Origin: a virus
Taxonomy: Duplodnaviria; Caudoviricetes
Virus record (IMG/VR): IMGVR_UViG_3300037631_002846
Location: 1 to 42,903 of that record
Direction: 5' to 3' (one strand)
Length of the DNA stretch: 42,903 nt
Position 1 is the stretch's first letter, and each line of letters opens with the position of its first letter. A model generated the notes under the pieces. The model saw only the letters and a program-made list of their open reading frames with translations, was not told the DNA's origin and searched no databases. Positions 1-42,903 of the stretch are shown here, piece by piece. Both the position numbers and the translations under genes were made by a program.

Positions 1-83
1 ATCTTATGTCAGAAAGGGGAGGGGAGTACGCTGACATATGTCCAAATTGCTTGGAAGATTACGCAGGAACCCTCCCAGATTAA
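1..83 (+). CDS. 3' end of a small CxxC-containing protein (partial)
   Basis: Frame 3 reads ...LMSERGGEYADICPNCLEDYAGTLPD, ending in TAA at 81-83, 18 nt before the primase ATG. The start may lie outside the window. Confidence 0.45.
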   Translation, partial: LMSERGGEYADICPNCLEDYAGTLPD

Positions 84-101
84 TTAATTAAACACATACC
101 T

Positions 102-1817
102 ATGGATATAGAGAACACAGAGATAAACGGATTCTTAATTGATGAGTTTAATAAGTATGGCTTAGAACAAGGTAAAACACAGGGGATTTGTCCCCTGTGT
201 TCTGCTGACAGAAAGCCTCAGAATAAGAAAGCAAAGTGTGCATCTTACGATTGGATGAGAGGTCTTGGAACCTGCCACAATTGCAACAGCACCTTTCAGC
301 TACATACATACAAAAGAAAGGGTGCATCACAAAAAGAATACATAAGGCCACAGGGTGAATCCTGTAAGGCAATGAAGGACACGAAGGTCATTGAATGGTT
401 TGAGTCAAGGTCTATATCTAAACAGACCCTTGTTGACCTAAAAGTTGGAGAGGGGAAAGAATATATGCCTCAGACTAGCAAGAACGAGAACACAATACAA
501 TTTAATTACTTCATGGGCGAACAGCTCATAAACGTAAAGTACCGTGATGGCAGAAAGAACTTCAAATTATACAAGGGTGCAGAGAAAGTATTCTACAATA
601 TAAATAGTGTTGTAGGTCATGACAACTGTGTCATTGTTGAGGGTGAGATGGATGTACTTGCCCTTCATGAGGCTGGTGTAACAAATGCTATCTCAGTACC
701 TAATGGTGCTACACTAAATACAAACAACTTAGACTATCTTGATAATTGTATTGATTACTTAGATGATAAGGATAAAATTATACTAGCGGTTGACTCTGAT
801 GAAGCAGGGCAAGCACTACAAGCAGAGCTTATACGTAGGTTAGGCTCTGAGGTTTGCTACATAGCTACATTTGATGACTGCAAGGACGCAAACGAATACC
901 TAATAAAGCATGGCAAAGAAAAACTTTCAGAAAAAATATCCAAGGCTACACCAGTACCTCTTGAGAACGTTGTTACGTTTAAGGATATTGAGGACGACAT
1001 TACAGATTTCGTTCGCAATGGTTTTAAGAAGGGATTTCAAGTTGGCCTTGAAAATTTTGACAACATATTTTCAACTTACACTGGTCAGTTTATCACTGTC
1101 ACTGGTATACCTTCTTCTGGGAAGTCGGACTTTGTGGATCAAATGTGTGTGGGATACAATAAAAAATATGGATGGAAGACTGCATTTGCTTCGCCTGAGA
1201 ATGCACCAACTTATTTGCACGCACATAAGTTAATGAGAAAAACTTGGGAGGGTATGCCGAACAAGGAAGACATTGGGTCAGATAAATGGGAAAATATAGC
1301 CGAGCACTGCAACACAAATTACTTTCACATAGACATGGAGAGGTACACTTTAGACGCAGTTCTTAAGAAAGGAGCTGAGTTGGTTAAGAGAAAGGGTATT
1401 AAGTGCCTTGTGATTGACCCATATAACAAGGTGAGAGACATTGGAGGTTCTGAAGACGTAAATCGTTACACAATGGAGTACCTCAGCAAGATAGAAATAT
1501 TTGCAAAGAAGTACGATGTCCTTGTGTTTGTTGTTGCGCACCCTACTAAAATGTACAAGGGTAGCGATGGTAAGACAGAAGAACCTACAATGTATAACAT
1601 TAAAGGTGGTGGTGAATGGTACGATGCGAGTTACCATGGATTGTTAGTTCATAGGGATTATGAAGCCAAGACGGTAAAGGTAAAGGTCCTTAAGGTTAAG
1701 TTCCAGAACCTTGGAGAGAATGGAGCTGAGGCTCACTTCACGTGGGAGCCTAAGTCGGGATGCTACATACCTCATGTTACAGATAGTGCAGAGGGTGATC
1801 CAATGCCATGGGAATAA
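102..1817 (+). CDS. Bifunctional DNA primase-helicase (T7 gp4/Twinkle-like)
   Basis: N-terminal Zn finger CPLC...CHNC; TOPRIM motifs IVEGEMD and DSDEAG...CKDANE; SF4 helicase Walker A TGIPSSGKS, Walker B LVIDP and VAHP motif. Confidence 0.95.
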   Translation: MDIENTEINGFLIDEFNKYGLEQGKTQGICPLCSADRKPQNKKAKCASYDWMRGLGTCHNCNSTFQLHTYKRKGASQKEYIRPQGESCKAMKDTKVIEWFESRSISKQTLVDLKVGEGKEYMPQTSKNENTIQFNYFMGEQLINVKYRDGRKNFKLYKGAEKVFYNINSVVGHDNCVIVEGEMDVLALHEAGVTNAISVPNGATLNTNNLDYLDNCIDYLDDKDKIILAVDSDEAGQALQAELIRRLGSEVCYIATFDDCKDANEYLIKHGKEKLSEKISKATPVPLENVVTFKDIEDDITDFVRNGFKKGFQVGLENFDNIFSTYTGQFITVTGIPSSGKSDFVDQMCVGYNKKYGWKTAFASPENAPTYLHAHKLMRKTWEGMPNKEDIGSDKWENIAEHCNTNYFHIDMERYTLDAVLKKGAELVKRKGIKCLVIDPYNKVRDIGGSEDVNRYTMEYLSKIEIFAKKYDVLVFVVAHPTKMYKGSDGKTEEPTMYNIKGGGEWYDASYHGLLVHRDYEAKTVKVKVLKVKFQNLGENGAEAHFTWEPKSGCYIPHVTDSAEGDPMPWE

Positions 1818-1829
1818 TAAATATTAATA

Positions 1830-2081
1830 ATGCCTAATATAAAAAAGAAAGGTCCCTGGGACATGGGTAATTACTTTGTGACACCCTCTGATCACATAGC
1901 TTCAGCGTGGTGTTTAAACAATAGCATCAAGGTTTATCCTTTAGCAAAAGATATTGGCGAGTGGTGGATTGAGATAGACCTTAATGGAAAGATACACAGG
2001 TCCCCATACGTGTACACCAAGGTTATGGTGTGGGAAAAACTACACGAGTATTATAGGTATTATTATAATAAATATAAATAA
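1830..2081 (+). CDS. Hypothetical phage protein (83 aa, aromatic-rich)
   Basis: ATG-initiated, co-oriented, 12 nt after the primase stop; no motif recognised. Confidence 0.75.
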   Translation: MPNIKKKGPWDMGNYFVTPSDHIASAWCLNNSIKVYPLAKDIGEWWIEIDLNGKIHRSPYVYTKVMVWEKLHEYYRYYYNKYK

Positions 2082-2087
2082 ATTAAA

Positions 2088-2119
2088 TTGTCACAAAAAA
2101 AAGATTATATTTGTGACAA
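2088..2119 (+). promoter_or_regulatory. Inverted repeat overlapping a Bacteroidota-type -7 promoter box
   Basis: TTGTCACAAA (2088-2097) and TTTGTGACAA (2110-2119) form a perfect 10-bp IR. TATATTTG (2106-2113) matches TAnnTTTG. No properly spaced -33 TTTG was seen. Confidence 0.5.
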
Positions 2120-2145
2120 ATCCAATAAACAAAACCATTTAAAGA

Positions 2146-2499
2146 ATGAGAGACTGGAAGGATCAATTAGATTTAGACAAGGTAGAGCTAAAGCCCCCGT
2201 TTGTAGAAGGAGAGGTTAGAAAGAATATACCGGTATACAGAGGAGTTTTACAGTATTTCCCTGATGCAATTAAAGAGGTATCTAAAACTTCTTATGCTGC
2301 AACTAAACAGCACCATCCTGATAAGGAAATGTTTTGGGATAGAGACAAAAGTAACGACCACTACGATGCTATGGTTAGGCACTTGCTTGACCACGAAGAC
2401 GAAGCTATTGATGACGATGGTCAACTGCACTTAGCAAAGGTTGCCTGGAGGGCATTGGCAGGGCTGCAAACATATTTAGAAACAATTAAAATTAAATAA
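2146..2499 (+). CDS. DUF5664-like dATP/dGTP diphosphohydrolase N-terminal domain protein
   Basis: Pattern FPDAIKEVSK...HYDAMVRHL...DDDGQLHLAKVAWRALA is typical of this all-helical phage family. Confidence 0.7.
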   Translation: MRDWKDQLDLDKVELKPPFVEGEVRKNIPVYRGVLQYFPDAIKEVSKTSYAATKQHHPDKEMFWDRDKSNDHYDAMVRHLLDHEDEAIDDDGQLHLAKVAWRALAGLQTYLETIKIK

Positions 2500-2500
2500 T

Positions 2501-3343
2501 ATGAGTAAATGGAGTTATTTAGATGACCAAATATTTGGTCTATATAAGATTCATAATAATATATCTTATACAGAGGCAGCAAGAAAGCTAATTGGAAGCA
2601 CCTCCGTAATACAGGTCAACTTGCTTAGAACATACATAGAGAGGTTGATGGCAAAGACAAAGGGTGATACCCACCTTAGTGACAACGAAAGAGACAATAG
2701 AGTCCTTGTTATAGGTGACCTACACGAGCCTTTTTGTTTGGACGAATACTTTGATCATTGCAAACAAGTTTACAATAAGTACGAGTGCAACAAGGTTGTA
2801 TTTATTGGTGACGTAATTGACAATTGCTACTCATCATTTCATGATGCGGACCCAGATGGAATGGGTGGGGGAGATGAGTTGGATTTAGCCATAAGCAGGC
2901 TTGCACGTTGGGTTAATGCTTTTCCTAAGGCTTACGTTACAATAGGTAACCACGACAGAATCATTAGTCGTAAGGCGTTTAGTGGTGGAGTACCAAAGAA
3001 GTGGGTTAAGACCTATAACGAGGTTCTTGAGGCTCCCGAATGGAACTTTGTTGAGTCTGTTATAATAGACGATGTTATGTACATACATGGTGAGGGTGGT
3101 ACTGCTAGAACTAGAATGAAGAAGGAGCTTCACTCAATGGTTCAGGGTCACTTACACACGCAAGGATACATAGAGTACTCTGTTGGACAGAAGCACAAGA
3201 TATTTGGTATGCAGGTTGGGTGTGGTATAGACAAGGACTCATACGCTATGGCATATGGAAAGAACTTTCAGAAACCATTTATCTCCTGTTCTGTGGTACT
3301 AAACAATGGAGAGCTTCCGATACTTGAACCAATGAAACTTTAA
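2501..3343 (+). CDS. Calcineurin-like metallophosphoesterase
   Basis: All five motifs are present: GDLH, GDVID, GNHD, HGE, GHLH. Confidence 0.9.
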   Translation: MSKWSYLDDQIFGLYKIHNNISYTEAARKLIGSTSVIQVNLLRTYIERLMAKTKGDTHLSDNERDNRVLVIGDLHEPFCLDEYFDHCKQVYNKYECNKVVFIGDVIDNCYSSFHDADPDGMGGGDELDLAISRLARWVNAFPKAYVTIGNHDRIISRKAFSGGVPKKWVKTYNEVLEAPEWNFVESVIIDDVMYIHGEGGTARTRMKKELHSMVQGHLHTQGYIEYSVGQKHKIFGMQVGCGIDKDSYAMAYGKNFQKPFISCSVVLNNGELPILEPMKL

Positions 3344-3347
3344 GTCA

Positions 3348-3545
3348 ATGAAAAAAGAAGAAGAAAACATAATAGAAGTAAAGCACAACTATGCTTCATA
3401 TGGTAGGCTAGAGTCTATTGAGTACACGCTTAACGGTGAGTTAGTTAATAGTTTTTACACGCTAGACAGCTTGTTGTATACTCTTGAAGAGGAGCTTGGG
3501 TTTGAAAATATAGTTGTAAAAAAACATGGAAAGTTATGTATATAA
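3348..3545 (+). CDS. Hypothetical protein (65 aa)
   Basis: ATG 4 nt after the upstream stop; no motif recognised. Confidence 0.65.
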   Translation: MKKEEENIIEVKHNYASYGRLESIEYTLNGELVNSFYTLDSLLYTLEEELGFENIVVKKHGKLCI

Positions 3546-3586
3546 TAATAATAGCAAGTAATTATACTAGAACCCCCTAATGTAAA

Positions 3587-4036
3587 ATGAAGAGAAAGCT
3601 TAAAAGAAAAAAAGGTCCTGTGCAGGCTAAAAAAGTTGAGTACAACGGTGTAAAGTTTGCGTCCGGCCTTGAGAAGTATATGTACATAGCGCTCAAAAAA
3701 GCCAAGATAAAATTTGAGTACGAGCTCAGAAGTTTTGAACTCCTTCCATCATTTCAGTTTAACCAAGAGGCCTACGAAAGACAAGCTAACGGAAAGGGAG
3801 AGTACAGAGACCGAGGCAATAAAAAGATACTTGGCATAAAGTACACTCCAGACTTTGAGGGAGAAGACTTCATTATAGAGACTAAGGGTAGAGCTAACGA
3901 CTCTTTTCCCCTTAGGTATAAATTATTTAAGGCACTGCTATCAATTACGGAGCCTAGTATTACATTATATAAACCACAAAATCAGAAAGAATGCGATCAG
4001 ACAATAGAATTGATATTAGATTCCAGAAAGAAGTAG
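3587..4036 (+). CDS. T7 endonuclease I-like PD-(D/E)xK nuclease (Holliday junction resolvase)
   Basis: FASGLE ... YTPDF ... IIETKG signature, as in T7 gp3. Confidence 0.8.
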   Translation: MKRKLKRKKGPVQAKKVEYNGVKFASGLEKYMYIALKKAKIKFEYELRSFELLPSFQFNQEAYERQANGKGEYRDRGNKKILGIKYTPDFEGEDFIIETKGRANDSFPLRYKLFKALLSITEPSITLYKPQNQKECDQTIELILDSRKK

Positions 4037-4176
4037 CCCGCAGAAAATATGCTGAAAGGCAGTTTGATAAGTGGGTTAAATGGAGCATAACCCATAGAGG
4101 AAAGGTTCTTTTTAAAGACATAATTAAAAAACAAATAGAGTATAACATTATAAGTTATGACAGAACAAGACATTAA
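3991..4176 (+). CDS. Hypothetical protein (61 aa, basic)
   Basis: Fills the gap between flanking genes, with short overlaps on both sides. Confidence 0.6.
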   Translation: MRSDNRIDIRFQKEVARRKYAERQFDKWVKWSITHRGKVLFKDIIKKQIEYNIISYDRTRH

Positions 4177-4426
4177 GGGTTTAGGATTTAACATACAACA
4201 AGAAACTGTTGAGTCTTCAGGGGCGGATAAAGATTGGTATTATTACACAATGGATATTGGTGATATTTGTTTAATTACAAATGAAAATGAAATAGCAGTA
4301 AAATATGGTTGGGAAGTTAGTATATTTGATTTTCCATCCTTTGTTATTAAAGGATTAAGTGACTTAGAGTGTTTAATTAAAATTATAAGAAATAATTCAA
4401 AACCAAATAAAATAGTAAAAACATGA
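4157..4426 (+). CDS. Hypothetical protein (89 aa)
   Basis: Co-oriented ORF, visibly more AT-rich than its neighbours. Confidence 0.7.
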   Translation: MTEQDIKGLGFNIQQETVESSGADKDWYYYTMDIGDICLITNENEIAVKYGWEVSIFDFPSFVIKGLSDLECLIKIIRNNSKPNKIVKT

Positions 4427-4569
4427 AAGGAGAAAAAAAATTATGGTGGGTAGAGTTAGGAATTTATCCCGGGATACTGTTGGGGTTTAGATCCTACGAC
4501 CAAGATAGCTATGTGATTCACGTGCTTTATTTCCCATTTTTAGAATTATCATTATCAATTTATAAATAA
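4423..4569 (+). CDS. Small hydrophobic protein, 48 aa (below ORF-track cutoff)
   Basis: ATGA overlap with the upstream stop; translates MKGEKKLWWVELGIYPGILLGFRSYDQDSYVIHVLYFPFLELSLSIYK and fills the gap exactly. Confidence 0.7.
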   Translation: MKGEKKLWWVELGIYPGILLGFRSYDQDSYVIHVLYFPFLELSLSIYK

Positions 4570-4573
4570 AGAA

Positions 4574-4789
4574 ATGAAAGGACAAAAACAAAGCAGGGTA
4601 GACCTAGTAGAAAAAAAGATTAAGGCTTTAACAAACGTTATGCAGGGCATAATGAATGATATGTCTCAAATGAAAGACCTATCTATAGGTACATTGGAAA
4701 CAATTAAGCTAATGCCTGACTACGATGAGGCCCTTGAAAAATTAAAAGAAAACCTAAAAAAAGAAAAAGAAGATGACACTAGCGATTAA
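4574..4789 (+). CDS. Hypothetical coiled-coil protein (71 aa)
   Basis: Heptad-like helical sequence in an operon position. Confidence 0.75.
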   Translation: MKGQKQSRVDLVEKKIKALTNVMQGIMNDMSQMKDLSIGTLETIKLMPDYDEALEKLKENLKKEKEDDTSD

Positions 4790-4931
4790 TATACTTATAG
4801 CCCTATCTATTGTTTCAATTATCGCAACAGCAGGATTAGCCTTTACTTTCTTTATGCTTATAAAAGATATTAAGGGGAACAAAGATCAATTAATTTCAGA
4901 ACAATTAAAAGAAATATTAAACAGACTATAA
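4773..4931 (+). CDS. Small single-pass membrane protein, 52 aa (below ORF-track cutoff)
   Basis: MTLAINILIALSIVSIIATAGLAFTFFMLIKDIKGNKDQLISEQLKEILNRL; ends 2 nt before the RNR ATG. Confidence 0.7.
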   Translation: MTLAINILIALSIVSIIATAGLAFTFFMLIKDIKGNKDQLISEQLKEILNRL

Positions 4932-4933
4932 CA

Positions 4934-6796
4934 ATGGAGATATCAAACAAAATTTTAAGTGAGATAACGGTGTACATGAAGTACGCCAAGTACATACCAG
5001 AACTAAACAGAAGAGAGAGCTGGGACGAACTTGTAACTCGTAACAAACTAATGCACATTAAAAAATACCCACAACTAAATGATGAAATTGAAGAGGTTTA
5101 TAAATTTGTTTACAACAAAAAGGTTTTACCGTCAATGCGGTCTTTACAATTTGGTGGAAAGTCTATTTCTATCTCACCCAATCGTGTCTACAACTGTGCT
5201 TATTTGCCTATTGACTCTATTGATTCTTTTAATGAAACTATGTTTCTTTTACTTGGGGGAACTGGTGTTGGATACTCTGTTCAAAGACATCACATAGAAA
5301 GTCTACCTGCTGTTAATCATCCGTACAAGAAGAGGGTTAAGAGATTTTTAATTGGTGACTCCATTGAGGGGTGGGCTGATGCTATTAAGGTTTTAATGAA
5401 GTCTTACATGGGAGAGAACAGAAGCTCTAAGATTGACTTTGATTACTCAGACATTAGACCAAAGGGTGCACAACTCGTTACCTCTGGCGGTAAGGCTCCA
5501 GGTCCTCAGCCACTTAAGGAGTGTATCGTAAAGATAAAGGGATTGCTTGACTCCAAAGAGGATGGCGACAAGCTTACTACACTTGAGGCTCACGATGTTA
5601 TTTGCTACATTGCTGATGCTGTATTGGCTGGTGGTATTAGACGTGCTGCACTTATTAGTCTGTTCTCTGCTGACGATAACGATATGATCTCTTGCAAGGC
5701 TGGTTCTTGGTGGGAAGAAAACCCACAGAGAGGTAGGGCTAATAACTCTGCCGTACTTATGAGACATAAGATTAGTAAGGGTTTCTTTATGGACTTGTGG
5801 AAGAGGGTTGAGCTATCTGGAGCAGGAGAACCTGGAATATACCTTAACAACGATAAGGACTGGGGAACTAACCCTTGCTGTGAGATTGCTCTAAGACCAT
5901 TTCAGTTCTGTAACTTGTGTGAGGTTAACGCAAGTGACCTAGAGTCTCAGGAAGACTACGAGGATAGAGTTAAGGCTGCCGCTTTTATTGGTACACTACA
6001 AGCAGGTTACACCGACTTCCATTACCTAAGAAGTGTTTGGAGGGAGACAACTGAGAAGGATGCATTGATTGGTGTGTCTATGACAGGCATAGGGTCAGGT
6101 GCTGTATCTAAGTTAGATATGACTAAGGCTGCTGAGGTTGTTAAGAAGGAGAACTCAAGGGTTGCTAAGGCTATTGGTATTAACGCTGCCGCTAGGTGTA
6201 CAACTGTTAAGCCTGCTGGAACAACATCATTAGCACTAGGGACGTCTTCAGGTATACACGCTTGGCATAACGACTACTACATCAGAAGGATTCGTGTTGG
6301 TAAGAATGAGTCTATGTACAACTACCTGATTAACAACCACCCTGAGCTTGTTAAGGATGAGTACTTCAGACCTCACGACACTGCTGTTATTGAGATACCA
6401 CAGAAGTCTCCAAAGGGTGCAATACTTAGAACTGAATCTCCGTTTGACTTACTTGAGAGAATTAAGAAGGTTGCTATGGAGTGGGTTGTACCTGGACACA
6501 GAAGAGGCTCTAACACGCACAATGTTTCTGCTACGGTATCTTTGAAGGAAGATGAGTGGGATAAGGCAGGAGAATGGATGTGGGACAACAGAGAACACTA
6601 CAATGGTCTATCTGTATTGCCATACGATGGAGGAAGTTACACCCAAGCACCCTTTGAGGATATAGATGAAGCTAAGTATAACGAGATGATGAAGGCCTTG
6701 AAGGATGTAGACCTATCTAACATCTTAGAGGTTGATGACAATACAAACCTATCTGGAGAGCTTGCTTGTGCAGGAGGCTCTTGTGAAATAAAATAA
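4934..6796 (+). CDS. nrdJ: Class II (adenosylcobalamin-dependent) ribonucleotide reductase, monomeric RTPR type
   Basis: YNCAY, GGTGVG, RRAALI, catalytic TNPCCEI, FCNLCE, VKPAGT and C-terminal redox pair CAGGSC; no beta-subunit gene adjacent. Confidence 0.9.
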   Translation: MEISNKILSEITVYMKYAKYIPELNRRESWDELVTRNKLMHIKKYPQLNDEIEEVYKFVYNKKVLPSMRSLQFGGKSISISPNRVYNCAYLPIDSIDSFNETMFLLLGGTGVGYSVQRHHIESLPAVNHPYKKRVKRFLIGDSIEGWADAIKVLMKSYMGENRSSKIDFDYSDIRPKGAQLVTSGGKAPGPQPLKECIVKIKGLLDSKEDGDKLTTLEAHDVICYIADAVLAGGIRRAALISLFSADDNDMISCKAGSWWEENPQRGRANNSAVLMRHKISKGFFMDLWKRVELSGAGEPGIYLNNDKDWGTNPCCEIALRPFQFCNLCEVNASDLESQEDYEDRVKAAAFIGTLQAGYTDFHYLRSVWRETTEKDALIGVSMTGIGSGAVSKLDMTKAAEVVKKENSRVAKAIGINAAARCTTVKPAGTTSLALGTSSGIHAWHNDYYIRRIRVGKNESMYNYLINNHPELVKDEYFRPHDTAVIEIPQKSPKGAILRTESPFDLLERIKKVAMEWVVPGHRRGSNTHNVSATVSLKEDEWDKAGEWMWDNREHYNGLSVLPYDGGSYTQAPFEDIDEAKYNEMMKALKDVDLSNILEVDDNTNLSGELACAGGSCEIK

Positions 6797-6803
6797 AATA
6801 GAA

Positions 6804-7043
6804 ATGAAAGCAATATTAGAATTTGACCTAAACGACTTTGAGAACGATGATCCCTCAAACTTTGAGGATGCCGTAAACGGTACTAAATGGAAGCTGGCAA
6901 TGTGGAGTCTTGACCAATGGTTGCGAGCTCAGTGCAAATACATGCCAGACAATGAATACAGCAAAGAAGCTTACGAGGCCTATGAAAAATCTCGTGAACA
7001 GTTATATCAGATCTTAAACGAATCCGGCTTAAAATTAGACTAA
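6804..7043 (+). CDS. Hypothetical phage protein (79 aa)
   Basis: Last gene of the + strand arm; no function recognised. Confidence 0.75.
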   Translation: MKAILEFDLNDFENDDPSNFEDAVNGTKWKLAMWSLDQWLRAQCKYMPDNEYSKEAYEAYEKSREQLYQILNESGLKLD

Positions 7044-7069
7044 TGAATAAGGCTAGATCGTAGTAATAA

Positions 7070-7101
7070 TTTGAGTATATTGCCTAAAATAAGTATCTTT
7101 C
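7070..7101 (+). promoter_or_regulatory. Putative Bacteroidota housekeeping-sigma promoter
   Basis: TTTG (7070-7073), a 20-nt spacer, then TATCTTTC (7094-7101): one mismatch to TTTG-N19-21-TAnnTTTG. Confidence 0.4.
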
Positions 7102-7171
7102 TCTAAATTTTACTATAATTGACCGTAGCGGAGTACATCCACTAAAAATTAATGCTATACGATTAACAACT

Positions 7172-7206
7172 AAAAAACGCCAGTAAAATTAATTACTGGC
7201 GTTTTT
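7172..7206. terminator. Bidirectional intrinsic terminator between the convergent gene arms
   Basis: AAAAAA-CGCCAGTAA-aattaa-TTACTGGCG-TTTTT; perfect stem with A/T tracts on both sides. Confidence 0.9.
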
Positions 7207-7235
7207 GATTATAGGTAGCTTTAGGTATGGTACGC

Positions 7236-7490
7236 CTATTTCTTTTTGCTCCCTTTCTTTATCTTCCCCACGTTCTTTGAGGAAGTTTTCTTTCTCTTAA
7301 AGCTTTCTTTTTCAGCCTTAGTTAGTTCACTAGCCGTAGTCGGTGTATCTTTAGATATTCTTTTGCTTGGTCTGCAAGCAGGGTATCCCTTTCTTTTCTC
7401 CCCTGTAGATCTACCACAAGGCTTCCCGGTTCTTATGTCAACCCACTTTTCTTTGAACCATCTATTTAAGTCTCCTTTAGTCTTTGCCAT
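7236..7490 (-). CDS. Small basic Cys-containing protein (DUF5872-like, C-terminal half)
   Basis: L.RWFKEKWVD...CGR...YPACRPSKRIS..TP.T..E pattern; TAATG overlap with the upstream gene. Confidence 0.75.
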   Translation of the reverse strand: MAKTKGDLNRWFKEKWVDIRTGKPCGRSTGEKRKGYPACRPSKRISKDTPTTASELTKAEKESFKRKKTSSKNVGKIKKGSKKK

Positions 7491-7759
7491 TACTTTTTCT
7501 TTTTAGAACCACCAAAATTACTTGGGCCTCCAGCCTTTGTGCACTGAACTCCCCATCCAGATGCATACGCACTTGGCCACACCTTAAACTTACTCTTAGC
7601 GGCTCTTTTACACGCAGCTGATATAGCGTTTATGCCGTTACCCTTAAACCTCTTAGAGCTCATTTTAGGGCCTCCTCGTAGTGCCTTAAAGTCTGACGCC
7701 TCAATAATACCGTCATTGTCTACATCTAATTTCTTTTGCTTTTCAGTTAGTTGTTTCAT
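7490..7759 (-). CDS. Small basic protein with an EF-hand-like loop and WPSAYASG motif
   Basis: DVDNDGIIEASD loop (DxDxDG); ACKRAAKSKFKVWPSAYASGWGVQC..GG. Confidence 0.75.
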   Translation of the reverse strand: MKQLTEKQKKLDVDNDGIIEASDFKALRGGPKMSSKRFKGNGINAISAACKRAAKSKFKVWPSAYASGWGVQCTKAGGPSNFGGSKKKK

Positions 7760-7761
7760 AG

Positions 7762-8298
7762 CTACTTTTTGTTTTTATTGTACGTGTTATCTCCTTTCTT
7801 TTTGTACCTTCCGTCTGGAAGTACGCTTTTTAGTTTAGAGTTATCTATTACCTCCACCTTTTTCTTTGATGGTCTGTCCATAGCTCCAACAATTGACCCT
7901 GCAAAGTTATTTGTTAAGTCCTCAGCAGTCTCCACTATAGTGTCATAAATTGGCTTACCTTTTTTTATGCTTGCGTATCCTGCCTTAGCTTCGTGTGCAG
8001 CACCTAAAATATTTGACAACCCAACACTAACTAATTTATTTACAGTGGAATTTGAGAATGGAATTATATCAAGTTTATTTCTTATACCCTCTGTAGTGTA
8101 CTGAGCTGTAGTCATATGCCTAGCTCTATCCCTTCCTTTGTCAAACTTCCCCCCCTCATCTGAACTATACCTAGATTCTATCTCAGCGACAGCTCTCTTT
8201 GGGTTACCTAAGAAGTCGTTAACTTTTGATTCTAAAGTTTTAGGTTTTTTATCGTCACCTCCACCTAGCTGTGGAAGTCCATTCATTTTGTATGTCAT
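7762..8298 (-). CDS. DUF6973-like protein (possible helical metal-binding or toxin-like domain)
   Basis: DRARH ... GAAHE ... EDLTNNFAG motif series. Confidence 0.55.
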   Translation of the reverse strand: MTYKMNGLPQLGGGDDKKPKTLESKVNDFLGNPKRAVAEIESRYSSDEGGKFDKGRDRARHMTTAQYTTEGIRNKLDIIPFSNSTVNKLVSVGLSNILGAAHEAKAGYASIKKGKPIYDTIVETAEDLTNNFAGSIVGAMDRPSKKKVEVIDNSKLKSVLPDGRYKKKGDNTYNKNKK

Positions 8299-8300
8299 AA

Positions 8301-11300
8301 CTAATTTTTGTTTTCAATGGTTACTTCAGGAAGCTTTTTCCCTGGGTTTTGTTTCTGCCAAAGTTTTTTAAGCCTTTCTTGCTCTTTATCGTATTTTTCT
8401 TTATCTTTTATTTTTTCGTCTATTTTATATTTTTTAATTAGATTTGTAATTAAACCCAACCTTTCCCATCTGCTTAAATCCTCTGTAATAGAAAGTCTTA
8501 CGTTATCAATTCTACTTACTGGAGCACTTGTAAAAAATTCTGTTAAATTAATAGTGACTCCAATTAAATCTTTTTCACCTAAATCGTAAATAGCTGATTT
8601 AGCTGTTCGTATTTTATCGCCAATAGGAGGAGAAAATTGTTCTAGCGCATTATAAATTATATTCTGCGGCTCTTGGTATGTTTTTTTAGAGTATTCTATA
8701 TCTAAAAAATTACTAAGCTCCCTCATAAATTCATTTTCAGGAAGTATTGTTACTTCAAGTTTTCCCTTATCAGGATTTAGTACATATGTTTTTTCATATT
8801 TACTTTTTTCCTGGTTCTCTTTTGCAAGATAATACTCATAAAGATCAAAAAGAATGTTTTTTACTTGAGAAAGAGCAAAAGGAAACATTCCAAACCCTTT
8901 TAAAGATGAATCTACGCCTCTGTTTATTAACTTTCCAAGCTTCTTCTTTTTCTTTATTTCCTCATCATCATCCCCAATAAGGCTTAAAAGAAACTTAATA
9001 GTTTGGAAAAGTATAGCTTGAACAAGTCCAAAGTAAGCGACATTAGATATATTGTCGGACAAGTTCCCCCTTTTGTTTTTTATGTTAGAAGCAGCTTCGT
9101 AAATTTTTCTGCTGTATTGCATAGAAACCCCGTTAAATGAAAGAATAAACCTAATAACAGCATTTTTTTGATCTGCACTAAGTCTGTTTTGACTAGAAGA
9201 TTGCTGACTGCTATTTGTTACCTCGTACGTTCTTTTTAAGGCTTCTTTTTTAGCCATTTCGTATGCGTCTTTTTTGCTATTTGTTTTTGAGTATTTAGAA
9301 AACAATTCATCTCTTTTAGCTGCGTAATAAGGGATTCCTCCAAGTCCTATCGCTAAAGAATCCATTGTGGTTGTTAAAATATATCCCTTTGCTAGAATTT
9401 GATCAACCAGAAGTCCTGATTTCTCCCAAGGTGTGAACTCTCCAAACTCAGAGTTTTTTAACTCTGTAATTTCTATACTAGATAAGTTTTTCTTAAACCT
9501 TCTTATGTAAGATGGGTCTGATAAAAACTCTTTTTTAGCGTCTATCATTCTTTGGTCTCCAGAAAGATAACTTATGTAATTATTAAAATAATCTTTTGAA
9601 CTTACATCTTCAAACGCATAGTTGATAAAAGAAATGGGTTGAGTAAGTGCTGAAACAGGATTTAAAAACATAATTTTGGCATTTGATCTATTTAGCCACT
9701 TGGTGAACATCCCATAATTTTTTTGATCGCTTCTTGTAGATTTGTTTTGTCCGTAAATTACGTCATTTACTGAATTTTGTAATTGACTTGCAAAACTTGA
9801 CCCGTATTGGTCTTTTATCAATCTAATATTTTTATCTGAAAGCATGGCTTTAAAGCTTCTCAATAAAGATATAGAGTGAACCATGTTTGTCATTCCAGAA
9901 ACATACTGTTCAAACATTAAGTCGCTATGCCTTATATTTAAAGAGCCTCCTTTCTTTCTTTCAAAAGAATTTGGAGCAAACGCAGAAATGTTAAATTCCT
10001 TGCTAAATATGCTTGCTTTTTGCATCATTTCAACATCTGTGCCTAACACAGAAATAGGAGAGTAAGACTCTTTTATAGGAATGTTGTAAATCCCTCCATA
10101 TATTGACTCTAATATTTTATAATATTTATCTGCAAAATTTTTACCCATTTGTTTTTCTAGCTCTTCTTTGGTTTTTGTATCTACATTAGCTATTCCTTCA
10201 TAACCATTATCCTCAAGCGCTTTGTTAACATCAGGTAGATAGCTTTTGTATATCTCAACTAGACCATCGGCATATTTTTTTACATCTTTGTTTTCGTTTA
10301 CAAAATCTACAATCTCTTTTATTTCGTTAAAACTATATCCAGAATTTAAAAATTTCTCTACACCAGTTTTCTGTTTAAAAGCATTGTATAAATACACAAC
10401 ATTACCAACAAGAAGATCTGGAGAGCTTATTCCTTGAGAGTTAGTTAATACAATACCTGTTTTTTGAGAGATTCTAGGAGCCTTAAATTTATCAATTGCT
10501 TTGCTTCCAAAAGCCCTTTTACTTAACGCTATTTTTTTGCTTTCTAAAATTTGAGAGTCGCTGTCAACTCCGTAAAACTTGTCGGACATTGGAGAGTTTA
10601 CGTTATTTTTTATCCAATCCGCCGTTTCTTGTGTTGAAGTAAACTTGCTAAACATAAGGGGAGTGTCAAAAAAGGTTCTAGCTAACATCCAATTTACAGT
10701 CTTGAAAAACGATGTTTTTTTAATATCAGGCTGAAGGGGATTATATATGGCATCCCCAGATATGTCACTATTTTCATCATACACTAAATCAAACTGTTTT
10801 TTTGAATCAAACAATACTCCATTAATTATAATAGTTTGTCCTGACTCTAAAGCTTTTATTGCTTCATCTACGTTTTTAATTTGCGTTTTAAGGTTTCTTT
10901 TTTCGGCTATTATATTTGCAATTTGAAGCTCTTGAAACTTTAACATTTCTTTAACTGCTTGTTTTAGTCTTTTTTCAGTTGAAACCCCTCCTTTAAATAT
11001 AGAATCAAGATTATTAAATAGAACCTTAAGGTCTTTTCGTTTCATTTTATTTACGGCACTCATAGGATATGCTGCATTAAAACGTTTCAATAAAGAAACA
11101 ACATCTTTAGGTAATTTTCTTTTTGCTGGAGCTAGGCTTCCTTTTTCTTTTTTAAACCTCCAATTTTTAGGATCTAATATATTTTTTATTTTCTTTTTAT
11201 AAAAACTATCTGTCTTAAGTTCAGATTTTCTTATTTCTTCCTCTGTATATTTAAGTTTCTTTAAAATATTTTTTATCTCTTCATAAGAAAGGTCTTTGCC

Positions 11301-14300
11301 TCCAGGCTTAAATTCAATATTTCTTATCTCTTTGTTTATCTCTTCATTTCTTTTTGAAGATTTTTTTCTGCTTCCACCTACGGCAGCTAACAATATAATA
11401 GAAGCCTCTATGGGGTTTGGAGACATAGGAGAGTCAGGCACAGGGATTCCTTTGTCAGAAACTTCTTGAAGCGTTATTTCGCCTTTATTATTTAAAGCAG
11501 ACTTTGGTATTATAAGAGCACCTCCAGAATAAGGGTGAAGCTCGTTGTATCCAGAAAATTGCTCTGTACTTAAAATTCCACCGATTGCCTTTGGTTTTGC
11601 AGTGTAAGAACCAGCGTCGTAAGAAGTGACTATTAATTTTTTAGGGTCTACACCAAACTCCTTAATAATGTTTTCGCCTTCAAGCTTTATTGACTTAAGA
11701 GGTCCATTAAAATCTCTTACTATTTCATTTCCTAAATTATCAGTAAATATAAACGAAACAGACCCTCCGCTAAACCTACCATATAGGTTATCGTTTTTAT
11801 CTACAGTCATTAAAGATCTAACACCTTCGCCACTTTTGGTTGTTATCATCTTAACATTTTTGATGTCAGGGTGATTTTTATATTTATCCCAATTAAGATC
11901 AGAAAATGTCCATTGAGACAACCTAGTTATTGCTATGTCTGAAGAATCCAAGTCTTTTGCTAACTTGTATTTTACGTTAACTTTATTGCCTGGTAGAATT
12001 GTAAATACTGGAACGTAATTATCTGGCTCTTTTGACTTTATATTTCTTTTAAATTTGTCAGAGTATTTTTTAAGGTCAGACTTGCTTGTTTTGCTTGACA
12101 AGTCAACTCCGAGTGCTCCATCAAGAATCATAAATTGAGAAACAGCTAAAGCGTCTTTTACCTTTATTACGGAATCTTTGTAGTTAGCTTTTACTGGGGT
12201 AGTATAATATGTGAAACCATTTTTATTTAAATACTGATTTCTAGTTAAAGCAAGGGAATCTGTTTTGTTTCTTTTATTTCTCCAGTGATTATCGGGGACT
12301 ACAGACACTAATTCCGTAAACGTCATTTCTTTCTCGTATACCGAATTATCTTCAGTTTTAGGAGCACTAGGCGCTAGAGTAAGGTCTTTAACATTTACTT
12401 CCTCATCAGTGTGATTAACAAGTCCTATCATTTTAAAATACCTCATAGCGGAGTCTGCCAAATTATCTGGAAGTATTTCTACAGAAGTGCGCACTAATTC
12501 TTCAACGCTAAAGCTATTGGTGGAAGAGTTAAAAGACATTCCCGAAACAATAGACCCAACTAAAGCGGCTATTAATATAGATTTCTTTATAAGCTTAACA
12601 ATTCTATCAATTATTTTTCTAAAGAAAGGCTTTTTGCTTTTAGTTGACTTGGAACCATTTAGATTTTCCTTTACTTCAGCTAATATTATTCCTTTAGCTT
12701 CTGATTTAGAAACACCAAACTCTTTCGCAACTTTATCTGTTTCTTGATCTGTCGTGTTGTCTTTTACGAATTTATCAATAGAACTAGATAGTTGTTTAAC
12801 GTTTTCAACTGCCTTTTCTTTAAGTCCATCAACATCTGAAGATTCAGAAATTTTGGTTTCTCCCGTCTTGGAGTCTGTTGTTAATGTTACTGGATATGGT
12901 TTAAATGAAATGAGTTTTACTAACTCTTCTGGAGTTGATTTTTTATCTTCAGAAGCAGCTTGAGTTTTATTTAAAAAACTAGTTTCAACGTCTCTTAATA
13001 CAATTCCCTTACCTATTGTAGATAGTTTATTTATAGCTTTAAGTTTGCTGTCAAATATCCCTTCTGAAATTAATAAATCAGTTAACGCATCATACGTTAA
13101 CTCTTCGTCATTTAAGTAATCGTAGTCAAATTCCTCAATTACATTTCCCTTGTAAACGTCAGTTAATATGTCAACTGCTGACGAATTAGGGTTAGACATT
13201 CTTATTGATGTAATAATGCTTCTTAACGATGTTCTACTAACTTCAGAGTTTAGTATCCTATTGTTTGTTGCAGTAGGAGTTGGTTTAATTTTAGGTTGAG
13301 TTTTTTCAGCTGGTGCAGTTTCTATAGGCTCAACTGCTGCAGTTACATTTTTTTCTTTTACTTCTGTTACTTCTTCTTTTAATTCTGGAATCCTATACAT
13401 ACTCTCTTTGTGAGAGAAATCCCTGTTTATACCTTTATTTTCTACAAATCCAAATTGTTTGTAAAATTTCTTAAGTCTTGTAACAGATGTAGCTCCAAAT
13501 TCTTTTGATGGAGTTAAAGTAAATTTCAAATTATTTGCATCGGCATATTCTACTAAGTTCTGCATAGCTCTTGTGCCTATTCCCTCACCTCTTGAACCCT
13601 CAGGAACAATAATTCTTCCTAGATTAAGTGTTTTATTTTTCTTATCTTCAAAAACATCAATAGTTATATTAGGGTATTTTTCAGATATCGCCTCTAAGGA
13701 TTGAGGTTCTACTTCCTTTTTTGTTGTTTCTGCGCTTTCTGTAGCAGCGTCATCAGGCTGTTGTATGCTTTTACTTGCTCTGGAGTCGGTCTTTTTCCCA
13801 TCTTCTTTTAGTTTTAAATAATTTTTAATTATAATAGCTTGTTCGTCTGACAAAACAGTGCCTGTAATATCGTCAATAGCCTTCATAGAAGCTTCGCTAC
13901 CATCAAGATTACTGTATATATCAAAAGCCTCACCAGGAGTAGCTCCTTTTATTTTTGCAGCTTTATTTAATGCTGCTAGTTTTGATTTAGACCTTGTATA
14001 CTTTTCAGGATTAGCTTGTCTATCTATTATATAATCAATTGCATCTTGAGGTGTTATTTCTGCACCATATGTTTCAGAAAGCTCTTGGACATTAATATCC
14101 AAAGGTATTGCTTTTTTAGATAAAAATTTAATAGAGAAAGATTTATCTCCCTTTCTTAAATTAGCATCTCCGTAAGCGTCAAAATCTTTAGGCGTTATTC
14201 TACCTAAGTTTTCGTGTAAAAAACTAAAAAGTCCACCCTCTCCATCTCTATCTAATTGAGTTCGCTCTGCCTTACGTTCCGCCTCTTGCGTCTCGTAAGC

Positions 14301-17300
14301 TCTGTTTATCTCCTCGTCCTTTAACTCTTCTATTAAATCATTATCAACAAACCCTTCTTCCATAGCCTTGTTGTACTCTTCAATGTCGTAAGGAGCTTCT
14401 TCCGCAGGTGCAGTTTCTAACTTTTCCGATACTTCTTCAACGGGTGTAGTCTTTAATAAAGGAGATATTTTATCATTATACTTGTCGTATATCTCTTGAA
14501 ACTTAGTCTTACCCTCTTCAGTTGTTAGCTTTTCCTTGTCAACCTTGCCATCTGTCAAAGCATTCTCTGCACCAGGAATTTGTTCAAGCATTTCAGCTTG
14601 CTCTTCTGCTCTTAATTTTACAACCTCTGCTGGCACTTCGGATACCTCTTCCGTAGGAGCTTTGTTTATTTCATCAAATTTTTCGTTAAAATAGTTTACA
14701 AGAGATTCGTCATTATTTATAACAACTTCAATATTATTATCTTTAATAAAAAGCTCAGGCTGCTCTATTGTTAAATTAATTAAATCGTCCCTATTTATTA
14801 TTTTAGTTTCTTGATTTCCAATTTTTATTTCAACATAAGGTTGGTTGTATAAAGATGGATTTTCTATAAACAAACTTAAATTAGCCTCAGCGTTAGATTG
14901 TTCTTTTTTTGCTGCTTCATATAGGCCAGCTTGACCCTTAAGTTTTTCAGATTTTTCTTTAGCATTATTTACATCTTGAGTAAGCTTGCTAAACAATGCT
15001 TTTTGAGTGTTAGATAAGCTAGGGTACTTGCTCCAGTTTTCTTCAATTGATTTGTAAGACTCAACTTCTCTAATTAAAGAGTTGAACTTTTTTGGCGAAA
15101 TTTTACCTGAAAATCCAAAAGAAGAAATCCAAGCTTTTGTAAACCCTTCTCCATGATTAGACATAGAGCTTGATATGTGTTGAGAAAACAAATTATCTTT
15201 ATTAGCAACACTAGATAGTCTTAATTGATTCGTTAAATCATTTACAACATTTTCTTTTTGTGCAGAAGAATTAAATTCTGTTATAGCCCTAGTAACGCTA
15301 CCCATTAACCCAGCTCCAGGTATTACTTCAAGAGCAATTTCTTTGACAAATTCAGGGGTTACTTTTTCTCTCCAACCTTTAGACGTTATTTCTTCTCCTT
15401 TAATTGCTTTTTCTATTATAGTCTGTTCTTGAGCGCTCTGAGGGACTTCTTGAAGGGTTTCAGTAAAAGCTTCAGAAACTCCAGCAGCTCCAATACGAAG
15501 GTATTTATTTGGAATAAATTTTAATGCTGAATTAACGAAAGGTATGGCTTCAAAAGAATATAGATAAAAATTTTCTAACTGAGCATCAAGCATAGCTTCA
15601 CCAGCTTTGTTAGATTTTTCAAAACTACCCGTTCTCGCTAAAACATCTTTTTTAATAGACATAGTCATGTCTAAAGTTTCAGTTCCCCACCCAGCAATAG
15701 CTATTGCAGCAAAACGAGGTAACGTAGCCATGCCTTTAGTTTCCATAGCTACAATTCCTCCTGAAATTATACTTGGCAAGGCAGACCCAGCAAGCCTTCC
15801 TGCAGCTTTACTTGATTTAGAAAGATCTAATAACTCACTCCAATCTTTTATTTTATCTGGAGCAACATTAAAGGTTTGATTCATTTTATCTCCAAGAATG
15901 ATAAGGTTTTTATCATTACTAGCTAATCCGTATCCAGAGATTACACGACCAGTCGTACCAAAAAATTCTTTTCCAAAATTTAAAATAGGCTCAACTAAAA
16001 AACCATTCATATATTCTGGAAGAATAGGGTTTTTCTCGTCAGCTTTTAACTTTTTATTTTCTTGTTCAAAAAACTTTTTATAAGAATCTGAGTATATTGC
16101 ATTTAACTTAGCAATATCTTTGGGGTCTGGATTGTAAGTTAAATTAAATTCTAAATATTTAGCGTTCATTTCATCTGCAATATTTTTTTGCAGAGAATCT
16201 TTTTTTACATTAATAGAGTTTATTAAAAGCTCGTTACTAGAAATGTACTTTTCAAATAGTATAGAATTAATTTTTGTAAGGCGTTGATTTGCTTTCTCAT
16301 TAGATATAGATCTATTTGATAATTGTTGCTCTATTTTTTGTCTCTCTAGTTTTAAAAGATTTTTATAGTTGGAATATAAATTATCATTCTTAGATTCATA
16401 CTCGTTAGTAATTTCAAAGTCTATTTTTTTAGCCTCATTTAAATAAGAAAAATAAGCTGCATCGTTCTTTTTAAAAGCATCAAAACTTTCTTCCCCTATC
16501 TTTTTACTCAAAGCTTTTACTTCAGGATTATTTTTTGTGTCTTTTTGTACAAACTCAGAAGACCTATAGCTTTCCGCTTTATTATTTAATTTTTCATATA
16601 TGAGATTGTTTATTTGGAAAAAAGCTTGATCTTTCTTTTCCCCAAACACAAGGTCAATACCAGTTCCAGAAAAAATAGAGCCTTCTTTATCAATAGATTT
16701 AGGTAAAAGTTTTTTAGTTAATTTTGAAGAAAATTCATCTATTGCATTTAAATCTGGTCTTAAAACTCCACTTTGGTTCTTTTTAACGTAGTCTGCTAAA
16801 TTAATAGGTTTTATTTCCTTTTCTATTATTTTATTAAGATTTTTTTCTGCAAAATCATATAGTTGTGTCACTTCATATTTACCTTGGCTTTCTTCCATGT
16901 CTTGAAACAAAGGCAATGATAAAGCAAACATTTCTGTAGCTTTTTTAGGATTTGTTTCAAAAACATTATTTGATAAAACTAACGCATTTTTAAGGATATT
17001 AAGATTTGTTGAGTTTAGTTCTTTTTTTAATTCATCTGGATCGTCTAATGTTGCTACACCTTCTTCTTCTGTAAAGCTAAGCAAGTCTTGAAGTTCTTCT
17101 TTTCTTCCTATTAATTTTGCTATATTTTGATCTAAACTGTCAATGTTTGTATCTTTACTTAATTTAAAAAGTCTTTCTTGTTCTGGAAAAGCATCCCCTA
17201 ACATTTGTTGTTTTAAATAGTTTTCTGGGGTGGTAGTATTAAAAGCTCCAAATAGTGAGCTAGCTCTAGCGTCGTCAAGATTATTTATCCTTTTAGATAT

Positions 17301-17711
17301 TTCATCAAAATCATCATCAAGATTAATATTGCTTAAATCTTCTTCAGAAGGCATGCTTACTTCGGGAAGATATTTATTTTGTTTTTTTATTTGATTTTTA
17401 AAACTAAATTTATCTTCTTTTTTTTCTTGTTTTGATTGCACTAAAGGTCCAACCCCAGATGTTGAAACTTCTTCCGTTGCTGTGACCACATCTTCCTCCA
17501 CAACAACATCCTCCTTTCCCAAGTCTACACTTTCTTCTACTTTTATCGGATCTTTGTAGCTTTTTCCTGAGTTTAATGCTTTTAAGAACTCATCATCTTC
17601 TTCTTTTGTAAATTCTTGTCTTCTACGCCACTCTAAAACTACGCCTTCAATAACTCTTCTTGGCTCTCCAGCCGCAATCATTTTTTTAACAATCTGATCT
17701 AACTCTTCCAT
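8301..17711 (-). CDS. Giant (3136 aa) multidomain internal virion/ejection (cargo) protein
   Basis: Follows the tail and ejection genes. Contains Gly/Ala hydrophobic helices (~aa 570-820), a GNAT domain (~13385-13680), a hydrophobic-bounded domain (~11370-12590) and a long helical C-terminal region. No RNA polymerase catalytic motif in context. Confidence 0.8.
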   Translation of the reverse strand: MEELDQIVKKMIAAGEPRRVIEGVVLEWRRRQEFTKEEDDEFLKALNSGKSYKDPIKVEESVDLGKEDVVVEEDVVTATEEVSTSGVGPLVQSKQEKKEDKFSFKNQIKKQNKYLPEVSMPSEEDLSNINLDDDFDEISKRINNLDDARASSLFGAFNTTTPENYLKQQMLGDAFPEQERLFKLSKDTNIDSLDQNIAKLIGRKEELQDLLSFTEEEGVATLDDPDELKKELNSTNLNILKNALVLSNNVFETNPKKATEMFALSLPLFQDMEESQGKYEVTQLYDFAEKNLNKIIEKEIKPINLADYVKKNQSGVLRPDLNAIDEFSSKLTKKLLPKSIDKEGSIFSGTGIDLVFGEKKDQAFFQINNLIYEKLNNKAESYRSSEFVQKDTKNNPEVKALSKKIGEESFDAFKKNDAAYFSYLNEAKKIDFEITNEYESKNDNLYSNYKNLLKLERQKIEQQLSNRSISNEKANQRLTKINSILFEKYISSNELLINSINVKKDSLQKNIADEMNAKYLEFNLTYNPDPKDIAKLNAIYSDSYKKFFEQENKKLKADEKNPILPEYMNGFLVEPILNFGKEFFGTTGRVISGYGLASNDKNLIILGDKMNQTFNVAPDKIKDWSELLDLSKSSKAAGRLAGSALPSIISGGIVAMETKGMATLPRFAAIAIAGWGTETLDMTMSIKKDVLARTGSFEKSNKAGEAMLDAQLENFYLYSFEAIPFVNSALKFIPNKYLRIGAAGVSEAFTETLQEVPQSAQEQTIIEKAIKGEEITSKGWREKVTPEFVKEIALEVIPGAGLMGSVTRAITEFNSSAQKENVVNDLTNQLRLSSVANKDNLFSQHISSSMSNHGEGFTKAWISSFGFSGKISPKKFNSLIREVESYKSIEENWSKYPSLSNTQKALFSKLTQDVNNAKEKSEKLKGQAGLYEAAKKEQSNAEANLSLFIENPSLYNQPYVEIKIGNQETKIINRDDLINLTIEQPELFIKDNNIEVVINNDESLVNYFNEKFDEINKAPTEEVSEVPAEVVKLRAEEQAEMLEQIPGAENALTDGKVDKEKLTTEEGKTKFQEIYDKYNDKISPLLKTTPVEEVSEKLETAPAEEAPYDIEEYNKAMEEGFVDNDLIEELKDEEINRAYETQEAERKAERTQLDRDGEGGLFSFLHENLGRITPKDFDAYGDANLRKGDKSFSIKFLSKKAIPLDINVQELSETYGAEITPQDAIDYIIDRQANPEKYTRSKSKLAALNKAAKIKGATPGEAFDIYSNLDGSEASMKAIDDITGTVLSDEQAIIIKNYLKLKEDGKKTDSRASKSIQQPDDAATESAETTKKEVEPQSLEAISEKYPNITIDVFEDKKNKTLNLGRIIVPEGSRGEGIGTRAMQNLVEYADANNLKFTLTPSKEFGATSVTRLKKFYKQFGFVENKGINRDFSHKESMYRIPELKEEVTEVKEKNVTAAVEPIETAPAEKTQPKIKPTPTATNNRILNSEVSRTSLRSIITSIRMSNPNSSAVDILTDVYKGNVIEEFDYDYLNDEELTYDALTDLLISEGIFDSKLKAINKLSTIGKGIVLRDVETSFLNKTQAASEDKKSTPEELVKLISFKPYPVTLTTDSKTGETKISESSDVDGLKEKAVENVKQLSSSIDKFVKDNTTDQETDKVAKEFGVSKSEAKGIILAEVKENLNGSKSTKSKKPFFRKIIDRIVKLIKKSILIAALVGSIVSGMSFNSSTNSFSVEELVRTSVEILPDNLADSAMRYFKMIGLVNHTDEEVNVKDLTLAPSAPKTEDNSVYEKEMTFTELVSVVPDNHWRNKRNKTDSLALTRNQYLNKNGFTYYTTPVKANYKDSVIKVKDALAVSQFMILDGALGVDLSSKTSKSDLKKYSDKFKRNIKSKEPDNYVPVFTILPGNKVNVKYKLAKDLDSSDIAITRLSQWTFSDLNWDKYKNHPDIKNVKMITTKSGEGVRSLMTVDKNDNLYGRFSGGSVSFIFTDNLGNEIVRDFNGPLKSIKLEGENIIKEFGVDPKKLIVTSYDAGSYTAKPKAIGGILSTEQFSGYNELHPYSGGALIIPKSALNNKGEITLQEVSDKGIPVPDSPMSPNPIEASIILLAAVGGSRKKSSKRNEEINKEIRNIEFKPGGKDLSYEEIKNILKKLKYTEEEIRKSELKTDSFYKKKIKNILDPKNWRFKKEKGSLAPAKRKLPKDVVSLLKRFNAAYPMSAVNKMKRKDLKVLFNNLDSIFKGGVSTEKRLKQAVKEMLKFQELQIANIIAEKRNLKTQIKNVDEAIKALESGQTIIINGVLFDSKKQFDLVYDENSDISGDAIYNPLQPDIKKTSFFKTVNWMLARTFFDTPLMFSKFTSTQETADWIKNNVNSPMSDKFYGVDSDSQILESKKIALSKRAFGSKAIDKFKAPRISQKTGIVLTNSQGISSPDLLVGNVVYLYNAFKQKTGVEKFLNSGYSFNEIKEIVDFVNENKDVKKYADGLVEIYKSYLPDVNKALEDNGYEGIANVDTKTKEELEKQMGKNFADKYYKILESIYGGIYNIPIKESYSPISVLGTDVEMMQKASIFSKEFNISAFAPNSFERKKGGSLNIRHSDLMFEQYVSGMTNMVHSISLLRSFKAMLSDKNIRLIKDQYGSSFASQLQNSVNDVIYGQNKSTRSDQKNYGMFTKWLNRSNAKIMFLNPVSALTQPISFINYAFEDVSSKDYFNNYISYLSGDQRMIDAKKEFLSDPSYIRRFKKNLSSIEITELKNSEFGEFTPWEKSGLLVDQILAKGYILTTTMDSLAIGLGGIPYYAAKRDELFSKYSKTNSKKDAYEMAKKEALKRTYEVTNSSQQSSSQNRLSADQKNAVIRFILSFNGVSMQYSRKIYEAASNIKNKRGNLSDNISNVAYFGLVQAILFQTIKFLLSLIGDDDEEIKKKKKLGKLINRGVDSSLKGFGMFPFALSQVKNILFDLYEYYLAKENQEKSKYEKTYVLNPDKGKLEVTILPENEFMRELSNFLDIEYSKKTYQEPQNIIYNALEQFSPPIGDKIRTAKSAIYDLGEKDLIGVTINLTEFFTSAPVSRIDNVRLSITEDLSRWERLGLITNLIKKYKIDEKIKDKEKYDKEQERLKKLWQKQNPGKKLPEVTIENKN
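13709..13801 (-). CDS. Candidate overprinted 30-aa peptide nested in the +1 frame of the giant gene
   Basis: MGKRPTPEQVKAYNSLMTLLQKAQKQQKRK-TAG; AU-rich upstream (TTTAAAACTAAAAGAAG-ATG, A at -3); ends ~30 nt before the GNAT domain. Confidence 0.4.
   Translation of the reverse strand: MGKRPTPEQVKAYNSLMTLLQKAQKQQKRK
17457..17520 (-). other. Candidate -1 programmed ribosomal frameshift signal (slippery heptamer plus H-type pseudoknot)
   Basis: G GGA AAG in frame at Gly65-Lys66 (17520-17514); 6-nt spacer; stem 1 GUUGUUGUG/CACAGCAAC; stem 2 AGAUGU/ACAUCU. Confidence 0.65.
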
Positions 17712-17729
17712 ATTTATATATATAAAATA

Positions 17730-19598
17730 TTATTTTTTATTGGCATATATGCTGTCTAAATAATTTGAAATTCCTTTATCTATTAATGAAGTATTTAATT
17801 GAGCATCAATTCCTGGAAATAAATTTACTGGGTTGTATCCAATTAAATAATTAATTAAAAACTTTTCAATTTTTTCTGGTTTGTTTATATCAAATGTATT
17901 GGTTTCTATTTCTTTTGTGTTATAAGTTGCTGTGCCAGCAAGATTATAAGTCATTAATGGTGTGCCATCTGTATTAGTCTGTAGGTTCCCACTTTGGTCC
18001 GTGGCTTGTACAAGACTAACCCCACCTTCTTTTACAATTCTAGGGGTCTTCATTACAACTTTATCTCCTTCAATTTTAAAAACTAAGTTTGGAATTTTAG
18101 ACTTTAAAATATTTTTAAAATCATTAGCTAATTTTTCTTTTTCTTTTTTATCCTCGTTAATAGTGTTAATGCTAAATGGCGTTGATTTTGGTACTGAGTA
18201 ATCATAAAGAGTTTCCATTGCATTTTTTATTGACTGATAAGATCCATATGCTTTAAATTGCCACTCTTTAAACTCAGGAACTTCTACTTTATCTTCTTTA
18301 AATAGTTTGTAATTTGCTTTCCTATTTGCACTCTCTGATGTGTTAATTTCTTCTTTACCTGGCTTGGTTGCCTTCATTTCACTCATTTTTATCCAAAGGT
18401 AAGCTCTTTTAAGGTTGTTCCAGTCCTCTTGTTCATAACCCTTTGTTGCAGACCTATCTTTAGTATGGTCTCTAACATACCTACCTCCTTTAAGTCCAGG
18501 ACTACCAAACTTAACGGTTTCCATCACTAAGTTTCCGTCATTGTCTACAACAAACTCTCCGCCTTCTTCTCTTGGTACCTCCATCTCAAGCATACCTTCA
18601 CTATCTTTTCTCATTCCAGCTATATTAGCTGCTCTAGAGTTAAGGAAAGATACACCACTTCCGTCATTTAATGACCCTGCAATTAAATTTACCTCTGCAT
18701 TTGTAAATGACTGAATACTTCTTTTTATGTCGTTATACCTTGGGACTTGCTTGTCGTAAACATCAATACCGTTTGAAGAAACTCTTTGGGATGTTTCAAA
18801 TAAATTTCTAGAAAGCAAGTTATCATCCCCCATAATCTTAAGGTCTTGAAGCTGTTTGTTCATGCCACTAAGTCCAGGAACCGTAGCCATTTGGTTACCG
18901 TAATTGTTTTCATCTCCATTTGCATTGTCTAACGCATTTTTGTTTTCAGTGTAGGAGGTCTTGTGCTTTGTTTTAATGCTTCCATCTGCGTTCAGGTATT
19001 GACTACTACCAGTTTCTTTATAAAGCTTCTTATACATCTCCTCTACCGCTGGTCCCTCAGTTACTCTAAACCACTCTCCACCTCCATCTTCTGAGTACTC
19101 CCACTCCCATGAAACTTTTCCTTGCGTGTCCATATTGGGGTTTCCAATGTCTTGTGCAATAGCAAAGAAAGGATCTGTTTGAGACATGTCTATCATTCCC
19201 TCTGCGTTACCAACACCTTTATTCTGCATTATTTTGTTATACTCTTCATCTACGTAAAGAAGTGCAGAGAACGTGTCTCCTATTCTAGCTATTTCTGATT
19301 GAGTGTTTGAGACAAATTTTTCATCCCACTCGCTACCTTCATAGGGGCCATCCGCCGTACCAAGCCTAATCTTTGCATTGGCTAGTTGCTCAACCATTTT
19401 ATTTGTTTGCTGTATAAGACTTTCTCTATTCACGCCTTTTTCAAGCCCCGTTGTGATTATGCCAGCTTGCAACTGTGCGGCAGAATTTAAAGTAGATTGT
19501 CTGTACTGCCAATTTGCTTTTTCCTTTGCATCGGATAATCTCTGCTCCTCTCTTGCAGCATTAATTTGACTTTGAACTATGTCTGTAAGTTTGCCCAT
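17730..19598 (-). CDS. Putative internal virion (ejection) protein, 622 aa
   Basis: Middle gene of a small/medium/giant trio after the tail genes, as in podovirus ejectosome operons; coiled-coil N-terminus. Confidence 0.6.
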   Translation of the reverse strand: MGKLTDIVQSQINAAREEQRLSDAKEKANWQYRQSTLNSAAQLQAGIITTGLEKGVNRESLIQQTNKMVEQLANAKIRLGTADGPYEGSEWDEKFVSNTQSEIARIGDTFSALLYVDEEYNKIMQNKGVGNAEGMIDMSQTDPFFAIAQDIGNPNMDTQGKVSWEWEYSEDGGGEWFRVTEGPAVEEMYKKLYKETGSSQYLNADGSIKTKHKTSYTENKNALDNANGDENNYGNQMATVPGLSGMNKQLQDLKIMGDDNLLSRNLFETSQRVSSNGIDVYDKQVPRYNDIKRSIQSFTNAEVNLIAGSLNDGSGVSFLNSRAANIAGMRKDSEGMLEMEVPREEGGEFVVDNDGNLVMETVKFGSPGLKGGRYVRDHTKDRSATKGYEQEDWNNLKRAYLWIKMSEMKATKPGKEEINTSESANRKANYKLFKEDKVEVPEFKEWQFKAYGSYQSIKNAMETLYDYSVPKSTPFSINTINEDKKEKEKLANDFKNILKSKIPNLVFKIEGDKVVMKTPRIVKEGGVSLVQATDQSGNLQTNTDGTPLMTYNLAGTATYNTKEIETNTFDINKPEKIEKFLINYLIGYNPVNLFPGIDAQLNTSLIDKGISNYLDSIYANKK

Positions 19599-19607
19599 AA
19601 TATTTAT

Positions 19608-20243
19608 CTACTTTTTACTAAATGCTTTAAAATCAAGATCACCAGTACTTGCAGAGGTTAAGCCCCCTGATATTGCTCCAAATATATCAGACGTTGCCTG
19701 ATTACCTGCAGCCTCTCCCATTGCCTTTCTACCCTGTGCTGCGTCATAATCAACTTGTGCTCTGTCAAGCTGTATAAGATCTCTCTTGTCTTGCTCTCTG
19801 TAAGAAAATTCTTCTGCTGCTGCTCTTTGTGCTTGAAGGTTTTGCTCGCCTTGTGCCGCTAATTTTTGATTAGCTGACTCTTGTCCCTCTATACTAGCTG
19901 CAACTCCCTTTTTACTTTGTAAGGCCGCCTGTGCTAATGCAGTGGCACCACCTGCTCCACCACCCGTTGCACGTATTGTGTCAAGCGTGTTTGCAAGTGC
20001 AATATCTGTTTGCTCCATTTGCATTTCTGCCGCTTGAGTTGCCACCCCTAAATTATTAAATGGATTGCTTAAATTTGCTGCAAGATCAGGTATTTCAACT
20101 CTAGATTCCTCTAATGCATTAATTCTTGCTTCCGCTCTTCTACGGTCTTTTTCTCCAGACCTTTTTTCTTTTCTTGCTTTAGACCCTTTAATTAAGGCAC
20201 CCGTTAATCCAACGGCAGTAGCACCTACTAGTAAAAATGACAT
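19608..20243 (-). CDS. Putative ejection/DNA pilot protein (Ala/Gln/Gly-rich)
   Basis: Hydrophobic N-terminus (SFLLVGATAVGLTGALI), GGGAGGATALAQAA segment, coiled coil and Gly-rich amphipathic C-terminus. Confidence 0.65.
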   Translation of the reverse strand: MSFLLVGATAVGLTGALIKGSKARKEKRSGEKDRRRAEARINALEESRVEIPDLAANLSNPFNNLGVATQAAEMQMEQTDIALANTLDTIRATGGGAGGATALAQAALQSKKGVAASIEGQESANQKLAAQGEQNLQAQRAAAEEFSYREQDKRDLIQLDRAQVDYDAAQGRKAMGEAAGNQATSDIFGAISGGLTSASTGDLDFKAFSKK

Positions 20244-20244
20244 A

Positions 20245-20691
20245 TTAATTATTTATTTTATTAAACTCCTCAACGTTCATAGAAACAATCTCAGACTCTA
20301 ACTGCGATATGTCTTTTGTGTTTGATGGGTTTTTGTGAATGTTTACAAATATTGATTCTTCGTGGGCGTATATAACCCTTTTTGATCCTGGACTTGATAC
20401 CATGTAACAAGGAGCTACATGGTCAATAATATTTCCATTGTCATTTATAGATACTTTACCAGTTAAAAGAAACCACACATGCTCATGGTTATGTATTGCT
20501 CCTACAATAACATAATCTTTTGGCATGGTCATCTGCCTAATGTATATTTGGTCTGCAAAGCTGTGTTTAATTGGTATGTTATCAGAAGAAGCTATCTCCT
20601 CACCTGTACCAAAAAATCCCTCTAAATGATTGTTTTCAACCACAAAGTCCTGCAGATTCTGTACGCTTGTATCTATTTTTTTTAATTTCAT
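20245..20691 (-). CDS. Cupin (RmlC-like) protein
   Basis: HSFADQIYIRQMTMPK..VIVGAIHNHEHVWFLLTGKV...APCYMVSSPGSKR...FVNIH; His-rich double-stranded beta-helix pattern. Confidence 0.75.
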   Translation of the reverse strand: MKLKKIDTSVQNLQDFVVENNHLEGFFGTGEEIASSDNIPIKHSFADQIYIRQMTMPKDYVIVGAIHNHEHVWFLLTGKVSINDNGNIIDHVAPCYMVSSPGSKRVIYAHEESIFVNIHKNPSNTKDISQLESEIVSMNVEEFNKINN

Positions 20692-20695
20692 TTAA

Positions 20696-22453
20696 TTAAG
20701 ATTTCACAAAGTTAGATGACACTGCAAACAATGTTTTTGCTCCACCTAAGTCCGTAGTATTATCTGTACTTATTTTTACGGTAGCAAAGTAACCCTTTAT
20801 TCCACTCATGCTTGAGTTTGAGTTAACTTGCCCTGGCATTCCAAATGGTATTGGCTGAGTTACAGCCCCTGTTGAGTCAACACCTTTGTTAACTAGGTTG
20901 GCGTAATACTTGTTTTCTCTCCTATCAAAACCAGCTCTATATGTTACACCTCCCTCTACGTATGCTCCCTCATCGTAGCTATATACAAGTGATGTTTTAT
21001 CTTGATAGTTTATTGACTCTAAACTAAATCCCGTTGAGTCTGATAAAAAATAATCCGACTGCCAACCGTTAGACCCTTCATAGTTTACTGTCTGAAAGTT
21101 CTTTGATATAGAGACCTCGGGATTAAAAGAAATCGTAACAGATGTTGGATAATACGTTCCATAGAAAGTACCTCTATTATTAATTACACTTTTATCGTAA
21201 TGTTTCCAAATAGATGCACCTTTACATGTGTAATAACTACTATTTAATGTACCTCCAAATCTTGGGGCATAGTCCCAAAAACTTGTCCAAGCATTATTTG
21301 ATTCATTAAATGATAATGTATTGTATGTTTCTGCATCATCATCCTCATTAAATACCTGTGTTGATACAACATACTTATCGTGGTAGTTGTCATATGCTCC
21401 AACCACTTTGTCGTTAACATAACTAAACAAGGAGATCTCCCCTGCATTAACAAGGTTATTTTCTATGGGCTTATCAAAAATAATATCTAGATTATTTTCC
21501 CCAATATATAGTTGAACTGTATTGCCAAATAAGCTGTTGGCCAAATATTTTATTCCTTTTACATAAAGATTATTAGGAGTTACACCCAATATACCCATGC
21601 CTATTTCTATATTATCTGGAGTTTCTAGAGCTTCTGCACCCACAGGTATAAAAATAAACCTTTTATCGGTGGTTACAAAAGAAAAGAAAGTGTTTTCTTT
21701 TGATTTATTTATAGTGGTAACAGTAGCTAGGTCATCTCTAAAGAAGTCTCTCATTCCATACGAGCTTATCTCTGTTATACCATCTCTTGACAATCTTAAA
21801 ATAGCTCCTCTGCTTCTGTCAGAAAAATACATTCTGTATCCTTTAAAGGCAAAAGATTCTGGATTTTGACTAATACCGTATTCTCCGGTATATTGGTTAA
21901 TCTGGCCTAAAACTAACCTTGAAGCTGTTAATGCGGGGTTTCCATCTGCAGTGTATATTGCGTCTTTGTCTACTAAAGCATTACTAACTTTATCTTCCTG
22001 AAATATTATTAGGTTGGTGTCAGTGGTGTATAACTTTTGTATGCCTCCGTATCTTGGGTCAACCTCTTTTGTTATGTTCTCCCCCGTAGAAAAAACGTTA
22101 GTTTCGTTTAGTCCAGTTAATTGATTGTATAGTCCAGAGTATATTATTCCGTTGCTAAGTATTAATTCTGAGTCTTCAGACTCTGTTATGTATGCCTTTA
22201 CTCCAAAATCTACTGATGTATTATTGTACCCTCCTCGTATCCTAGACTCTTCTATGTACCAATACTTTGTTTGGTAAACCGGGGAGCCTAAAGTATACAA
22301 AGGAAATCTTGGGTATCCTTCTATATTACTCCATGCTAGACCAGGCCAAACAGCAGCTCCAGATGATTGCTGATCAATTACTTCACCAACTCCTGTTGCA
22401 ACCTTTTTTAACAAAAAAGAATTAAAATATTGTACTTCTGTAGTAGCGCTCAT
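20696..22453 (-). CDS. Tail stabilisation/muzzle protein, C-terminal part (P22 gp10/crAss muzzle-like)
   Basis: YGGIQKL..DTNLIIFQEDKVS, GEYGISQNPESFA..G.RMYFSD..RGAILRL..DGITEIS, TLSFNE..NAWTSF beta-propeller repeats. Confidence 0.75.
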   Translation of the reverse strand: MSATTEVQYFNSFLLKKVATGVGEVIDQQSSGAAVWPGLAWSNIEGYPRFPLYTLGSPVYQTKYWYIEESRIRGGYNNTSVDFGVKAYITESEDSELILSNGIIYSGLYNQLTGLNETNVFSTGENITKEVDPRYGGIQKLYTTDTNLIIFQEDKVSNALVDKDAIYTADGNPALTASRLVLGQINQYTGEYGISQNPESFAFKGYRMYFSDRSRGAILRLSRDGITEISSYGMRDFFRDDLATVTTINKSKENTFFSFVTTDKRFIFIPVGAEALETPDNIEIGMGILGVTPNNLYVKGIKYLANSLFGNTVQLYIGENNLDIIFDKPIENNLVNAGEISLFSYVNDKVVGAYDNYHDKYVVSTQVFNEDDDAETYNTLSFNESNNAWTSFWDYAPRFGGTLNSSYYTCKGASIWKHYDKSVINNRGTFYGTYYPTSVTISFNPEVSISKNFQTVNYEGSNGWQSDYFLSDSTGFSLESINYQDKTSLVYSYDEGAYVEGGVTYRAGFDRRENKYYANLVNKGVDSTGAVTQPIPFGMPGQVNSNSSMSGIKGYFATVKISTDNTTDLGGAKTLFAVSSNFVKS

Positions 22454-22476
22454 TTATATGTTTTTTATAATAAGTT

Positions 22477-25400
22477 TTAAGGATTGTTAACTCTCAGTAT
22501 AAAAGAAAAATCTTCTATTGATTTAGAGCCAACACCAGCATTAGTAACAACTACTGGCTCATTGGATAGCGGAGTTGTAACTATGCTGTTATAAGCCGCA
22601 TCCATCACCCTCATAGTTATTAAGTATTCTGTTTGCACACTTGCATCTTGAGGATTTTGGTTAGGAGTGTATAACCCTGGAAATTTAGTATACTCCCACT
22701 CGCCAGTATCGGAATTATAATTAGATTCTGTCCTTTCCTCTAAAGACGTAACTGTAGGATTAAATACCTTAACGTTATCTACATTTATTTGTAGTGACTC
22801 CTTTAAAGGACCCGCAGCCGGGGAAGGGTCGGGAACAAGTCTTACATATTTTTCTGCTTTTTTTCTATCATCATAAAACCAAGGGTAACCGACCGAAAGA
22901 TTCGGCAGCTTTATGTAAACACTTTGTATAGTTATTGAAAGTCCTTCTTTGTAAAGTAGATTACTTAATGCACCATTCCTAAAATCAAATAAAAGGCCTG
23001 TATCAATAAACCCTGCACTATCTTCTACCGGTAGCTGAAAGTCATATGTACCCCAAAAAGTTGTTGTACCACCTCGTGTAATTCTATTACCATAAGTTAA
23101 ATTAGAGTCCATGCTAGCAGTATACTGCGTTATATTTTGCTTGCTAGAAACAGAATTACTACCCGTGGCAGATATAGGAGGTAAATTTTTCAGCACACTT
23201 TTTGAAGCATTTACAGTTACAGTGCTTTTTAAATCCTCCGTAACACCTGATTGTGCAACAACAAACTCTATTGTAAACTTGTATTTGTCGTTAATGGAAC
23301 TATTAGCTGTGTAAACAAAACTAGCACTTGAGGTTGTTTTTATATACCACCCTGAAGTTCCATTAGCTTGTAATTCAAAAAGATTACTACCTGTTATATC
23401 TATGTCGTTGCCTGAAAAAACAGACACTATCTTTGCAGTAACAGTCACTCCATCCACACCTTGTAAATCTAAACCTTGATAATTTTTAACAATAAACGAA
23501 CTTCCAGGAGTATTTAGTTCTTCTCCACCCGCGGTGCTTTCGTTAAGATTAAAAGACCAATTATCAATTGCAACAGCCGTTAATCCAGCGTCCCCAAATT
23601 CTATATCCTTATTAAGCTCAGATATTAATCCTGACGTAGTAGTCTCGTAAAATATATCTATTTCAGACTTAGTTGGAGCTGTTTCATAAACATTTAATGT
23701 TGTATTTTCAAATGTTATAGGGAAATCTGATGGAACTGACGGGGATGAAGTTGCTGTAGGGAATCCCCCAATCGCACCAATTGTTTTTTGTGTGGATATT
23801 CTACCTATAAGTGGATTACGCCCTACCGCATTAAGTTTGGGCATACCATAAAATGGAGACTCAGTATAATCTTCCCCATCTACGTCTTTATCTAGCCCTG
23901 TTTCATCTCTTAATCCTATACTTACAACCTTGTCTGGTGTAGTACTAGGTATAAACTGAAAAGAATTAGATTGGTTTGACTTATATATTGAGTTAGTAAC
24001 CCTGCCGAATAGTTTTTCTGAGCTTGAAAACTGTACTTGATTAGGCCCAACCTCTTGTAAGTCTCTTGGGACTTTATTTATGTTGTCAGAAAACAAAGTT
24101 ATAAAAGCTACGCTGTTTGATATTCCAGTTAAAGGGGCTGTGGGTTTGACCTGGGGGGAATTATTTAATACACTTGGCAAATATACGTTGTAGTACTCTT
24201 GCTCTTTTTGTTGCACTACTAACTTGTAACTGTACCAGCCTAATGGATTTTCTGGACTATATAATCCAATATACCCTGGTGAAGAAATTTCAGAAGGTAT
24301 TTGTTGTGACCACAAAGCTTTAAGTGAGCTACCTCTATATACATTCGGTCTCTCCCCTTGTCCTGAAATAAATGCTGTATTAACAGTATTATACTTGTTG
24401 TACCCTGTTGCAAACTCAGATAAAATAACATCAGATTGTCTTCCATATCTGTCAGACAACACTACTCCAAGGGTATATGACCTGTTTTGTTTTAATACGT
24501 GGTTTGGATACTCTATTTCGCTGTAAGAACCAAACTGCCCTAGCTTGGCCTTTTCTCCTAAAGCTATGGTATACCCTAAAGTTTTTGGTCTGGCAGTCCT
24601 CACTAAATAGTTTCCGTACATCACTCTATTTCCAGCAACTTCTTGAGCCTTAGCTCTAATTGGCACCTTGTCAGAGGCCCTTGATGTTTCGTTTGATGGT
24701 AAGGTTTTTATAGGTGCCTGAGATGTGTAGTTGTATGTTATTCTATTTGTGTCTGTTATGGCTCGTAACTCTTCAGTCGTAATAGTGTTAACGACCTTAA
24801 TAGCCACTTGATCTGACTCCTTATATAGGATGTCAATTTCTTTTACATGTAGGTCGTCCGGCAAGGCACTAACAGTTGAAACGCCCTCTGGCATAGTAAT
24901 AACTATTCCAACAGTGTTTACTTTGTTTTCCATAAATGAAACTATCGTGCTCTGCACAGCGTTAACTTCATCTGATTGTGCTGCGTCATCATTTATATCA
25001 TCAGGTCCTCCGCCTGTATCATTTTGCTTATCTAAAAAATATCCATCTTGTTTTGGTATAAACGCCGCTTGCGTAAATGGTGCCGCAAGAGAATACTCGT
25101 CATTGTCGTACTTAAACCTATAACTAAACCTAACAAACTTATCTGAAAGATACTCGCTGTCACCTTTAAAGTTATCATCGTAGTACGGGTTGGCGCCTAC
25201 AAGAACTTTTATTGGGTCTGTTGGGTTTGTTGGTATTGTTGTGGTGCTATCGTGATATATCCTATATTCTCCTCCTGGCCTAGTATTGGGTACGTTTGGC
25301 GGTGTGCTTGGCACTATTGGTGGCAATGGCACATCAAAATTTGTAGCCCTAACTTGCGTTATTTTTGCGGCAGGACCTAGATTTATATCATTAGATGTAA

Positions 25401-26499
25401 TGTGTGCACCAATCCAATTGTTTAATTGGCCGTAGTTAGCAGGTCCAAATTTAGGGTCTGCAATTTCAAATGTTTTATTAGTATTATCAACGTTTGATAT
25501 TTCCCAATATTGCATACCAGGCAAACCCTCAGAGGTTACGTCCTTCATTGTGGAATCTTTAAAAAGATTGCCATCCCGAACCTCTAATTCTATATTGCCA
25601 ACCATATTAGCAGTGCCAGTTCCTGGTGGGTTAGGAAAAGTCTGGTCTATTAATGACGGTGTTATTGTAACATATTGACCTGCAGCGTAACCAGTACCAG
25701 TTGTGTACGTAGGATAATTTGTAGCATACACGGTTGCGGCTATTACTTCATTGTTAAGTGCGTATATTGCAAACTGACCTTGTTGGCCTTCGCCAGGCGC
25801 ACTTTGAGCAAAAGTTCCGAAATATTGCCCATCGTCAATCTGGTCAGGCTGCTGAGTAACTCGCATTGGGCTATTATCCAATAGACTGCCCGCTGAACTA
25901 TTTGCTGCTAACATAGGAGGTTGCCATGGATAGTACTTAGCAACAGATATGTTGTCTTCATTACTATAATACCCCGGAGTTTCTAGTGCTTTTTTAACAT
26001 TTATTTTTCTTGGTTGATTTCTATTGTCTGTAAAAAACAATAAATCCTCTAATAGATTTATGCCAAGAACTGGTTTTGTTTTTGAGAAGTTTAGAAATGC
26101 TCCGCTAACGAGTACACTACCCTGTGCCTTGTTTACGTCGTACATACATATATAATGGCTTGATCCAGTAAAAAAACCTACATTGTCAACGGATTTTGAG
26201 CTTGACGCAAAATTATCTAAGCCACTAGCCGATGTATCATTCCAGTTTGTAATAAAGCAAAATAATCTATCATTTGCAGTGTCTATGTAAAATCCTATTA
26301 TTTCAAGACCCTTGTCCGTAAGTCCAAAGTCTGTTTCTAGTATGTTCCCAGGAACATTTTGTAGCTGTCCTGAATCTCCTCCCTCAGAGTTTATTATAAC
26401 AGCATTCCTTGCATCTACGTACTCTCTATTTGAAATTAATCTAGGTGTAAGATCTTTGTTCATCTTAGCCCCTAGAAAAAGATTTTTAACCTCTGCCAT
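22477..26499 (-). CDS. Tail stabilisation/muzzle protein, N-terminal part with inserted beta-rich domains (1340 aa)
   Basis: KMNKDL.PRL....EY.DARN start, LLFFTDNRNQPRKIN, RFSYRFKY...EYS, AKAQEVAGNRVMYGNY, LKQNRSYTLGVVLSDRYGR. Confidence 0.75.
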   Translation of the reverse strand: MAEVKNLFLGAKMNKDLTPRLISNREYVDARNAVIINSEGGDSGQLQNVPGNILETDFGLTDKGLEIIGFYIDTANDRLFCFITNWNDTSASGLDNFASSSKSVDNVGFFTGSSHYICMYDVNKAQGSVLVSGAFLNFSKTKPVLGINLLEDLLFFTDNRNQPRKINVKKALETPGYYSNEDNISVAKYYPWQPPMLAANSSAGSLLDNSPMRVTQQPDQIDDGQYFGTFAQSAPGEGQQGQFAIYALNNEVIAATVYATNYPTYTTGTGYAAGQYVTITPSLIDQTFPNPPGTGTANMVGNIELEVRDGNLFKDSTMKDVTSEGLPGMQYWEISNVDNTNKTFEIADPKFGPANYGQLNNWIGAHITSNDINLGPAAKITQVRATNFDVPLPPIVPSTPPNVPNTRPGGEYRIYHDSTTTIPTNPTDPIKVLVGANPYYDDNFKGDSEYLSDKFVRFSYRFKYDNDEYSLAAPFTQAAFIPKQDGYFLDKQNDTGGGPDDINDDAAQSDEVNAVQSTIVSFMENKVNTVGIVITMPEGVSTVSALPDDLHVKEIDILYKESDQVAIKVVNTITTEELRAITDTNRITYNYTSQAPIKTLPSNETSRASDKVPIRAKAQEVAGNRVMYGNYLVRTARPKTLGYTIALGEKAKLGQFGSYSEIEYPNHVLKQNRSYTLGVVLSDRYGRQSDVILSEFATGYNKYNTVNTAFISGQGERPNVYRGSSLKALWSQQIPSEISSPGYIGLYSPENPLGWYSYKLVVQQKEQEYYNVYLPSVLNNSPQVKPTAPLTGISNSVAFITLFSDNINKVPRDLQEVGPNQVQFSSSEKLFGRVTNSIYKSNQSNSFQFIPSTTPDKVVSIGLRDETGLDKDVDGEDYTESPFYGMPKLNAVGRNPLIGRISTQKTIGAIGGFPTATSSPSVPSDFPITFENTTLNVYETAPTKSEIDIFYETTTSGLISELNKDIEFGDAGLTAVAIDNWSFNLNESTAGGEELNTPGSSFIVKNYQGLDLQGVDGVTVTAKIVSVFSGNDIDITGSNLFELQANGTSGWYIKTTSSASFVYTANSSINDKYKFTIEFVVAQSGVTEDLKSTVTVNASKSVLKNLPPISATGSNSVSSKQNITQYTASMDSNLTYGNRITRGGTTTFWGTYDFQLPVEDSAGFIDTGLLFDFRNGALSNLLYKEGLSITIQSVYIKLPNLSVGYPWFYDDRKKAEKYVRLVPDPSPAAGPLKESLQINVDNVKVFNPTVTSLEERTESNYNSDTGEWEYTKFPGLYTPNQNPQDASVQTEYLITMRVMDAAYNSIVTTPLSNEPVVVTNAGVGSKSIEDFSFILRVNNP

Positions 26500-26502
26500 G
26501 TT

Positions 26503-27441
26503 TTATGATTTTATCCATTTAGATTTTCCTCTCATTATTTGAGTCAGCTCTTCTATTTTAATGTTAGATAATCTTATTTTTGCATTCCTTAATTTAGCAC
26601 TTCTTTCCCTCTTTAGTCTCTGTACAATGTATTCAGGTTGGTTAACTCTACCCGCTATTATAGCGTGGCTTATATGAGCGTACATAGCCTCTTCTATCAT
26701 CTTAGGAACCCTAGTATCCAAGTCGTACGCTAAACCGTCTGAGATGTACTCTATAACGATTAGACGACCTTTTAAGTTACTTGAGAATGTAAATACTCCT
26801 CTTACGTCGTCAACACCAAACCATCCGTTGTTTTGAGTTAATGCGGTGTCTTCTCCATATCTCTGTCCATATGCAGCGCCCCAATAAATATTTCCAACAT
26901 AATCATCCGCTATGTCGTACCCATCGTTCAAAGAATCTGCATTGTACAGTCCCGTTATCTTTTTAGTGTCAGCTTCTCTCCATCTTTCTACAGTCTGTGG
27001 TGGGTCTGTGTCTATGTTTTCCCCAAGATTGTCTTGTATAGGCACTCCTGTAGAGTCTTGCTCTAAGGCCTCTGCTGGGTTTATTGTAAGATTTGTGTTT
27101 GGGTATATAATTCTTTTTACCCCTAACTTGTCAATGCAAGATAACCTAACATAGTTAACATAATCTTGAGGCATTATGGCTGTTAAACTTGGTGATATAG
27201 TTAGCTCTTGCGACTTAATGGTTCTTAATGTGTCGTAACTAAACTCTTGCATCCCACGTTTTGCGTGGAATATTATGTCTGTCCTCTTGGCGCTTGGTAT
27301 AAGTTTACCTGCACCAATGTAGGCAACCATAAAGTTATTGATGACATCATTTAACGATGTGTACTGATAGCCTCCGTAATTGTCACCATCGTAGTATTCT
27401 GCATTAGTTTCGGTGATTAAACCACCATTTGGATTTGGCAT
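26503..27441 (-). CDS. Tail ring/tubular (head-tail connector) protein
   Basis: PQDYVNYVRLS, IVIEYISDG, VPKMIEEAMYAHI; positioned between the capsid and muzzle genes. Confidence 0.65.
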   Translation of the reverse strand: MPNPNGGLITETNAEYYDGDNYGGYQYTSLNDVINNFMVAYIGAGKLIPSAKRTDIIFHAKRGMQEFSYDTLRTIKSQELTISPSLTAIMPQDYVNYVRLSCIDKLGVKRIIYPNTNLTINPAEALEQDSTGVPIQDNLGENIDTDPPQTVERWREADTKKITGLYNADSLNDGYDIADDYVGNIYWGAAYGQRYGEDTALTQNNGWFGVDDVRGVFTFSSNLKGRLIVIEYISDGLAYDLDTRVPKMIEEAMYAHISHAIIAGRVNQPEYIVQRLKRERSAKLRNAKIRLSNIKIEELTQIMRGKSKWIKS

Positions 27442-27447
27442 ATCTTA

Positions 27448-28515
27448 TTAGCTTTTTTCGTTTATTTCTTCTCTTTGTATTTGACTTGCAGCAACTTGAA
27501 TTATTTGTGGGTCTTTTATTACAACACCAAAGTAAAACAATACTTTCATAATAAAGCTTGTTTGTTCTGCTACATCTAGTTCTATGTTTGTGGACCCATA
27601 TGTGCTACCGGAGTTCAAGTCTTGAGCCCTTAAAGTAATTGTTGGTCCTGTAGATTCAGGAACTGTACTAAAGTAAGACAGAGCTCCGTTGCTTACTGTA
27701 AATACATCTCCTACCTGGTAGTTTTTACCACCAGATGTTACATTAATATCTGAAATAACTTCATTTCCAACTGTGCCGCTAACTATTATTGTAAACCCAA
27801 GTCCAGAACCTGCTGGGTTTAATTGCGTGTAGGCCACTCCTGTGTATGTGCCTAATTCAATTCCTGTAGCTTCAGTTGTAATGCTATCATTTAACGTCCC
27901 AAGACCAACATTTACACCCGTTGCTTCATATACATTAGTATCATAAATATATTGTCCTACAGACCCAATAGTATATCCCCATCTAGGGTCCTTTGGTTTC
28001 CTTAAGAAGTTAACAGATATGTCACTCGTTATGGTGTCAGGCTTCACAAATAGCTTGTCGCTCTCAAGTAAATAAGTTGGGAAAGATGTTGTTGATTTAG
28101 TTAGTGGAGATTTTTGAATGTTATAGAAATCCATTCTTTGAAGTCTTTGTAGCTCAGTTGAATCGTTGTATACTACAGTACCTAACGAGTAAAGCTCCAC
28201 TTCATCACCATAAGAATCCGTTGTTGGTAATGAAAAATAAGCAGGTGTTGATCCAGCTCCTGGCACATAGGTTGACGTGCCAAATGTTTTAAATATAGAA
28301 AGATGTTCATCAATAGATGAAACCCTGTCTGCATAATCTGTGTCAGATTGAGGGACTCTTAACTGTTGATTTAAAGAGTTAGTATAGTCACCAAATATTT
28401 CTAGTTGTACCTGAGTGGCAATCTTGTTAAACTCATCTGGAGTTACATAGCCCCTTTCTTCTTTGTTAAGTATTAATAATACAGTCTTATAAACTGAATT
28501 TACATCTATTGCCAT
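27448..28515 (-). CDS. Tail ring/tubular protein with an inserted beta-sandwich-like domain
   Basis: LNKEERGYVTPDEFN..A.QVQ N-terminus, FLRKPKDP, C-terminal IEL....FIMKVLFYFG; Gly/Thr-rich insert at ~27600-27935. Confidence 0.65.
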   Translation of the reverse strand: MAIDVNSVYKTVLLILNKEERGYVTPDEFNKIATQVQLEIFGDYTNSLNQQLRVPQSDTDYADRVSSIDEHLSIFKTFGTSTYVPGAGSTPAYFSLPTTDSYGDEVELYSLGTVVYNDSTELQRLQRMDFYNIQKSPLTKSTTSFPTYLLESDKLFVKPDTITSDISVNFLRKPKDPRWGYTIGSVGQYIYDTNVYEATGVNVGLGTLNDSITTEATGIELGTYTGVAYTQLNPAGSGLGFTIIVSGTVGNEVISDINVTSGGKNYQVGDVFTVSNGALSYFSTVPESTGPTITLRAQDLNSGSTYGSTNIELDVAEQTSFIMKVLFYFGVVIKDPQIIQVAASQIQREEINEKS

Positions 28516-28533
28516 ATTAATATTTTTGTTTAT

Positions 28534-28566
28534 TTACAAAGATAGGCCAACCGAAGTTGACCTACC
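28534..28566 (-). terminator. Stem-loop with C(UUCG)G tetraloop (terminator or stabilising hairpin)
   Basis: Minus-strand RNA UAGGUCAAC-UUCG-GUUGGCCUA followed by UCUUUGU; the G-U pair forms only on the minus strand. Confidence 0.75.
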
Positions 28567-28586
28567 CCTATAAATATAGTTACGTA

Positions 28587-29354
28587 TTAAGAGAATTTTT
28601 TCTCTATACTTTTGTATACTTGCATACCTTCGTCAGTTTTAAACCAACTAGCTAATGCTGAGTATGGGTGTTCGTCAAATGGTACTTCCATTAGCTTCTT
28701 GCCATTAGCAGCCCACTTGAATGTTTTTTGGTCAGGAGACAATTTGATAATGTTTGCCTCTGCTGCTCTAATACCAAAGCTTCTAAGCTCTACATTCTCA
28801 TCGTGTGCAAGGCTTATAAACAACGCTGGGTTGCTCTTAGCGAGTAACATTAAATCTCTCTTAAGTTCCTTGCTTGTCATTTTAGTTACAGAGCTTCCAA
28901 GTTCAGTCCTTAGGATTGCTTCTGCGTGGTCTAAGTCTAATTGCTGTGCTAAATTTAACGCTTCAATCTCAAGTTCAATGTCTTCCAACTCGTTTACTGC
29001 TTCAGCAACTTGGTCTTGCTCTGCATATAATATATTCCTTTGAGGATGATATAAAGATAAAATCCTTTGTAAACTTTGTTTTTGCTTAGGGACCATCAAA
29101 ACACCATTATTAAAAACAATGTGAGCTAGTGTTGCCGAACCTTTTTGCTCGTCAACAAATGGAGATATTTGATTTGTTGCATATCTAAGCTCTCTTTCAT
29201 ATCCTAAACTTTCATCAAAGTACATTAAAGGGTGTCTTGACGAATGCTTGCTCGCTAGTGTAAATGTTAATGGTGATAAGTTATTTTTTAGATAGTAAAG
29301 TCTATCTTTAATTTCCCACTTTTCTGTGGTTTTTTCTTTTGCTTTTGTAGCCAT
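28587..29354 (-). CDS. Hypothetical protein of the head module (255 aa)
   Basis: Immediately downstream of the MCP gene; RELRYATNQISPFVDEQ segment; function not recognised. Confidence 0.8.
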   Translation of the reverse strand: MATKAKEKTTEKWEIKDRLYYLKNNLSPLTFTLASKHSSRHPLMYFDESLGYERELRYATNQISPFVDEQKGSATLAHIVFNNGVLMVPKQKQSLQRILSLYHPQRNILYAEQDQVAEAVNELEDIELEIEALNLAQQLDLDHAEAILRTELGSSVTKMTSKELKRDLMLLAKSNPALFISLAHDENVELRSFGIRAAEANIIKLSPDQKTFKWAANGKKLMEVPFDEHPYSALASWFKTDEGMQVYKSIEKKFS

Positions 29355-29383
29355 AATATAATAAAATTTAATAATAAATAAGA

Positions 29384-29423
29384 GTAATAGTTACCCCCAT
29401 CTAAAAGACGAGGGTAACATTAC
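29384..29423 (-). terminator. Long stem-loop downstream of the major capsid gene
   Basis: Minus-strand RNA GUAAU-GUUACCCUCGUCU-UUU-AGAUGGGGGUAAC-U-AUUAC with two G-U pairs, followed by UCUUAUUU. Confidence 0.75.
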
Positions 29424-29438
29424 AATAAATAATTGCTG

Positions 29439-30914
29439 TTATACTAAAGATTTTGTAAATAATACAAAATTATTAGCAGCTTGAGTAACTAAACATCTTT
29501 CAGACAAGAAGTTAACTCTCATTGCATCTAAAGTATCTGTAGCAGCACCACCTACAGAACCAGTAATCCAAGACTTCATTCTTCTGTCGTCAGCTTCAGA
29601 AGCTCTGTAACGAACGTGTAAGAATGGTCGTCTGATGTTAGTACCTAACATTTGGTCATATACTGTGCTTGTTCCAGCAGGAACCATAACACCCTCTATG
29701 TTATCAATTAAACCACGAGTTGAAGCATCGTTTAAGTATTTCCAGTCAGTCTTGTAGAAGTCGTAAGAACCTCTTCTGAAACCGTCAAATCCTAAGTTTA
29801 ATGCCATTTCTTCAGAGTTTTCAAATACACCGTAAGATGTCCCACCTGCTCCGTAAGAATTTTGTGCAGCTAACATATCATCAAAGTCTAAAGAAGTAGC
29901 TCTATCTAAGAATAACATATTCTCTTCAATAGCTCCTTGCTTATCAAGATTTGCTAAAATTGAATCAAAGTCTTGCAAAGCAGTTCTGTTTCCAGTTCCT
30001 GGAGTCACATCACCACTTGCATAGTTTTGGTATACGTTACCTCTTGCAGTAATAGCAGCAAAAAGACCTTCAGTACCAGAGTTGTCACCTAAAACAGCAC
30101 CAACAGTTCCTGCAGTTGTTCCATTTGTATTTAACTCACCTTCAACCATTGCCATTTCTAAGTAATCTTGGAAACGTAATCTTGTTTCTCCTTCAGACTT
30201 CAAGTACCATAGGTATCCTGATGTTCCATCTTCAGCAGCAACTTCAACCCATCCAATCTGCGCAGCATCAGAACCACTAATTTCGTAGTTATCCTTAATG
30301 ATAATTGGCTTATTGCTAAATTGCTTGAATGAAGCTTCTAAAGAACCCTCCATTCCTAATGTTCCTTTTTTAAACTCAGAACCATAAACAAATAAACTAA
30401 ATACTGAGTTAGCTCCAAATCCAGCAGCCGTCAAAGAAGCAGAAGTATAAGGAAGAACAGTTATGTTAAGTCCACTAACAGCACTAACATAAGCAGTTAC
30501 TGTTGTTCCTACGCCTGTTCCAGCCGTAGCTTGTAGCACAACAGTATTGTCTTTTCTAATAGCGTTTTTAGTAGCTTCCCCATCGTCACCATTTGCTGGC
30601 AAAGAAATAATATTACTACCTAAAGTATCAACAGTAGCTCCTTTATAACCAATATGTAATCTGTTTTGCTCAGACCATACAACTTGGTCAGAAGTCATTG
30701 GCATTTCAGCTCCTACCATTCTTAAGAATCCTGATAAAGTTCTGTTTCCATATCGCTCTACCTCAGCTTCGTAAAGCTCTGGTAAATATTGCTGTGAAAA
30801 ATCATTACCAGCTTGGCTAGTAAAATCTAAATAATTTGATGCCAAAGTAGATTTAGTTGGCATTGGACTTAGGTTAAATGTACCTAAGGGGTCGTTTGTT
30901 CCAAATTTTCCCAT
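29439..30914 (-). CDS. Major capsid protein (HK97 fold inferred)
   Basis: Portal-scaffold-MCP order; NKPIIIKDNYEISGSD, YLEMAMVEGE, GTEGLFAAI, SERCLV..AANNF; strongly biased high-expression codons; 3' hairpin. Confidence 0.85.
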   Translation of the reverse strand: MGKFGTNDPLGTFNLSPMPTKSTLASNYLDFTSQAGNDFSQQYLPELYEAEVERYGNRTLSGFLRMVGAEMPMTSDQVVWSEQNRLHIGYKGATVDTLGSNIISLPANGDDGEATKNAIRKDNTVVLQATAGTGVGTTVTAYVSAVSGLNITVLPYTSASLTAAGFGANSVFSLFVYGSEFKKGTLGMEGSLEASFKQFSNKPIIIKDNYEISGSDAAQIGWVEVAAEDGTSGYLWYLKSEGETRLRFQDYLEMAMVEGELNTNGTTAGTVGAVLGDNSGTEGLFAAITARGNVYQNYASGDVTPGTGNRTALQDFDSILANLDKQGAIEENMLFLDRATSLDFDDMLAAQNSYGAGGTSYGVFENSEEMALNLGFDGFRRGSYDFYKTDWKYLNDASTRGLIDNIEGVMVPAGTSTVYDQMLGTNIRRPFLHVRYRASEADDRRMKSWITGSVGGAATDTLDAMRVNFLSERCLVTQAANNFVLFTKSLV

Positions 30915-30920
30915 TTTCTT

Positions 30921-32108
30921 TTAATTTTTAAAGTTTGTTTTTTTAATTTTTAGTTTTGAAGAGTCCGCTCCGCTTATAGATTTAATCCTAATCCCGTTTA
31001 CAAACACGCTATCGCCAGCAGTCTGTCTTGGTTCGTCTGATAGGTTCTTAGAACTATTCACAACCTCCTTAACGGCATCGGCTTTACCTTGTTCATAAAA
31101 ATGACTTGCAATCTTGTCTACATTTGAAGCTGCATACATAGCTTTGTGATACTCTTTGTGGTCTGTTACCTCTCCATCTTTTCCTAGAAACTTTCCAAGA
31201 ACATTAGAAATATCAGATTGTTTATCGGCAAGACTTGTTGGATTATTTACACTATACCTAAATTTTTTTTCTCCAACGTTAAAATCAAAACCTTTGAAGT
31301 CGTTGTTGAACATATCAGATGTAGCCTTTTTAAACCTGTCATGCCTGTTAGCATTTAAACTTTGTTCTTCTTTATGCCTGTTAAAAAAATCCATTGCTTT
31401 TTGCTGCTCTTGAGTTACGCCTGACCTTAACTTAATTTCATCGTAATACTTACTCTTTAAGCCCTCCAAAAAACTTTTGGCTTCTTGAACCTCTTCTTTG
31501 TACGCTAACTTTCTTTTGCGTATATCTCTTTCTTCATCCAAGTCTTCGTCATACGAAAAATTGTCTTCTAAAAGGAATTTAATCTCGTCATCATTAAGAT
31601 GCGGTTTACTTTTTTTATAATACTCTTTTAACAATGTATCGTTATCTGCATTACTGTAATCGGCGTTTAATCTAACGTAGTCCTCTACAGTTCCACCTGT
31701 TTCCTCCATAAAAGAAACCAGCTTCTCTACATTTTCAGGTAGTTGCTTTCCAGAAACACGCTCATCTCTAATTGTTTCTTGAGCCTCTTTAGATGCAGAC
31801 TCTACTTCTTCTTCTGTTACTTCTTGGATAGTAACGACCCCCTCATCTTGAACGGCGCCTTCTCCTGATGGTACTTCTGTATCCACTTCTTGTACAGTTT
31901 CGGCTGGTTTATCTGCAGCCACTGTTGTTGTTTCTTGCTCCTTATTGGCATTGTCTTGTGTTAAATCAACTTTAATAGGCTCATCCTCAACCTTATCTTT
32001 AGCAGACAAATCCACTTTAATAGTTTCGGATTGCTTATTAAGCTTTTTCATTTTAGGCTTGCTCTTTATTTTAAAGTCACCTTCTTGCTTTACTTCTTTT
32101 TCTGACAT
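30921..32108 (-). CDS. Putative capsid scaffolding protein
   Basis: Very acidic low-complexity N-half and helical C-half (HFYEQGKADA); located between portal and MCP. Confidence 0.7.
   Translation of the reverse strand: MSEKEVKQEGDFKIKSKPKMKKLNKQSETIKVDLSAKDKVEDEPIKVDLTQDNANKEQETTTVAADKPAETVQEVDTEVPSGEGAVQDEGVVTIQEVTEEEVESASKEAQETIRDERVSGKQLPENVEKLVSFMEETGGTVEDYVRLNADYSNADNDTLLKEYYKKSKPHLNDDEIKFLLEDNFSYDEDLDEERDIRKRKLAYKEEVQEAKSFLEGLKSKYYDEIKLRSGVTQEQQKAMDFFNRHKEEQSLNANRHDRFKKATSDMFNNDFKGFDFNVGEKKFRYSVNNPTSLADKQSDISNVLGKFLGKDGEVTDHKEYHKAMYAASNVDKIASHFYEQGKADAVKEVVNSSKNLSDEPRQTAGDSVFVNGIRIKSISGADSSKLKIKKTNFKN
31817..31951 (-). CDS. Candidate overprinted 44-aa basic protein nested in the +1 frame of the scaffold gene
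   Basis: MPIRSKKQQQWLQINQPKLYKKWIQKYHQEKAPFKMRGSLLSKK-TAA; A at -3; helical W/L/Y periodicity. Confidence 0.55.
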   Translation of the reverse strand: MPIRSKKQQQWLQINQPKLYKKWIQKYHQEKAPFKMRGSLLSKK

Positions 32109-32136
32109 AATATAATATAATATAAATTAAAAAATT

Positions 32137-34545
32137 CTATCTAGGGTCAAACTGATTTAAACCAAACCCACCACTCAATACATCGTTGCCCGAAGACTCA
32201 AAGTTTTTTGGTAGTAAATTATTTTTTCTTTGGTCAATCATTTCTGATTGCTGAGTTCCAGCAATTTTTGTTCTCTGGTCTTTTCTGTTTTCAATTTCTT
32301 GATCTCTTTCAGACTCAGATTTAATTTTTGCCTGAGCTAACTGCATATTAAAGTTAAACTCTTCAGCCATAAGCTCTCGCTTAATTTGTGCCTCTGTTTG
32401 CATTCTTTGTATTTCAAACTGAGACTTAGCTTGTTCAACACTTACTTTTTCTGCCGTTAATGCCTGTTGTTTTTGAACCTCAGTCATAGCTGTTTTTTCA
32501 GCAAGTTCAGCATTAGCTTGAGCTTGAGCTTGTATGTTGGCTTGCTGCGCTTGTTGAACTGCAGCTTGCTTTTTCTTTCTTTTGTCTTTTAGCATTTCAT
32601 TTGCTAACTGCAAGTTATTTACTTGCCTTAGGTCTATGGCGTCCTCAAGGTCAATACCTCCAGACTGCAATGCTACTTGTATGTTTTGCTCTAGTTGAGC
32701 TTTGTCTTCATCGTCAGGCTCTAGCTCTAAAAATATACCAAAGTCATGCAAGTTAAGTTTAGACATTTCAGACAATGTAGCAACATTAAATCTAGATATA
32801 CTATTTTGCAAAGAATTTGCTGTTAAAGCAAACTCTAAAGAATCTGAAATTCTTTTAGAAACATTTTCACACGTTCTAAGAGATAAATAAAGACTTGCCT
32901 GTAGTATGTGTCTAGTTGCTACATTAGATTGATTAGCGGCCATCTTTTGTAGTCCTACGAGTGCATCTTTAGATGGAGCAGAACCGTCTCTTGCTTCATT
33001 CAGACCGGTAACATCTCTTATCATTTGAAGATAATATTGATACGTCTGTATTAAAGATTGTATCTTAGCACCCCCGCTGGATGTTTGTAATTCTTGAATT
33101 GGAACCTTACCTCTGTTTAAGTCACCATCTTGTGTCATAGACCTACCTAAAACACTACCTGTTTGAAAATACATATTAAGAGCTTCTGCAGGATTGTAAC
33201 TTGTTCCATTACCTAGGTCAACTTCTGCTAAGCCGTCAACATCTAAAAACACTCCATCTGGAACCATCCTAGACATTACTTGCTGAAGCTTAAGATGTGT
33301 CAATTGAATCATGTCTGCAAACCCAGTAATGCGGCTAACAAGCGAATCAATTCTGCCATTATACATTCTTGGCGCACAAATAACGTAGTTCATTTCTACT
33401 TTAGTTGTGTCAGCAAATGGTCTTGTCATATTTTCTGCAAGCTTCCACTCTAACATTTGGTTGTTGCCTAGAATCTTAGCTCCACTATAAAGAACCTCTA
33501 TGCTTCTTGATACCTTTTTAAATGTATCGTTCTCAGGAGGATTAAAGTCGTCTGATTTTTGTATAACTTTTTCAAGACCATTTATACCTTGTTTTATTTT
33601 AAATACTTGACTATTATATGTCTTGTACTCAAAGTATAGAACTTGAACTGTATTGTTGTCGTATCCCTGCCAACCTGTAATCATCTCTCTGTTTCCAGGC
33701 ATTTCCTCAATTCTTTTTAATTCCTCTTTGGATATATTAGGAAATTGTTTTTTAAGCTCTGGTATTGTAACAGCCTTAACTTCTCCTACATAATATATGT
33801 CTTCAAAGTTTGGGTCGTTTGTGTAAGAGTAAACCATTTTAGCTGGATCACAATATTCAGTAACAACTCCATTAGCCTTGTTCCAAGTTGTTTTTACTGC
33901 ACCTATTCCAAGAACGGTTAAGTCATAATTAAATCTTTTTCTAACCTCATCAAACTTATTGCTTGCTAAAACTTGATTTATTACTTCTTCCTCAGCAATT
34001 TCTATTGCTTGCTTATAATCAAGTTGCATGTGCACAGATAACTCCTCTTTTGTTTGAGGTAAATTTTCTGGGTCAGAAGAGTTAAACGCATTTATACCAA
34101 TAGCTGATTGTATTTGCTTAAGCTCTTCTTTAGCATACATGTCTTGAAGTATAGACTGTGCATAATCTGTTCTTTTCTTTAAAGACTCAGGATCTTGTGC
34201 GTAAGCTTTTATTTCGTATTTTTTTTCAGTTATACCGTTTGAGACAATGTCTACAAACTTTGAAATAACAGGTACAGGTTTCCAATCTAAGTTCAAATAA
34301 GACAAGTCTCCATTAATAGCTAGCTCGTCTTTATATTTCTGAACGGGCTGCTCTCCTCTAGCGTAAAGCCTTAATGAATGGTATTTGTTAGTGTTAGTTG
34401 CAAATCTATTACCATTTCCTCCCTGCCTAAACCACTCTTGTTCTATAGCCCTTCCAACTTGAACTCCGTACTCGTAGCTTGATTTTTCTGCGTCACTAAC
34501 CACTTGGCTAGGGAATACACTATTTGGATTTGCGCCTACGTTCAT
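32137..34545 (-). CDS. Portal protein
   Basis: Directly downstream of TerL; NLDWKPVPVISKFVDIV, IRDVTGLNEARDG; long Gln/Ala coiled-coil C-terminal barrel typical of podovirus portals. Confidence 0.88.
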   Translation of the reverse strand: MNVGANPNSVFPSQVVSDAEKSSYEYGVQVGRAIEQEWFRQGGNGNRFATNTNKYHSLRLYARGEQPVQKYKDELAINGDLSYLNLDWKPVPVISKFVDIVSNGITEKKYEIKAYAQDPESLKKRTDYAQSILQDMYAKEELKQIQSAIGINAFNSSDPENLPQTKEELSVHMQLDYKQAIEIAEEEVINQVLASNKFDEVRKRFNYDLTVLGIGAVKTTWNKANGVVTEYCDPAKMVYSYTNDPNFEDIYYVGEVKAVTIPELKKQFPNISKEELKRIEEMPGNREMITGWQGYDNNTVQVLYFEYKTYNSQVFKIKQGINGLEKVIQKSDDFNPPENDTFKKVSRSIEVLYSGAKILGNNQMLEWKLAENMTRPFADTTKVEMNYVICAPRMYNGRIDSLVSRITGFADMIQLTHLKLQQVMSRMVPDGVFLDVDGLAEVDLGNGTSYNPAEALNMYFQTGSVLGRSMTQDGDLNRGKVPIQELQTSSGGAKIQSLIQTYQYYLQMIRDVTGLNEARDGSAPSKDALVGLQKMAANQSNVATRHILQASLYLSLRTCENVSKRISDSLEFALTANSLQNSISRFNVATLSEMSKLNLHDFGIFLELEPDDEDKAQLEQNIQVALQSGGIDLEDAIDLRQVNNLQLANEMLKDKRKKKQAAVQQAQQANIQAQAQANAELAEKTAMTEVQKQQALTAEKVSVEQAKSQFEIQRMQTEAQIKRELMAEEFNFNMQLAQAKIKSESERDQEIENRKDQRTKIAGTQQSEMIDQRKNNLLPKNFESSGNDVLSGGFGLNQFDPR

Positions 34546-36759
34546 TTAATTTATTATTTTTGAATAACTTCCAGAGTTGTCATATCTTTTAAACCCTAGA
34601 TTTATATTTTTTCTTACCACTTTGTTAACTGGTGCGTATCTATTTCTGTTGCAGGCCATAATTGCCAGCCCTGAACTAATAGAGGCATCGTGTTTTGTTC
34701 TATTGTTTATATTAAATCTTGCCCAGTCTTCTAACGTTCTTTGAAAGTAAACGTCCCCCATTTCATCATCACCTAAAACTCCAACAAGTTCTTCTATATA
34801 TGTTTCTATTGCTGCAGCATGCGCCTGAATAATATCTTGACTTGAGTTAGGTATACCACCAATTTCTCTTTCTGTTACCGACAGCTTAGTGTACTTCTTA
34901 TCAGGTCTATTCATTGAATACCCTCTATACCCTCTGTTTTTAAGATAATACAATAGTCTAGGCTTGTTGTTCTCCGCTAGTATTGGCATACCATAAAACA
35001 CGCACGCCATTAATACATCCTCAAAAAACATTTCTGCCGTTTGAGGCCTAGCAATATACTCTAAAAAGAAATGATTGCTTGGAGCCTCTTCCATGCTAAA
35101 TTTTGTTAGCCCATGTAAAGCACCATTAGAACCTCTGCTATCTACTGTTCCTGATATATCGTAGCTGTCACACCCAAATGCCCCTAAGTGTTCATTGCCT
35201 GGATAGTTTGTTCCCTGCTTAGATATAATTCTATTTTGCAAGCCAATTGGTGGTATCCACGAAACATAAAATCTACCATCTTTATTTGGCATAAATATAA
35301 CTTTCGTGTCCTTAATACCATTTTCCCATTGAAAGTTTCCTCTTGTAACAAGACTACTTGCGGACATAGACTCATTGTGGTCTATTTGTTGGTATATTTT
35401 TGTCAAGTTAAACAAAGACTCTTTAGCCTCATCTCTAAAAGCGTGCTGCTCTGTTCTTGGAAACTGCCTATAAAATTCGTTTAATCCGTCTTGATCATCT
35501 TTTAGACCCTCAACTTCATTATCCCAAAACTCAATAACGCCTTGTTTTATGGTCATACCATAAGGGTCTTCTATTTTTTCTTTTGGTGTGTCAAACGCAG
35601 GTATTCCATAAGAATCAATGTATCCCTCGTAGTTCCATTCCATAGGTATGAACAAAGAATATAATCCTGAACTAGTCTGTCCATTGCTGTTTCTTCTTGT
35701 AACGTCTGACGCATAATATAACTTTTTAAAGTTTTCTCCTCCCTTGTCTAAAGCGTTAGATGTTGAGCCCATCATACACTTACCTATTACCCGACTACCT
35801 AACCTAAGACAGGTTTTTGTAACCCTCCAGTTATTTAATATGTTGCTAGGTCTTTCCCACTTACCTGACTCGTCGTGTACAAGTAACTTTAATTTTTCTC
35901 CATCATAGGAGTTGTCGCCTGTATTTTTCCAGTCAATCGTAGTATCCAGTCCTTTGATATCCTCTGAACTTTCATTAGAATCAAGCTTCCTTCTTGTAAA
36001 CTTTGATGCTGGTACTCTATACGCCAATTCCGTTTTTGGTCTGTCCATACCATCTTGTATAGGCTTAAAGAAGAACGGGTAGTTGACCGAGATTGGTACG
36101 ACCTTGTCGGTAAACATCTTTTTTGCATCTGGTCCTGACTTTGAAAGTATTCCGTATCTAGAGTCGGTAGACATAGTTGCAAGGTTGACTGTCTCTCCTG
36201 AAGACATAAAGGAGAATCCACTCCGTCTATTCTTAAGGTAACACATTCCAAAACATCTTGTGTCTGCTTTGCAGGCCTCCCAGAATATATAGAATAGTCT
36301 GTTTGATTCTCTAAAGTCTGGTTGACCGACGTCAATCTTTGACCATTGCAAGTACATATAATGAGAGCCAGTGATATAAGTAGGATTACCCTTATTATTA
36401 AACCAAAATCCCTGCTCTCTTCTTTCAAATTCTTTCTCAATATAATCGTACCATTTTTCTTTGAAATCTTCAGGGTACTCCTTCCAATCAAAAATTGTTT
36501 TTATTCTATTTAATTCTTTTGGGTACTCGGTATGAGACCACTTTTTGTCTTTAAAGTTGTGAGTTTCAAACTCAGCAGGTAAAGCTATTTTAAGATTTTG
36601 TATTTCATAAATCTCTCCTATCTTGCCTGTTTTACTTATAATGACCATGTCATGATCTTCATCATAACCATACTTCCACTTCTTGTGTCTGTTGTTCTTT
36701 TTAATTGTAGAGGCCTTAATGTAGTTGTCTAAAACCTTATATAAAGTTTGTTCGTACAT
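34546..36759 (-). CDS. terL: Terminase large subunit
   Basis: Walker A KNRRSGFS, Walker B LLVHDESGKW, coupling motif GSTSN, RNase H-like GCDSYD and ENN. Start placed at ATG 36759, 1 nt after the upstream stop. Confidence 0.92.
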   Translation of the reverse strand: MYEQTLYKVLDNYIKASTIKKNNRHKKWKYGYDEDHDMVIISKTGKIGEIYEIQNLKIALPAEFETHNFKDKKWSHTEYPKELNRIKTIFDWKEYPEDFKEKWYDYIEKEFERREQGFWFNNKGNPTYITGSHYMYLQWSKIDVGQPDFRESNRLFYIFWEACKADTRCFGMCYLKNRRSGFSFMSSGETVNLATMSTDSRYGILSKSGPDAKKMFTDKVVPISVNYPFFFKPIQDGMDRPKTELAYRVPASKFTRRKLDSNESSEDIKGLDTTIDWKNTGDNSYDGEKLKLLVHDESGKWERPSNILNNWRVTKTCLRLGSRVIGKCMMGSTSNALDKGGENFKKLYYASDVTRRNSNGQTSSGLYSLFIPMEWNYEGYIDSYGIPAFDTPKEKIEDPYGMTIKQGVIEFWDNEVEGLKDDQDGLNEFYRQFPRTEQHAFRDEAKESLFNLTKIYQQIDHNESMSASSLVTRGNFQWENGIKDTKVIFMPNKDGRFYVSWIPPIGLQNRIISKQGTNYPGNEHLGAFGCDSYDISGTVDSRGSNGALHGLTKFSMEEAPSNHFFLEYIARPQTAEMFFEDVLMACVFYGMPILAENNKPRLLYYLKNRGYRGYSMNRPDKKYTKLSVTEREIGGIPNSSQDIIQAHAAAIETYIEELVGVLGDDEMGDVYFQRTLEDWARFNINNRTKHDASISSGLAIMACNRNRYAPVNKVVRKNINLGFKRYDNSGSYSKIIN

Positions 36760-36760
36760 A

Positions 36761-37045
36761 CTAATTAAATTTAGCTCTACCCTCAGCAAATCCTTTAAAC
36801 TCGCTTTTCTTTTTATTTTCGTCTTTAGGCTTATCGTCTAAAAGTCCTTCTTCTTCCTCAATCCTATTTAATATTTCAAAAGCATCAAATATTGCTAGTT
36901 TTTTAGTTGCCGCAGCATTCTTTAATTTATCTGCTGTTAAATCATCGTCTGAATCAACAATAGCCTCCTTAGCCACTTTTATTAACTCTTCAACCGCTCT
37001 TTGCCCAGCTTGGATTATATTCTTCTTCGTTTCCTTTACGTTCAT
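36761..37045 (-). CDS. Small helical protein, possible terminase small subunit
   Basis: Immediately upstream of terL; all-helical with a GFAEGR tail. Start placed at ATG 37045. Confidence 0.5.
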   Translation of the reverse strand: MNVKETKKNIIQAGQRAVEELIKVAKEAIVDSDDDLTADKLKNAAATKKLAIFDAFEILNRIEEEEGLLDDKPKDENKKKSEFKGFAEGRAKFN

Positions 37046-37586
37046 GTTTCGCAACAATGTTAATTAATTTCATACAATATAATAGTTCGCCATCAATGAT
37101 AAACTCAAATTCTGACGTTGGTCTAAAAGACACTAAGTCCTCTTCATTTATTCCAAGGTCAACCAAACCTTTGTTACCAAACTTTAATATTCCTATAAGT
37201 GGCTTTTCTGATTCTAAAGAAAATATATCGTAATTTACTAAAGGTTTTACAAAACAATAATCAAGATGAGTCTTATTTGCTCCATACATATATATTTGAT
37301 CAGGTGAACAAGCATACATATCTTCTTTAATAAAACTTCTACTGTTTTTTTCGTTGCCCCTAATGTCATAAAATCTTCTGAATACGTTGTGGTGTACTAT
37401 AACCTTATCTCCAACTTTTATTTTAGTATCTATAGCTAATGGTAAAGCCACCACCTCGGCAACTTTACTTACACTTTTAAATTCCTCAATTCTTGTATTG
37501 ACTATGAGGTCAACCTCATCAACCTTAACAGTATTATTATATCTACCCTCTATGGGTTTTATAATAAAATCGTAAATACTTTTCAT
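36990..37586 (-). CDS. Tandem (two-domain) GroES-like protein
   Basis: Repeat 1: DFIIKP...AEVVALP...IKVGDKVIVH. Repeat 2: DYCFVKP...GILKFG...GINEEDLVSF...EFIIDGELLYCMK..NIVA. Confidence 0.6.
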   Translation of the reverse strand: MKSIYDFIIKPIEGRYNNTVKVDEVDLIVNTRIEEFKSVSKVAEVVALPLAIDTKIKVGDKVIVHHNVFRRFYDIRGNEKNSRSFIKEDMYACSPDQIYMYGANKTHLDYCFVKPLVNYDIFSLESEKPLIGILKFGNKGLVDLGINEEDLVSFRPTSEFEFIIDGELLYCMKLINIVAKHERKGNEEEYNPSWAKSG

Positions 37587-37813
37587 TAATACTGCAAGTC
37601 GTACTCAACTGAAATAGCCATATTGCTATTAAACTTTTTCCAAGGAAGAACTTCATCACCTTTTTTTATATAGATGTTGTAAGAACTATCTTTCTCATTA
37701 AGAAGAATATTAGATATTTCGTGACCACCATACACTTGTTGTCCAACAGAGTAGTGCATTGCGTCATTTTTGTAATCAGAACCTATACTGATTTTTCTTA
37801 CAACACCGCTCAT
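37586..37813 (-). CDS. Hypothetical beta-rich protein (75 aa)
   Basis: TAATG-coupled on both sides; VRKISIG...MHYSVGQ...WKKFN..MAISVEY. Confidence 0.8.
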   Translation of the reverse strand: MSGVVRKISIGSDYKNDAMHYSVGQQVYGGHEISNILLNEKDSSYNIYIKKGDEVLPWKKFNSNMAISVEYDLQY

Positions 37814-38049
37814 TACTTAGCCTCCTCTTCCTCAACGTCGGTATAAGTACCGTCATCAAGATTAATGTTTACACGACCATACTTTTCTTCAAGCTTGGTT
37901 TTTGTTTCTTCTACTTCTTGATTTACATCAAGCATCACACCCATAACCTCGTGCTTTCTAAGCTCTAGTGTTCCAATGTCCTGTTTGATCTGAGCAATCT
38001 TTGTTTGCTGCTTCCTGATGAGCTCTAGCTCTTCATCTGTTATTCTCAT
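37813..38049 (-). CDS. Small coiled-coil protein with a C-terminal beta-hairpin (78 aa)
   Basis: Long heptad helix followed by LEEKYGRVNINLDDGTY. Confidence 0.8.
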   Translation of the reverse strand: MRITDEELELIRKQQTKIAQIKQDIGTLELRKHEVMGVMLDVNQEVEETKTKLEEKYGRVNINLDDGTYTDVEEEEAK

Positions 38050-38099
38050 TATATTAAATTTAATTTTATTACTTACTTATTATTATTACGTATGTTTTT

Positions 38100-38543
38100 T
38101 TATTTTTCTGCTGATGACCCGTAATAGTATGCAAAAATGTTAGATATTACTACTCCTTCTACCATACCCATCAAGTGAACAAACAGTTCGTTGTGTAAAA
38201 CACCCTCCTCGTAAACTACTGCGTATATTATAAATAGGAATGACACTAGCCCTACAATTCCTGTAAGCATCATCATAATGTCTTTACTACCTGTCTTCTT
38301 TACTTCAACTTCTCTACTTCTTGCCGAATCCCTGTCTTTAATTTCTAGCTCGTACATCTCTTTTGTTTTTGCTAAAGCAACCTTCTTGACTTCGGGGTCA
38401 ATCTTGTCATCTTTTTCAATTAGGTTCTTTACCATACCCAACACACCAGCATCTGGTAATAAGTCTCCAGCTACGTCTAGTATGTGTGGTGCGGCATTAC
38501 CTAGAAATGCACCTAGCTTTGTATCTTTGAATTTTTTAGACAT
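38100..38543 (-). CDS. Holin-like membrane protein (resembles the GTA 3TM holin family)
   Basis: EIKDRDSARSRE followed by two TM helices ending FAYYYGSS; close to the endolysin gene. Confidence 0.7.
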   Translation of the reverse strand: MSKKFKDTKLGAFLGNAAPHILDVAGDLLPDAGVLGMVKNLIEKDDKIDPEVKKVALAKTKEMYELEIKDRDSARSREVEVKKTGSKDIMMMLTGIVGLVSFLFIIYAVVYEEGVLHNELFVHLMGMVEGVVISNIFAYYYGSSAEK

Positions 38544-38886
38544 TGTATTTTTTATCTTTATATTTAGTCTTAGACTTACTGTAGGCTTCTTTTTCCCAAG
38601 GAGAGTTTGCAGGACTAGCCATAGCTATCTTAGCGTTATTCTTTGAGTAAGCCTTTCCCTTCCAGTAAATGTTCTTGTCGTCATAATCTAAGTCACCTCT
38701 AGCCATTTGATTAATGTGAACCTCCTCGTGCCTAATAACTTCCTTGTGGAACTTAGGGTCTAGGTTCTCATTTATTACAATAGTGCCGTTGTTGTTACTC
38801 TGACCAAGAACACCCTCCCCCAAGTCTGCTTGATAGACTGGGGTAGGTTCGTTCTTATATGGTGGGTTAGATAGCTTAAACGCCAT
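38536..38886 (-). CDS. Small zincin-like metallopeptidase (HExxH)
   Basis: G.I.INENL....EVIRHEEVHINQ ... PWEKEAY, which supplies a candidate third-ligand Glu. Confidence 0.65.
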   Translation of the reverse strand: MAFKLSNPPYKNEPTPVYQADLGEGVLGQSNNNGTIVINENLDPKFHKEVIRHEEVHINQMARGDLDYDDKNIYWKGKAYSKNNAKIAMASPANSPWEKEAYSKSKTKYKDKKYNV

Positions 38887-39077
38887 TACTTACCACAAGA
38901 TTTTTTACCCATCATTGCAATACCTCTACCACCCATATGCTTACCTATTTGGCAACCACACTTCATCATTAGTCCACTTCCTTTCATCATCGGCTTATCG
39001 TACCCACCTTTCATCATTGGCTTGTCATAAGAACCCATAGATGTTCCTGCCATATTAATCATACTTTTATCTTTCAT
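38886..39077 (-). CDS. Met/Gly/Lys-rich small protein with an internal repeat
   Basis: YDKPMMKG twice; TAATG overlap with the downstream gene. Confidence 0.7.
   Translation of the reverse strand: MKDKSMINMAGTSMGSYDKPMMKGGYDKPMMKGSGLMMKCGCQIGKHMGGRGIAMMGKKSCGK
38980..39033. repeat. Imperfect 27-bp tandem repeat (two copies) inside a CDS
   Basis: cctttcatcatcggcttatcgta... and cctttcatcattggcttgtcata...; differences within the YDKPMMKG core are synonymous. Confidence 0.8.
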
Positions 39078-39096
39078 CTTTATATATGTTTATTGT

Positions 39097-39372
39097 TTAC
39101 CACTTAACTTTGTCAGCCCAATATGCAGCGGACATCTTACCTTTAGCTATATTTTTTCTGTGTCTAGCCTTAAAGCTTTTTCTTTTAGCTTTCATCTTAG
39201 CAGACTCACCAGCTTTCGGCTTACCTGCCGTACTAGCACCTTGCTGACCAAACCTAATTAGTTTTTCCTTTCCGCCTTCACAAGCCTTCACGATGTGTGA
39301 CTTCTTAGGGTGTCCAGACGTTCTTTTAGGCTTATTGCAAGCCATATCTTTCTTACTTACTTTCTTTGCCAT
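39097..39372 (-). CDS. Small highly basic viral protein
   Basis: KSHIVKAC..GKEKLIRFGQQG...RKSFKARH...SAAYWADKVKW. Confidence 0.8.
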   Translation of the reverse strand: MAKKVSKKDMACNKPKRTSGHPKKSHIVKACEGGKEKLIRFGQQGASTAGKPKAGESAKMKAKRKSFKARHRKNIAKGKMSAAYWADKVKW

Positions 39373-39833
39373 TATATTACAATATAAACAGTTCTACCAT
39401 TTTCTTTTAAAGCTCTTAAACACATGTTTCTATTCTTATCTTCTGATACATAAGAAACGTGAATCCAATCAGGGTTTTCATCGTCACCAAACTCCCATAT
39501 CATTTGGTCAAAACTGAGGTTATCTTTAATGAACTTATACATATCTGCGTTTGACATATGACCGTAAGAGTCATCTAAGTCAAAAGCTTCTCCTCTACAG
39601 TGTTGAGACGTACCACTTCCACCTACAGCTCTATTTAGTTGTTTACACCTGAAGAAGCTATTAATGCGTATAGGGCCATTTACAGCCTTTCTAAGAGGCT
39701 CAAATATATTTTTGGATATAGACTTCATTTTCTTCAAATCAAACTCGTTAGGAGTGTTGTCTATGCTTAATCTCTTAGCAGTAGAACTTCTAACCCCCTC
39801 CTTGTATGATATATGCTCACTTATCTTCTCCAT
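39372..39833 (-). CDS. Peptidase M15A endolysin (Zn peptidase, LAS fold)
   Basis: PIRINSFFRC..LN.AVGG...SQHCRGEAFD ... WIHVSY. Start placed at ATG 39833. Confidence 0.88.
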   Translation of the reverse strand: MEKISEHISYKEGVRSSTAKRLSIDNTPNEFDLKKMKSISKNIFEPLRKAVNGPIRINSFFRCKQLNRAVGGSGTSQHCRGEAFDLDDSYGHMSNADMYKFIKDNLSFDQMIWEFGDDENPDWIHVSYVSEDKNRNMCLRALKENGRTVYIVI

Positions 39834-39987
39834 CCTTATATTTTTTAACAACAGACAACCACTTAAAGGTAGTGTAGCCTATAGTCACGATTAATAAAAG
39901 TATTTTAAGTATGACCTCTATGTCTGACATAGTAATCATCATGACCAAAGTGTTAGCCAAGTATAGTTTCAAATCTCCTAAACCCAT
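39817..39987 (-). CDS. Small holin-like membrane protein, 56 aa (below ORF-track cutoff)
   Basis: MGLGDLKLYLANTLVMMITMSDIEVILKILLLIVTIGYTTFKWLSVVKKYKDGEDK; two hydrophobic stretches and a charged tail; overlaps the endolysin start. Confidence 0.7.
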   Translation of the reverse strand: MGLGDLKLYLANTLVMMITMSDIEVILKILLLIVTIGYTTFKWLSVVKKYKDGEDK

Positions 39988-40208
39988 TAGTTCATGCCTA
40001 AGCCATCAGAGCCCTTTGCCTTTTCCGTAATTGGACCTGGAGTGTACATTGGCATATTTTTAGCTAAAAGCTGAATACCTTTGCACCCGCTGCTTGATCC
40101 ATAACCTCTAGGTCTTTCGTCCATATTTAATGGACCATCCCATATTGTGTTATCTCCTTGCTCTGGAGCGTACATTCTTTTTGTCTTTACCATGTTCTTG
40201 CTTTTCAT
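39987..40208 (-). CDS. Hypothetical protein (73 aa)
   Basis: GDNTIWDGPLNM...G.GSSSG segment. Start placed at ATG 40208 to avoid overlap. Confidence 0.7.
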   Translation of the reverse strand: MKSKNMVKTKRMYAPEQGDNTIWDGPLNMDERPRGYGSSSGCKGIQLLAKNMPMYTPGPITEKAKGSDGLGMN

Positions 40209-40218
40209 AGTTCTATTT

Positions 40219-40491
40219 TTAATAACCTCTAGAAGCTTCGTCCCCATACATATTTATGGCAGCATTCTGAGTTTTTGGTTGAAAATTAGTATTTGTGGCC
40301 TGAACTAGTGGATCTAAGACAGGTGGTATTGCAACGTCTGCAACTGGTGTTGGCGTCACTGCTGGAGGCGCTGTTGCAACTGGCACAGGTGTTGGTGCAG
40401 TTGGAGCGGCTGGCATCATGCTTGAAGAGTTAGCTACATCCTGAGCTGCATCCATTCCTACTTTACCTAGTTGATTTATCATCTCTTTCAT
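40219..40491 (-). CDS. Pro/Ala/Thr-rich low-complexity protein (90 aa)
   Basis: PAAPTAPTPVPVATAPPAVTPTP; operon position. Confidence 0.7.
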   Translation of the reverse strand: MKEMINQLGKVGMDAAQDVANSSSMMPAAPTAPTPVPVATAPPAVTPTPVADVAIPPVLDPLVQATNTNFQPKTQNAAINMYGDEASRGY

Positions 40492-40495
40492 AATT

Positions 40496-41044
40496 TTATT
40501 TTTTATATCTAGCTTTTCGTTTCATGGCTTTTTCAAAAGCATCTGGGGCAGCCATATTAAAAGGATTTTTATTCCAAGGTTGATTAATTGTTTGTTTAGA
40601 AATATCCCTAGAAACTTCATAATCCTGTGTTAAATCTACACCATCATTCAAAAGTGATTCAGCTACTGGATTGTCTGTGGCTTGACGTTTAAATAAATCA
40701 TTTACTTTTTCATTGAACTTAATCTCTCCCTCTCTTTTATCTTTAATAAATTTTCTGTCAGCATTTTTTTTGGCACGTGCTGATTGCCTTTCTATTTTTT
40801 TTCTGCGAGCCTCTTCCTTTTCCTCCTTAGTTTGTGTTAATTTTCTTTCTCCAATCTTTGTTCCCAAAGCAGTTGCTGCATCCTCAAAACTATCAGGAAT
40901 ATTAATTGCTGACTTTACTGCAGAAAAATCTTTATTTCCTCTTGAGTAAGCACCAGCTTGAGGTCTTGTGCCTTGAATTATTTGTTGCTTTGGTTCATAG
41001 TTACGACCAACTGCCTTTAGCATGGACTTTGTTTTATATCCCAT
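40496..41044 (-). CDS. Hypothetical charged protein (182 aa)
   Basis: Lys/Arg/Glu-rich central helix; tightly packed with its neighbours. Confidence 0.75.
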   Translation of the reverse strand: MGYKTKSMLKAVGRNYEPKQQIIQGTRPQAGAYSRGNKDFSAVKSAINIPDSFEDAATALGTKIGERKLTQTKEEKEEARRKKIERQSARAKKNADRKFIKDKREGEIKFNEKVNDLFKRQATDNPVAESLLNDGVDLTQDYEVSRDISKQTINQPWNKNPFNMAAPDAFEKAMKRKARYKK

Positions 41045-41046
41045 TG

Positions 41047-41493
41047 TTATATTGTTTTATCGTTGTTTACGTTTTTAATTGATCTTTTAAGGACCTTGTC
41101 GGAATATTTCTCTCCCTTCATTATGCTGTTTCTTTTTTTGCTAGTAGGTATGTCCTCCTCTCCCAACATTATTCTATACATTCTACTTATTAGTTGCTTG
41201 CCTTTAAAAGAAACTTTGTACACATTGCTTTTTGTCGTTGTCCTATTTCTTTTAGCAAACAAACTTATCCACCCGTTATCTTTAAGCTTAGACCACCTTC
41301 TAGTGTCCCAGCTATAAGAATATGTTCCATTAATAAAATCAAGTCTGTTAAAGAGACCAGTGCAGTCTAGGTAAATCAATAACTCTAGATCTGCATTAGA
41401 AAGCCCATTGTTTTTGCAAGCCCACTGCCTGATAATGCGGTAGTGCTTTAGTAGACTTAAATTCTTTATATCATTGGCCTCCAAACGTTTCAT
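41047..41493 (-). CDS. Winged helix-turn-helix (MarR-like) protein
   Basis: GLSNADLELLIYL ... WSKLKDNGWI ... VYKVSFKGKQLI pattern; ATGA overlap with groES. Confidence 0.6.
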   Translation of the reverse strand: MKRLEANDIKNLSLLKHYRIIRQWACKNNGLSNADLELLIYLDCTGLFNRLDFINGTYSYSWDTRRWSKLKDNGWISLFAKRNRTTTKSNVYKVSFKGKQLISRMYRIMLGEEDIPTSKKRNSIMKGEKYSDKVLKRSIKNVNNDKTI

Positions 41494-41750
41494 AAAACAA
41501 CAACAACGTCAAACTCTTTAATAACCTTATAAATAATCTTATCAATCTCCATATCAAAACCTGCGTGTCTATCGTAGTAAATAGTGTCACCATCTTGTAC
41601 TCCTTCAACTAATGTTCCTATGGTTTTTACTTTTGCCTCTCTGTATCTTATATCTTCTCTATGACTCTCTCCTAAGATTAAGCCACCCTTTGTAGACACC
41701 TCTTTTTCTTTTACAGGCTCTATCAACATATACTTTCCTACTGCCTTCAT
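41490..41750 (-). CDS. groES: Co-chaperonin GroES (Cpn10)
   Basis: Mobile loop STKGGLIL, AKVKTIG, VQDGDTIYY, YKVIKEFDVV; adjacent to groEL. Confidence 0.9.
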   Translation of the reverse strand: MKAVGKYMLIEPVKEKEVSTKGGLILGESHREDIRYREAKVKTIGTLVEGVQDGDTIYYDRHAGFDMEIDKIIYKVIKEFDVVVVL

Positions 41751-42903
41751 TATGCTCTTAAGTTATTAATTACACAATCAGTTGCTAGTATCGTATTAGC
41801 TACAGATGCCGCATTCTTTAATGCACTCTTCGTAACAAGTAGTGGGTCAACTATTCCAGCCTCAATCATATTAACAATCTTCTCTGTTATCACGTTGATT
41901 CCTAAACCCTCTTCTGAGTTCACAAGCCCCGCCTTAACACCAGCGTTGTCCATTATTGTTTGGAACGGCGCTTTTATTGCCTTTAGCAATATCTCCTCCC
42001 CTACGTTCTTAGGTTTAATCTTGTTATTAGCGTTGAGTAGAGCAATTCCTCCACCTGGAAGTATACCCTCTTTAATCGCTGCCTTAGTAGCACAGATTGA
42101 ATCCTCAACCCTGTCAGCCTTTTCTTTTAACTCAACCTCCGAGTTAGCCCCTACTTTAACTACACCAACCTTGCCTCCAAGTCTTGAAAGTCTTTTCTCA
42201 AGTAAGTGTTTCTTGCCGTTAATCTTTGTGGTCTTTAATTCTTTTTTAAGCTGCTTGATTAAGTCCTTAACGTCATCACTCATTCCATCTACTTGGATGA
42301 TTGTTTCGTCAGATGTTGTTATTGACTTTAAGCAAGTCCCTAAGTGACTTACATCAATCAGGTCCATATCATCTCCAAGGTCCTCGTTTATTACCGTAGC
42401 TCCTGTTAGAACTGCGAAGTCTTGTAACGTTTGCTTCTTGTTTATACCAAAGTCAGGTGCATCAATAATGTTTGCCTTAATGTTCCCCTTTGATACGTTC
42501 ATTGAGATTGCTGTAACTAGTTGTTCATCAGCGTCCCCAATAATTAATAATTCTTTTTTGTTTTTAATAACGTGTTCAAGAATGCTTTGAACCTTTCTTA
42601 CGTTGGGTATCTTGCTCTCTACGATTAGTACCAGTGGGTTATTTAACTCACAAGCTCCTTTCTCCTTGTTATTAATAAAGTGATGATTTTTTAAGCCCTT
42701 GTCTAGTGACGCACCATCAACAATCTCTACAGATGTTTCCTCGTCATTAGATATTTCCATACTTACCACACCATTCTCTCCAACGTCTTCAAAAGCTTTA
42801 GCTATCATTGACCCTAAATCTGAGTCGTTGTTAGATGATATTGTTGCAACCTGCTTTAGCATATCACCACTCACGGCTACTGCTTTGCTTTCTAAGTACG
42901 CTA
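41750..42903 (-). CDS. groEL: Chaperonin GroEL (Cpn60), 5' end outside the window
   Basis: QVATISSN, APDFG, RLSRLGG.VGVVKVGANSEVELKEKADRVED, EGILPGGG, AGIVDP. The frame is open to the window edge. Confidence 0.95.
   Translation of the reverse strand, partial: AYLESKAVAVSGDMLKQVATISSNNDSDLGSMIAKAFEDVGENGVVSMEISNDEETSVEIVDGASLDKGLKNHHFINNKEKGACELNNPLVLIVESKIPNVRKVQSILEHVIKNKKELLIIGDADEQLVTAISMNVSKGNIKANIIDAPDFGINKKQTLQDFAVLTGATVINEDLGDDMDLIDVSHLGTCLKSITTSDETIIQVDGMSDDVKDLIKQLKKELKTTKINGKKHLLEKRLSRLGGKVGVVKVGANSEVELKEKADRVEDSICATKAAIKEGILPGGGIALLNANNKIKPKNVGEEILLKAIKAPFQTIMDNAGVKAGLVNSEEGLGINVITEKIVNMIEAGIVDPLLVTKSALKNAASVANTILATDCVINNLRA

Follow-up and report, generated by a model that had tools for sequence, protein, structure and literature searches.

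Why should a -1 slippery site followed by a predicted pseudoknot lie at codon 65 of a 3136-codon phage gene, where a shift would truncate the product? The question is raised by the window, that is, the whole 42,903-nt stretch of the IMG/VR virus record IMGVR_UViG_3300037631_002846 (Duplodnaviria; Caudoviricetes), in which an initial annotation had placed a truncating -1 frameshift with an H-type pseudoknot in a giant gene. The proposal is supported here by conservation of the candidate signal in a close subtype and in a large related family. Taken as a whole, the explanation regarded as probable is that a truncating -1 slip yields a 100-aa short product, which would join the N-terminal domain shared with the giant to a probably functional tail.

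The genes of the window include those for a terminase, a P22-like portal, structural proteins, GroEL/GroES and a crAss muzzle domain. Relatives of the capsid-type and portal proteins occur in Elemovirus, Pervagoviridae (phi38:1, Calle), Pachyviridae and the Maribacter phage Panino, and all phages matched by these two proteins are phages of Bacteroidetes. The giant gene (3136 aa; 8301..17711, minus strand, as are all features given below) includes a GNAT-like domain at about aa 1356-1424 and likely encodes an ejection or cargo protein, a label suggested by gene position. Upstream lie a 622-aa gene (17730..19598), by position the likely second ejection protein, and a 211-aa gene (19608..20243) encoding a protein with a hydrophobic N-terminus, likely the first ejection protein, which shows about 50% identity in 33 related loci. 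A three-gene plan of small, medium and giant ejection proteins has been described for T7 and N4 (PMC13434306), and the order of the 211-aa, 622-aa and giant genes fits this plan (T7 gp14-16 / N4 gp52-50); the positional counterparts of the three genes in phi18:3 are annotated as MS-detected. Because the sequence similarity of the three genes to cultured phages is weak, it is from this arrangement that we infer their products to be ejection proteins. No relatives were recovered from IMG/VR by direct searches with the N-terminal part of the giant, with an internal segment of it or with the 622-aa protein.

The elements of the site described in the initial annotation are all present in the window. 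The slippery heptamer G GGA AAG (17514..17520) stands in frame at codons 65-66 of the 3136-aa ORF, is supported by sequence and conservation, and is followed by a 6-nt spacer, GAGGAT (17508..17513), whose length is the modal one of the wider family. In the predicted stem 1 (5' strand 17498..17507, 3' strand 17476..17485), GTTGTTGTG pairs with CACAGCAAC and the helix lengthens to 10 bp with G17498.U17485. The predicted stem 2 pairs AGAUGU in the loop (17488..17493) with the complementary downstream ACAUCU (17457..17462). Codons 1-66 (17514..17711) are common to both products and specify a small, probably helical N-terminal domain; the -1 frame tail (17410..17514) adds 34 aa and ends at the TAA at 17412-17410, for a predicted product of 66+34 = 100 aa. 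The predicted pseudoknot starts 6 nt past the heptamer, within the 5-9 nt downstream at which the stimulatory structure of a canonical -1 frameshift is located. Another possible pairing, between GGAUGU at the spacer and ACAUCU, was dropped, as it overlaps stem 1 and would presumably sit in the ribosome entry channel. No Rfam family came near its gathering score in 17000-18000.

The statistical standing of the site depends on the measure used. The 41-nt hairpin has a z-score of -3.27, with 198 of 200 shuffles less stable, and the fold downstream of the heptamer (-18.5 kcal/mol) is the most stable among those of the 48 in-frame XXXYYYZ heptamers of the giant gene, the runner-up reaching -12.0. 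The pseudoknot score of 37 was attained by none of 500 dinucleotide shuffles; along the giant gene 3 of 1037 sliding windows attain it, the site included, so this score alone does not make the site unique. When codons were randomised with the protein fixed, the heptamer arose in 132/3000 cases and a score of at least 37 in 53/3000. Nested folding of windows of 64, 96 and 121 nt was unremarkable (z of -0.13 to -0.49). These longer windows, which fold no better than shuffles, and the number of in-frame heptamers in so A-rich a gene are what speaks for a reading in which there is no programmed frameshift, the heptamer being incidental to a conserved 0-frame peptide or to an RNA element with another job, such as pausing or mRNA stability. 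Taken on its own, the site in the window is suggestive and not decisive.

Comparison with related phages carries the argument further. The 81-nt segment at 17440..17520 unites the slippery site, the pseudoknot and an aromatic -1 motif (FNIWGWTFS; 17440..17466) and is treated here as a portable cassette. In the closest relative, L278, whose giant is 89% identical over the first 1033 aa, the cassette differs by 2 changes in 81 nt. It is only marginally more conserved than the remaining gene (p=0.046 for bases, p=0.21 for synonymous sites), and identity within the subtype could therefore in part reflect recent transfer. The 26-aa block GKxDVVVEEDVVTATEExSxSGVGPL was also found in giants with other N-domains, which are just 26-28% identical to the window giant, in a C-terminal stretch. 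DNA was compared for four such phages, three of them (L280-L282) found by a 0-frame pattern and one (L310) by the -1 tail pattern alone: identity is 91-94% over the 81-nt cassette, versus 32-57% (ungapped) in the flanks. It begins precisely at the first G of the heptamer and continues 17 nt beyond the pseudoknot, covering the -1 codons WGWTFS.

The initial annotation had proposed that homologous giant genes be checked for a conserved heptamer and covarying stems. The heptamer is invariant in 6/6 subtype loci, where the codon that ends in its first G is either TTG (Leu) or CCG (Pro). Every one of the 16 pairs is intact in each of the 5 aligned subtype loci, with two one-sided changes; a third is seen in L310, and none of the three disrupts its pair. 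The 5 aligned loci hold no two-sided compensatory change. Since the cassette is 91-94% identical amid unrelated flanks and the changes at paired positions keep the pairs, the signal of the window is, on this comparison, not a product of chance, and the cassette behaves as a module exchanged between unrelated giants. A view of the cassette as a decaying relic was dropped, the block being nearly unchanged in unrelated giants.

A much wider family of cassettes in giant phage genes, defined in this analysis by the -1 peptide YGxxxG[RK]WFFG, was sampled in three ways. The first related signals, with YGFxxG[RK]WFFG in the -1 frame, came from 33 loci fetched via the neighbouring 211-aa gene; the cassette was present at 5 of 25 gene starts selected by this neighbour and missing from 20, many of them from one clade, and it is therefore not universal. 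A pattern fixing only the 0-frame peptide E(D/N)GSL gave 120 loci, or 105 after removal of 14 duplicates and 1 edge case. At the positions which that pattern leaves free, 33/105 read Y/H-G in the -1 frame, and a slip site was located upstream in 33/33 of these versus 3/72 of the remaining hits. Finally, the -1 peptide pattern was applied and 120 of the about 310 IMG/VR stretches matching the strict motif alone were taken; 119 of the 120 hits lie where a long ORF in the other frame begins, and 98 representatives were left once near-identical rows, 5 duplicates and 1 hit that was not N-terminal had been removed. Motif-based samples are selected on the motif itself. A strict slippery heptamer occurs upstream, within the open -1 stretch, in 77/98 representatives as against 78/2010 controls. 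Another 19/98 carry G GAA AAG, G GAU UUU or NNA AAG instead, and 2/98 have none of these types. In GTDB genomes there were 15 matching stretches, of which roughly half showed this anatomy, the others being internal or chance matches.

Several features bear on what is under selection in this family. The -1 residues of the motif are held through synonymous variation, the Tyr being encoded as TAC or TAT (Thr or Met in the 0 frame) and the Gly with all four codons, and the 0-frame residues over the motif vary. Positions of the -1 frame outside the pattern are conserved as well (hydrophobic at +11 in 96 and R/K at +13 in 71 of the 98 representatives), and the -1 frame ends 13-20 codons on in 94/98. 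The tails have a net charge of at least +2 in 97/98 and are rich in W/F/Y/I/G, a composition that acidic, Ser/Gly-rich 0 frames partly yield by default in their -1 frames. Read together, these comparisons show the -1 tail of the family to be constrained as protein. Nine different amino acids are represented among the codons that the first G of the heptamer follows; in the background, only 6/64 cases of GGA AAN are preceded by G. The signal is thus more conserved than coding for the 0-frame protein alone would require. This placement, and the joint occurrence, far above controls, of a slip site, a fixed spacer, a pseudoknot and a constrained -1 frame, make the reading without programmed frameshifting very improbable.

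The representatives appear to use two slip devices. In 58/98 the site is of the heptamer type, in most cases followed by a pseudoknot after a spacer of 6 nt: a pseudoknot score of at least 30 was obtained in 36/58, versus 101/2320 shuffles and 22/400 downstream windows. Stem 1 starts 6 nt after the heptamer in 37/56, and helices of at least 7 bp begin at 5-7 nt in 43/63 sequences; for nine other offsets the count is 0-1. Within a subset of 16, stem 2 occurs in variants that include AGAUGU/ACAUCU, GGAUGC/GCAUCC and GGGUGU/ACACCC, the partners having been located by a search procedure that favours pairing. In 38/98 the heptamer gives way to an A run whose length is exactly 9 or 10, with little pseudoknot signal (6/38 versus 42/760). 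Since transcriptional slippage in bacteria is known to occur at runs of 9 As (PMC5009743), RNA polymerase slippage is the likely device of the A9/A10 class, an unstimulated ribosomal slip being less likely. All the cultured relatives examined belong to the A-run class, and a blastn search of cultured phages with the pseudoknot-class cassettes gave no match. In phi38:1, Calle_1, Gundel_1 and elemoA the run is A10 and in frame, and the -1 tails are aromatic and diverged; in the deposited sequences of phi13:2, phi18:3, phi19:3, phi46:3 and Panino the run is A9 and the giant is out of frame, a state that may be real or a homopolymer error.

The slip site, 6-nt spacer and pseudoknot of the window fall within the family position range (the first ~130 codons of the giant), and with W and F aligned its motif lies 48 nt from the heptamer with the stop 20 codons on, within the family range of ~48-75 nt and of 13-20 codons from motif start to stop. 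In this register FNIWGWTFS departs from YGxxxG[RK]WFFG at 5 of 8 fixed residues, without the Tyr, three Gly and one Phe and with the W, the last F and the preceding F-x-I (hydrophobic-x-hydrophobic) kept. The strict-motif profile, which finds L006 and L013 strongly, does not place the window tail among the best 45 of 43,613 segments. The window tail is accordingly filed, by sequence, as a diverged subtype and not as a strict member.

This divergence is one reason to consider that a real frameshift might do nothing except lower synthesis of the giant, the short product being waste in the window subtype; giant ejection proteins are moreover low-copy, with 4 +/- 1 N4 vRNAP per virion (PMC13434306). 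A pure throttle of this kind would not need a 34-codon tail, and it would not account for subtype identity that runs past the pseudoknot over WGWTFS or for a family tail that is protein-constrained and retained with two different slip devices. It is considered unlikely. Two purposes had been offered for the shift when the site was first described, and given the protein constraint on the -1 frame the production of a short partner is favoured over copy-number control alone.

The N-terminal domain (codons 1-66) has relatives in other giants, and many unrelated N-domains precede the one type of tail. No Pfam family above cut-off and no informative PHROGs family was found for 27 N-domain sequences; the ESM Atlas gave no named family for the domain, and profile searches of the PDB returned nothing significant. 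A predicted homodimer of the N-domain had a score of 0.01, which was counted neither way. A profile of the -1 tails retrieved 21 called proteins of 58-112 aa, in 20 of which an N-domain-like part and a C-terminal motif share one reading frame. These were not taken as evidence: of 10 that were looked up, 7 are singletons, similar single-frame entries (P0032-P0035, P0036, P0038) look like indel errors, and the single-frame database proteins that resemble the product are probably assembly errors.

In the explanation favoured here, ribosomes on the giant gene would pause at the predicted pseudoknot, which lies six bases beyond G GGA AAG. Some of them would shift back by one base and translate 34 codons of the -1 frame up to its stop, the predicted 100-residue product joining the N-terminal domain of the giant to a basic, aromatic tail. 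Slippage of -1 at this heptamer with stimulation by the predicted pseudoknot is proposed with high confidence, and G_GGA_AAG is highly shift-prone in E. coli (PMC5009743). It is likely that the short product has a function and is not the by-product of a mere throttle, because the -1 tail of the family is conserved as protein. The shared N-domain might send both products to the same place, the cationic-aromatic tail might anchor the short protein, most likely to a membrane, and the short protein might then be a companion of the giant in packaging or ejection, lower output of the giant being a side effect of the slip. A membrane fits better than a co-evolved phage partner because the tail moves between unrelated giants and tolerates divergence; this assignment of address, anchor and companion role is offered tentatively, with clearly less than even confidence.

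The distribution of the cassette also invites a different purpose for the short protein: in place of aiding assembly it could, anchored in the host membrane, catch incoming giants of related phages through the shared N-domain, as a superinfection-exclusion factor or decoy. Patchy presence at the neighbour-selected gene starts (5/25), exchange of the module between unrelated giants and the variety of N-domains before one tail would fit such a conflict factor, whereas the position of the cassette in a structural operon and the A9/A10 runs in every cultured relative examined suggest a more general role, and the proposal is judged improbable. It is a variant of the favoured explanation and has the same first steps. 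The most far-reaching reading, rated only slightly short of an even chance, is that of a hidden fourth ejection component of aquatic Bacteroidetes podophages, i.e., a mobile module of N-terminal address domain and membrane-active aromatic peptide, made by a pseudoknot-driven slip or by A9/A10 RNA polymerase slippage according to lineage. This component may act as a packaging companion, a pilot peptide or an exclusion factor.

If the slip takes place, a small protein that gene callers overlook is to be expected in a widespread group of aquatic Bacteroidetes phages, and phage frameshifting, known from tail chaperones and capsid extensions, would also include a truncating shift in ejection-type genes. 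The cassettes would provide dozens of naturally occurring bacterial -1 pseudoknots, a parallel to dnaX in that one product seems to be reached by two slip devices, and a way into how giant cargo proteins are addressed and packaged. They may also account for the split giant-gene annotations in five cultured phage records; the cultured relatives phi38:1, Calle, Gundel and elemo represent the A-run class only. The initial annotation had known of no such signal in podovirus ejection genes, and our literature search, in which subscription papers were thinly covered, likewise found no description of it. The word 'frameshift' is absent from the text of PMC8776804, PMC13434306 and PMC8954989, and the PRFect paper makes no mention of Cellulophaga or Flavobacteria.

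Known frameshifting systems resemble the candidate in different respects. The slippery site of lambda G/GT is reportedly of the G_GGA_AAG type. That of HCTV g-t is of this type (PMC5009743), and in lambda gpG/gpGT, as proposed here, two products share an N-terminal part and the -1 part binds something else (PMC5009743). The lambda shift, however, occurs close to the gene's 3' end and extends the product in long-tailed phages, whereas that of the window would truncate at codon 65 of 3136 in a phage of short-tailed type. An identity with the lambda chaperone frameshift was ruled out by the early shift, the -1 stop after 34 codons and the lack of tail-gene neighbours, tail-chaperone-type neighbour families (major tail, tape measure of long-tailed phage) being absent among the 23 proteins scanned. 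In dnaX tau/gamma some species make a truncated product through -1 ribosomal frameshifting and others through A-run transcriptional slippage (PMC5009743); unlike the predicted short protein, gamma ends within about a codon of the shift, amounts to two-thirds of the protein and has no conserved transframe tail. The carboxysome protein csoS2 A/B likewise combines a truncating -1 shift with work inside an icosahedral shell (PMC5009743), but takes just 3 residues from the -1 frame, shifts late in the gene and is not viral. In E. coli copA/CopA(Z), to whose -1 frameshift a 2017 study by Meydan is said to be tied, CopA(Z) is essentially the N-terminal domain alone. An early -1 shift in a long gene yields there a short protein with the shared N-terminal domain, 70 aa from an 834-aa gene, which is thought to be a partner (PMC5009743). 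CopA is a P-type ATPase with a metal-binding N-domain, for which the giant has no such Pfam match, whereas the gene of the window is of phage virion type and its new frame brings a conserved tail with it. By analogy, the system would thus work like copA/CopA(Z) and, in its two devices, like dnaX, and not like lambda G/GT.

Among the loci that match the -1 peptide pattern (L157-L276), one and the same -1 tail is preceded by many unrelated small N-terminal domains, in many cases built from a unit of about 30 aa duplicated in tandem; none of the 27 N-terminal domains scanned reached a Pfam cut-off. Our impression is that domains of the duplicated type seem to be the usual company of A-run sites, the alternative slip device. 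At class A loci, which carry heptamer-type sites, the -1 linker over stem 1 is often Cys-rich (CC..CxC), the window version being GGCCCGGRC. The Ala/Val codons that make up the stem probably account for this richness, with metal binding or disulfides as conceivable alternatives.

An A9 run splits the giant gene as deposited in the records of five cultured phages, namely phi13:2 (L300:24119-24394), phi19:3 (L302:24056-24376), phi18:3 (L304:5310-5633), phi46:3 (L305:6119-6439) and Panino (L034:18700-18900). In all five, a separate small ORF encodes the domain ahead of the slip site (N-domain), the giant gene is read in the -1 frame, and the +1 frame holds the WFFG tail, called after the motif YGxxxG[RK]WFFG of related phages. 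Either the split is genuine and expression depends on slippage, or it is a homopolymer error. In the annotation of phi18:3 the giant part is labeled as MS-detected and the N-domain ORF does not carry this label. The same three-frame layout occurs at an A11 run in a MAG contig (L290:1330-1540), where the start frame reaches neither the giant gene nor the WFFG tail.

At a further locus, a 301-aa gene that precedes the giant gene (L026:12859-13764) contains the heptamer G GGA AAA together with GKWF, a remnant of the tail motif. Stops interrupt the -1 frame of this smaller gene and the giant gene behind it has an N-domain of its own; the 301-aa gene is possibly a decayed cassette of slip site, pseudoknot and tail, left after gene fission.

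Genes for GroEL and for a GroES-like protein are present in the window (41750-42874 and 36990-37586), as they are in phi38:1; these chaperones may conceivably be linked to folding of the giant protein or to binding of the aromatic tail. Within the giant gene of the window, pseudoknot scores are high (36-39) in a second cluster as well, at 16685-16520 on the minus strand. The variable middle region of the giant protein includes a GNAT-like domain (aa 1356-1424, window about 13440-13650), whereas the relative P0002 is without this domain and carries a different insert at the same place, a pattern that resembles polyvalent proteins.
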